From Eledone cirrhosa (taxonomy: Eukaryota), in NCBI GenBank assembly GCA_964016885.1, contig OZ024743.1, positions 39,618,001-39,682,000 of the forward strand: 64,000 nt of DNA, read 5' to 3'. Shown here one piece after another: positions 1 to 64,000 of this stretch. The first letter of the stretch is position 1, and every line of letters starts with the position of its first letter. A program made the position numbers and the translations under genes. Under the pieces are notes generated by a model. The model was not told where the DNA came from. It did not search any database and was given only the letters and a program-made list of their open reading frames with translations.

Positions 1-165
1 TAGAGGGTCGGGCGCCATGCTTTCCAGCATGGTTGCGTCCCTATACGATCTGAGTTCAAATCCCGCCGAGGTTAACTTTGCCTTTCATCCCTACGAGGTC
101 GATAAATAAAGTACCGGTAATGCACTGGTTAATTTCTGGCCTTGTGCCTAATGTAGAAACTGTTA
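1..165 (+). mobile_element. tRNA-derived SINE (octopus OK/OR-like), cut by window edge
   Basis: B-box GAGTTCAAATCCC at ~52-64, then GAGGTTAACTTTGCCTTTCATCC...GTCGATAAATAAAGTACC...GGCCTTGTGCC, shared with copies at 668-772, 1718-1910 and 63628-63823. Confidence 0.8.
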
Positions 166-667
166 TATAATAATACATGTAGAAATAAACACAGTAAATT
201 GTGTGTCTAAAATTACGAGGGTTGAAATACCACATTGGTTTGATAAATTTAACCTAAAGCAATCGGAAGATATAGAATATATATACAGATCTTCTCAATA
301 ACTATTTCATCTCTCGGGGGGCAGATTAGATATTTAATGTTTGCCCTGAAAATTCTGTTTGTAACATATAATCCGTAGGCTTTCCTCAGCGAGAGATAAG
401 ATCAGATGGAACAAACACATACAACTAAATGCCACACGAATGAATATCTCACTTCGTGTGCTGGACGTTAGAAGTGGTGTGAGTGGATATGCTAAAAATA
501 ATAGCCTTAATACACCCAACTTATAAGCTCACCTAGTTTGGGAGCCGAAATACAAATAAAATCTACCGTTTGCTTCAGGTTAATTTTATCAAACCAATGT
601 GGTATTTCAACCCTCGTAATTTTTGACACCCAATTTACTGTGTTTATTTCTACATATATTATTATAT

Positions 668-772
668 AATTGTTTCTACTTTTGGCACAAGGCCAGCAAT
701 TACCCAGTGCATTACTGGTACTTTATTCTATCGACCCCGGAAGGATGAAAGGCAAAGTTAACCTCGGCGGTA
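668..772 (-). mobile_element. Partial SINE (3' half), inverted relative to the copy at 1-165
   Basis: Reverse complement of CCGCCGAGGTTAACTTTGCCTTTCATCC...TACCAGTAATGCACTGG...GGCCTTGTGCC. Confidence 0.75.
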
Positions 773-991
773 TTTATACTTTGAGCTTGTTAATTGCAGG
801 TTATCACTATCAGGTAGTAACTCTGTATTTTATTTGTATTTAGGCTCCCTAAATAGGTGAGCTTATAAGTTGGGTGTATTAAGGCTATTATTTTTAGCAT
901 ATCCACTCAGACCACTTCTAACGTCCAGCGCACGAGGTGAGATATTCATTCGTGTGGCTTTTTGTTGTATGTGTTTGTTCCATCTGATCTT

Positions 992-1080
992 ATCTCTCGC
1001 TGAGGAAAGCCTACGGATTATCTGTTAAAAACACAATTTTCAGGGTGAAACAGATTAAATCTCTAATCTGCCCGAGAGAT
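992..1080 (+). ncRNA. Type I hammerhead ribozyme motif, extended stem II, cleavage triplet mutated to GCC
   Basis: Stem I ATCTCTCG/CGAGAGAT (8 bp), core CTGAGGA, GAAA, stem III CAGATTA/TAATCTG; degenerate inverted copy at ~309-397. Confidence 0.7.
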
Positions 1081-1296
1081 GAAATAGTTATTGACACGGT
1101 ATGTATATATATTCTATATCTTCCGTTTGCTTCAGATTAAATTTATCAAACCAATGTGGTATGTCAACCCTCGTAATTTTAGACACACAATTTACTGTGT
1201 TTATTTCTACACATATATATATATATGTGTGTGCGCTGGACGTTAGTGGTGGTGTGAGTGGATATGCTAAAAATAATAGCCTTAATACACCCAACT

Positions 1297-1436
1297 AGAA
1301 ATGGAAGACCAAGGTTAACGTATGTTGATGCCCTAAGGACAGACACTGGTCTGTTGGAGTCGCAGGACATGGCAGCGATAATGAGGGACATAGACCGCTG
1401 GAGAGAACTCGTCCATGGATCTTTACCCGCCTTAGA
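1297..1436 (+). mobile_element. 3'-terminal fragment of RTE LINE, same family as 8519-9799
   Basis: Encodes [39 protein letters not shown] and ends TTTACCCGCCTTAGAT directly into (TA)n. Confidence 0.85.
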
Positions 1437-1446
1437 TATATATCTA

Positions 1447-1491
<45 letters not shown>

Positions 1492-1717
1492 TTACTCCTT
1501 GATATTGACCTTCTCGGTTCATTACACATCCAATAAAGCATGCTTGCTTAATTTCTTTGCAGTTACAGCCCGTTTCACTACCATGCAGTATCACACTTCA
1601 CACATACGTATCATACAGCCTTCCTTTTCATGTCAACACTGGCTTTAGCTCAGTAAACTTCTTCCATCCTATCCTAATTCTAGCTATCATACGTTCACCT
1701 TTGTGTTATATAAAATA

Positions 1718-1910
1718 GAGTGGTGGATGTGTAGTATCAATAGAGGGTCTGACGCCATGCCTTGCAGCAAAGAGTTACGGCCCTTTATGGTCTGAGTTCA
1801 AATCCACCAGAGGTTAATTTTGTCTTTCATCCTTACAGTGTTGATAAAATAATGCACCAGTAATACACTGGAATAAGTGTTGGCCTTGTGCTAAAGAAGA
1901 AACAGTTATA
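1718..1910 (+). mobile_element. tRNA-derived SINE, diverged full-length copy
   Basis: GAGTTCAAATCC B-box, CTTTCATCC, GATAAAATAATGCACCAG and GGCCTTGTGC motifs. Confidence 0.7.
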
Positions 1911-3359
1911 TAAAATGGAATGTTCTCTTTATTCTTAAGAAACGCAACCAAAACAAAACTATTTGTTCTGGCTTCGTGCGTTCTAAATTCGAATGATATC
2001 AGCTGTCACAGAACAAAATGTGACCTAATAGATCTAGAGCCCTTTTCACTAAAACACATGGGAGGCCGGCGAAACAATGTTGGCTGATTAGGTAACACGG
2101 CTGATTAGGTAACACGGACAAAATGTTTTCTAATATTTAGACTAGTCACGTTGCTCCATGAGCTCAGATGTCACCGATGACATTCCCGTTTTTCCTTCCA
2201 TCATTTTGAATTTTTGAGAAAATAAATACATGTGAAGTAGTAATTAATATTGATATACTCGACAATCCATTTACCCCAGAATGACATGGTCTTTTACTAA
2301 AATAAAGAATCGTAGTTGATGCTAAATAAGAGTGGTTGCTTAGGTGGATCGATAGCGTGTCAGACAAAATAATTCGTGATAGGTAACTCTGCTTTTTTAC
2401 GTTGTGAGATTACATTCCACCGAAGTCTATTTACCCTTTTATTTATTTATTTTGGGGGTGGGGCTACTCTAATAACATAAGTACTAATCAATTACTGTGA
2501 TATCCTTTCGATCGAAATTCTCTCTATCAAAAAACGTACGGGACATGATGAAGGGATTCTTAAAGCAATTATAACAATAACAAATATATATATACATTTA
2601 TTATATTATATTATAATATAATATATACACATATATATATATATATATATTATATTATATTACATTATATATATATATTAGTAATCGACCACCACAAATC
2701 TAATCCAACATCGTCCGATCAAAACACTACTCCACTAAACATAACATTTAACATCATAAAGCAACGCCGTCCACAGGCTAATCAACGAAATCTGACAGAA
2801 ACCCGTAACCAAGTAATGCATGTGCAGCAAAATTAACATCTCATAGATACCCAAAACCTTAATAAAAAAAAACATCTTATTATAGTGATATTAAGATGAC
2901 AAACCAGGCAAAAAATCACCTTCAATATCCTGGCTGTGACTACTGGATAGATTAGCACAATATAAACTGCAAAATCATAAAAACACAGCAATAATACCTA
3001 ATAGCAATCGCCCATGCATCCTAACCCCTCTTTCGACCGAGGAAAGAATGTTAAACAATATTAACTGAAATCTGAAATAACAACACTAGAAATTTAGCAT
3101 GAAAAACACGAATCAAAATAAATAATTAAATTCAGATCCCCGCAAAAATCGAATTGCACCAAACTAATTGTAGGATCCGGAAACACTCCGCAATTACATT
3201 AAAATCACCATTCAAACCCATACCTTGAAAATAGATCATATACAATAGAATTGGAAACTAAGATAAACAAATATATTAGTAATCGTCAAACATTCAAACA
3301 CCACCCTACGATATGACAATGATTCCCTACAGCAATATTCGAAAACAGAGAATAAGCAC

Positions 3360-3570
3360 AGTGATGCCTTGTTAAACTTCTATTGTAGCAATGGCCTCTA
3401 TTAGTTCAAGCACACATACATCCATAAATATAAATGGTATGAGGGTAATCAGGAAAAGGGAGCAATAATTGATTTCGATATTGTCTCTCATCGTTTCGAT
3501 TCTTTGATGGATGTTCGTGTTAAGAGAACGACTGAGCTGTGAATGATTACAATCTAGTTATCAGCAATTG
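3360..3570 (+). pseudogene. Decayed RTE-type apurinic endonuclease fragment
   Basis: Manual translation gives LLNFYCSNGL...IIDFDIVS...LMDVRVKRTTEL* then DYNLVIS after a frameshift, resembling the APE C-terminal IDF...DTRV.RGAE..TDH.LV motif. Confidence 0.55.
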
Positions 3571-4299
3571 GAGATGACCTAAAGCCAAAGAACCCCACAT
3601 AACTGGCAAGCCCATGGTGACCTGCTGAATTTATTTCAATCGTACACACACACACACACACACACACAGACACACACACATACATAGTCAAGCGCGCGGA
3701 CACACACACACATATATATATATATAATAGAATGGAAAAGGAAAAATCAGTGATGCATCGGAACTCAATTTATTGTGTGTTATAATTGTTTCCCGGGCTA
3801 ACAGCTCGACGTGCGATCCGTCTGTGGATCTACCTGACTCTAGTTTCTGAAAACCCCAGAAAGAGGATATGATCCGAAATCAAAAGACACCGGCTTATCT
3901 CTACACTATATATAATACACCCCATGACAGCTTTTACATGTCAATTTTATACATCTGCCTCATGTCAGCTAGTTTTACACGCTAAAGTCGTAGATATACT
4001 ATGTTTCTTACCTAAATTGATGTTGTGATTATTTCAAATAATTTATTGCTAGCACTGTTAGTATTGTTGTTATTGTTCTGATTGAATGCCATTACTACTA
4101 TATAAAGTAGCCATGCCTGTATATTCCTTTCATTCTCACAAGCTCCGATGAATTGACTGGTTACAACTATGTATTGGTGATCGAATGACGTGGAAAGAAG
4201 CGGGAAGCGATCTCTGACCTGCCAGTTTAGAGAAACAATTGTCAGCAATGAGATTAAAAACCTTTTTTGTATATCAAGCCGTTCACTCTTCTTTCCTGA

Positions 4300-4336
<37 letters not shown>

Positions 4337-4389
4337 AACAAGGAAGGAGATATATATATATATATATATATATATAAACAACAAGGAAG

Positions 4390-4469
<80 letters not shown>

Positions 4470-4674
4470 CTTCCTTGTTGTTTTATGTCCCGCTCGCTTT
4501 ACGCGATTTACTTGTCTCAATAGCTTTATTTAGCTATTGCTCGCACCAACCGGAGGTATATGATTTTTAAAGCAATGAAATACCAATGAAGGTTGGAAAA
4601 TCACTGACGAAGGACTATTTTTATCACATGTACCCCTTGTGCAACCACGCAGTATTCTTTCTTCTCATGTTTAA

Positions 4675-4770
<96 letters not shown>

Positions 4771-4789
4771 GATAACAGATTAAAGATTA

Positions 4790-4882
4790 AGCAAATAATC
4801 GCTGCTTTCACTCTTAACGGGATATTCTGAAACTCTGAGTTCCAGAAGATCCCGTTAAGGGTGAAAGCAGCGATTCTTTGCT
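4790..4882. repeat. ~93-bp near-perfect hairpin (mini-MITE-like)
   Basis: AGCAAATAATCGCTGCTTTCACTCTTAACGGGAT.TTCTG...CAGAAGATCCCGTTAAGGGTGAAAGCAGCGATTCTTTGCT. Confidence 0.85.
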
Positions 4883-5124
4883 AAAACTTTAATCTGGTCT
4901 TGTAATAAATGTGTATGTATATATATATATATAAGACATATATATAAGTATATATAATATGTTGAGAAGGTAACACACCAGAGAGAGATATATAGTGCGT
5001 TATCAATAATACAGGGAAAAAAACCACCAGTGTATGGAATCTATAACCTATGAAAGGCAGACTATAGGCACGATAATTAAAAATATAAATTGAAGCGTAA
5101 ATAAATACCTTTATAACAATATAA

Positions 5125-5202
5125 CACACGTACAAATCCGAAGATATGTTTCACCAAAAAATTGTTGAAAGAAATGGTCTAATCTCGGTTCATCAGCGTG
5201 TG
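5125..5202 (-). ncRNA. Type I hammerhead ribozyme
   Basis: rc: CACACG CTGATGA ACCGAGATT...AATTTTTTGGT GAAA CATATC-TTCG-GATTTG TA CGTGTG. Confidence 0.85.
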
Positions 5203-5645
5203 TAAGGCCATACATTTCAGACAACACTAAGAGAATGTTACAATTGACTGTCCAGCTACACGTGGGAGAGAGAAGTCACAGCGTGTTTAAGAGCAGTGAA
5301 CCAGTGGCCTCTGAGAGACGAACTGCTAGAAAGGGCAGCCCAAAGCCACTCAGAGAAGTGTGCTCAACCGAACAGAGATAGGAAAGTCACACTATTTACA
5401 GGGAATAACGACGGCCTATGCCTCCGTTAATTTATCGTGATATTTCGCTCCTAACAACAGTCTTTCCTATCTCTGTTCGGTTGAGCACACTTCTCTGAGT
5501 GGCTTTGGGCTGCCCTTTCTAGCAGTTCGTCTCTCAGAGGCCACTGGTTCACTGCCCTTAAACACGCTGTGACTTCTCTCTCCCACGTGTAGCTGGACAG
5601 TCAATTGTAAAATTCTCTTAGTGTTGTCTGAAATGTATGGCCTTA

Positions 5646-5723
5646 CACACGCTGATGAACCGAGACTAGACCATTTCTTTCAACAATTTTTTTGTGAAAC
5701 ATATCTTCGGATTTGTACGTGTG
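5646..5723 (+). ncRNA. Type I hammerhead ribozyme, cUUCGg-capped stem III, GUA cleavage after 5717
   Basis: Stem I CACACG/CGTGTG, core CTGATGA at 5652-5658, GAAA at 5696-5699. Confidence 0.85.
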
Positions 5724-5992
5724 TTATATAGTTATAAAGGTATTTATTTACGCTTTAATTTATATTTTTAATTATCGTGTCTATTGTCTGCCTTTCATAG
5801 GTTATAGATTCCATACACTGGTGGGTTTTTTTCCCTGTATTATTGATAACGCACTATATATCTCTCTCTGGTGTGTTACCTTCTCAACATATTATATTTT
5901 AAAGGGCTCAGGATCTCTTCCCCTTTGAGCACATTATTTACAGGGAATAACGACGGCCTATGCCTCCGTTAATTTATCGTGATATATAAGTT

Positions 5993-6048
<56 letters not shown>

Positions 6049-6139
6049 TGTGCGTGTGTGTGTGTGCGTGTGTCTATATATATATATACCATTGGCCAAT
6101 GGTATATATATATAGACACACGCACACACACACACACAG

Positions 6140-6201
<62 letters not shown>

Positions 6202-6215
6202 ATATATATATAGAC

Positions 6216-6263
<48 letters not shown>

Positions 6264-6271
6264 ACACACAC

Positions 6272-6312
<41 letters not shown>

Positions 6313-6743
6313 CGTGTGTGTGTGTGCGTGTGTCTATATATATATATATACCATTGGTCAATGGAGACAATATTAGTGGATACTTGCCTAAGTCTTCGAA
6401 GTGTGACTGAACATGAAACCACATGGTAGCGAAGCAAACATCACGCCCCGTTAGCCATTAAAATTGTAATTGCATAATTGTATGATTTAATCACCTCATC
6501 TTAGTATTCAACGGTGATTTTCAGTTCAAAACTAGATATTATCTTACGTTTATTTTCATATTTGAATAACACAGAACATATGTGTCCTTTGCTTGGTATA
6601 TGTAAAAATATTCAATGATTTTCATAGCTTGCATAAACCTTTATTATAATAATATCGTTGTTTCACCAAAGATCTCTATCGAACTTCAAGGAAATGGTAT
6701 TATTCACAATATGAGTATATATATATATGTGTATGTATATATC

Positions 6744-6815
<72 letters not shown>

Positions 6816-6878
6816 TGTGTGTGTGTTAGTGTGTGTGACTCTGTGTGTGCATATATGTATAAAGTGAGAGAGGGAGAG

Positions 6879-6917
<39 letters not shown>

Positions 6918-7491
6918 TACAGAGAGAAATAGAGAGAGAGAGAGAGTGGTGCGGAGATTTACGACTACATGCACCGTCTCCTCTCTTTCAAACGTAACAG
7001 CGATTTTTAGTTCTATTGTGATTTATTGGTTTGAAGATAACCGACATTTTGAAAACAAATATTTCCTTATTTCCGACGACCAGTGTAACCTACTATAAAC
7101 TAAATTTCCTTTTTATCGCATAAGATTTTTTCAATGGTTATTTACTTTTGCAAACGCAGAAATGCTGTATATGTATATTTTTTGAACAAGGAGAAAACAA
7201 CGTAAGTAATAGGCCTTTTATGTGTTTCGATACATATCATTGGCTAAGATAACTTCCACTCACAATTGAATTCTTATCTGAGTCATTTGCCAGATGTATA
7301 GCTTATTCACTTCCTTCGCTACACATTTTTCAGGATATTAAGAACAGGCAGCAAAGGATGTTTAGAAAGTCTCGCCGTTCAATAATGTTGGTGATGGGCT
7401 TAACAATAATAATAATAAAAATAATAATAATACACGCAGTCACACACATACACATACTCATGCACGCACGCACACACTCACACTCATTCGA

Positions 7492-7637
<146 letters not shown>

Positions 7638-7861
7638 TCATTAAAACAACAAGAGATGGCCGGACTGGCAAACCTTAAATATTTTAATTCTAGGAAACCA
7701 CTATATATATTTCGATGGCCCAACTCTGTCATCCGGCTATGGTGCAAGAGAAGGCCATTTGATCAGGTTTAATTTGCAGGAATATGTATAACCCATCCCA
7801 ATCACTACACTTTCCTACCACCAGAATATATACAAAATAACACCATATTACTTGGACAGCT

Positions 7862-7910
7862 GCTTCCTGATGATTTCTCCCGAATGAAATAGTTCTAGTC
7901 CTGTGGAAGC
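7862..7910 (+). ncRNA. Hammerhead motif, likely inactivated (triplet GTG)
   Basis: GCTTC CTGATGA TTTC-TCCC-GAAT GAAA TAG...CTG TG GAAGC. Confidence 0.65.
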
Positions 7911-8235
7911 CTTTCTATATTAAAGATGTATATTCTGCTTTGTATTGAGTACCTTACTTACTGTGGTTACCCGCGATTGAACCAGGGATAAACTTATCTT
8001 TTAGCACTCTTTGTGCCCCTCTTAACCATCAACAAGAGACCATGCTAACCAAACTCGACCTCGATGTCTCCATGAAGAACATCCTGATCCTCTTCAAGGA
8101 AATAAACTTAAACACACTCATCAGAAGAATTCCCTTTTCTTTAAAACCATCAACCAATGACATCCACCCAACCCAATCACCACCATCTCTTACCCACAGA
8201 AAATATATAAATACCACCATATTACTTGGACAGCT

Positions 8236-8284
8236 GCTTCCTGATGATTTTTCCCGAATGAAACAGTTCTAGTCCTGTAGAAGC
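8236..8284 (+). ncRNA. Compact type I hammerhead ribozyme
   Basis: GCTTC CTGATGA TTTT-TCCC-GAAT GAAA CAG-TTCTAGTC-CTG TA GAAGC. Confidence 0.8.
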
Positions 8285-8391
8285 CTTTCTATAATAAATA
8301 TTTATACTCTGCTTTGTATTGAGTACCTTACTTACTGTGGTTACCTCGATTGAACCTGGGATAAATTTATATATATATATATATATATATA

Positions 8392-8450
<59 letters not shown>

Positions 8451-8456
8451 CATATA

Positions 8457-8514
<58 letters not shown>

Positions 8515-8518
8515 ACAT

Positions 8519-9799
8519 CTAAGGCGGGTAAAATTCCCGAGATCCATGGACGAGTTCTCTCCAGCGGTCTCTGTCCCTCATTATCGCTGCCATGTCCTGC
8601 GTCTCCAACAGACCAGTGTCTGTCCTTAGGGCATCAACATATGTTAACCTTGGTCTTCCTCTTCCAGTGTGTCCATGTAGGGGCTCCCAAAGGAGCACGG
8701 AGTGCAATGTCAACTCTGGATGTCGGTGAGCATGTCCAGCCAACCTCAGTCTCCTCTGTGTCACTTTTGAGCTGACTTTTGGGAGGCTCCCATACAGCTC
8801 TGAGTTTTTCATCCTCAGTGTATACTGATTAATGTTCAGAGCCATCCTCAGCATTCTCGTGTAGCACCCATCCACCATCTGAGTGAGTCTCTTGGTCAGT
8901 GTCCAAGTCTCAGACCCATACAGCAGCACAGACTCCACTACAGCAATGAAGAGGCGGATTTTCAGGTCTCTACGAAGGTCCGACTTCCACACCGATCTCA
9001 AGCTGTGGCACGCCGCCCAGGCCTTGCTCTTCCTCTCAACCACATCATCTTCCGTATTCCCAATCTTTGCTCCCAAATACAGGAAGTCCTCAACCAATTC
9101 CAGCGGCTTCCCGCCTACATTAGTGATCCCCTCTGGCTTCTCAACATTCTCTACCAGATATTTTGTTTTAGTCTCATTCATTCTCAGCCCCACACTCATC
9201 GACACAGTCTCAACCTCCCGCATCAAATCCTCTGCCTCCTTCACTGTATTTGTCACCAAAACTATGTCGTCGGCAAATTCAGCATCCGATACCTTTTTCG
9301 CCCCAACTCTCCTGCTCTGAGCCGGTGCTACAGTAAAGCCAGAGTCCTGGTGTTTCTCCAGTGCAAGGCGCATACAATAGTCCACTACGATGATAAAAAG
9401 GTAGGGAGCCAATGTATCTCCCTGGAGCACTCCAGCCAGTATCTCAAAGAACTCTGTCATCCCATCAGGTGTAATGACTTGGGCTTTGGTGTTGGTGTAG
9501 AGCAGTGATATCAGGTCCACTATCCTCTTGGGGATTCCATAAGCCTGTAAGATCTTCATCAGGCAGTAACGGTCCACAGAATCAAAGGCCTTCCTAAAGT
9601 CAATGAAAACCATGACCGCAGGAAGGCACTTTGCTCTAGCTCCCTCTAATATCCTCCTCAGCATCAGGATGTGACTGGTGGTTGATCTACCCTCTCTGAA
9701 GCCGTTCTGGTTGTCCCTGAGCTTCTTCTCCATCTCAGGCTGGATCCTGTTAAGAATCATCCTGTTGAGGGTCTTTGCCACAAGTGTATATATATTCAT
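8519..9799 (-). CDS. RTE-clade non-LTR retrotransposon reverse transcriptase, 5'-truncated but uninterrupted; true element boundary ~9785
   Basis: [51 protein letters not shown] and GRPR motifs; no APE domain; stop followed almost immediately by (TA)n. Confidence 0.92.
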
Positions 9800-9946
9800 T
9801 TATTCAGGTTTGAGGTTCACCACTTGATAGAGCTGGTCTATTCCGTATGGTCAATCGTAATGTAATAATGTAGAGAGTACTCAACGTAAAGCAGTTCAAC
9901 CGTCTTTGTTTTTGTAGTTGGTGGTTCTATTACGGAGTTAAATATT

Positions 9947-10640
9947 ATAATGAAATGACTGGAGGCTGGATTTGTGTGTAAATCCTTGAAAGGTTTATTA
10001 TACTATGATCATTTCAATGACGGGTTCCGTATGAATCCGGTGATATCATCAGGTATTCGAAATATAATACGTGACTGTAATAGATAAAATCCATGGGGCT
10101 GAAAATCAAGGACCCGAGGGCGATCGCTATCCTGTAACTTCTATCTGACCGGTAGTAGTTGTTTAGATACGGGTCCCGTAGAATAAAAAAAATTTCTTCG
10201 CGACAATCCTGGCCTGACTGTAATACCGACCTTTCCTCCTATTTCTTTCTGACTTTCTTCTTATAGCTGACATTAACCCTGGCTTCTCTTCTTCTTCCTT
10301 CCCCCTTCTTCTCACTCCCTCCTTTCTTTCTTTCTTTTGTCTTGTGGCATAATATTAACGCTAACTTATGTTCCCATCCCTTTCTGTTTTCCTTTATCTG
10401 ACCAGTACTAGCACACAGTAAGCTTTAGCCAAGTCACTCGAGGGCGACCGGCTAAGGTAGAAGGTAGAGGATAGCGATCGCCCTCGGGTCCTCGATTTTC
10501 AGCCCCATGGATTTTATCTAGTACATGCACGTATTATATTTCGAATACCTGATGATATCACCGGATTCATACGGAACCCGGTCATTTAAATGATTATAGT
10601 ACAAAAGGATTTACACAAATCCAGCCTCCTGTCATTTCAT

Positions 10641-10644
<4 letters not shown>
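9947..10644. mobile_element. Foldback element with ~185-bp inverted arms (9947-10132 / 10469-10644) carrying HHR motifs
   Basis: Reverse-complement arms around a pyrimidine-rich spacer; ends in (TA)n. Confidence 0.8.
10000..10056 (-). ncRNA. Type I hammerhead motif with palindromic stem III (TGATCA)
   Basis: rc: ATAC CTGATGA T-ATCACCGGATTCATACGGAACCCGTCAT-T GAAA TGATCA TA GTAT; the + copy at 10545-10601 has GAAA changed to TAAA. Confidence 0.65.
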
Positions 10645-10689
<45 letters not shown>

Positions 10690-10691
<2 letters not shown>

Positions 10692-12540
10692 AACACGTAT
10701 GACACCAACGGCAGAGCTCAAGCCGTTTCGACGGCTATTTCTGGACTAGAACATAATTTTTAGCCTGCTAAATAAATAGCCGAACTTCGGTGGGGGTATT
10801 ACCTTATATGGGAAGATAGTAATTGTCGAGAGGATTAGTCAAACATTTGTTGTGAAGAGAGATCATGGCATTTGGTGGGAGTTAGGGGTGGCTGAACTTG
10901 CCGGTAGAACAAAGAGGGAGTGGGGGAAAGCAGATACGCGTTGAAATTGAAATCTATACAGAAGATTATAAGGATAGTGTATAAAAGGTCGTAAGAAGTG
11001 TGCTGGAGAAGAGGAGGGGGGGGTTGGAAGAATAGGCAAATGGAAAAGGAGTAAAAAGAAAATCCATTATAAAAATAAGGAAATAAATATATAAAAACAA
11101 TTTCTGGTTACTACTCCATTTATACGATCACCAAATTTCTCATTGATATTGCTAAGCTGTAGAAAAGTTTAATAGGTGGAGAATGGGAAAAATACTAAAT
11201 ACGATATTGTAGTGAAATAATTTGATAAAGCCGGCTTAACAGGGAGTCTAACACCGCTGCTATAGATAGTTAGTAATCAGTCAATGATATCTTACAATGA
11301 CGGATTAATAAGTTGAGAACAAACATACTAAAATACTATTACAAAAATATTAATACTAATACAAAAATACTAATACAAAAATACCACTAAGAAATTTAGA
11401 AACCATAGAAATAGAGCAGCAACCAAAAAGAAAAAAAAATTACTGGGGTCTAACACATTTGCTATAAAAAGTGTAATCGGCCAATTTTATCTTAAAATTA
11501 GGACTTACCTCGCCCTCAAACCCCATAATGACCCGGGGTGGGGCGTGTGTGTGTTTCCTTCTTCCACCCATCTCTTCCTAGTCCTTCCACACCAGATCTC
11601 CTTCCTCGTCTCTTTTTTTCACCTTTCGCCTACCCCGATGCAGCCCATCGGTCCTCTGTAGCCTCAGTACCCCACCCCCCTAATTGTAAGATAGAATTGG
11701 CCGATTACGCTTTTTATACCAGATGTGTTAGACCCCATTATTTTTTTTTATTTTTGGTTGCTGCTCCATTTCTATGGTTTCTAAATTTGTTAGTAGTATT
11801 TTTGTATTAGTATTAATATTTTTTGTAATAGTATTTTAGTATTTTTGTTCTAAACTTATTAAACTGTCATTTTAAGATAGCATTGGCTGATTACTAAATA
11901 TCTAGAGCAGCAGTGTTAGACTCCCTGCAAAGCCGGCTTTATCAAATTATTTCACTACAATATCGTATTTAGTATTTTTCCCATTGTCCACCTATTAATC
12001 TTTTTCTTTAGCTTAGCAATAGCAATGACAAATTTGGTGATTGTAGAAATGGAGTAGTAACCAGAAAAAATTTGTTTTTATATATTTATTTCCTTATTTT
12101 TATAATGGATTTTTTTTTACTCCCTTCGATTTACCTATTCTTCCAACTACCCTCCTCTTCTCCAGTACACCTTTTTCGACCTTTTATACACTATACTTAG
12201 AATCTGCTGTATAGATTTCAATTTCAACGCATCTCTGGGTTCACTCTACTCACTCTTTTTTTCTAGCGGCAAGTTCAGCCAGCCCTACCTCCCACCAAAT
12301 GCCATGATCTGTCTTTACAACAAATGTTTGACTATTCCTCTCGACAATTACTATCTTCCCATATAAGTTGAGCTATTTATTTACCAGGCTAAAAATTCAT
12401 ATTTAGTCCAGAAATAGCCGTCGAAACGGCTTGAGCTCTGCTGTCGGTGACATACGTGTTCTTATTACCCACTCTACTACCCTAAGTATTGAGTACTTTG
12501 GTGCGTTATGGTCCATCTGGTTCCTCACCACAATTCCTTC
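10690..12540. mobile_element. 5'-inverted 3'-UTR remnant of a PLE related to the 38260-42015 element (arms 10690-11495 / 11685-12460)
   Basis: 11500-11545 matches the rc of the ORF end at 39535-39580 (AGGACTTACCTCG.CCTCAAACCCCATAATGAC); 12415-12540 matches 41888-42010; bounded by (TA)n. Confidence 0.8.
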
Positions 12541-12542
12541 GT

Positions 12543-12654
<112 letters not shown>

Positions 12655-13959
12655 AGGAAAAACGTTGAAATTTCGTTTATATTTTAGATAATTTGCGTGT
12701 CAGATTCCTGGATTTTACAGGAGCATATACCACGATGATGGCCCGTCCCTTTCGAGCCATAGGTGTGTGTGTGTTCATATCTATATATAAAGAGATACAT
12801 ATATATTAAACAAATTTATATTTATACTACACCTGCAATTTTAAATAGAATGTACCAAGAACTAAAATCATTTTAGAACTGAGGTAGGAACTGAATATCA
12901 TAAATGTTGACACAGCCAACAGTTGCTCCAGCACATTTACCGATCTGTTGTAATGTTCATAATGTTTAGCACGTTGTTAATATTAATGCATGAAAAAGAA
13001 AGTCCGTTTGAGATTCTAATAACATCAACAATATGAATCCAGGTGGCCAGAGTTATTAGTTGTTGCTTGCTCGCTGATGTTCTGTATTCACTATTATACG
13101 ATGTTTCTGGCATCCTATTATAAATGGCATCAGATGATAATTCACCTTAGGGATTTAGATAAAAGTATAGATAGATAAAGTATGAGAAAGATTGGAAGGG
13201 GGATATGAATAGAAAGGTTGGGAGACTGTTGGAGAAATGTATAGATAGTATTATCAAAAAGCCTTGAAAGTAAAGTGAGCGTGAGAAAGGGAGAGAGAGG
13301 TTTTTGATATTGAAAGTGAAACGAGGAGAGAATGCAGAAAAAGAAATGTATGGATAGAACCAGTGAAAACACATGAGATTGGAAAGAGAGAGGCTAATGG
13401 TTTATCTATAAATAATAGAAAGACGAAGGGGCGAGAGAAATAAGAATAGACATGGCGCAGGGATGTAGAGGAGAGGGAAACAAATAAGATAGTATAAATA
13501 TAGATATGTAGCCATAGTATTTTCAGATTTCCACATTGCACCAGTATATCAGCTGTAATTAATTTACAAGCCAGGGATTCAATTGTAGTCGTTTCCTAAA
13601 ATACAAGGATTAATCGCATTAGCCTCTAGATGCATATTTGCAGCTGGATGTATTGCAGATAATTTACTGTGAATATTAGAATATGAAAACACGTATTCTT
13701 GAATATTTGATTTTTCTGAGTATGTGTTCAGTCATTAGCAATGATTCATCAGTATAAACCTTAAATGAACATATGTCCCTGAGCGAACAAGTAACACAAA
13801 TAATTATATATGGATTGTTGTCCGTACGTATTTAATTCCGCTCCTAAATTAGGCCTTCAAGGGCCAATTTGGGGAAAATATATATTCAAACTTATCAAGT
13901 TATATTGACGAAGACAACAAGAGTATTCATACAATATATATAGTATTGATTCAATATAA

Positions 13960-14195
13960 TTTAACAAAATTTATTTTGACGACCCCAGAAGTTTGTAATG
14001 TAAAATTAACCTCGTCAGTATTTGAAATTTGATCGCAAAAAACCTAACATATCTCTCGAGTCGTTTGTCTGAAGGTCACTCGATTTTGACAAACACCTCG
14101 TTTCAAATGTAACATTATATCTCGGTGTTGATAAAATAAAATACCAGTAATGCACTGGGGTAGTTGCTGGCCTTGTGCCAAAAGTAGAAACAATT
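13960..14195. mobile_element. Two decayed SINE fragments in opposite orientation
   Basis: GATAAAATAAAATACCAGTAATGCACTGGG...GGCCTTGTGCCAAAAGTAGAAAC (+) at ~14130-14195 and a rc remnant at ~13965-14030. Confidence 0.55.
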
Positions 14196-15497
14196 ATATG
14201 CACACACAAATAAATATATGTTTTCGTACATAATTGTATACGTTTGTACCTACGTGTGTATGTCTCTATAATTATCACAGTGTGTATGGTTATAGGAGTG
14301 TATCAGTATATGAATAAATTATATTGATGAAAGATGCAAAACCTATAGATTTATAATCGAATATTTTAAAGTTATAAAAAGAAATCCCTGAAAAATTAAA
14401 TGTCAATATAAATTTGAATTCACGGTGCAGGAAATGAAACACATTGGATTTATAACATGCCAGGTAACTTTATACCTAATCACTTTATTTGATCAGTGGC
14501 ATATGTGTATGTTCTTAGGAAGTGAGTCTACATTCTGACCTATAATAATTATATATGTAGACCGGGTGAAAACGTACACATATTATCGAGCGTGGGAATA
14601 GTATCGCCTCTCAAGGTTTGAAGATATACGACGTTCTACAGTGAATGCCCGGAGTAATATAGAGGAAGTAATCCCCATCCCTAGTAATCAACTTGTACAT
14701 TTTTATCGATTTCAAACCAGGAGAATAACAGGTGACCTCAAAGGATTTTTAACATGGAGGGCATGGAGCAATAACGAATGTTGCAAACATTTATCCGAAA
14801 TTCTCATGCCCATGCCGGTTCGTCGTCTGTAAGATAATATTTATTTACACTATTTCTAGCGTACTGAGGATTTTTACGTCATGAATGGTTGTTATAGCTT
14901 CCCTTCGACATCATATGATCGCGGTTTCGAGGCATCTTCATCAAGTGTTTTGCACTAGCTCGCTGCCGACTCAAATCTTGGGGAAATGTAAAATGCCTGG
15001 AAGCACCGAATATCTCTGATGATATACGTTCCTATGGAATATTCAAATTGTTTTAATTATCTCCTGAGTTGGACTTTTATTTAATTCTGATTGTCGAACC
15101 TAAAGGATAATCTATTATCATCATTTTCATCGTTAGTTTTCAAGTGTAAAATACATAGATGCATACACTTGTGTCTGCCCTCTTATATCCATGCACATCT
15201 GCATATGTTTGTGTTTAGGTGAACACATTTGTTGATGGCAGTATACAAGTATACGCACCGAGTAAAATATATAACATCTTTGATATCACAGGCGTTAGCT
15301 AATATGTTGTAATACATAGAATAATACAATTCAAGTTTCTCGACTCATATATATGCAAATATAATAGACACGTACATAGATATATTGCAAGACACATTGT
15401 ACAAAAATATATATGCAGTGAGAGAGGGCGGTGGATAGAAGTGGTAGAAATGTTTGTGAGCATATGTATACAAGTATAACATGGGCACAGATTCATG

Positions 15498-15590
<93 letters not shown>

Positions 15591-15591
15591 C

Positions 15592-16787
15592 AGTTTACAT
15601 ATATATATACATACATATACATATACGTGTTTTGCAACTGGTCACTTTGTGGCTCAATGAAAAATTAATAAATTAAACAATCAGAGCTATATATCATAAA
15701 ACATGTCTATAGAATCACAAGATAAAATATATACTATTTCCTCTCCCAATTACCATAATTAACTATATAAAAAATCGAATAGACCAGGCTGTAAGAATGA
15801 AGCTTCTATGAAGAAATCTCCGACAAATAACCGAAACTAGCGCTTCGCGTCGGCCGTAGCGGGATATTTATCGAATATTTCGCAGCGTAATCGCCCAGAT
15901 ATAGTCAACTAAACAGAATTAGGTGTAAAATAAACTAGGAGAAAATAGAATACATTTAAATACCTCTACCAAGGTTTCGTCCGTATTTTGAGTTTTCCAA
16001 TAATTATGCAATAATTATATAAACTCGAGCGCCTGATTCATCAGGAAGCTCGCTCTTTTCTAGACACTAAATTTTCCAAAGTGGTCGCGCCAAGAATTCA
16101 TTTCAAAATGGCTAAAAATCGTGACGTAGTCGCGGTCAGGTTGGAAGGAGTGTGGTAGTTGCTTACGACTGGTGGCATTTTTGCTAGAAACCACAGCACA
16201 ATACAGCCAAATTTGTATCTCAACCTAATGGGAGATTATTACATATTAAAGTTTACATATATATATACATACATATACATATACGTGTTTTGCAACTGGT
16301 CACTTTGTGGCTCAATGAAAAATTAATAAATTAAACAATCAGAGCTATATATCATAAAACATGTCTATAGAATCACAAGATAAAATATATACTACTTCCT
16401 CTCCCAATTAGCATAATTAACTATATAAAAAATCGAATAGACCAGGCTATAAGAGTGAGACTTCTATGAAGAAATCTCCTACAAATAACCGAAACTAGGG
16501 CTTCGCGTCGGCCGTAACGCAATATTTATCGAATATTTCGACAGCGTAATCGTCCAGATATAGTCAACTAAACAGATTAGGTGTAAAATAAACTAGGAGA
16601 AAATATATAGCTCTGATTGTTTAATTTATTAATTTTTCATTGAGCCACAAAGTGACCAGTTGCAAAACACGTATATGTATATGTATGTATATATATATAT
16701 GTAAACTTTTATATGTAATAATCTCCCATTAGGTGAGATACAAATTTGGCTCTATTGTGCTGTGGTTTCTAGCAAAAATGCCACCAT
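15592..16787. mobile_element. Non-autonomous repeat: partial tandem (~658-bp period) plus terminal inversion
   Basis: 15592-15946 is repeated at 16250-16604; 16604-16787 is the rc of ~16172-16352; bounded by (TA)n. Confidence 0.75.
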
Positions 16788-16824
16788 TATATATTTTATC
16801 TTGTGATTCTATAGACATGTTTTA

Positions 16825-16891
<67 letters not shown>

Positions 16892-17040
16892 TAGATATAG
16901 ATATAGATATATATGTGTGTGTGTGTAAGTGTGTGGAAGTGTGTGCGTGCGCCGAATGTGTTTGTGTGTGTTTGTGTGTGTGTGTGTTGAGGTATATGCA
17001 CGTACATACACGCACGCATAATTCTTAGGTATATATATAT

Positions 17041-17075
<35 letters not shown>

Positions 17076-17399
17076 AACAGAAATATTGGCAGGTTTCATT
17101 CATCATCATCACCACCATATAATATCACGTGACGCAGCCGTACAAGTTCATTTATCGAAATATCGAAATATGTAAGTGTGTAACGGAGTTAATTTCTATC
17201 GTATTAAGAGTACATTAAATATTGATAATGAAGCTTAACACTTGTTAGGTAAATAGGGTTAGATGTAATGCTGCTTGCTCACTGATAGAGACAGATTTGT
17301 TCAAGTGTGAGATATAGTCTAATTATATAGAGACGATGAACTAGCCGATATACGTTGAAACACACAATCATGCCTGCGCACATACATTCACATATATAA

Positions 17400-17435
<36 letters not shown>

Positions 17436-17468
17436 GTGTGTGTGTGTGTATGCATGTATCTCTCTCTT

Positions 17469-17581
<113 letters not shown>

Positions 17582-20182
17582 ATATATATATATACACATA
17601 CATGTATACCTACATATACATATACATATGAATATATACACGATATATTTAATATATATTTTTCATATTTACATTTTGAATATATTCGCAATAAAACATT
17701 TCCATTTTTATCTACATAACACCTTTTATAAATATATTTTTTTAACAAAATTCTATAAGCGGCTTATTCTCTGGGTGACAATAGAATTATACCAGGCGTT
17801 GATGGTTCACAAGGAAATTATGTTATATATATATAGCGTACTTTATTGTTTTCGGTAAATTATGTATCAGACATATCTTCTGTGTAAGTACTGCGCTGGA
17901 ATATTTGAGAAAGTGAAAATATTACACCTATTGTTTGAACGTATATTGAATTATTCAGCAAAACGTTGGCTGCATGCGCTAAGGTTGGAGTTGTTTTTGA
18001 TATATTTTATGAGGATATTTTATATATTTATATTATAATGTTTCTATGTATTATGTAAGAACTTTTTATATACTTTTCTATCAATTTTTTTCTTATATAT
18101 TTTTGTACTAGAATTTGTGTATATTTTGTATGAGAAATTTCATGCTGAAAGTTGAATTCTTGCACAATTTTTGATTTCTATTTTATGTGTTAAGTTATTC
18201 TTTAATTTTCGTGTTTTTTTTTTTGTTTTTTTTATCCAGAAATCTCTATGTTCAATCATACTGATTCTCAATGATAAAGATATAGAAAATTCATATAAAA
18301 TAATATCTAACTAGAGATCATTGTGATACATTATTGCATGTATTCTCTCATATACGCCTTCATATATTCACACTGATCTAATCATACATACAAATATTTA
18401 TGTATATGTTTTTTTGTGTACGCATGTATATACAAATATATACACGCGTATATATATATATATACGCGTGTATATATATATATATATATATATATAAAGA
18501 GAGAGAGATAGAGAGAGAGTGAGATAAACATAGCTAGAGAGAGAGAGAGTGAGAGAGAGAGGGAGAGAGAGCGAGAGAGATAACACATGTATATCTCTAT
18601 ATATGAGTAACACTGTTATTAAGGTTTTTGTGAGATATTGTTGCGTGTCTCCTGCATATGATTTCAAACAGTAATGTCTCTTTATCAATCATCAGGGTTT
18701 CTAGACATTTTACCATGCGTAAAACGTTAGACAATGTGACAGCTACGTTTAATACATATAAATATAATTTAGGTAGATTTTATCACCACGTTTGCGGCAT
18801 TCCATCTAGCATCAATATAAATGAAGACTTTACAAAAATACATAGTGTTGATGACAGAAGAGCGTAATATGTTCAGGCTACTGTAATATTTAGGTAGGAC
18901 GACGATGTTATATCAAAGGATGACTTGGAAAGCAACTCCTTGTTGAAATTTAGCATCCAGATTAATAGAATCATAACAGAATTTCTTCAGAAACAAAAAC
19001 AGATTGATGATTACAACCATATACATCAAAGGCCCAAATGAATATATATCGTGACGTGGGGGAAATGCATATCTACCCAATTACAGAATACCACCCGTAT
19101 CATCACTATATTGATTATACACTCCTAAAAGCAATAGGTACAAAGGAAAACTACAATTAAAAACAGTTTTCTAACAAATTAGTTTAACAATTCATCGAAA
19201 ATACAGGCATATATTGTAGTAGAGAGACTACAATCTGATCCGAATTTGAGTTTTCCTAATGTTTGATCAGCGCAACATTGTATTAGGTATGTGTATACTA
19301 TATTCCCGAGGCAGTAAATGTTATTAACGGATTATAGACTATAAAATCAACTTCGATATCATACCACTGTTGTATGAGTTCCCAAATAGCATATATCTAC
19401 GTGGGCTAGGGCTTGATTCATTATTGTAACACGAAAGGAGGCACCTACATGCTATTGAGCATGCACTTACAGATTTTACAGGTTCTGGCGACGAAGAAAT
19501 TCACACTAAATTCATTATATGTTTGTCCTTTGTGTCTTCATGGTCAAACCTAATCCAACGTACCTCTCATTAAACATATTCCAAATGTGTTCATCCCGTT
19601 GTTTTCCATATATTATGAGAGAATAAAACCTATGATACTATTTTAGTAATAAATTAATCCTAAAGTAAAATGAAAACATGATCGTTCTATATGAGTAGAA
19701 CGGTTAGTCATAGTTAGACGGCTTTAAAACTAAGGTTTGCGTGGATGATTCGACATTGTGTGATTGTTGTTATTGTGATATATGACAGGAGAACGTTAAT
19801 TCTGCCGATCTCGCACGATTATGATAACGCATATAATTCCCTTATGTAATATATAATTTATTTAAACATTACATAGTGAGAGGATTTGCAGAGAACTTTC
19901 ACCGTCTTCAATTCTCCAACGACATGACATCGACGAGATTAAGAAAATTATGGGGATGTTATAAACAGAGAAAATAAAGCGCTATATCTGTAGTTTAGGA
20001 TTGAAGTTTCGTATGAACAATGTCAACTTTGATTCCTTCAAGGAATTAACGTTTTGTAATGAAATTATCAAGAGAATTAGTAAGGCCGTGCTACAGTTAG
20101 TCGATAATATTTTGAACCAAGTTTAATGTGAATTAACTTTGAACAGACTGTCAGTAAATGTCGCTCTTGAAATCACATTTGT

Positions 20183-20337
<155 letters not shown>

Positions 20338-21879
20338 TTAAGGGTACTATTTATGGCTATGTATGCAATAAAACCTTTAATGGTAATATATTATATATAC
20401 ACAAACCCTAAATAGTGAAAGATAGTCATTAATTACTATCCTATTACCAGTAAGATAAATAGCACAATGTATTAACATCAGTTGTTTTACAGAGCAGTTA
20501 TATAGAGATTACAATAATCAAAGTTCAGTTTAAGTCATTTATTTGCTTACAATTGTTTCCTCCAAACCGAGGTTTGGTTTCTTCGGAGCAACTATTTACT
20601 GATCTATAACATACTTGACCTCCTTTTCAACCAAGAGACACATAAAACATATGCGCATATTTATCAACAGTGGGGTGACATTCATCAAATGATATAGCAT
20701 GGCAATTTACATATAAAGGTTACAGGATAAACATAAAATAAAAACAAGAATGAAAATAAAGATAAACATGAAGCGTTGGCAGTCTATGAAGATAAAGCAA
20801 GAGGAAAGTTTAGAGTAGTCAGTGTATGAAACAGTCTCACGTGTAGCATGCACGCGTGTCTTATTTATACATGATTAGAGTGCGTCAGAATGATATTTGC
20901 AGGGTCAGGCAGTTGAAGCAGGCAATCGATCTTATTATGTGGGCTAGATTATTAAGTCATTTATTCTCATACATCTGTATGATATACAGTCTCGGATGCA
21001 GGGAAACACCAAAATATCAAAAACTATCCACACACTAAAAACCTTATTGTATCGTAGGCAAAGCCGTACCACTGTCTTCGCTCACTCCACCACTCACATA
21101 ATCCATGAGACGCAATATATATAGAGAACACTTGTCTATCGTATAATTCGCGGTGGTTCAGCATATAATCAAGCTATAAACCGTATCCAGTCGGTTCTTA
21201 ATTAATAGATCGTGCTGAATAACGTATATCTTTAACTTTGGAGATTTTGATAACTTAAACTATAACTAATTTTGTATTGACTTATTATGTATTTTAAATA
21301 CTTTCAATATTAATTAATTTAATAAGGTTTTCTAGTCATTTATCCGGGTTTGATTCCTAATTGTTTTACTTAACTGCTTGTGACACCTAAGTAAATATAT
21401 TTGTTTTTGTTTTTCGATTTCCGGTTGATTTTATTTATATTTTTTTTACTACCGAGCGTAGTTTCTGTCTGGTTCTTATTCACTTATTCCCATATGTCTG
21501 TCTACCAACCATGTAATTATGTATACTATACTATGTTTGTTATTTGATATTGAAGTTGTTATATCATATATCTTTATGTAATCGTACTATAGATCTTAAA
21601 TATTTACCGATTATTCGATGTACCCTTATGTTAAATTTTGGAAATTCTGTAATATGTTTATATTTTTATGATTTTTATAATGTTTAGATAATATTTATTT
21701 ATACCAATTGTATAAAAACTCGACCTCCGTCTGTTTTGTTACAACGGTATAGATATTTTTCCAGCACAATTTTTTCAACACAATTCAATTCTGTATGATA
21801 ATTTTTCTCACCCTGTGTGTAACTTTATATGATTTGTTAAGTTATATGGCTTTCCAAACATAAATGTTGTATTTATAGC

Positions 21880-22275
21880 TCTTTTCAGGTGGTGGGAGAG
21901 GGCGGGAATGGAATGGGTAGAGGTCATTGGTTGATATAAAGGGAATTCATTAAAAGCTAATTCTTTAAAGCTATAATTCATATTTAGAGCGACAAAGGCA
22001 GAAAGAATTCTATAAACAAGTTTAAAATGGCTTACCACTCCTTATTTTTAAGTTTCTCTTAAGCTAACAATGCCTATATTTCAGGTGTCTATAAGATCGT
22101 TGGGGGTCGGTCATGGTTGATGGATTTAAAGAAAAAGGAAATTCTTTAAAAGCTAATTCTTTAAAGTTCTATTTAGAGTGACGAAGGCCAAGATAATTCT
22201 ATAAATCAGTTCAAAATATTGGGTGCCTATCATATCATTATCTTCAAATTTCTCTTAAGCTATATTCCGGGTGTC
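21880..22275 (-). repeat. Diverged ~185-bp tandem duplication related to the internal part of the 7830-8370 repeat
   Basis: AAAGCTAATTCTTTAAAG and TTCTCTTAAGCTA occur twice; GGTTGATGGATTTAAAGAAAAAGGAAATTC matches the rc of 8125-8160. Confidence 0.5.
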
Positions 22276-22427
22276 GACAGACACATCCACTTACACACAC
22301 ACATACACACACACATATATATATACATACATATACGTATATGTATATTCTACAGTTCTTATATATTTGATATATATTTATCCTTATCGGGCCCTCTTTG
22401 GATTTTAGTCTTCAAATTTATTATTAT

Positions 22428-22486
<59 letters not shown>

Positions 22487-22613
22487 TATATACATATATA
22501 TACATATACATATACTCACACATATGCATATATATATGTATATATATATATATATATATGTACACACACTTATATACATATATATACACATACACATATA
22601 TATATACACATAC

Positions 22614-22644
<31 letters not shown>

Positions 22645-22839
22645 TACACACATATATATACACATATACACACACATATATATGTATATATACATACACA
22701 CATACACACACATACGCATACATGCATACATAAAATACACATTCATACATACATATATATACATATATATACATAAATATATATATATTTATATATAAAG
22801 AATGAATAATAACAGGTAGACATCATAAAAAGGTAGTTT

Positions 22840-22963
22840 ATTCCGTGTGCTTACAAGTGTTTCCACGGTGGTACTGCAGCCTAGTTCCGCTACGTGCAAA
22901 TTCACAAGTATTTGCAGAACTCGAATATCCAATGCTGTGACCACTGTTTCCTCAGAGCAGAAT
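22840..22963 (-). ncRNA. Hammerhead ribozyme with ~85-nt branched stem II (copy 1)
   Basis: Reverse complement of the 28135-28258 motif. Confidence 0.75.
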
Positions 22964-23452
22964 GGTAAATATACAATGCAAAAACCCTTAAGTGGGGTTG
23001 TTGGGGAAGATAGAGTGGAACAGGAAGAAAGAAAAGTAGGGAAGATGGAGAGAGAAGGAAAGATATGCAGGGGTTGGAGAAGTAGGAGAGAGTGGCTTGT
23101 AGATATCTTAATCAAAATGTTATGGTAGGGGTTTTATTAGTTACTTTTGGAGAGATGCGTAGATAGTTGAGGTCGGAATTATTTATTGCCCCAGAGGTCA
23201 AGTTCATAGATGTTGAGAGGGAGGTAGGTCAAAGGTGAGAGAGAGAGAGTGTAATGGATGTAGAGAGAGATATATAGGTAGAGAGGGGACAGATAAAGTA
23301 TATGCGGTGAGTGAACTTTTGGTTTTGTAGTAGTAATCTAGGAATTGTACTGAGTTACCATGTATAGTGATAAGCAGTGTATTGTCTTGTAGTGTGGGGG
23401 AGAAGAGAAGGTTGTTAGCTAGAAAGTGGTGTTGTAGTTACGGGTTCGAATG

Positions 23453-25780
23453 TTAAGTTATTTTATAGTGAGAGAATTTAGCTTTTAGTTTGTGGTTGCA
23501 GTATAATGATCGTTCAATTCTATCGTTAAGTAGTTTGTTTTTGGATTTTAGTATGTAAAATAGCTCAAGGTTACATAACCTGCAGTACTTCAAACCACTC
23601 CGATATGCATTTGCGCTGGAAAGTATATCCCATTTTAAGGTGAACTGTTGGTTGTGTTCACGGAGTTGCCAGGTCTTGTTGGCGAGCGTGGTCACAAAAC
23701 GGTGATTCTGATGTTTGATTGAGAATCGATGACGGTACCAGCGAGATTTAAACGATGTGGTGGTAGATCCGATATAATACCATTTCTGGTCGTCCGATTC
23801 AACCGTGCATTGGTAAACAATGTTGGACTTTAGGCATTCATTCTGCAATGGACATCTTTCAGGTAGATGGCAGTTACATGCTTTGTTGTGGGTAGCGGGT
23901 ATACCATGGATAGGTTGTGATAGCGGTACAGGTGGGTTGTGCAATATCCGTCTCCCATTTAGTGGTTGGGAGGCAGATATTGCGTTCTGCCCACCTGTTA
24001 CTAAAATGTTTTGTTTTGTAGAGTTGTTTAATTGCCTTAAGTTAAGTTTTTTTATGTAAGCTTCAAGGTTTGGTGCCGTGGAGTATGATAGTCTAATAGT
24101 TTTGGAGTTCAGAATTTTGCTGTACTTATGGGAACTAGGGAAGTGTTTATTGATTAATTTAAAGAATGAAAGAGATAGTTTTGTACTAATCGAGGCATTA
24201 AAAATAGGATTATACCAGATATACTTTCTACAACGTGATTTATTTGGTGGTGAACTTCTATTATTAGTATGTCTGGTAGTATAGTGTGTGTGTGCTTGTG
24301 TTTTAGTCCCCCGGTTACGTATACCTTGATTACGTGTAGAGCTATGTGTGTTGTGGAAATTACTATCGATGTATTCTATTGTATCCCGGTGGTCAGCATT
24401 CCTTAATGCATTATTGTAGTATTCAGCATGCTCGCTAAAAATATCAGAGTTAGACGATAGGCGAGAGATTCTAAGAGAAATACTCCGGGGAACTGATTTG
24501 ATCATGGAGAGTGGGTGGTTAGAGTTAAAGTTAATATACGTAAGGTTCTCATTTACCTTGTGGAAGGGTCGTATCTGTCCGGTATTTAAATTAAGAGTTA
24601 CGTCCAGAAAGTTTACTACCTTAAGATTGTATTCGTATGTTATTTTTAGGCCCAGTTCACTAAAAGATTTTCTAATATTTTTCCGTAGCCTTTCAAGATT
24701 TTGGTTATTCAAGTTATTAACTAATAAGAGCCCGTCATCTCTATATATCCCCCCCTGTAGATTACTAAATCTACTATGTAATATGTGGGCTATGTAAATT
24801 CCCACGAGATCCGTGACCTCCGCCGAGTCGTTGGAACCCATGGTAATATCGAAATTTGTGGGTCTGTCCTTACGTTCCCAGTAGCAGTTATCGAACTTAA
24901 TAATGGTTTTTCTAGCCTCGAGAATAATATTAATTTCTTCCTCCGTTAGGTCGGAATTGGCCTTAGCAAACGATAGGGCCTTACGTAAAGTGCTTGGTGA
25001 GATGGAAGAGTAGTATTCGTCTATGTCAAATTGTATAAACTTAGATTTATTCTTATTCTTAACATTATTAAACCAGCGAATTGCTTCGCTAGTGTTGCCC
25101 CATAATTTAATTTCAATTTTCTTTTTCACTTGAGTTATTACTCTGTCAAGTATATGTTTACTAATTTTCCCTATGTCTGATTTAGAAGGGCATATAAGTC
25201 TAATCTTAGGGTTAGAGTCAAAATTTACCTTATGGTCCTTCAGGTTGAAGGTGGGGGTAGCGGGTATAATCGGCTCGGTTCTATCGTCTATCTTGAGATT
25301 CTTTACCACTTTGTATGCCTCGTTGTTAATATTTGCTAGCGTAGTTTCATTTGTTTTTCTATATTTTTTGTGTAGTTCGTTGCGTATGAAGTTATTATAC
25401 GTATCGATATCCATGGTATACACGTTAGAAGTCTTGTCAGCTTTCACAACAATTCCATTGGTATTTTGCAATCTTCGGAGTAGTGCTTTCATGTTGTTCT
25501 GCAGCTCATTATTTCTATGTCTGTTGAACTTAATGTTCATGGTAGTTTTCAATAAGTCCTGTTCGAAAGCTTCGAGGTGAGGGTTTGTAGGTGGGTTTTT
25601 ACATGATTTAAAACCATATGATTCAGACGAGTGATTGGCGCGTCCTTTATCGAAGTGGAAAGCTTTCCATCGTACACGCCGAATGAAGTCGTTACTGCGT
25701 TGAATCATACTGAGAATATATTCCCTTTTGTTAGGTATAGGTATGTTTTTAAGTGACATACCTATATGATGCCTTTCCAT
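23453..25780 (-). CDS. PLE polyprotein: RT + CxC-x5-CPL-x3-C linker + GIY-YIG endonuclease (Hydra-clade-like), intact, 775 aa
   Basis: SLKNIPIP N-terminus, KADKT, FIQFDIDEYYSSI, MGSNDSAEVTDLVG, IYRDDG, NFLDVTLNL, NHP, CNCHLPERCPLQNECL, NIVY...YYIGST, CRLC, LLNDRIE. Confidence 0.95.
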   Translation of the reverse strand: MERHHIGMSLKNIPIPNKREYILSMIQRSNDFIRRVRWKAFHFDKGRANHSSESYGFKSCKNPPTNPHLEAFEQDLLKTTMNIKFNRHRNNELQNNMKALLRRLQNTNGIVVKADKTSNVYTMDIDTYNNFIRNELHKKYRKTNETTLANINNEAYKVVKNLKIDDRTEPIIPATPTFNLKDHKVNFDSNPKIRLICPSKSDIGKISKHILDRVITQVKKKIEIKLWGNTSEAIRWFNNVKNKNKSKFIQFDIDEYYSSISPSTLRKALSFAKANSDLTEEEINIILEARKTIIKFDNCYWERKDRPTNFDITMGSNDSAEVTDLVGIYIAHILHSRFSNLQGGIYRDDGLLLVNNLNNQNLERLRKNIRKSFSELGLKITYEYNLKVVNFLDVTLNLNTGQIRPFHKVNENLTYINFNSNHPLSMIKSVPRSISLRISRLSSNSDIFSEHAEYYNNALRNADHRDTIEYIDSNFHNTHSSTRNQGIRNRGTKTQAHTHYTTRHTNNRSSPPNKSRCRKYIWYNPIFNASISTKLSLSFFKLINKHFPSSHKYSKILNSKTIRLSYSTAPNLEAYIKKLNLRQLNNSTKQNILVTGGQNAISASQPLNGRRILHNPPVPLSQPIHGIPATHNKACNCHLPERCPLQNECLKSNIVYQCTVESDDQKWYYIGSTTTSFKSRWYRHRFSIKHQNHRFVTTLANKTWQLREHNQQFTLKWDILSSANAYRSGLKYCRLCNLELFYILKSKNKLLNDRIERSLYCNHKLKAKFSHYKIT

Positions 25781-26017
25781 ATTAATGCCGTGTGTCGATG
25801 TGGTTGCTCAACTATGTAGGAGACGATTATTAGGTATAGGATTATCCAAGATGCAGTGATGGTTAATTACTACACTGGATATGGTTGACGTACGGTAAGA
25901 GGTTACTCTACGAGTTATGGAAGAATTGTTCAAGAAACTTAGTTCCTGATCCTTCAGTATTCCGGAGTGTATATAAAGAATGAATAATAACAGGTAGACA
26001 TCATAAAAAGGTAGTTT

Positions 26018-26141
26018 ATTCCGTGTGCTTACAAGTGTTTCCACGGTGGTACTGCAGCCTAGTTCCGCTACGTGCAAATTCACAAGTATTTGCAGAACTC
26101 GAATATCCAATGCTGTGACCACTGTTTCCTCAGAGCAGAAT
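26018..26141 (-). ncRNA. Hammerhead ribozyme with ~85-nt branched stem II (copy 2)
   Basis: Mirror image of 28135-28258. Confidence 0.75.
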
Positions 26142-26630
26142 GGTAAATATACAATGCAAAAACCCTTAAGTGGGGTTGTTGGGGAAGATAGAGTGGAACA
26201 GGAAGAGAGAAAAGTAGGGAAGATGGAGAGAGAAGGAAAGATATGCAGGGGTTGGAGAAGTAGGAGAGAGTGGCTTGTAGATATCTTAATCAAAATGTTA
26301 TGGTAGGGGTTTTATTAGTTACTTTTGGAGAGATGCGTAGATAGTTGAGGTCGGAATTATTTATTGCCCCAGAGGTCAAGTTCATAGATGTTGAGAGGGA
26401 GGTAGGTCAAAGGTGAGAGAGAGAGAGTGTAATGGATGTAGAGAGAGATATATAGGTAGAGAGGGGACAGATAAAGTATATGTGGTGAGTGAACTTTTGG
26501 TTTTGTAGTAGTAATCTAGGAATTGTACTGAGTTACCATGTATAGTGATAAGCAGTGTATTGTCTTGTAGTGTGGGGGAGAAGAGAAGGTTGTTAGCTAG
26601 AAAGTGGTGTTGTAGTTACGGGTTCGAATG

Positions 26631-27278
26631 TTAAGTTATTTTATAGTGAGAGAATTTAGCTTTTAGTTTGTGGTTGCAGTATAATGATCGTTCAATTCTA
26701 TCGTTAAGTAGTTTGTTTTTGGATTTTAGTATGTAAAATAGCTCAAGGTTACATAACCTGCAGTACTTCAAACCACTCCGATATGCATTTGCGCTGGAAA
26801 GTATATCCCATTTTAAGGTGAACTGTTGGTTGTGTTCACGGAGTTGCCAGGTCTTGTTGGCGAGCGTGGTCACAAAACGGTGATTCTGATGTTTGATTGA
26901 GAATCGATGACGGTACCAGCGAGATTTAAACGATGTGGTGGTAGATCCGATATAATACCATTTCTGGTCGTCCGATTCAACCGTGCATTGGTAAACAATG
27001 TTGGACTTTAGGCATTCATTCTGCAATGGACATCTTTCAGGTAGATGGCAGTTACATGCTTTGTTGTGGGTAGCGGGTATACCATGGATAGGTTGTGATA
27101 GCGGTACAGGTGGGTTGTGCAATATCCGTCTCCCATTTAATGGGAGACGGATATTGCACAACCCACCTGTACCGCTATCACAACCTATCCATGGTATACC
27201 CGCTACCCACAACAAAGCATGTAACTGCCATCTACCTGAAAGATGTCCATTGCAGAATGAATGCCTAAAGTCCAACAT
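26631..27278 (-). CDS. Chimeric 215-aa ORF across the palindrome axis: antisense-derived N-terminus + Cys-rich linker + GIY-YIG domain
   Basis: C-terminal ~168 aa identical to the PLE endonuclease; created by the inversion junction. Confidence 0.45.
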   Translation of the reverse strand: MLDFRHSFCNGHLSGRWQLHALLWVAGIPWIGCDSGTGGLCNIRLPLNGRRILHNPPVPLSQPIHGIPATHNKACNCHLPERCPLQNECLKSNIVYQCTVESDDQKWYYIGSTTTSFKSRWYRHRFSIKHQNHRFVTTLANKTWQLREHNQQFTLKWDILSSANAYRSGLKYCRLCNLELFYILKSKNKLLNDRIERSLYCNHKLKAKFSHYKIT

Positions 27279-27645
27279 TGTTTACCAATGCACGGTTGAA
27301 TCGGACGACCAGAAATGGTATTATATCGGATCTACCACCACATCGTTTAAATCTCGCTGGTACCGTCATCGATTCTCAATCAAACATCAGAATCACCGTT
27401 TTGTGACCACGCTCGCCAACAAGACCTGGCAACTCCGTGAACACAACCAACAGTTCACCTTAAAATGGGATATACTTTCCAGCGCAAATGCATATCGGAG
27501 TGGTTTGAAGTACTGCAGGTTATGTAACCTTGAGCTATTTTACATACTAAAATCCAAAAACAAACTACTTAACGATAGAATTGAACGATCATTATACTGC
27601 AACCACAAACTAAAAGCTAAATTCTCTCACTATAAAATAACTTAA
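26998..27645 (+). CDS. Mirror chimeric 215-aa GIY-YIG-only ORF
   Basis: ATG at 26998; the frame stays open through the axis into NGRRILHNPP...HYKIT. Confidence 0.45.
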   Translation: MLDFRHSFCNGHLSGRWQLHALLWVAGIPWIGCDSGTGGLCNIRLPFNGRRILHNPPVPLSQPIHGIPATHNKACNCHLPERCPLQNECLKSNIVYQCTVESDDQKWYYIGSTTTSFKSRWYRHRFSIKHQNHRFVTTLANKTWQLREHNQQFTLKWDILSSANAYRSGLKYCRLCNLELFYILKSKNKLLNDRIERSLYCNHKLKAKFSHYKIT

Positions 27646-28134
27646 CATTCGAACCCGTAACTACAACACCACTTTCTAGCTAACAACCTTCTCTTCTCCC
27701 CCACACTACAAGACAATACACTGCTTATCACTATACATGGTAACTCAGTACAATTCCTAGATTACTACTACAAAACCAAAAGTTCACTCACCACATATAC
27801 TTTATCTGTCCCCTCTCTACCTATATATCTCTCTCTACATCCATTACACTCTCTCTCTCTCACCTTTGACCTACCTCCCTCTCAACATCTATGAACTTGA
27901 CCTCTGGGGCAATAAATAATTCCGACCTCAACTATCTACGCATCTCTCCAAAAGTAACTAATAAAACCCCTACCATAACATTTTGATTAAGATATCTACA
28001 AGCCACTCTCTCCTACTTCTCCAACCCCTGCATATCTTTCCTTCTCTCTCCATCTTCCCTACTTTTCTCTCTTCCTGTTCCACTCTATCTTCCCCAACAA
28101 CCCCACTTAAGGGTTTTTGCATTGTATATTTACC

Positions 28135-28258
28135 ATTCTGCTCTGAGGAAACAGTGGTCACAGCATTGGATATTCGAGTTCTGCAAATACTTGTGAATTT
28201 GCACGTAGCGGAACTAGGCTGCAGTACCACCGTGGAAACACTTGTAAGCACACGGAAT
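28135..28258 (+). ncRNA. Type I hammerhead ribozyme with ~85-nt branched stem II, upstream of the ORF; predicted cleavage after 28246
   Basis: Stem I ATTC-TGCT/AGCA-cacg-GAAT; CTGAGGA at 28143-28149; stem II helices GTGGT/ACCAC, CAGC/GCTG, AGTTCTGC/GCGGAACT; GAAA at 28235-28238; CACTTG; GUA triplet; AATAAA follows. Confidence 0.8.
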
Positions 28259-28495
28259 AAACTACCTTTTTATGATGTCTACCTGTTATTATTCATTCTT
28301 TATATACACTCCGGAATACTGAAGGATCAGGAACTAAGTTTCTTGAACAATTCTTCCATAACTCGTAGAGTAACCTCTTACCGTACGTCAACCATATCCA
28401 GTGTAGTAATTAACCATCACTGCATCTTGGATAATCCTATACCTAATAATCGTCTCCTACATAGTTGAGCAACCACATCGACACACGGCATTAAT

Positions 28496-30823
28496 ATGGA
28501 AAGGCATCATATAGGTATGTCACTTAAAAACATACCTATACCTAACAAAAGGGAATATATTCTCAGTATGATTCAACGCAGTAACGACTTCATTCGGCGT
28601 GTACGATGGAAAGCTTTCCACTTCGATAAAGGACGCGCCAATCACTCGTCTGAATCATATGGTTTTAAATCATGTAAAAACCCACCTACAAACCCTCACC
28701 TCGAAGCTTTCGAACAGGACTTATTGAAAACTACCATGAACATTAAGTTCAACAGACATAGAAATAATGAGCTGCAGAACAACATGAAAGCACTACTCCG
28801 AAGATTGCAAAATACCAATGGAATTGTTGTGAAAGCTGACAAGACTTCTAACGTGTATACCATGGATATCGATACGTATAATAACTTCATACGCAACGAA
28901 CTACACAAAAAATATAGAAAAACAAATGAAACTACGCTAGCAAATATTAACAACGAGGCATACAAAGTGGTAAAGAATCTCAAGATAGACGATAGAACCG
29001 AGCCGATTATACCCGCTACCCCCACCTTCAACCTGAAGGACCATAAGGTAAATTTTGACTCTAACCCTAAGATTAGACTTATATGCCCTTCTAAATCAGA
29101 CATAGGGAAAATTAGTAAACATATACTTGACAGAGTAATAACTCAAGTGAAAAAGAAAATTGAAATTAAATTATGGGGCAACACTAGCGAAGCAATTCGC
29201 TGGTTTAATAATGTTAAGAATAAGAATAAATCTAAGTTTATACAATTTGACATAGACGAATACTACTCTTCCATCTCACCAAGCACTTTACGTAAGGCCC
29301 TATCGTTTGCTAAGGCCAATTCCGACCTAACGGAGGAAGAAATTAATATTATTCTCGAGGCTAGAAAAACCATTATTAAGTTCGATAACTGCTACTGGGA
29401 ACGTAAGGACAGACCCACAAATTTCGATATTACCATGGGTTCCAACGACTCGGCGGAGGTCACGGATCTCGTGGGAATTTACATAGCCCACATATTACAT
29501 AGTAGATTTAGTAATCTACAGGGGGGGATATATAGAGATGACGGGCTCTTATTAGTTAATAACTTGAATAACCAAAATCTTGAAAGGCTACGGAAAAATA
29601 TTAGAAAATCTTTTAGTGAACTGGGCCTAAAAATAACATACGAATACAATCTTAAGGTAGTAAACTTTCTGGACGTAACTCTTAATTTAAATACCGGACA
29701 GATACGACCCTTCCACAAGGTAAATGAGAACCTTACGTATATTAACTTTAACTCTAACCACCCACTCTCCATGATCAAATCAGTTCCCCGGAGTATTTCT
29801 CTTAGAATCTCTCGCCTATCGTCTAACTCTGATATTTTTAGCGAGCATGCTGAATACTACAATAATGCATTAAGGAATGCTGACCACCGGGATACAATAG
29901 AATACATCGATAGTAATTTCCACAACACACATAGCTCTACACGTAATCAAGGTATACGTAACCGGGGGACTAAAACACAAGCACACACACACTATACTAC
30001 CAGACATACTAATAATAGAAGTTCACCACCAAATAAATCACGTTGTAGAAAGTATATCTGGTATAATCCTATTTTTAATGCCTCGATTAGTACAAAACTA
30101 TCTCTTTCATTCTTTAAATTAATCAATAAACACTTCCCTAGTTCCCATAAGTACAGCAAAATTCTGAACTCCAAAACTATTAGACTATCATACTCCACGG
30201 CACCAAACCTTGAAGCTTACATAAAAAAACTTAACTTAAGGCAATTAAACAACTCTACAAAACAAAACATTTTAGTAACAGGTGGGCAGAACGCAATATC
30301 TGCCTCCCAACCACTAAATGGGAGACGGATATTGCACAACCCACCTGTACCGCTATCACAACCTATCCATGGTATACCCGCTACCCACAACAAAGCATGT
30401 AACTGCCATCTACCTGAAAGATGTCCATTGCAGAATGAATGCCTAAAGTCCAACATTGTTTACCAATGCACGGTTGAATCGGACGACCAGAAATGGTATT
30501 ATATCGGATCTACCACCACATCGTTTAAATCTCGCTGGTACCGTCATCGATTCTCAATCAAACATCAGAATCACCGTTTTGTGACCACGCTCGCCAACAA
30601 GACCTGGCAACTCCGTGAACACAACCAACAGTTCACCTTAAAATGGGATATACTTTCCAGCGCAAATGCATATCGGAGTGGTTTGAAGTACTGCAGGTTA
30701 TGTAACCTTGAGCTATTTTACATACTAAAATCCAAAAACAAACTACTTAACGATAGAATTGAACGATCATTATACTGCAACCACAAACTAAAAGCTAAAT
30801 TCTCTCACTATAAAATAACTTAA
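28496..30823 (+). CDS. PLE polyprotein (RT + GIY-YIG), intact, 775 aa, identical protein to 23453-25780
   Basis: Same motifs; ORF-track translations are identical. Confidence 0.95.
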   Translation: MERHHIGMSLKNIPIPNKREYILSMIQRSNDFIRRVRWKAFHFDKGRANHSSESYGFKSCKNPPTNPHLEAFEQDLLKTTMNIKFNRHRNNELQNNMKALLRRLQNTNGIVVKADKTSNVYTMDIDTYNNFIRNELHKKYRKTNETTLANINNEAYKVVKNLKIDDRTEPIIPATPTFNLKDHKVNFDSNPKIRLICPSKSDIGKISKHILDRVITQVKKKIEIKLWGNTSEAIRWFNNVKNKNKSKFIQFDIDEYYSSISPSTLRKALSFAKANSDLTEEEINIILEARKTIIKFDNCYWERKDRPTNFDITMGSNDSAEVTDLVGIYIAHILHSRFSNLQGGIYRDDGLLLVNNLNNQNLERLRKNIRKSFSELGLKITYEYNLKVVNFLDVTLNLNTGQIRPFHKVNENLTYINFNSNHPLSMIKSVPRSISLRISRLSSNSDIFSEHAEYYNNALRNADHRDTIEYIDSNFHNTHSSTRNQGIRNRGTKTQAHTHYTTRHTNNRSSPPNKSRCRKYIWYNPIFNASISTKLSLSFFKLINKHFPSSHKYSKILNSKTIRLSYSTAPNLEAYIKKLNLRQLNNSTKQNILVTGGQNAISASQPLNGRRILHNPPVPLSQPIHGIPATHNKACNCHLPERCPLQNECLKSNIVYQCTVESDDQKWYYIGSTTTSFKSRWYRHRFSIKHQNHRFVTTLANKTWQLREHNQQFTLKWDILSSANAYRSGLKYCRLCNLELFYILKSKNKLLNDRIERSLYCNHKLKAKFSHYKIT

Positions 30824-31312
30824 CATTCGAACCCGTAACTACAACACCACTTTCTAGCTAACAACCTTCTCTTCTCCCCCACACTACAAGACAATACACT
30901 GCTTATCACTATACATGGTAACTCAGTACAATTCCTAGATTACTACTACAAAACCAAAAGTTCACTCACCACATATACTTTATCTGTCCCCTCTCTACCT
31001 ATATATCTCTCTCTACATCCATTACACTCTCTCTCTCTCACCTTTGACCTACCTCCCTCTCAACATCTATGAACTTGACCTCTGGGGCAATAAATAATTC
31101 CGACCTCAACTATCTACGCATCTCTCCAAAAGTAACTAATAAAACCCCTACCATAACATTTTGATTAAGATATCTACAAGCCACTCTCTCCTACTTCTCC
31201 AACCCCTGCATATCTTTCCTTCTCTCTCCATCTTCCCTACTTTTCTCTCTTCCTGTTCCACTCTATCTTCCCCAACAACCCCACTTAAGGGTTTTTGCAT
31301 TGTATATTTACC

Positions 31313-31435
31313 ATTCTGCTCTGAGGAAACAGTGGTCACAGCATTGGATATTCGAGTTCTGCAAATACTTGTGAATTTGCACGTAGCGGAACTAGGCTGC
31401 AGTACCACCGTGAAACACTTGTAAGCACACGGAAT
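31313..31435 (+). ncRNA. Hammerhead ribozyme (copy 4, 3' pLTR), one G deleted before GAAA
   Basis: ACCACCGTGAAACACTTGTAAGCA here versus ACCACCGTGGAAAC in the other three copies. Confidence 0.75.
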
Positions 31436-31627
31436 AAACTACCTTTTTATGATGTCTACCTGTTATTATTCATTCTTTATATACACTCCGGAATACTGAA
31501 GGATCAGGAACTAAGTTTCTTGAACAATTCTTCCATAACTCGTAGAGTAACCTCTTACCGTACGTCAACCATATCCAGTGTAGTAATTAACCATCACTGC
31601 ATCTTGGATAATCCTATACCTAATATA

Positions 31628-31667
<40 letters not shown>

Positions 31668-31671
31668 TATA

Positions 31672-31752
<81 letters not shown>

Positions 31753-31754
<2 letters not shown>

Positions 31755-31990
31755 GATATTAACAAATGGAAACTATGTTTATCAAACCATATTTATTTCC
31801 TTATACATATTCCAAGGACACCAAGTTAAATCATGGTGTGCACTCATCAGATAAAATATAATATATAGCATTCTTATAAATAAATATTGACATATCCTTA
31901 AAGAATGCAACCATTACTGTTGGAAGCTCCCGGTTATAAAAATATTTGCTTGTTGTATCCCAACAATTTAAATAGAACTTTTAGATATAT
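31753..31990 (-). mobile_element. Short HHR-bearing PLE 3'-end fragment (family also at 42121 and 61240); HHR at 31794-31858 has GAAA changed to GGAA
   Basis: ACGATATTAACAAATGGAAACTA starts right after (TA)n; rc TATTTTAT CTGATGA GTGCACACCA...TGGTGTCCTT GGAA TATGTA TA. Confidence 0.7.
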
Positions 31991-32014
31991 ATATATATTT
32001 ATTAACATATCAGA

Positions 32015-33070
32015 TTAAAGTTTAAGCAATGCCCGTAAGTCGGGGATTAATTTCGACGACTCGATTTGGATTAAAAAATCCAATAGTATCCCATTCGACG
32101 TGAGTATCGGCGCCAGTGATTCTGCGGCGGTTACTGATCTTATCGACCGTTTCCTTCTTTTCTCGATCAAGGACGAATTCCCCAATGCGGGCGGTGGTTT
32201 GTACCGTGACGATGGTCTTGTGACCATGACTAAGTGCGGACCTCGTGCTTGCGACAGGTTCAGAAAAGAACTCACAGCTTTCTTTAAAGGCCTCAACCTC
32301 TCTATACAGGTTGAGGCCAATCTCTCGGTCGTTAATTACCTCGACGTTACCCTCAATTTATTGAATGGGTTGTATTACCCGTATAGGAAGCCGAATGATA
32401 CGCTTAATTACATAAGTAAGCATTCCACACCATCCTGCCAGCATAACCAAGAACCTGGTACGAAACGTTTCGTTGAGGCTTTCCCGTCTTTCCATCAACG
32501 AGCGTATTTTCAACGACCATTCCACTTATTACAATGAAGCTCTTGCTCGAAGTGGATTTGTCGATAAGGTAGCACATACAGAGTACGAAAATAGACCTAG
32601 AAGAAATAGATCCCGTCGCATTTGTTGGTATAACCCACCATATAATATGGAGGTGGCCACACCATTAGCTAAGACCTTTCTTTCCCTTATTACGAAGCAT
32701 TTTCCCCCTACACATAAATATAGTAAAATGTTTAATTGAAATACTATTAAAATTTCTTACTCTACGACTCCTAACCTTGCACATAACATCACAGCTTCAA
32801 ATTTAGCTAAACTACCTAGCCGTAGGAACACGTGCAACCCTGTAGTTAGTACTAACTGTAATTGTAGGAATCGGGTTGATTGCCCCCTATCCGGGAAATG
32901 CCTCTCTAGTAACATTGTCTACAAATGTAAGGTTGTAACACCAACGTCCCGTAGGGCCTACATAGGGTTAACCTCCAATAGATTCAAGCAGCGTGTTTAC
33001 ATGCATATCCATTCTTTTCGTTACCCTCTAAGAAGGAATATGACGTCACTTTCATCTTATATCTGGAGTC
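32015..33070 (+). pseudogene. Decayed 5'-truncated Hydra-like PLE (RT, linker, GIY-YIG) with frameshifts and stops
   Basis: GASDSAAVTDL, LYRDDG, NYLDVTLNL, WYNPPY, CNCRNRVDCPLSGKCL, NIVYKC...AYIGLTS. Confidence 0.88.
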
Positions 33071-33074
33071 TAAA

Positions 33075-33700
33075 TTTCTCTATTTGTTTATTTATTTATT
33101 TATTTACATGTTATTGGTTGGTTGTTTGTTCTATGTGTGTGTGTGTTTTCATTTTGCCCTTAATTGTAAGTTGTGATGTTGCTGTTCCAGAAAAGATGCA
33201 ATGTTTAGACAAATTACAGAGGCAATAAACATAAAAGAATTACAACCAAAATTAAATAGAAAATATGAGTGGAACAGCAACATCATAACTTACAATTAAG
33301 GGCAAAATGAAAACACACACACACATAGAACAAACAACCAACCAATAAAATGTAAATAAATAAATAAATAAACAAATAGATAAATGAACATAAACACACA
33401 CAGACACCCGGATGTGGCGCATGCGCAAACTGAGCACACAACACACACACAGAAACAAAATGGCGTAGGACAGAACAAAGGAGAGGCACAGAAAGAAAGA
33501 AAGGAATCCCCAGTCACTGAAGAGGTCACAGAGTGTGTGACAAAAGCACTATGACTATATATAAACAACTATCTGGTAGTGGAACCAACCAACCAGAAAT
33601 TTATAAATATATAAATTTATAAATATATAATTAACTGAAGTGAAAGCAACTGGTGCGTGTGTTTCTTATTGGTAACATGACCCTCCCAAAGTATAATAAT
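33075..33700 (+). mobile_element. 3'-UTR remnant with 5' inversion (33075-33190 is the rc of 33270-33385), related in layout to the 34590-36372 element
   Basis: Inverted copy; GCGCATGCGC and CAAAATGGCG motifs, an HHR motif and the TGACCCTCCCAAA terminus in the same order as in 35950-36372. Confidence 0.7.
33512..33556 (+). ncRNA. Degenerate minimal hammerhead (GAAA changed to AAAA)
   Basis: AGTCA CTGAAGA G-GTCACA-GAGTG-TGTGAC AAAA GCAC TA TGACT. Confidence 0.6.
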
Positions 33701-33705
33701 ATATA

Positions 33706-33742
<37 letters not shown>

Positions 33743-33996
33743 CCATGTATATATATATATTGTTTCTGAATTTGTTTAGCAAGATTCTTTATCTGAGAAT
33801 GTGTGTTGAAACCGATATTGTTATACTTTGGGAGGGTCATGTTGCCAATAAGAAACACACGCACCAGTAACTTTCACTTCCTAAATTCACTTTGTAAATT
33901 CCTATATTTATAAATTTATTGTAATAAATTGAAGTGAAAGCATCTGGTGCGTGTGTTTCTTACTGGCAACATGACCCTCCCAAAGTATAACAATAT

Positions 33997-34595
<599 letters not shown>

Positions 34596-34840
34596 ATATT
34601 TGGGGAGGGTCATATTTGCGTAATATTCCCAGAATTAATAACAGAACACACTCACTGTTTGGTTGGTTTTCGCTTCTCGCTGTCTTTTATATATATATAT
34701 CTGCGATCTAACTTACTCGGTCCTCAATGTTGCCATTGACTGACCGGCGGTCAAAAATAATACAGATACAATATAGACACAAACACATATATATTGTTTA
34801 CATAATTTACATAAATCTTTCGTTGCACATCTGCAACATC

Positions 34841-35844
34841 TCCAAACACCCTAACAATAGACTACCTGTATTAGACACAGAACTCTGGACTAACACTATA
34901 GACGAGAGAGCCCAAATTCTCCACTCACACTATGCTAAACCCATGGCCTCCAAATACCTGATACTAAAAAACTCAGCAATGTCCAGTAGTGCTACGTTTA
35001 ATATTCTGATCGCAGATTTGGTACGAGTGATGAAGAATGTGTCCAGCATGTGCGACCCAACAGAAATGGAAGGACACATCCAACACTTCATCAACCGCAT
35101 GCAGTTCTCTGGCTACAACCAAAGAGACAGAGTCAGAGTATACGAAGGAGCCATGGAAAAGTATAAGACCCTCATAGAACTGGACATGAAAGGAATTTGC
35201 CCACTATACAGGAGCAAATCATGGAATAGCTTAGATAGGGCTAGACATAAGATAGGGAAGGCCACGACAACCAGAGATATCAGAGTGTCATGTTTGTGGA
35301 CGCCACCCCTGGAGGGAAATTAGCTAACCAGTGTAGAAAGGCCCTGAGAAAGACCCACTTAAAAATAAAGGTGGTAGAAAAGCCAGGAACCACCATAAAA
35401 TCCCTGATCAGCAAAACCTACCCTTTTAAGAAAACCCACTGTACCAATAGGAAATGTATCATATGTAAGGTGAACCCCCGGATAAACTGTAAAACTAGAA
35501 ACGTAGTCTATAGCATAAGATGTACAGAGGGTACTTGCAGAAACATGACAACAACATACAGAGGTGAGACAGCTCGTAGCATAGGTGAAAGGATAGACCA
35601 ACACTGGGGGGAACTAAAAGGACGAAAAAACGGGTCAGTACTATACGAACATGCTAGACAACAACATGACGGTAACATAGACAACATAGAAATTAGAATA
35701 ATATCTAAACATAGGAATGACCCAGCAGATAGGCAAATGAGAGAGGCCAGTGAAATAGAAATTAGAAGACCAAAGCTAAACAGAAAGAATGAGTGGAACA
35801 ACAACAACACCCAAACAAACAACACTGACCTAAGAGAAGTATAA
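34841..35844 (+). pseudogene. PLE RT thumb + Cys-rich linker + GIY-YIG endonuclease with CCHH-type residues; one frameshift ~35270
   Basis: LPVLDTELW, HYAKPMAS, FSGY, FVDATPGG, KVVEKPG, C-x4-C-x2-C, NVVYSIRC...YRGETARS...R..QH, RQMREA, LNRKNEW. Confidence 0.88.
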
Positions 35845-36111
35845 ATAAGTAAATAAAATTAAATAAAATAAGATAAATAAATACATACACAAGCACATAA
35901 ACACACACTAGTCACCCAGCAGACACAACACTATACACACTAGTCACACATCACACATAACACTATACACACACGCAAACGCATGCGCAGAGAAGACAAA
36001 ATAAAATAAGATAAACAAACAAGCAAATAAATAAATAAATATATAGACAGACTGAACAAAAAACAAAATGGCGTAGACATACAACACAACAGGAGGAACA
36101 ATGAATATAAC

Positions 36112-36153
36112 ACCACTGACGATGTTGCAGATGTGCAACGAAAGATTTATGTA
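36112..36153 (+). ncRNA. Minimal hammerhead motif (weak stem I)
   Basis: CA CTGACGA T-GTTGCA-GATG-TGCAAC GAAA GATT TA TG. Confidence 0.6.
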
Positions 36154-36411
36154 AATTATGTAAACTATATATATGTGTTTGTGTCTATATTGTATCTGTA
36201 TTATTTTTGACCGCCGGTCAGTCAATGGCAACTTTGAGGACCGAGTAAGTTAGATCGCAGATATATATATATATAAGACAGCGAGAAGCGAAAACCAACC
36301 AAACAGTGAGTGTGTTCTGTTATTAATTCTGGCAATATTACGCAAATATGACCCTCCCCAAATATAACAATATATGTTTCGACACACGATTTCATATAAA
36401 AAACCTCGTAA

Positions 36412-36485
<74 letters not shown>

Positions 36486-36515
36486 AGATCAAAAGACGGT
36501 TAAAAGAATTCCATG

Positions 36516-36586
36516 TATTTTATTATGCGCATTTCAAAAACAAATATCATCATGCAATAACATTTGTGTTTTCATCAGATAAAATA
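36516..36586 (-). ncRNA. Type I hammerhead ribozyme with palindromic stem III TGCGCA
   Basis: rc: TATTTTAT CTGATGA AAACACAAAT...ATTTGTTTTT GAAA TGCGCA TA ATAAAATA. Confidence 0.85.
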
Positions 36587-37696
36587 GGAAGACATGATAT
36601 GAAGGTTAAAAAACATTTGTGGATAGTGCAGTTTTAAATCAACATATGAAAAGTAGTTTTAGATTGATGTGTGATATTGGGAAAAAAATTGAGATGAGGT
36701 GGAGGTTGGAAAGGATGAAAAAGAGGAGGAGATGAGAGTAAAAATTGGAGGGGGAGGAGTATAATCAGGAAGGATGAGATAGGAGAGATGGGTGATAGAG
36801 AGAGAGATAGTTTTTTATAACTGAGAAAAATATATTGTTTACATAAAGGGTTTAAAAAACCGTTGGAAGATAATATATAAATTAAAAGAATTTGGAAATT
36901 AACGAAGAGAAAAATAATGTATAGTTAAGGTTTGTATATTGAAGGGTTTAATAATATGTGCGATGAAAAGAAATTGTTAATATGTATTAAGGATAATATT
37001 TAAGGGTTTAATAATATGTGCGATGGAAAGAAAATGTTGATATGTATTATTAAAAATAGCAATAGTAATGTAAGTAAGGATATATTGTGAAAGAAGTAGA
37101 AGATAGGATGAATAAGTTAGATGAGGTTGAATAAGTTAGATGAGCATGAAAGGGAGAAGAATATAATGAATTGAGGATGAATAATCCAACATAAAAAAAA
37201 TGTTTATGTTTACGAAGGATTTTTTCAAGGTGATATAAAGTAAGAATATATTGTACTGTGTAATAATTGTTTCTATGTTAGGCACAATGAGAAAAGGTAC
37301 AGATTAGGGGTTAGAAATTAAATGAAAAAGAAAAGAAAAGGAAAAGGAAGAAAGGGAAGTGATAAATAGGAGTGATATAGAATGGATAACTAGTATTATA
37401 TAAGGTATAATAAATAACTTTGAAATAAGGAAGAAAGATGGGTATATTTTTAAAGAAGTATATATGTATATGTGCCTTTGAGAAAAGGATTTTAAATTGA
37501 TAAAATATTAGATTTTAGCTGTATACTTTATGGAATGTTCTGTGGAATTTATGCAAGCAGAGAGAAAACAAGTCAGTGCGTCTATTTATTATAGAATCTA
37601 AATTAGATATAATGGTAAATTTTTCATTACTATTGCTATGTTGATTTAAAACTGCACTATCCACAAGTGTTTTTTAACCTTCATATCATGTCTTCC

Positions 37697-37767
37697 TATT
37701 TTATCTGATGAAAACACAAGTGTTATTGCATGATGATATTTGTTTTTGAAATGCGCATAATAAAATA
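37697..37767 (+). ncRNA. Type I hammerhead ribozyme
   Basis: 8-bp stem I TATTTTAT/ATAAAATA; CTGATGA at 37705-37711; GAAA at 37748-37751; TGCGCA TA. Confidence 0.85.
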
Positions 37768-37890
37768 CATGGAACTCTTTTAACCATCTTTTGATATTAT
37801 ATATTATGTATACCCCAGCCCTACAAACTTTGGAGTGCTTCTTATCCGATATCTGCATTGCTTTATTGTACTACAATAAAACTCACCTTC

Positions 37891-37958
<68 letters not shown>

Positions 37959-37978
37959 TACATTGTGTATGTGTGTAT

Positions 37979-38029
<51 letters not shown>

Positions 38030-38036
38030 ATGTGTA

Positions 38037-38262
<226 letters not shown>

Positions 38263-39528
38263 CGAGTCGGACCCCGACGCCTGAGCCCAAGCCGTTTCGA
38301 CGGCTAATTCTGGATTAAATGAAAATGTTTATCCTGGTATATGAATAGCCGAGGTTCTCAGAGGGTAATTCTATTTATGGTAAAAGTTATAATAACAAGG
38401 GTTGGTCAAAGGTTTGTTGTTGAGACACATAATTCTATCATGGCAATTTGTGGAGGGAATGGGTAGCTGAACTTGCCAGTAGAAGAAAGAGGGAGAGGGA
38501 GTGGAGGAAACCCAATCGTTCGTTGAAAGTGCCTACTACAGCGGAATCCTAAGGATAAGAGGTCAAGAGAAGTATACTAGGGAAGGGGAGAGGGGGGGTG
38601 TCGAAACAATAAGTAAAACAGTATGGGTTAAATATATAGAAAAATACCGAGAATGTTATAAAAAAACAATTAAATGTAATTAAAAAAAAACAATTTCTGG
38701 TTACTATAACCTAAGGACAGCTATCAAGTCTCTCACAGGTACTGCTAGACTAAAGAAAGGTTTACTAGGCGGGACGGAATTATAATGAGGCCCTTTTAAG
38801 AGGTATAAGTAATTAACCGAGTATATCTTACGGTGACGGGTCAACAAGTGGGGGGCCAAAATACTAAAGAAACTACCACGAAATAATAATTCAGAGTCCC
38901 GAGACTAATACGAAATAAAGGTTTCTACTCCAGGCACAAGGCCAGCAAACACCCAGTGTAAAAAAAATAAACTAATACTAAATAATAAATCAGAATCCCG
39001 AAAAAGAATACTAATACTATCTCTAAGGATTCCGCCACGATACAAAAAATCTAGTGCAAACTACATAAATGCTCGTACTAAGTATATGAAAAATCTGATA
39101 CGGAAAATTAAATCAGAATCCCCCCCCCCCCAAAAAAAAAAAATAATTAATACTGATATACGAGAAATTAAAGCAAAGATACCACTAAGAAATATAGAAA
39201 GCACGGGAAGGGGGCAACCATCGAATAAGAAGGCAAGTATCCGGGGTCTAACACATCTGCTATCAAAAGCGGAGTCGGCTAATTCTATCATAGAATAGGG
39301 GAAGGGGGTGGGGGTACTGAGGCTACAAAGGACTGAAGGGCTGCCTCGGGTGGGCGAGAAAGTGAAAAGGACGACGACAAAGAAAGAGGACTGGGCTGGA
39401 AGGACTAGGGAGGGATGGGGGGAAGAAGGAAATATAGAGGAAGCGATAACAAGATATAATAGATCTTACGTCTACCCTTGCAAGCAGAGGTTACCCATTA
39501 CAAAGTCGGCAAGTGGGGTGTTATATCC

Positions 39529-41689
39529 CTAGTCTACCCCCCACCCCGTGTCATTATGGGGTTTGAGGACGAGGTAAGTCCTACGCAATCTGTGTTTACA
39601 TGCAGTTACCAGTTCATCTTTCTTGTTTAGGAGTTGGTCCGTCGAAAACAGCATTTGTAAAGTTTCCCCCGAGCATAAATTGCACAGACGGCGTCCTCCC
39701 GTGTAAGAGTTGGCTCTGGACAGTAAGCTCCAAGTGAGATCATAGGTTATATTGTTATCCTTGAGGTCCCATATGTGGCCCGAAAGTGTAGTGGCGTGTC
39801 GCCGGGCTGGGTTTCGGAAGGTATGTCTGTGTTGGTATAGCCGTGTCTTGAAGTCACATGCGGTTAATCCTATATAAGCTTTGTTGGAGGTGTTCGTCCT
39901 CACGTTGCACTGGTAGATCACATTACGATCTCTGCATCTGTTGTCGAGGGGGCAAATGGATCCATCGGGACAGTTGCACCTCCTGGTCGGCTCTCCACTG
40001 CTATTTAGGTTATTTCTTCCATAGAGGTTGAGTTTTTTGTTGTTAGAGGAGACGATGTTTTGTGCAAAGTTTGGTGTGGTGCAGTAGGAGAGTTTGATGG
40101 TATTTTTGTTAATTATGTTGTGGTAGCGGTGTTTTAGAGGGAAGTGTTTTTCAATGAGCCCAATGAAGATTTTCCCGATAGGAGTTGTCACCTCGGCGTT
40201 GTTGGGAGGATTGAACTATGTTACGTTGCGTGAGCGGCGGTGTCGCCTGCTGGTTCCGCTAATTGAAGCTGGACAGTAGGATATTTCCTCCCGGAAACCA
40301 CTCCGCTTGAGGGCCTGGTTGTAATAAGGCGCATGTTCTTCGAATATCTGCTCATTAGCGGACAAACGAGATATGCGGAGGGAGATGTTTTTAACTAGGT
40401 TATTGGTGATGTTCCTAGGATGGTTTGACCCGCGGTGGATGTAGTGCAGGTTGTCGTTCGTTTTCCTGTATGGGAGGTAGAGATCATTATCGAGGTCAAG
40501 GGTAACGTCCAGGAAGTTTACTCGGATCAGGGACGTTTGTAGTGTCATTTTAAATCCCCAGTCGCGGACGAAGCTGATTAATTGTTTACGGACCGGATCT
40601 GTACTACTGGGGTTGTACCATTTAAGGGTAAGGAGCCCATCATCACGGTAAAATCCCCCGCCGAATGCAGGAAACATATTGGTGAGTTTGGCTATTAGGA
40701 ATAATCCTATAAGATCGGTGACCTCAGCCGAATCTGTCGCGCCCATTCTGACGTCGAAGGGTGAGTCGGGAGCTCTCTTTATCCATTTCGAGTTGTCGAA
40801 GTGTAGGACTGTCTTCATGGCATGGAGGATGATGTTTCTTTCCTGCTTGGTGATGGGCGCAAGTGTTTCGGTAAAGTCCAAGGCAGCCGTAAGTAGCGGT
40901 AAGGTAATTGAAGCATAGTAACTCTCTATGTCAAACTGGATGAATTTAGTATCTCGTTTGTCCTCCATATTGCTGTACCATGAAATTACTTCCTGGGTGT
41001 TGACCCATAGGGTAAGTCTGGCGTGTTGCTTAACTTTTGGTATAACGCGGTCTAGGATTTTTTTGATGAATCTCCCTATGTCGGACTCGTTGGGTTTATA
41101 AGCCTGATAGAAGGTTTACGGTCGAAATCGGATTTTTGGTCCTTCAGTGTGAAGTAGGGTGTCCGTGGCTCTAGGGGTTCCGTTCGGTCGGCGAGCTCGA
41201 GGCTGGAGTAATTTGTTGTCCATCTCGATTTATGTCCTCGATGCATGAGTGGTTAGCCTTTTTATAGGTGGAGATTAGCCTGCTCCTGATCAGTGTGTGG
41301 TATCTGTCGGGGTTGACAAAGTAGAGGTTACCAGTTTTATCCGAGTGCACCATGATGTCATTGGTGTTATCATACTCTGTTAACTTACTACGGAGTTTTT
41401 GTAGGAATCGGTTGTGTCTGGGTTTGAATTTAATGTTCTTGACCAGTTGGAAAAGGTCATTCTCGAAGGGTGAGAGCATAGGGTTCGGAGGGGGAGATTT
41501 GTAGATTATAAATCTGAATCTCTCCTTGGTACCGAAGTCCTGATTGTCGCAATATCTGTCGTAGAAAAAAGTTCTCCATCTAAGTCTTTTCGCAAATAGA
41601 TCAATTTTTTGCGTGAGCATCCGAAGGTAAAGTTTTTTCAGTGGGACTGGGATATTCTTGGTAGAGAAGTCGATGTTGTGTTTTCGCAT
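39529..41689 (-). pseudogene. Disrupted PLE RT-GIY-YIG ORF (fragments 41171-41689, 40216-40968, 39529-40191)
   Basis: FSTKNIPVP, SDKT, FIQFDIESYY, MGATDSAEVTDLIG, FYRDDG, CNCPDGSICPLDNRC, NVIY...AYIGLT, CNLC, LLNKKDE. Confidence 0.92.
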
Positions 41690-41844
41690 GGTGCGGGTGA
41701 AAGAACTTGAGTTTAGCAGAAAAGTCTGGATACGGCAAGTTCATGTACCTCTTCCCTCCACGAATTGCCATGATAGAATTATGTGTCTCAACAACAAACT
41801 TATGACCAACCCTTGTGACAATAACTTTTACCATATATGGAATT

Positions 41845-41923
41845 ACCCCCTGAGAAGCTCAGGCTATTCATATTCCAGGATAAGAATCAGCCGTCGAAAC
41901 GGCTTGAGCTCAGCCGTCGGGGT
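41845..41923 (+). ncRNA. Hammerhead-like fold with variant core CUGAGAA; sense copy at 38271-38366 (-)
   Basis: ACCCC CTGAGAA...GGCT-ATTC...GAAT-CAGCC..C GAAA CGGCT-TGAGCTC-AGCCG TC GGGGT. Confidence 0.6.
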
Positions 41924-42014
41924 CCTACTCGTTCCTTTTACCCACTCTACTACCCTAAGTATTGAGTACTTTGGTGCGTTATGGTCCACCTGGTTCCTTA
42001 CCGCATTTCCATAG

Positions 42015-42046
<32 letters not shown>

Positions 42047-42048
42047 GT

Positions 42049-42122
<74 letters not shown>

Positions 42123-42161
42123 GATATTAACAAATGGAAACTATATTTATAAAACCATATC

Positions 42162-42226
42162 TATTTTATTATACATATTTCAAGGATACCATGTTAAATT
42201 ATGGTATGCTTTCATCAGACAAAATA
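42162..42226 (-). ncRNA. Type I hammerhead ribozyme in a short PLE-end fragment (42121-42300)
   Basis: rc: TATTTTGT CTGATGA AAGCATACCAT-AATTTAAC-ATGGTATCCTT GAAA TATGTA TA ATAAAATA. Confidence 0.85.
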
Positions 42227-44153
42227 CAATATATACCAGTTTTATAAATAAATATTGACATACCCTTTCAAAATGCAACCGTTACTTTTGGAAGACATCA
42301 GGGATAGTGGGTTTGTTTATCTTAGTAAGTTGTTGTGTTAAGGAGAAGGAAAAAGACGGAGAGAGAGAAAACCGAGAGAGAGAAAAGTGGAGAAAGAAAG
42401 GGAGAGAAAGAAAAAGAAAAAATATATATATACATATAAAGAGAAAGACAGTGAGAATATTTAGATGAGCCTGTTCGTAGATAGTGGAGACTTGATAAAC
42501 TATATAGTATATTTTATCTATCAATGAAAAATGATATGAAGAGAAATCGGTCGACAAGATCCCAGGACTCTTTCGCTTACTCAGTGTGGTAGAAATGGTC
42601 GAAACCGACCAATGAGACTATGCTTTTATTCGTATTTCATTGTTGGAAACCGAACAGTCGTCCATCTACGGAATTCTCCCATCTCCTTACGCAGTTGTTT
42701 TTCAATGAAATGTCAGACATTGATACAACTTGATACAACATGGCGCCAGTGCAATTGCAATTAATTTTACCTGCTGAGTAGATTGAATCAACCTGAAATA
42801 TGTCTTATTCAAATGAACAATAATCCGAACGTCCGGGACACAAACTCTTGACACAACAATTGTGTTCCCAACAAAATAACCACTATGCTATTTGTGTATA
42901 GTGTTAAAATAATGCTGAAAGGGAAATGTTTCTTTTTATATTATTTCAAATATTTTGGAGAGATCAGTCATACATGCCGCTTTTTATTCAATAAAATTGA
43001 ATATGTCAGTGGTAATTATATGGGCCACCATTTAGATAATTGTTTTTCCTGAAGTTGTGTTATCAACTCCATGAAAATATACATAGTTTAACTGCTAAAT
43101 ATGAGTTATTGTATGATTCATTATCTTTGAAGTATTTCATGCCAAATATATTTTCTAATATATTCTCAGATTTAAATTTCATCCGATGTTGTTACTTGCA
43201 TATCAGGCAATATTCTACAATGTTTGTAGTCTTAAAATAACTGGAATCTTCCTTTGAAGATGTATTTTAAGATATTAGGAAATGCTGCTTCGGCGTAGAT
43301 TACGAATTGAATGTTATTTATCTTAGCCTCTTTGTTATTAGATGGTAATTTTGTTTTCTGTTTTGCTTTAAATTCTATCAAGGGTTATAACTATTTCTTG
43401 CATTGATGAATCAACTTCTATGGTAATGTAGAAAAGTTCATCTGTCATACCCCATTTGTAAATTTGCAAATTGAACATCGAAAATATTAGTAAATTTGAA
43501 TAAGATAGGCATGCACAAAATGAGGAGAAAAAAGAAAGAAATTATATTTGCACTCTATTCTTGTCCGGGTTTGTTAAGATCGGAGAAAACATTACGGTTG
43601 CGTGTTGCATTTTCTTCTATACCTGTTTGAGAAAATGTATATGCTGTACTAAAAGCCTTTCATTTCATAAAACATCTATGACTGTTGAAAGGTTACCTTT
43701 CACCTTCTGAATGCATTTCATGTCTGCTAAACGGATCGCATCTTCTTTCAGTAATGTTACAATTGGTTTTAACAGGCATAAAATTAATGTTTCGTGTTAG
43801 ATCATAAATAAACATATGTTATAACCGTATGTAATTGTTGCTTATTGAAACTTAGGTAAATATTTCTCATAAAGTTACATTTTTTAGGATGATAAAGCTG
43901 CTTCTTAATGTAAGGCTACTCATATTACTAATCAAATGAATACCTAGACAAACCGGATGCTGGAAATATAAACGTCAATCCTCTATAATATTTTAGATAT
44001 ATTGTTGGTTAACTGGTGACATGCAATTGGAATACCGGGTATGTAAATGTTACTTATTATTCCCATAAATCTACACCCCAAATTTAACACAAATATGTAT
44101 GCAACTATTCTCACTCTCTCTTTCTCTTCCCCCTCTCTCTCGCTCTCTCTCTT

Positions 44154-44247
<94 letters not shown>

Positions 44248-44394
44248 TATTAAGTTGTTAAACAATATTCGATGATTATGTCAAAAAATGAGTTTTACAG
44301 TAGATTGGAAGCACTCAACGAAAAATAATTTTCAGGAGTTATTAATATTAAAATATAAGTCTTAATAAAATAAATGTTCTTTTGATCAATTACA

Positions 44395-44446
44395 TTTTAT
44401 TTTACATATTTCGGATGTACAACAGTACGTCCTCATCAGAAAAAAA
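44395..44446 (-). ncRNA. Minimal type I hammerhead; the + copy at ~51285-51335 has a degenerate core (CTAAAGA)
   Basis: rc: TTTT CTGATGA GGACGTAC-TGTT-GTACATCC GAAA TATG TA AAATAAAA. Confidence 0.7.
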
Positions 44447-46029
44447 TATAATGATACATGACATACCCTGAGATCTTAAATGGTTAAGATTTAATCAAGG
44501 TAGTGATTACCCGATAGAAAATGTTACTTATATAATATCTGTGTCAGAGTGCGAAAACGTAATGTATTCATTAGAGAGTATGTGAGTAAGAAAAAACGTT
44601 GCATACTTAAAGTGTTCTAAAATATTAAATTGTATAAATACTACAATATATCGAGGGAAACGTCTCATGAATCATAACAGCCAGTGATAGCCACTGGAAA
44701 AAGATTTATGAGGAGGGAAAGATAAAGCGTGTGTGTATGGGGGGGGGGGGGAGTCGAAAGTTAAACGGTTAGACTTTGAAAATATTTAATTTAGAATATT
44801 AATGTGAAGACTCCAGATTTCAGGATTATTTGCTTGTTATTTATATATTATTTATATAAATTCGATAAGTGTGTTATCATTTCTAAACTTCTGAATTGTG
44901 AGAATAACATTTTAAAGGATTTAGCTGGCACGTAAAGAATGAAATATTATTTTGTTGATTAATTAGCTAAATCTAAACTTTAACAAATATCTCAACACAT
45001 TAGGTATGTAAAGATCTTGAGGTACTTATTGTTATAAATATTTGAATACCTATTATGTATATAGGTATATATTAATGAGTCAGTATGCATAAGGTAAATA
45101 ATAGCGACGAAGATAAAAATAAAATAAAATATTATGTTACGGATAAAATGTATACATATGTATAAATGGGTGTAAATGTACTAATTATTCTTCAACCAAG
45201 ATATCAACATATTATTAGATATAGGGATGTATATATATAGATATATATTAGGTATTATTAATGTAGTATACTTTAGGTAAATAATAACAGGTATACTCTT
45301 AACAACGTGTTACATTAAAATATATATATATATATAAGAAAAACGAACAATGAATGCATGTATAAAGTTCAAAATAATGTCTATAATAATTTTTAGTTTG
45401 GATATTTTCTCTATATTTGAATCATGTATATAGAAGTATGGTTGGTATATTTTAAAATATTAAAAAATATATAAAATACAATATATAATTACATATATAT
45501 TATAGAACATTATATTATAAATAAATAAATAAAGAGATCGAAAGAACAGTGAAACATTCACATTTATATATAAGTTTGAATCCGTCTCAAATTTAGATTT
45601 TATAGTGCAGTAAGTATATTTAAAAGAAATATATGCTATATTATACTATAAATAATAGATCAAAAAGTTATTAAACATTTGGAGTTATAGATAAGTTTCA
45701 TAAAAAATGTTGGATTGGGTATTAAAACTAAAATTTAAAAGAGATTATAAATGTATTAAAATGTCACAGTTAAATAAATTCAATAGATATGTAAGGATTA
45801 GCTTTTGTACTAAATTATAGATAAATGGTGGTGTTGATCAAAGTTAACAAATAAAGTTGTGTGTATCAATGTTTAGGCATGCTAATTGAAATATAGTCAT
45901 TCATTCTAACGTTGTTTTTTCTATAGATATTTATAAAATAAAGCAATATTAGAGGCCATTGATGTTTTGTACTGTTGATTATATATTCCTGGTAACCGAG
46001 TTGTTATTTGTTCTTTCTTTCTCGTTTTA

Positions 46030-46743
46030 TGTGAGGCTAAAAAAGTGGACATAGCTAATGGAGGCAATTAGAGAATAATTCACTTTTGTTTGTTAATTAA
46101 GGTCTCATAATTATTAATAATCAACAGGCTCTCCATTGTATAGAGCGGGCAGTTATTTGACATACTAGAGTTGCGGTAAATTCCACAGTACCGAAGTGTT
46201 GTCCAAAGAATGGAGTATTCCAGATGTTTTTCTTTTAAAGACCATATCAGCTGTGATAAAGAAATTGATGATTTCTTCTTAGAGTTCGAGAATGAGCATT
46301 TATGGTTCGCGAAACGAAGTTTGAATGTGGACGAGGTTGATCCAATGTAATTGTATGTTTTATTGTCAGTTTTTACGGTGCATTTATAAACCAAATTACT
46401 ATCTAATCAATTATTTTGCAAAGGGCAATTACTTTTATTTCTACAATTACAATTTGGTGTAGTATCATTAATGTTAACTCCATTATTATGATCATTATGT
46501 TGGTTTGGTTTTAGGATTTTGGCGTTTAATTTGGCGATGTTTTGGGCTATGGTACTGGTTGTAGAATTTGCGAATTTAATGGTATGTCTATTAAAAATGG
46601 AATGGTATTTATGTTGAGTAGGGAAAGTGGTGTCAAGAGCTTTAAAGTATAGTTTTGCAATTGGTGTTTTAACTGCGACCGAAGCTGGAGCTGCAAACCA
46701 TATGACAGGTTTAGATCTATTTCGTATTCTCGATTTATTTAGC
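46030..46743 (-). pseudogene. Inverted duplicate of the PLE linker/GIY-YIG region
   Basis: ORFs 46080-46394 and part of 46407-47003: CNCRNKSNCPLQNN, VYKC...YNYIGSTS. Confidence 0.8.
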
Positions 46744-48150
46744 GAGAATAAACATACCGATCTAACCACAAATGAAATAGATATCATTTTAACAGCTAGA
46801 AGAACTCTCATTAACTTCAATAACGAACTTTGGACACGCTCAGATAGAGATAGAAACATTGATATCACTATGGTGGCATCTGATTCCGCGCAAATCAAAG
46901 ATCCTCTGGTAATTTTTATATTAAACATGATAAATAGAAAACTGCCGGAGATTACCGGTGGTTTATATAGAGATGACATTTTATTTACGGTGGTCAAACA
47001 CAATAATATAGAATTAAATATAGTTGAAATATAATAGAATTCTTTAAAACGTACGACCTTAAATTAGAAGTAGAAAATGGTACCAAAATAGTTAATTTCC
47101 TTGACGTTACCTTTAACTTAAACACTGGCTTCTATTACCCTTTTCATAAGCCTAATGAAAACTTAAACTATGTTAGTAACTATTCAAATCACCCTAGATC
47201 TGAAAAAAAAGCTATAGTAAATAGTGTGCAAAAACGTATTAATAAAATATCAGCTAATAAAGATATATTTGATAAAAATGCGGAATATTACAACAACGCT
47301 TTAAACAGAGCAGGATATATGTATAATATAGAATGTGTACATAACAACAATACAAGTATTATTCCTAATATTAATAATAACAATTATAAAACATATAAGA
47401 GTAACTCTAATAACTATAACTCAAACACACATACGCTAAATAAATCGAGAATACGAAATAGATCTAAACCTGTCATATGGTTTGCAGCTCCAGCTTCGGT
47501 CGCAGTTAAAACACCAATTGCAAAACTATACTTTAAAGCTCTTGATACCACTTTCCCTACTCAACATAAATACCATTCCATTTTTAATAGACATACCATT
47601 AAATTCGCAAATTCTACAACCAGTACCATAGCCCAAAACAACGCCAAATTAAACGCCACAATCCTAAAACCAAACCAACATAATGATCATAATAATGGAG
47701 TTAACATTAATGATACTACACCAAATTGTAATTGTTGAAATAAAAGTAATTGCCCTTTGCAAAATAATTGATTAGATAGTAATTTGGTTTATAAATGCAC
47801 CGTAAAAACTGACAATAAAACATACAATTACATTGGATCAACCTCGTCAACATTCAAACTTCGTTTGGCGAAACCTAAATGCTCATTCTCGAACTCTAAG
47901 AAGAAATCATCCACGTCTTTATCACAGCTCATATGGTCTTTAAAAGAGAAAAATCTGGAATACTAAATTCTTTGGACAAAACTTCGGAACTATGGAATTT
48001 ACCGCAACTCTAGTATATCAAATAACTGCCCGCTCTGTACAATGGAGACCCTGTTGATTAGTAATAAGTATGAGACCTTAATTAACAAAAAAAGCGAATT
48101 ATTCTCTAATTGCCTCCATAAAGATATGTCCACTTTTTAGCCTCACATAA
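46744..48150 (+). pseudogene. Decayed PLE RT (3' half) + GIY-YIG
   Basis: ILTARRT, DITMVASDSAQ, GGLYRDD, NFLDVTFNL, NHP, WFAAP, CNC, VYKC...YIGSTS, with stops and frameshifts. Confidence 0.88.
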
Positions 48151-49337
48151 AACGAGAAATAATGAACAAATAACAACTCGGTTACCAGGAATATATAATC
48201 AACAGTACAAAACATCAATGGCCTTTAATATTGCTTTATTTTATAAATATCTATAGAAAAAACAACGTTAGAATGAATGACAATATTTCAATTAGCATAC
48301 CTAAACATTGATACACACAACTTTATTTGTTAACTTTGATCAGTACCACCATTTATCTATAATTTAGTACACTACCTAATCCTTACATATCTATTGAATT
48401 TATTTAACAGTGAATTTTTAATACATTCGTAATCTCTTTTAAATTTTAGTTTTAATACCCAATCCAAACATTTTTTATGAAACTTATCTATAACTCCAAA
48501 TGTTTAATAACTTTTTTATCTATTATTTATAGTATAATATAGCATATATTTCTTTTAAATATACTTACTGTACTATACAATCTAAATTTGAGACGGATTC
48601 AAAATGATATATAAATGTGAATTATTCGCTGTACTTTCGATCTCTTATTTATTTATTTATAATATAATGTTTTATAATAGATATGTAGTTATATATTGTA
48701 TTTAATATATTTTTAAATATATTTAAATATACCTACCATACTTCTATATATATGATCCAAATATAGAGAAAATATCCAAACTAAAAATTATTATAGACAT
48801 TATTTTGAACATTATACATGCATACATTGATCGTTTTTCTTATATATATATATATATATATTTGTTTTAATGTAACACGTTGTTAAGAGTATAACTGTTA
48901 TCATTTACCTAAAGTATACTACATTAATAATACCTAATATATATCTATATATATACATCACTATATCTAATAATATCTTCGTTGAAGAATAATTAGTACA
49001 TTTACACCCATTTATACATATGTATACATTATATCCGTAACATATTTTATTTTATTTTTATCTTCGTCCGTATTATTTACCTTATACCTACTGACTCATT
49101 AATATATACCTATATACATAATAGGTATTCAAATATTTATAACAATAAGTTCTTCAAAAGCTTTACATACCTAATGTGTTGAGATATTTGTTAAAGTTTA
49201 GATTTTGGTAATTAATCAACAAAATAATATTTCATTCTTTACGTGCCAGCTAAATCCTTTAAAATGTTATTCTCACAATTCAGACTCTAGAAATGATAAT
49301 ACACTTATCGAATTTATATAAATAATATATAAATAAA

Positions 49338-49880
49338 CAGAAAAAATGAAACGAAATTTCATTTCCCACTCTTAGTACGGCTGTTATTTAAATATAAGTA
49401 TGTACACTTACATACATATATGTAAACAGACGTACAGTAGTATGTATATATATATATATATATACATACATACACACATATATATATATGTACGTATGGA
49501 TTCACCGAACATATATTATAATGCTCGGTGTGTTTGTAAATAAACATCCTGTATTCAGCCGTAATGTCTAGCAACCATCGTTGCTCGTTTGTTCAACACT
49601 GAGAAAGTAACGCTGTACTAGTTTCAAGCTTATTAGCTATCGTCAGAAAAGTATACCTTCCTGCCAGATTGTTGAACGTATATACTTACCGTATGCATAT
49701 TAACGGCTGAGTAGCCCATTTTGCATATCGAGTGGGTTAATCGGCCGGGTGCACCGAAAACGATAAAAGGAAAAAAATGAAACAAAATTTCATTTCCCAC
49801 TCATAGTACGGCTGTTACTTAAATATAAGTATGTACACGTACATACATATATGTATACATACGTACAGGACGTACAGCAG

Positions 49881-49919
<39 letters not shown>

Positions 49920-50893
49920 GCACACATATATATATATATGTACGTATGGATTCACCGAACATTTATTATAATGCTCGGTGTGTTTGTAAACAAACATCCC
50001 GTATTAAGCCGTAGTGTCCAGCAACCATCGTTTCTCGTTTGATCAATACTGACAAAGGAACGCTGTACTAGTTTCAAGCTTATTAGCTATTGTCAGCAAC
50101 GTATACCTTCCTGCCAGATTGTTGAACGTATATACTTACCTTATGCATATTAACGGCTGAGTAGCCCAATTTGCATATCGAGTGTGTTACTCGCTGGGTG
50201 CACCGAACACGATAAACGGAAAAAATGAAAGGAAATTTCATTTCACACTTTTAGTACGGCTGTTACTTAAATATAAGTATGGACACATACATACATATAT
50301 GTATACAGACGTACAGTAGTATGTATATATATATATATACACACATGCACACATATATATATATGTACGTATGGATTCACCGAACATTTATTATGATGCT
50401 AGGTGTGTTTGTAAACAAGCATCCCGTATTAAGCCGTAGTGTCTAGCAACCATCTTTGCTCGTTTGTTCAACATTGACAAAGGAACGCTGTACTAGTTTC
50501 AAGCTTATTAGCTATTGTCAGCAACGTATACCTTCCTGCCAGATTGTTGAACGTATATACTTAACTTATGCATATTAACGGCAGAGTAGCCCAATTTGCC
50601 TATCGAGTGGGTTAATCGGTCGGGTGCACCGAAAACGATAAAAGGAAAAAATGAAACGAAATTTCATTTCCCACTCATAGTACGGCTGTTACTTAAATAT
50701 AAGTATGTACACGTACATACATATATGTATACAGACGTACAGTAGTATGTATATATATATATACATACATGCACACATATATATATGTACGTATGGATTC
50801 ACCGAACATTTATTATAATGCTCGGTGTGTTTGTAAACAAACATCCCGTATTAAGCCGTAGTGTCTAGCAACCATCGTTGCTCGTTTGTTCAC
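49338..50893 (-). mobile_element. Tandem array (~3.6 units of ~425-450 bp) of a non-coding HHR repeat (retrozyme-like), 12-bp TSD TATATAAATAAA
   Basis: Unit starts at ~49341, 49772, 50219, 50645; HHRs at 49610-49652, 50060-50102, 50485-50527; TSD at 49326-49337 and 50894-50905; absent from the mirror arm at ~44835-44850. Confidence 0.88.
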
Positions 50894-51376
50894 TATATAA
50901 ATAAATAGCAAATAATCCTGAAATCTGGAGTCTTCGCATTAATATTATAAATTAAATATTTTCAAAGTCTAACCGTTTAACGTTCACCCCCCACCCCCAC
51001 ACACACACGCTTTATCTTTCCCTCCTTATAAATATTTTTCCAGTGGCTATCACTTGCTGTTATGAGTTATGAGACGTTTCCCTAGATATATTGTAGTATC
51101 ATACAATTTACAATTTTAGAACACTTTAAGTATGCAACATTTTTTCTTATATACTCACTAATGAATATATTACATTTTCGCACTATTACACAGATATTTA
51201 TAAGTAAAACTTTCTATCGGGTAATCACTACCCCGATTAAATCTTAACCATTTAACATCTCAGGGTATGTCATGTATCATTATATTTTGTCTAAAGAGGA
51301 CGTACTGTTGTACATCCGAAATATGTAAAATAAAATGTAATTGATCAAAAGAATATCTATTTTATTAATACTTATA

Positions 51377-51524
<148 letters not shown>

Positions 51525-52549
51525 AATTAATAAAAAACAATGAATAAAATCAAAGAACAAGTTCCTTATATTAAAAAATTCATCATTTTACGATCTTTTC
51601 TAGGATATATATGTGTGTTGGTATGTATATCATATAGATCTAAGTAAAAATAGTTTACAAACTATCAGAGGAGATATACATACCTTCACATATTAATGCT
51701 GTCTTCAGAAACAATGATATTTGTTTATTGAAAAAACCCAATACAGATATAATATAATAGGTCTGTTTGGGAACAGGTTTTGAATTGACCAATAGAAAAG
51801 TAGTAAGAGGTCAAGTTGATAGAATAGTAGTAGTAGAAATTTAATTTAGGGTAGAGGAATGCAGACTTAGGTTTTGAATGGAAAGAATACTATGAAGGAA
51901 AAGAATACTTTGGGGATGAAAAGAGGTCAAGTTAGTGAAGGGTACACGAACATTTGATGCTATTAAAGAATAATGTTAATGTTAAAACCGAAGAAGAATA
52001 ACATTTTAAGGTAAAGGTGTTAGTGAGAAATACCATTTTTATTTAAAACACAAGGAATGTAGATCTATAACAAGAAATTAAATTAATTGATAGGTATACT
52101 TATAGGGATAAATTTATATTAATTCATAGGGATGTGATAAATAAGAATTAGATGTTATTAAAGAAAGTTGTAAAAACGAAGGAAAATAAAATCTTGGGAT
52201 AAATGTAGTAGTGAGAAATACCAATCTTATATAGACTACAAGGAATATAGCTTCATAACAGGAAATTAAATTAATTTATATGTATATTTTTAGGTATTAA
52301 TTTTAGGAAAAGAGAGCTGTAAGAGGAAAATAAAATTATGAAGTTCTCTGTAGTAAAGTACTAATTATAGGTTAACTAATTAAAAAAAACTAATTATAAT
52401 AATATGTAAAATATAAGTGTAAGGTGTATATTAATTAGGTTTATAATATTTGACAGTTCTAATAATTCTATGATTGCAAGATATAATTAATTCCTGTCGC
52501 TTATTTAATAGGATATCCTTAGATTTCAATATTTCAAATTTTAAATAGA

Positions 52550-53190
52550 TCAACTGTCAAATTTTCCTACTCCACTACCAAAAATATACAACAAAATATG
52601 AGTGCGTACAATGCATATAAATGTAAAAAAATACACGAATATACCAGCAACTCATTAAAACCAACCATAATACTAAAATAAACCGCAACAAACCATCATC
52701 TCCTTCACATATTGAGTAAATTCCACACCAAATTTGACTAACTCCCCTGATATAATATTCGCGAATGGTTGTAACTGTAGAAACAAAAGAAATTGCCCAT
52801 TAAAGGGAAATTATCTTATAAATAACATAGTATATAAATGTAAAATTAGCACTAAGGACTCAACTTATTCATATATAGGAGCTACGTCTAACCAATTTAT
52901 AGTAAGTTTTAATAACCACAAACATATTTTTTTTTAAATGCCGCATTAGCTAATACAACATCATTGGCTGAAACAATTAATAATTATTGAAAAAAGAATA
53001 TCAATTACAACCAGACCTGGTGTGTGCTCAAATGGGCCACCCCTTATCAAAATAACAGATATGAGTGTAGATTATTCTCCCAGGAACGTTTTGAAATAAT
53101 GAAATCTAAGGATATCCTATTAAATAAGCGACAAGAATTAATTATATCTTGCAATCATAGAATTAGAAGAACTTTCAAATATTATAAACC
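52550..53190 (+). pseudogene. Decayed PLE linker + GIY-YIG fragment
   Basis: GCNCRNKRNCPLKGNYLINNIVYKCKI...YSYIGATS, then LLNKRQEL..SCNHR downstream. Confidence 0.82.
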
Positions 53191-53584
53191 TAATTAATAT
53201 ACACCTCACACATATATTTTACATATTATTATAATTAGTTTTTTTCAATTTAGTTAACCTATAATTAGTTCTTTACTACAGAGAACTTCATAATTTGATT
53301 TACCTCTTACAGCTCTCTTTTCCTAAAATTAATACCTAAAGTATACATATGAATTAATTTAATTTCCTTTTAAGAATCTAGATTCCTCGTAGTGTATATA
53401 ATATTGATATTTCTCACTACTACATTTATTCCAACATTTTATTTGCCTTCGTTTTTCACAACTTTCTTTAATAACATCTAATTCTTATTTATCACATCCA
53501 TATGAATTAATATAAATGTATCCATATAAGTATAGGTATGTATGTATACGTACATACATATATGTATACAGACGTACAGTAGCA

Positions 53585-53673
<89 letters not shown>

Positions 53674-53820
53674 GTACACATACATATATGTACGTATCAG
53701 TTTAGCGGACGCTTATTATAGCGCCCGCATGTTCGTTTGTAAACAAACTGAACAGCCTGAATTTATGCCGTACGGTGTTAAGGCAACCACGTCACCTTTT
53801 TGTTCAACACTGACACAGGA

Positions 53821-53863
53821 ACTATGTACTAGTTTCAAGCTTGTTAGCTATCATCAGCACCGT
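53821..53863 (-). ncRNA. Minimal type I hammerhead (inverted unit)
   Basis: rc: ACGGTG CTGATGA TAGCT-AACA-AGCTT GAAA CTAG TA CATAGT. Confidence 0.85.
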
Positions 53864-54024
53864 ATACCCTTCTGCCAGATGGTTGAACATTCGAAAGTAT
53901 ATACTTTCCTTATGAAAATTAACGGCTGAGCAGCCTAATTTGCATATCGAGTGAGTTCGGCCAGGCGTACCGAGAACGATAAATTGTAATAAAATGAACG
54001 TTCAACCATCTGGCAGAAGGGTAT

Positions 54025-54067
54025 ACGGTGCTGATGATAGCTAACAAGCTTGAAACTAGTACATCGT
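54025..54067 (+). ncRNA. Minimal type I hammerhead, intact, palindromic stem III CTAG, cleavage after 54061
   Basis: ACGGTG CTGATGA TAGCT-AACA-AGCTT GAAA CTAG TA CATCGT. Confidence 0.9.
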
Positions 54068-54470
54068 TCCTGTATCAGTGTTGAACAAAAAGGTGACGTG
54101 GTTGCCTTAACACCGTATGGCATAAATTCAGGCTGTTCAATTTGTTTACAAACGAACAAAGCGGGCGCTATAATAAGCGTCCGCTAAACTGATACGTACA
54201 TATATGTATGTGTACCTGTATGTATATATATATATATACATGCTACTGTACGTATGTATATATATGTATGTACGTATACATACATACTTACATTTAAGTA
54301 AGTGCCGTACTAAGAGTGAGAAATGAAATTTCGTTTTCATTTTATTACAACTTATCGTTCTCGTTACGCCTGGCCGAACTCACTCGATATGCAAATTAGG
54401 CTGCTCAGCCGTTAATTTTCATAAGGAAAGTATATACTTTCGAACGTTCAACCATCTGGCAGAAAGGTAT

Positions 54471-54513
54471 ACGGTGCTGATGATAGCTAACAAGCTTGAA
54501 ACTAGTACATCGT
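54471..54513 (+). ncRNA. Minimal type I hammerhead, intact (next tandem unit)
   Basis: Identical to 54025-54067, 446 bp downstream. Confidence 0.9.
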
Positions 54514-54668
54514 TCCTGTGTCAGTGTTGAGCAAAAAGGTGACGTGGTTGCCTTAACACCGTACGGCATAAATTCAGGGTGTTCAGTTTGTTTACAAACG
54601 AACAAAGCAGGCGCTATAATAAGCGTCCGCTAAACTGATACGTACATATATGTATGTGTACCTGTATG

Positions 54669-54736
<68 letters not shown>

Positions 54737-55568
54737 TGCTACTGTACGTCTGTATACATATATGCATGTACGTATACATACAAACTTACATTTAAGTAAG
54801 TGCCGTACTAAGAGTGAGAAATGAAATTTTGTTTTCATTATTACAACATATAAGTATACCTATCAATTAATTTAATTTCTTGTTATAGATCTAAATTCCT
54901 TGTGTTTTAAATAAGATTGGTATTTCTCACTAACACCTTTACCCTAAAATGTTATTCTTCTTCGGCTTTAATATTAACATTATTCTTTAATAGCATCAAA
55001 TTTTCGTGTACCCTTCACCAACTTGACCTCTTTTTATCCCCAAAGTATCCTTTTCATTCAAAGTATTCTTTCCATTCAAAACTTAAGTCTGCATTCCTCT
55101 ACCCCTAAATTAAATTTCTACTACCACTATTCTATCAACTTGACCACTTACTACTTTTCTATTGGTCAATTCAAAACCTGCTCCCAAACAGACCTATTAT
55201 ATTAAATCTTTGTTGGTTTTTTCAATAAACAAATATCATTGTTTCTGAAGACAGCATATATATTTGAAGATATGTATATTTCCTCTGATAGTTTGTAAAC
55301 TATTTTCACATAGATCTATATGATATACATACCAACACACATATATATCCTAGAAACGATCGTAAAATTTTGAATTTTTTAATATAAGGAACTTGTTCTT
55401 TGTTTTTATTCATTGTTTTTATTAATTTATTTTGACTCTGTTTTCCTGGGATTTTCAACGAACATTTTTGAATGCATCTTCTCTTTTCATGATATTTGGA
55501 TTACATTAAGTTCTTCATACGGATTGGACACTACCGTATATTTTGGTAGATATTACTACACACATCTT

Positions 55569-55651
<83 letters not shown>

Positions 55652-56299
55652 TTGTGCTGGTGTTAATATATATGTATATATACATACATACATCTACCTA
55701 TAAAATCACATAGCTGCACTTTAATGGTATACGGTGGCACTATTCAAAATATATACTTGTCTAATTCTTATATAGAAGGTACATATTCAACATGCAGTTA
55801 CTTTTCTGCACTACCTACGTAAACTTCACCATGGATTGATAATTGTTGCACTCGTTCAAGCAAGCTCTGAAGTTAGAACTTATGGAGACCGTGTAATTTA
55901 TTTTTTAAATGATAAATTCTGTTTTCGTGCGCTGCATCTATTCTGGCACGTTGCTTTCTCTAGTATCTCGTGACACTCACTTGACCTATTTCATCTATTC
56001 AGAACTGAACTTATTGATTTTCTAGGCAGTGTCTCTGAAACAATATGCAAGACACTTATTCACGTTGTTTTCCGTCTTTCTCTGTGATCCCGTCTTCTAA
56101 CTATAATGTACGCTATACAATCTTGCGTGGGAAATAACATTTTCCACACCCCTTCATTATACTATGAGTTCACTCGTTCTATCCGCAAGAAAAACCTATC
56201 CAACGAGGATGAATGTCGAATGGGTTTTAGAATACGTAACGTATACAATGCACTATCCATCTTCCTCCATGCCGATAATATCAATTACAAACCGTAACA

Positions 56300-56583
56300 T
56301 GTGTTTATAACTAGCGATCACTTGCAAAACAAAGGTTCGATTTTCTGGAGTTCGCAACCGATTTTCACAAAAATTGACACATGGGCTACGTTTGACCTAC
56401 AGATGAATGTGAACTCTCAGAATTGGCACATATTGAGTAGGGGACCCTTGGGGACAGGAACCCTTTTTGGAAAAAGCCGATCATTTTGTAAAAGTATTGT
56501 TCTCGAAGTAGCACAGAAGTATTGTCATAAATGGTATACACAACTGCTATTTAGTACCCGAGCAACGCCGGGTACCTCTGCTA

Positions 56584-56584
<1 letters not shown>
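56300..56584 (+). mobile_element. Non-autonomous Helitron 3' end (5' boundary uncertain)
   Basis: Subterminal hairpin GTACCCG-AGCAACGC-CGGGTAC (56554-56575), then CTCTG-CTAG followed by T; upstream ACCGATTTTCACAAAAATTG motif. Confidence 0.65.
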
Positions 56585-56656
<72 letters not shown>

Positions 56657-56669
56657 TAGCAGAGGTAGT

Positions 56670-56784
<115 letters not shown>

Positions 56785-56801
56785 TCTCTATATATATATA
56801 C

Positions 56802-57064
56802 ATTACAGAAAAATGAGAATCAGTGTTGCGACGAAAGGAAATTATTGGACATATTACAATTGTTTCTCGGGCGCCCACCTCGAAGCACGATCGATATGGT
56901 GATCAAATCTGGCTCTGAAATGACTCACATCCGACGACTGAGTGATTTCCGAGTGAGGTTTGATCACCATATGAATTGTGCCTCGAGCTGGTCGCCCGAG
57001 AAACAATTGTAATACGTCCAATTAATTCATTTCGTCGCGACATTGATTCTCATTTTTCTGTAAT
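56802..57064. mobile_element. ~260-bp imperfect full-length palindrome (MITE/foldback)
   Basis: ATTACAGAAAAATGAGAATCA...TGATTCTCATTTTTCTGTAAT ends; internal ATATGGTGATCAAA/TTTGATCACCATAT and ACTCA/TGAGT. Confidence 0.85.
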
Positions 57065-57139
57065 ATCATACTCTGCTCGACGCGCGCATGAAGTGGTCAT
57101 ACGGCCTACCGCATACGGATGCTTTATGCATCCAACACC

Positions 57140-57184
<45 letters not shown>

Positions 57185-57188
57185 TATA

Positions 57189-57330
<142 letters not shown>

Positions 57331-57756
57331 TATATAATGTAGGAGGTGAATGTTATTGTAGTACGATAAAGCAATGCAGATATCGGATATCAATATACAA
57401 ATCTTAATTTGATATTATCCTTAATTTTTTTCTCTCCATCAATTTTCAAATTCTTTTAAATTATATATTATCTTCCAATGGCTTTTTAACCTCTCTCTGT
57501 GACACAATATATATTTTTTCTCAGTTATAAAGGCTATCTCTCTCCTTCTATCACCCATCTCTCCTCCTATCTCATCCTTCCTTATTATACTCCTCCCCCA
57601 CCATTCTTTACTCTCATCTCCTCCTCTTGTTCATCCTTTCCACCCACCCCCTCATTGTTTTCCCAATATCACACATCAATCTTAAATTACTTCTCATATG
57701 TTGATTTAAAACTTCACTATTCACAAGTGTTTTTTAACCTTCATATCATGTATCCC

Positions 57757-57827
57757 TATTTTATCTGACGAAAACGCAAATACCATCTCATGATGATATT
57801 TGTTTTTGAAATGCGCATAATAAAATA
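57757..57827 (+). ncRNA. Type I hammerhead ribozyme in element 57335-57865
   Basis: TATTTTAT CTGACGA AAACGCAAATA...TATTTGTTTTT GAAA TGCGCA TA ATAAAATA. Confidence 0.85.
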
Positions 57828-57862
57828 CATGGAACTCTTTTAACCATGGTTTGACCTTATAT

Positions 57863-57894
<32 letters not shown>

Positions 57895-57976
57895 TATAAA
57901 TATATATTTATATATATATATATATATATATTTAAGAAAGTAAAACAAAGAAGCCTTCAATACATCAAAAGTATTT

Positions 57977-58020
57977 ATTAGCCGACAATGTTTCGTCCTA
58001 TTAAGGACTCATCAGGCAAT
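57977..58020 (-). ncRNA. Minimal hammerhead in a ~200-bp island between (TA)n tracts
   Basis: rc: ATTGC CTGATGA GTCCT-TAAT-AGGAC GAAA CATTG TC GGCTAAT; stem I register is off by one nt. Confidence 0.7.
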
Positions 58021-58131
58021 TAAAACAACAAGAAGTAATGTCGGCAGATACAAGCCGGAAGCTCCGAAGAGTATGGAGTGTACTATAATACGAAGAGGGT
58101 GTTTAACTCCAACACGCTCCAGTATTTTAAC

Positions 58132-58215
<84 letters not shown>

Positions 58216-58480
58216 GTGGCATGTATGGAAGCGCTACGTATGCCTACATCTAACAATCGGGTTGGTTAATGAAGAACATATTCTTGTGTCACATATAAAA
58301 AGAGGGTACAAGCCCTAAAATATCCTGTTGAAATATACAGGCTAACAGGATTACTGTGTTTCATTTTATTTGCCATACTTTAACATTCAAATTTGGCAAC
58401 ATGACCCTCCCAAAGTATAACAATATCGGTTTCAACACACGATTTTAGATAAAGAATCTTGCTAAACAAATTCAGAAACG

Positions 58481-59056
<576 letters not shown>

Positions 59057-59113
59057 AATTATCTCCAAATTATTTGTCGAGCAATATTGGCCAAGACTGC
59101 TGCTATGGTAGCA

Positions 59114-59159
<46 letters not shown>

Positions 59160-59165
<6 letters not shown>

Positions 59166-60684
59166 AGAGTATTGACACAAGAGTTGTCATATATTAGTAA
59201 AAAGGAAAAGAAAATGCTGACAAATGTTTCCCAGTGAAAAATAGTTTAATTACGAATAAGTATAAATTAGTAATAAGTCTTAGTTAGTATTCAGTTTTAG
59301 TTTTAAGTTTTTCCCGGTTAGGCATTTCTTATGCTTTTCAAAAATAATTTTGAGATACAGTGCTCGTGATTTTTGCTCTAATCAGTTTTGGAAATTCTTC
59401 CTGTTTTATGTGAAAAAAGTGGCTTGGGAGGTATTAAGATTTGGTTAGTTGTTTGATGTCACGTGGTTAAGCTCTATAAATTTCGCGCAATTCGTGTTGC
59501 AAAAATTCTTGTAGTCAAAACAATTTTGATAGGTCGGTAGAAGTCACGTGAATGTTTAAATTGATTTTAGCGCGAACTGGTTTCGCGCCAAATGTAGGTT
59601 TGTCGAAGAGTGTCCCTTTCCGCTTGATTGAGTTGCAGTCATGTTGAGAAGTCAACAATTCACATGTCTATTAAGAAAATATGTGTGTGTGTATTTACTT
59701 TTACTTTTTTATTTTTGACAGATAAACATTTTCGTTTGATTAATTTAGTGATGATGATAGTTTTTATGTGGTGATAAATAGATGTGTAGATTCGTTATTT
59801 AAGTGATCTATACTAAAGGTAGGGATTGGTAGTTCGAAACGTGGGGGTTTAGTTTTCACAAAATCAATAACAAATCGTGTATAAATACCAGAAGGTAGTA
59901 AAGTACTAAAATGTGCATGGCAGGTATATAGAACATGATGAATAATATTAGGGCTGTATTGAGATATTCATAATAATAATAATAAGAATAATAATAATAA
60001 TAATAGGAAAGTGAGATTCCAAGGGGTGTAGGAGTAATACAATAATGTACTAATGAACTTAGAATTAGGTTCATCTGTTACAGATCGTGAGTGCTAATGA
60101 GAGATATAAATCCTTGGTCCGAAGTAGTGGGAAACAGCAAATGTAGGATTGATTTATGGGCTGATAAGATAGTTATAGACATCTTCCAATGGGATAGAAT
60201 TATGGAGGCTATAAGGTATTTCTAGAAGATTATAGCTCTGTATGGGGCTGTGTGAGAAGGTGGATTTCATATGTTAAAATCTAAGTGGTAATCGTTCGAA
60301 TCACGGTGGTTTAAATCTTGCGAATTTTGTAGCAATTCTATGTCTGCAGAAAATTGACCTTTCCATTCTGCTGTTGAGTAACATTTTATCATTCTTTAAG
60401 ATATGCAGCAATTCAATATTGCTGCGCCCGCAGTAGGACATACCGCTGCTATATGTCTTTGCGGTCGCCAATTTCGATGGGCTAATATTATATTCAAGGT
60501 TTTTGTCCTTAAGTTGCCAGATTTTATTGGCTAGGGTTCTAGAATGTATCAGTGCACAGTTCTTCGTTGAATGTCTGTGTACATAACATCTTTTTTTAAA
60601 AGCACCCGCGGTGGATCCAATGTCGTGCCAAGTGGACTTGCCAGAGTTGATAGTTTCTGCAGACATGGGATTGTTACAAATCAC
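59160..60684 (-). mobile_element. 3' fragment of a Hydra-like PLE (endonuclease end, ORF 60301-60684, plus long 3' UTR)
   Basis: WHDIGST...FKKR..VHRHS...TLANKIWQLK...LLNSRMERSIFCRHR, similar to the C-terminus of the 775-aa ORF; extent of the UTR is inferred. Confidence 0.7.
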
Positions 60685-60796
60685 ACGAGATTAAAACAAC
60701 TGTGATTCGAAATCAGGCGTATAGCGAACTCTAGACCTGCCAGATCAAATATAGCGAACCATGACAATCTTCTTTCTTGAATTATATATATATATA

Positions 60797-60903
60797 TAAA
60801 CGGAAAAAATGAAACGAAATTTCATTTCTCACTCTTAGTACGGCTGTTACTTAAATATAAGTATGTATACGTACATACATATATGTATACAGACGTACAG
60901 TAG

Positions 60904-60959
<56 letters not shown>

Positions 60960-61060
60960 CATGCGCCGTACAGTGTCTAACAACCATCGTTGCTCATTTG
61001 AGCAGCGATGGTTGCTAGACACTGTACGTCTGTATACATATATGTATGTACGTATACATA

Positions 61061-61070
<10 letters not shown>
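60797..61070. mobile_element. Short, internally inverted fragment of the 49338/53535 retrozyme family (no HHR retained)
   Basis: Starts AAACGGAAAAAATGAAACGAAATTTCATTT like the array units; local hairpin around AACCATCGTTGCTC...GAGCAGCGATGGTT. Confidence 0.75.
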
Positions 61071-61154
<84 letters not shown>

Positions 61155-61281
61155 AAAGTTATATTTAAATTGTTGGAATACAACAAGCAAATATGTTTAT
61201 AACTGATATAAAGCACTCAACAAGTATTTGGAGTAAACATACGATATTAACAAATGGAAACTATATTTATAAAACCATATT

Positions 61282-61346
61282 TATTTCATTATACATATTT
61301 CAAGGACACCAAGTTAAATTATGGTGTGCTTTCATCAGACAAAATA
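61282..61346 (-). ncRNA. Type I hammerhead ribozyme (probably the inverted 3' end of the adjacent PLE)
   Basis: rc: TATTTTGT CTGATGA AAGCACACCA-TAATTTAACT-TGGTGTCCTT GAAA TATGTA TA ATGAAATA. Confidence 0.85.
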
Positions 61347-61430
61347 TAATATAGATCATCTATTACTCCTAATCTACTGAATAAGGCACTAACTTACGCA
61401 TTTAAACATACAGACATAACTAGCAATGAA

Positions 61431-62600
61431 ATGCACATAATATTATCGGCACGGAAAACATTAATGGAATTGAATAAACAACTCTGGACTAGGGCAGATA
61501 GAAATAATAATTTCGACATAACTATGGGTTCTTCCGACTCCGCTCAGGTAACGAATCTTGTGGGCCTATTTATAATTAATTCTCTACATAGAAAAATACC
61601 TGAGATAACCGGAGGTCTATATCGTGACGACATACATATACTTATAGAAAATAATAACTGTGAACTAAATAGAAAAAGAAAGCAAATTATACAATTTTTT
61701 AATTACCTTAATCTAAAAGTAGAAATAGAGAATAACCAAAAAATAGTCAATTTTCTAGATGTAACACTAAATCTTAACACATGTCTTCATTATCCATTTC
61801 ACAAGCTAAATGAGAACTTAAATTATGTCAATTTTAACTCTAATCACCCCAGATCCATTAAAAATACTGTAGTGAACTCTGTACAAGAACGAATTTCGAG
61901 AATTTCAGCTAATAAGAATATATTTGATGAAAAAGCACATTATTACAGCGAAGCGTTAGGTAGAGCTGGGTATAGAAATAAAATTAAATACATCGATAAT
62001 AATAATAATATAACAACTAACCATAATCGTAACAATTTTAACTATGGTAACAATTTTAACAACTATAATAGAAAACCTTACATTAATTCCGAAAGCCGAA
62101 AAAGAAATAGAACTAGGAACATATTATGGTTCGCTCCTCCTTTCTCATTAAATATCAAAACCCCTATTGCTAAATTATTTTTTAAAGCTCTTGACAAATG
62201 CTTCCCTAGAACACATAGATATTACTCAATTTTTAATAGACATACTATAAAATTAACTTATTCTTCCACCAAAAATTTAGCGCAAAATATTAATAGAATT
62301 AATAATAGAAATTTAAAACCTAACCAACATACCAATAATAACCCAAACAATATTCAATCTGATAAATTTAACTGTAGAAATAAATCTAACTGCCCGTTAA
62401 ATAACAATTGCTTAGCTAAAAATGTAGTATATAATTGTAATGTAAAAACTAATTCAAATTCATTTAATTATGTGGGTTCTACCTCCCCAGAGTTTAAATC
62501 CCGCTTCAATAATCATAAAAAATATTTTACAGATCCAAACAAAAAATCTTCAACTTCTCTATCTAGCCTATTATGGGACCTAAAACTAGAGAACGTTTAA
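61431..62600 (+). pseudogene. 5'-truncated Hydra-like PLE RT-GIY-YIG; premature stop at 62600, homology spans ~61355-62790
   Basis: IILSARKT, FDITMGSSDSAQV, GGLYRDD, NFLDVTLNL, NHP, WFAPPF, NCRNKSNCPLNNNCL, NVVY...YVGSTS. Confidence 0.9.
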
Positions 62601-63627
62601 TATTCGTTGATTTGGAATATTATTTCAAAAGCTACTCCTTTTAACTCCTCTTCAGAAAATTGCGATCTTTGTATAGAGGAATATTCTTTATATTAAAGAC
62701 CAAAAATTCCCTGTACTTAAGGAATAATTTATTCAGTTGCTGCAGACACAGATTAAACTCAACGTTTAAATATAAATATACATTTAAAATGTAATATATA
62801 ATTAATTAATTAATTATATTAATATATGAAACCTGTCGATAAATCATTAGATTCCTTCATCTTTTTTGACTGATTAAACACTCAAGTATAAATAACTTTT
62901 CTTCCTAAATATAAATAAATATAAATATAATAAACTATTCTAGAGAAATATATTGAGAGCTCTTCAAAGGAGAAAATATTTCCTATTTCTTATTTTTATT
63001 TTTATTGTTTTTTTTTTATTTTTTTGTTTTTTTTTTGTTTTTTGTTTTTTATTGTTTTTTTATTGTTTTCTCATTGTTCTGATAGCTTCTCCTATTTTCG
63101 AAAGTTTATCTTTTCAATATTTTGAGTTAAATATACGTAAGATAAATGTCTATACTAAATCTATTAAACATATATTATTTTGAAATTATAACTTAAAATA
63201 TTCTATAATATTTTTAAATTGTAATGTTTTTAAAGTTATATTGCTATAATTATATTTCCAAATTGTAATATAATCCTTTTGTATTTTATGTACTCAATTA
63301 TACTATGTACTGTATTGATGTATACTTCTCTCTATATGTGACTATATATGTATATGTGTATATTGACATACATGTACATATGTTCTATGCGTTTTTATGA
63401 ATATATGTCTGCCTGTATGTATATGTATGCGTGATGCGTGTCTACCTATTGGCTGAGGGTACACACGCATGTATATATATGTATATGTGAGAATGATATA
63501 TGTGCATGTGCGAGTATATCCATACAATTTGATTGCACTTATGTATAGTGTTTATCCCAATGATTCCTGACAGATAGACATATAATTTACAGTCATAAAT
63601 ACATAAGAGGTAATCTTATTTAATAAC

Positions 63628-63823
63628 TGTTTCTACGTTTGGCACAAGGCCAGAAATTACCCAGAGCATTACTGGTACTTTATTTTATCGACCCCGTAAG
63701 GATGAAAGCCAAAGTTAACCTCGGCGGGATTTGAACTCAGAATGGCATGGCCGTAACTCTATACGTCAAAGCATAGCGTCCGACCCTCTACCGATACTGC
63801 CAATCCACCGCCCTTATTTAACC
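63628..63823 (-). mobile_element. Full-length tRNA-derived SINE with 18-bp TSD GTAATCTTATTTAATAAC
   Basis: rc A-box-like TGGCAGTATCGG and B-box GAGTTCAAATCCC; TSD at 63610-63627 and 63824-63841. Confidence 0.88.
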
Positions 63824-64000
63824 GTAATCTTATTTAATAACATAAAGTGTGTATAACATTAAATTAAAGAATCCATTATGCTTTGTGTGTATATATTATA
63901 TACGTAGTTAGATATGGTATGTATTTTATAAGTGTGTATATATATTTATATGTATTTTTCCGTGTGTATACGTGTTATATGATATGTAGTTCTCTAGCAA

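Follow-up and report, generated by a model that had tools for sequence, protein, structure and literature searches.

A hammerhead motif with an extended, covarying helix II in the pseudo-LTR of a Hydra-clade Penelope-like element of Eledone cirrhosa

Penelope-like elements (PLEs) carry hammerhead motifs whose role is an open question (PMC7761336, PMC8557442). In Hydra-clade PLEs the motif is type I and lies in the pseudo-LTR (pLTR) 3′ of the ORF, with an unpaired or mismatched 10.1/11.1 and a short palindromic stem III (Craig et al. 2021, PMC8557442). In that study the core-only search was limited to spacers up to 17 nt, none of the 26 Hydra rows of File S2 has its core boxes more than ~26 nt apart, and unexplained 'half-core' cases are listed at 35–50 nt. 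Minimal metazoan PLE hammerheads are weak and dimer-type, include a U3-A8 core variant and close opposite-strand pairs, and have a helix II of 7–8 bp where it is 'larger than usual'; unit release followed by circularisation was proposed for them (Cervera and de la Pena 2014, PMC4209133).

For cleavage, the hammerhead of the anole Poseidon PLE (PAc) depends on the protein of its own element (Frangieh et al. 2024, PMC11167929). Its helix II is short and overlaps the start codon, and for insertion most of this helix is dispensable and cleavage is not required. RNA downstream of the ribozyme is needed, with the shortest active template starting at +20, beyond most of helix II; two RT starts downstream of the ribozyme match the genomic tail, and both target strands are extended.

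Enlarged separations between the core halves have been described elsewhere. The non-canonical hammerheads of spike-moss PLE-X elements, marked as deviating in File S2 of PMC8557442, are also PLE-borne and have an enlarged helix II, the longest in that file being PLE-X1_sMoe with ~54 nt between boxes. The mammalian discontinuous Clec2 hammerhead – in a host gene 3′ UTR, not a retrotransposon – has an insertion of several hundred nt and a site immediately upstream of a poly(A) signal (PMC6765202). The 'long helix II' hammerheads of fungal and plant RNA viruses are type I, with an ORF downstream and no canonical loop-loop contact, but that helix is 6–8 bp, helix III is stable, and the motifs are monomer-active with a role in translation initiation (PMC13725137).

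Here, we describe a type I hammerhead motif in which 75–96 nt separate the core boxes. It resembles the Hydra-clade motifs in type, pLTR position, the 10.1/11.1 feature and stem III, and its element has the same protein motifs and (TA)n target, but the insert is far outside their spacer range and has conserved inner loops. With the minimal metazoan motifs it has in common the dimer-type architecture, weak predicted activity, U3-A8 variants and opposite-strand pairs, whereas the predicted rod has ~25–30 bp with internal loops. The spike-moss cases are single examples from a distant plant clade, shorter than the rod and with no covariation shown, and the Clec2 insertion has not been presented as a conserved rod. 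Two termini and extension of both target strands recall the anole element, although the tail here is 142 nt, and protein assistance, shown there, is our reading for the rod hammerhead. Of these features, the hammerheads of PLEs, their dimer folding, the U3-A8 variant and the circularisation model are already on record, and the 75–96-nt covarying helix II appears to be new: no such helix in a PLE was found in the literature searched (including PMC3088659, PMC6765202, PMC7761336 and preprint 10.64898/2026.07.22.740005), several supplements and subscription papers lying outside it.

The host element and its hammerhead copies

The window is a 64,000-nt stretch of Eledone cirrhosa DNA (contig OZ024743.1), and its features are collected in Table 1. 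The insertion is embedded in TA repeats and forms a near-perfect 4.3-kb palindrome, the left arm ending at a 28306-type terminus and the right arm at a 28448-type terminus. Its repeats differ at three places: two substitutions and one deleted G. A sequence-only reading of the window had listed four hammerhead copies; all are present. Those at 22840 and 26018 belong to the inverted arm and read on the minus strand, and at 31313 a G directly preceding GAAA is missing, which leaves a spacer of 84 nt.

Table 1. Features of the insertion and its hammerhead motifs (positions in the window)
Feature	Position	Strand	Basis
Entire insertion: two arms of 1.4 units each, head to head about centre 27138; unit 3,178 bp	22792..31625	.	
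Terminal hammerhead copy of inverted arm, predicted site after 22852	22840..22963	-	
Second intact ORF copy	23453..25780	-	
Hammerhead copy in inverted arm, predicted site after 26030	26018..26141	-	
Type I hammerhead motif, helix II extended; in upstream pLTR of + arm	28135..28258	+	
Stem I: 28139–28142 pairs with 28247–28250	28139..28250	+	
Core box C3-A9 (CUGAGGA)	28143..28149	+	read from sequence
Helix II rod, 85 nt	28150..28234	+	predicted
Rod base: unpaired A/G; basal helix	28151–28158 with 28226–28233	+	predicted
Rod helix with bulged A28165	28161–28169 with 28214–28221	+	predicted
Rod helix, then GA/AG internal loop	28173–28176 with 28209–28212	+	predicted
Rod apical helix	28182–28188 with 28197–28203	+	predicted
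GAAA box, stem III (2 bp, near-palindromic loop) and GUA triplet	28235..28246	+	
AAUAAA hexamer, 10 nt past cleavage site	28256..28261	+	
Two 3′ termini of DNA copies, 28306 and 28448, with 142-nt 'tail' between	28306..28448	+	
Intact 775-aa ORF from ATG, RT and C-terminal GIY-YIG	28496..30823	+	motifs read in translation
Downstream pLTR hammerhead copy, predicted site after 31423	31313..31435	+	

The motifs RWK, DKT (changed from DKG), a CxCx5C linker, and EN CxxC and CxH can all be read in the ORF translation, and these are diagnostic of the Hydra clade (Craig et al. 2021, PMC8557442); the EN CCHH motif was not seen when the translation was inspected by eye. The element also has the (TA)n insertion and the tandem/inverted pLTR structure that define Hydra-clade PLEs, and from ORF motifs, target and pLTR structure we assign it to that clade. 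Pfam gave no family for the ORF at E 0.01 and a PDB search gave nothing; one homologue carries PF01541, and the best database homologues are 33–42% identical. Because many genomic copies have full-length ORFs at 98–100% identity, and a 32-base motif of the window family (family A) occurs 1,498 times in the genome, this family is young and abundant. A non-LTR retrozyme was rejected as the source, since a short non-coding tandem unit would be expected in place of a 3,178-bp unit with an intact ORF. Elsewhere in the window are a fragment of another Hydra-type ORF (61350–62600, plus strand), 41% identical to the window protein, and an RVT_1 reverse transcriptase fragment of another retroelement (8519–9799, minus strand).

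The earlier description of the motif as a PLE hammerhead with an unusually long helix II is supported, and its sequence elements are as reported: CUGAGGA and GAAA-CACUUG-UA separated by 85 nt, and a 4-bp stem I (UGCU/AGCA) with a distal AUUC/GAAU. GAAA occupies 28235–28238 and is followed by C-ACUU-G and UA, with cleavage predicted after 28246; stem I is paired in 113/116 cells within family A. The AAUAAA hexamer just beyond the site is a possible poly(A) signal, and lies within 22 nt of the site in 35/38 rod-class variants versus 6/36 short metagenome hammerheads.

As had been anticipated, standard searches miss the motif: in an Rfam scan, none of the 150 listed matches (of 216) places Hammerhead_1 (RF00163) at any of the four copies, and the insert far exceeds the 17-nt limit of the Craig et al. 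search. The scan did find a short hammerhead at 57977–58020. This and two further window hammerheads, at 20548–20586 and near 16044, are on the minus strand, with spacers of 14, ~20 and 59 nt, respectively. Another family is represented at 4145–4243 on the plus strand by a decayed hammerhead of the rod class, with the core CCGAUGA and a score of 54.8 bits.

Folded alone, the 124-nt stretch has a minimum free energy (MFE) of −30.0 kcal/mol in a structure other than the hammerhead, with z = −0.38 relative to shuffles. The active fold of the window copy is at −22.7 kcal/mol, ~7 kcal/mol above the MFE, and its stem I has a pair probability of 0.05–0.08. Helix III is not that of a stable monomer, having 2 bp with a pair probability of ~0.2, and is near-palindromic like the dimer-type PLE motifs. 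A canonical loop I-loop II contact is unlikely given the long predicted basal helix.

Shape and covariation of the helix II insert

We took 45 representatives, requiring TAG or TCG in the 3′ arm, and dropped seven (six of other insert classes and one with an internal duplication), leaving 38 variants in eight groups, with 49% identity between groups. N7 and H17 vary freely across the 38, and in 31 of them the stem III loop is self-complementary at its two free positions. The basal helix closes with at least 4 bp in 31/38 variants, against 5.0 expected, after one unpaired or mismatched position. The checks proposed in the sequence-only reading included conservation of core and stem I among relatives and covariation across genomic copies. 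Both core and stem I are conserved, and with one row taken for each of the eight groups, cognate arms outperform permuted ones, at p=0.0006 for the basal helix and p=0.0008 for stem I. Stem I attains 4 bp in just 20/38 variants; the set includes some 5′-truncated copies.

The insert folds with a mean z of −1.87, and 13/38 variants are below −2; the window family is at −1.36, and family B, with a perfect rod, at −3.96. RNAalifold gave no consensus on the 38-row MAFFT alignment and seven pairs on 26 well-aligned rows, which leave out families A (window), B, C, D and F. A 30-pair rod written by hand from the 26 rows has 82% of its cells paired, with frequent G-U pairs, and 102 double-change cells against 38.9 in shuffles (0/500), distal pairs included, although relatedness inflates this test; counted by pairs that have such changes, the excess is not significant (82/500 shuffles). 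Compensatory changes occur far from the core, at columns 37-70 and 40-67. A covariance model from the 26 rows scores family B at 41.7 bits, C at 37–39 and D at 33–37, whereas the window copies reach 29.8 bits, which does not exceed the 30.2 bits of an unrelated short motif.

A bulged A beside U-G and U-A pairs is found in 29/38 variants, against ~5 in shuffles, and a GA/AG internal loop in 34/38, against ~4, both counts being inflated by the required TAG or TCG. These features are at matching places, including in the window copy. The helices have turned over while the loops are kept, and UAG-R is nearly invariant in the 3′ arm.

The fold differs in two respects from that first proposed. The insert had been read as a branched stem II, but on modelling it is an unbranched rod with internal loops, and the GUGGU/ACCAC and CAGC/GCUG helices are present in the sequence. 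In addition, AGUUCUGC/GCGGAACU had been taken as the main helix and UGCAAA/UUUGCA as an alternative, and the reverse is favoured. Among 31 distinct family-A variants, AGUUCUGC/GCGGAACU is paired in 224/248 cells with no double-sided change; UGCAAAU/AUUUGCA is paired in 210/217 and is 3.7 kcal/mol more stable (−22.7 versus −19.0), and its accompanying register has a compensatory change of C28175-G28210 to U-A (12 versus 18 variants), although the adjacent pair 28174-28211 of that register is broken in 20/31. In families B (L061–L064) and C (L068), an 8-nt complementarity between the sequence directly following the cleavage site and the rod 3′ arm can be seen by eye, a possible inhibitory switch.

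Long-spacer hammerheads in the genome and among relatives

The core pattern CUGAnGA-N(80–95)-GAAACAnnUGUH has 10,079 matches in the genome and its reversed control 35. Over the other spacer ranges covered, there are 10,212 matches (84 in the control) at 5–34 nt, 6,047 (90) at 50–79 nt and 2,496 (74) at 96–125 nt. Motifs with 50–125-nt spacers thus number ~18,600 (controls 199 in total), although ranges may double-count single motifs, and exceed the short ones. The U3-A8 core pattern is too noisy for a count, with 17,251 matches against 3,257 in the control.

Families B (67% identity) and C (64%), fetched by protein homology, keep the core with 90-nt spacers. Family B has intact ORFs and many near-identical copies, yet just one contiguous bp of stem I. 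Family D, also found by protein, has the core UUGAAAA, a U3-A8 swap; its stem I has 4 bp and its rod 75 nt. Two more U3-A8 motifs have stem I of 6 and 4 bp. Family E (42% identity) has a 31-nt insert and a U15.2-A16.2 pair. An interpretation of the D and E cores as decayed proved wrong, and a 105-nt match in locus L310 is an artefact of a more distant GAAAC. The swap in families found through their proteins is non-circular evidence, from sequence comparison, of selection on catalytic geometry.

A tree built on the C-terminal parts of the proteins (38 rows, published Hydra proteins left out) groups 11 of the 12 rod-bearing rows in one clade with support 100/99; the other, L295, lies outside it, and as its ORF is 1.5 kb from the motif the link is unsure. 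Across families whose proteins are 42–68% identical to that of the window (parts compared), the insert stays at 75–96 nt. Of 77 metagenome loci of relatives, 29 carry a hammerhead downstream of the ORF end, always with a spacer of 10–30 nt, and the rod model gave one weak match (E 0.49). Given the single rod clade and the short spacers in metagenome relatives and published Hydra rows, the rod looks like a single gain within the lineage of this genome.

Long helix II inserts of other kinds arose repeatedly in this genome, with unrelated inserts of 26–104 nt in many other hammerhead families. One class (55245 on the plus strand, and loci L086, L227 and L275) has an 89–104-nt helix II of unrelated sequence, a 9–10-bp stem I and a CGAUCG stem III palindrome. 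A big class (L254, L265–L279) has 58–62-nt inserts sharing a GAGUCAGG-like motif, makes up much of the 6,047 matches at 50–79 nt, and has no Hydra ORF within 1.5 kb. A third (L406–L408, L188, L283) has a branched 93–97-nt insert; its motifs recur in tandem ~990–1,010 bp apart, in L408 downstream of a Hydra-type ORF, possibly as a retrozyme-like unit or a two-ribozyme 3′ UTR.

Copy ends and candidate roles of the rod

The ends of 91 family-A copies were scored along one contig. At the 3′ end, 48 copies stop at 28306 and 30 at 28448, which lie 60 and 202 nt beyond the cleavage site; nine more stop no further than 10 nt from one of these two positions, three continue into the ORF, and none of the 91 ends at the cleavage site, 28246. 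Contigs from four likely-DNA runs (at most two samples, one study) also have TA loose ends at 28306 and 28448. Both are likely RT start sites, and the pattern agrees with the published one-sided 'tail' and the two anole RT starts (PMC11167929). Among 26 inverted pairs, a few perhaps segmental duplicates, 21 join one 28306-type and one 28448-type end, the remaining five involve a copy running into the ORF, and none has two alike ends; that all 21 terminal pairs are unlike suggests two templates or ordered two-strand priming per event. Between 28440 and 28472 a pyrimidine tract and YAG precede GUUGAGCA, ~30 nt upstream of the ATG, resembling a 3′ splice site in families A–C and F. A GUYGAGY motif occurs twice in most families, family E included.

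The copies extend upstream from these ends and across the cleavage site, so they could not have been made on a linear 3.18-kb cleaved unit; it follows that uncleaved or circular RNA is the template. A start of copies by run-off of RT at a cleaved 5′ end was rejected, since just one of the 91 begins at the site (5′ end at 28247). Truncations at the 5′ end are concentrated over the ribozyme relative to the following 150 nt (48/89 versus 3/41, p=2e-7), less so relative to the preceding stretch (10/23 versus 6/29, p=0.13); short-helix motifs also have inversion junctions directly beside them, so the pile-up is not credited to the rod. The insert had earlier been suggested to be an RT-recognition or regulatory domain grafted onto the ribozyme. 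A grafted functional domain is plausible; recognition in the narrow sense of RT initiation is disfavoured by copy ends 60 and 202 nt downstream and by the anole template starting at +20.

We tentatively favour a type I hammerhead whose rod-extended helix II is a protein docking site. The rod would bind a protein, most likely the element's own RT-endonuclease, through contacts that may include the conserved bulged A and GA/AG loop, and the bound protein would gate a slow, dimer-dependent cleavage. That the motif cleaves we infer from the C3-G8/U3-A8 swap and stem I covariation; a need for two copies is suggested by the 2-bp stem III with its self-complementary loop, and unaided misfolding by the ~7 kcal/mol gap to the MFE. 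With an uncleaved or circular template, RT would begin beyond the ribozyme, on its downstream side, and read across it, so that cleavage would not define insertion ends; it may instead regulate the RNA by trimming read-through transcripts, removing the AAUAAA just 3′ of the site, or permitting circles. Against this account, family B amplifies with a 1-bp stem I, the stem III dimer is at its weakest in the window family (−1.1 versus −6.4 kcal/mol), insertion of the anole PLE requires neither cleavage nor most of helix II, and rod-less Hydra elements amplify equally, as seen in the 10,212 short-spacer matches, one of them linked to a Hydra-type EN end, and in family E.

The last point is shared with a credible though unlikely account in which the ribozyme is real and the rod a tolerated elaboration, any long hairpin being accepted, only closure selected, and the inner motifs kept by common descent. 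The unrelated inserts of other hammerhead families, the equal abundance of short-helix Hydra families and covariation clearest at the basal pairs would all fit it; it explains less well the fixed insert length over such divergent proteins, the compensatory changes distant from the core, and internal loops that outlast their helices. Family B, amplifying with a perfect rod and a broken stem I, instead argues for a cleavage-independent role of the rod in reverse transcription, as a signal for RNP assembly or template recognition, with the core a weak or optional passenger; the rod is also 70–300 nt upstream of the two DNA termini. We consider this decidedly unlikely, given that the U3-A8 swaps and stem I covariation point to selection on catalytic geometry, that the GUYGAGY repeats downstream of the site, common even to rod-less family E, are better placed, and that the anole PLE requires RNA downstream of its ribozyme (PMC11167929).

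It is improbable that the conservation reflects a DNA-level or splicing signal, such as an internal promoter or a splice site at the conserved UAG/G, with the fold incidental. PLE pLTRs do hold internal promoters and sometimes an intron overlapping the hammerhead, and UAG-R is near-invariant, but compensatory and frequent G-U pairs are signatures of RNA structure, and no GT..AG joint was found among the contigs, a weak point as these likely derive from DNA runs. The insert itself is improbable as an intron, with weak donors, no supporting joint and covariation that favours structure. A near-perfect 4.3-kb palindrome and a whole-motif fold no better than shuffles could hint at chance or an assembly artefact, which is extremely improbable given thousands of dispersed copies in many divergent families and arms that end at different termini, like 21 other inverted pairs; as the source of the motif, it is ruled out by pattern counts and covariation.

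A bolder form of the favoured reading, which we regard as quite unlikely, is a natural allosteric hammerhead, in which a clade of retrotransposons would have grafted a protein-binding rod onto helix II, the position where engineers attach aptamers, and the element's own RT-endonuclease would switch self-cleavage and pair two RNAs via helix III; if true, this pairing would serve two-ended integration. Since long-spacer motifs escape Rfam and the published descriptors, hammerhead censuses may be too low, and some PLEs described as lacking the motif may have one. As the element is young and its ORF intact, the covarying rod and its conserved inner loops would offer a concrete handle on protein-gated cleavage.
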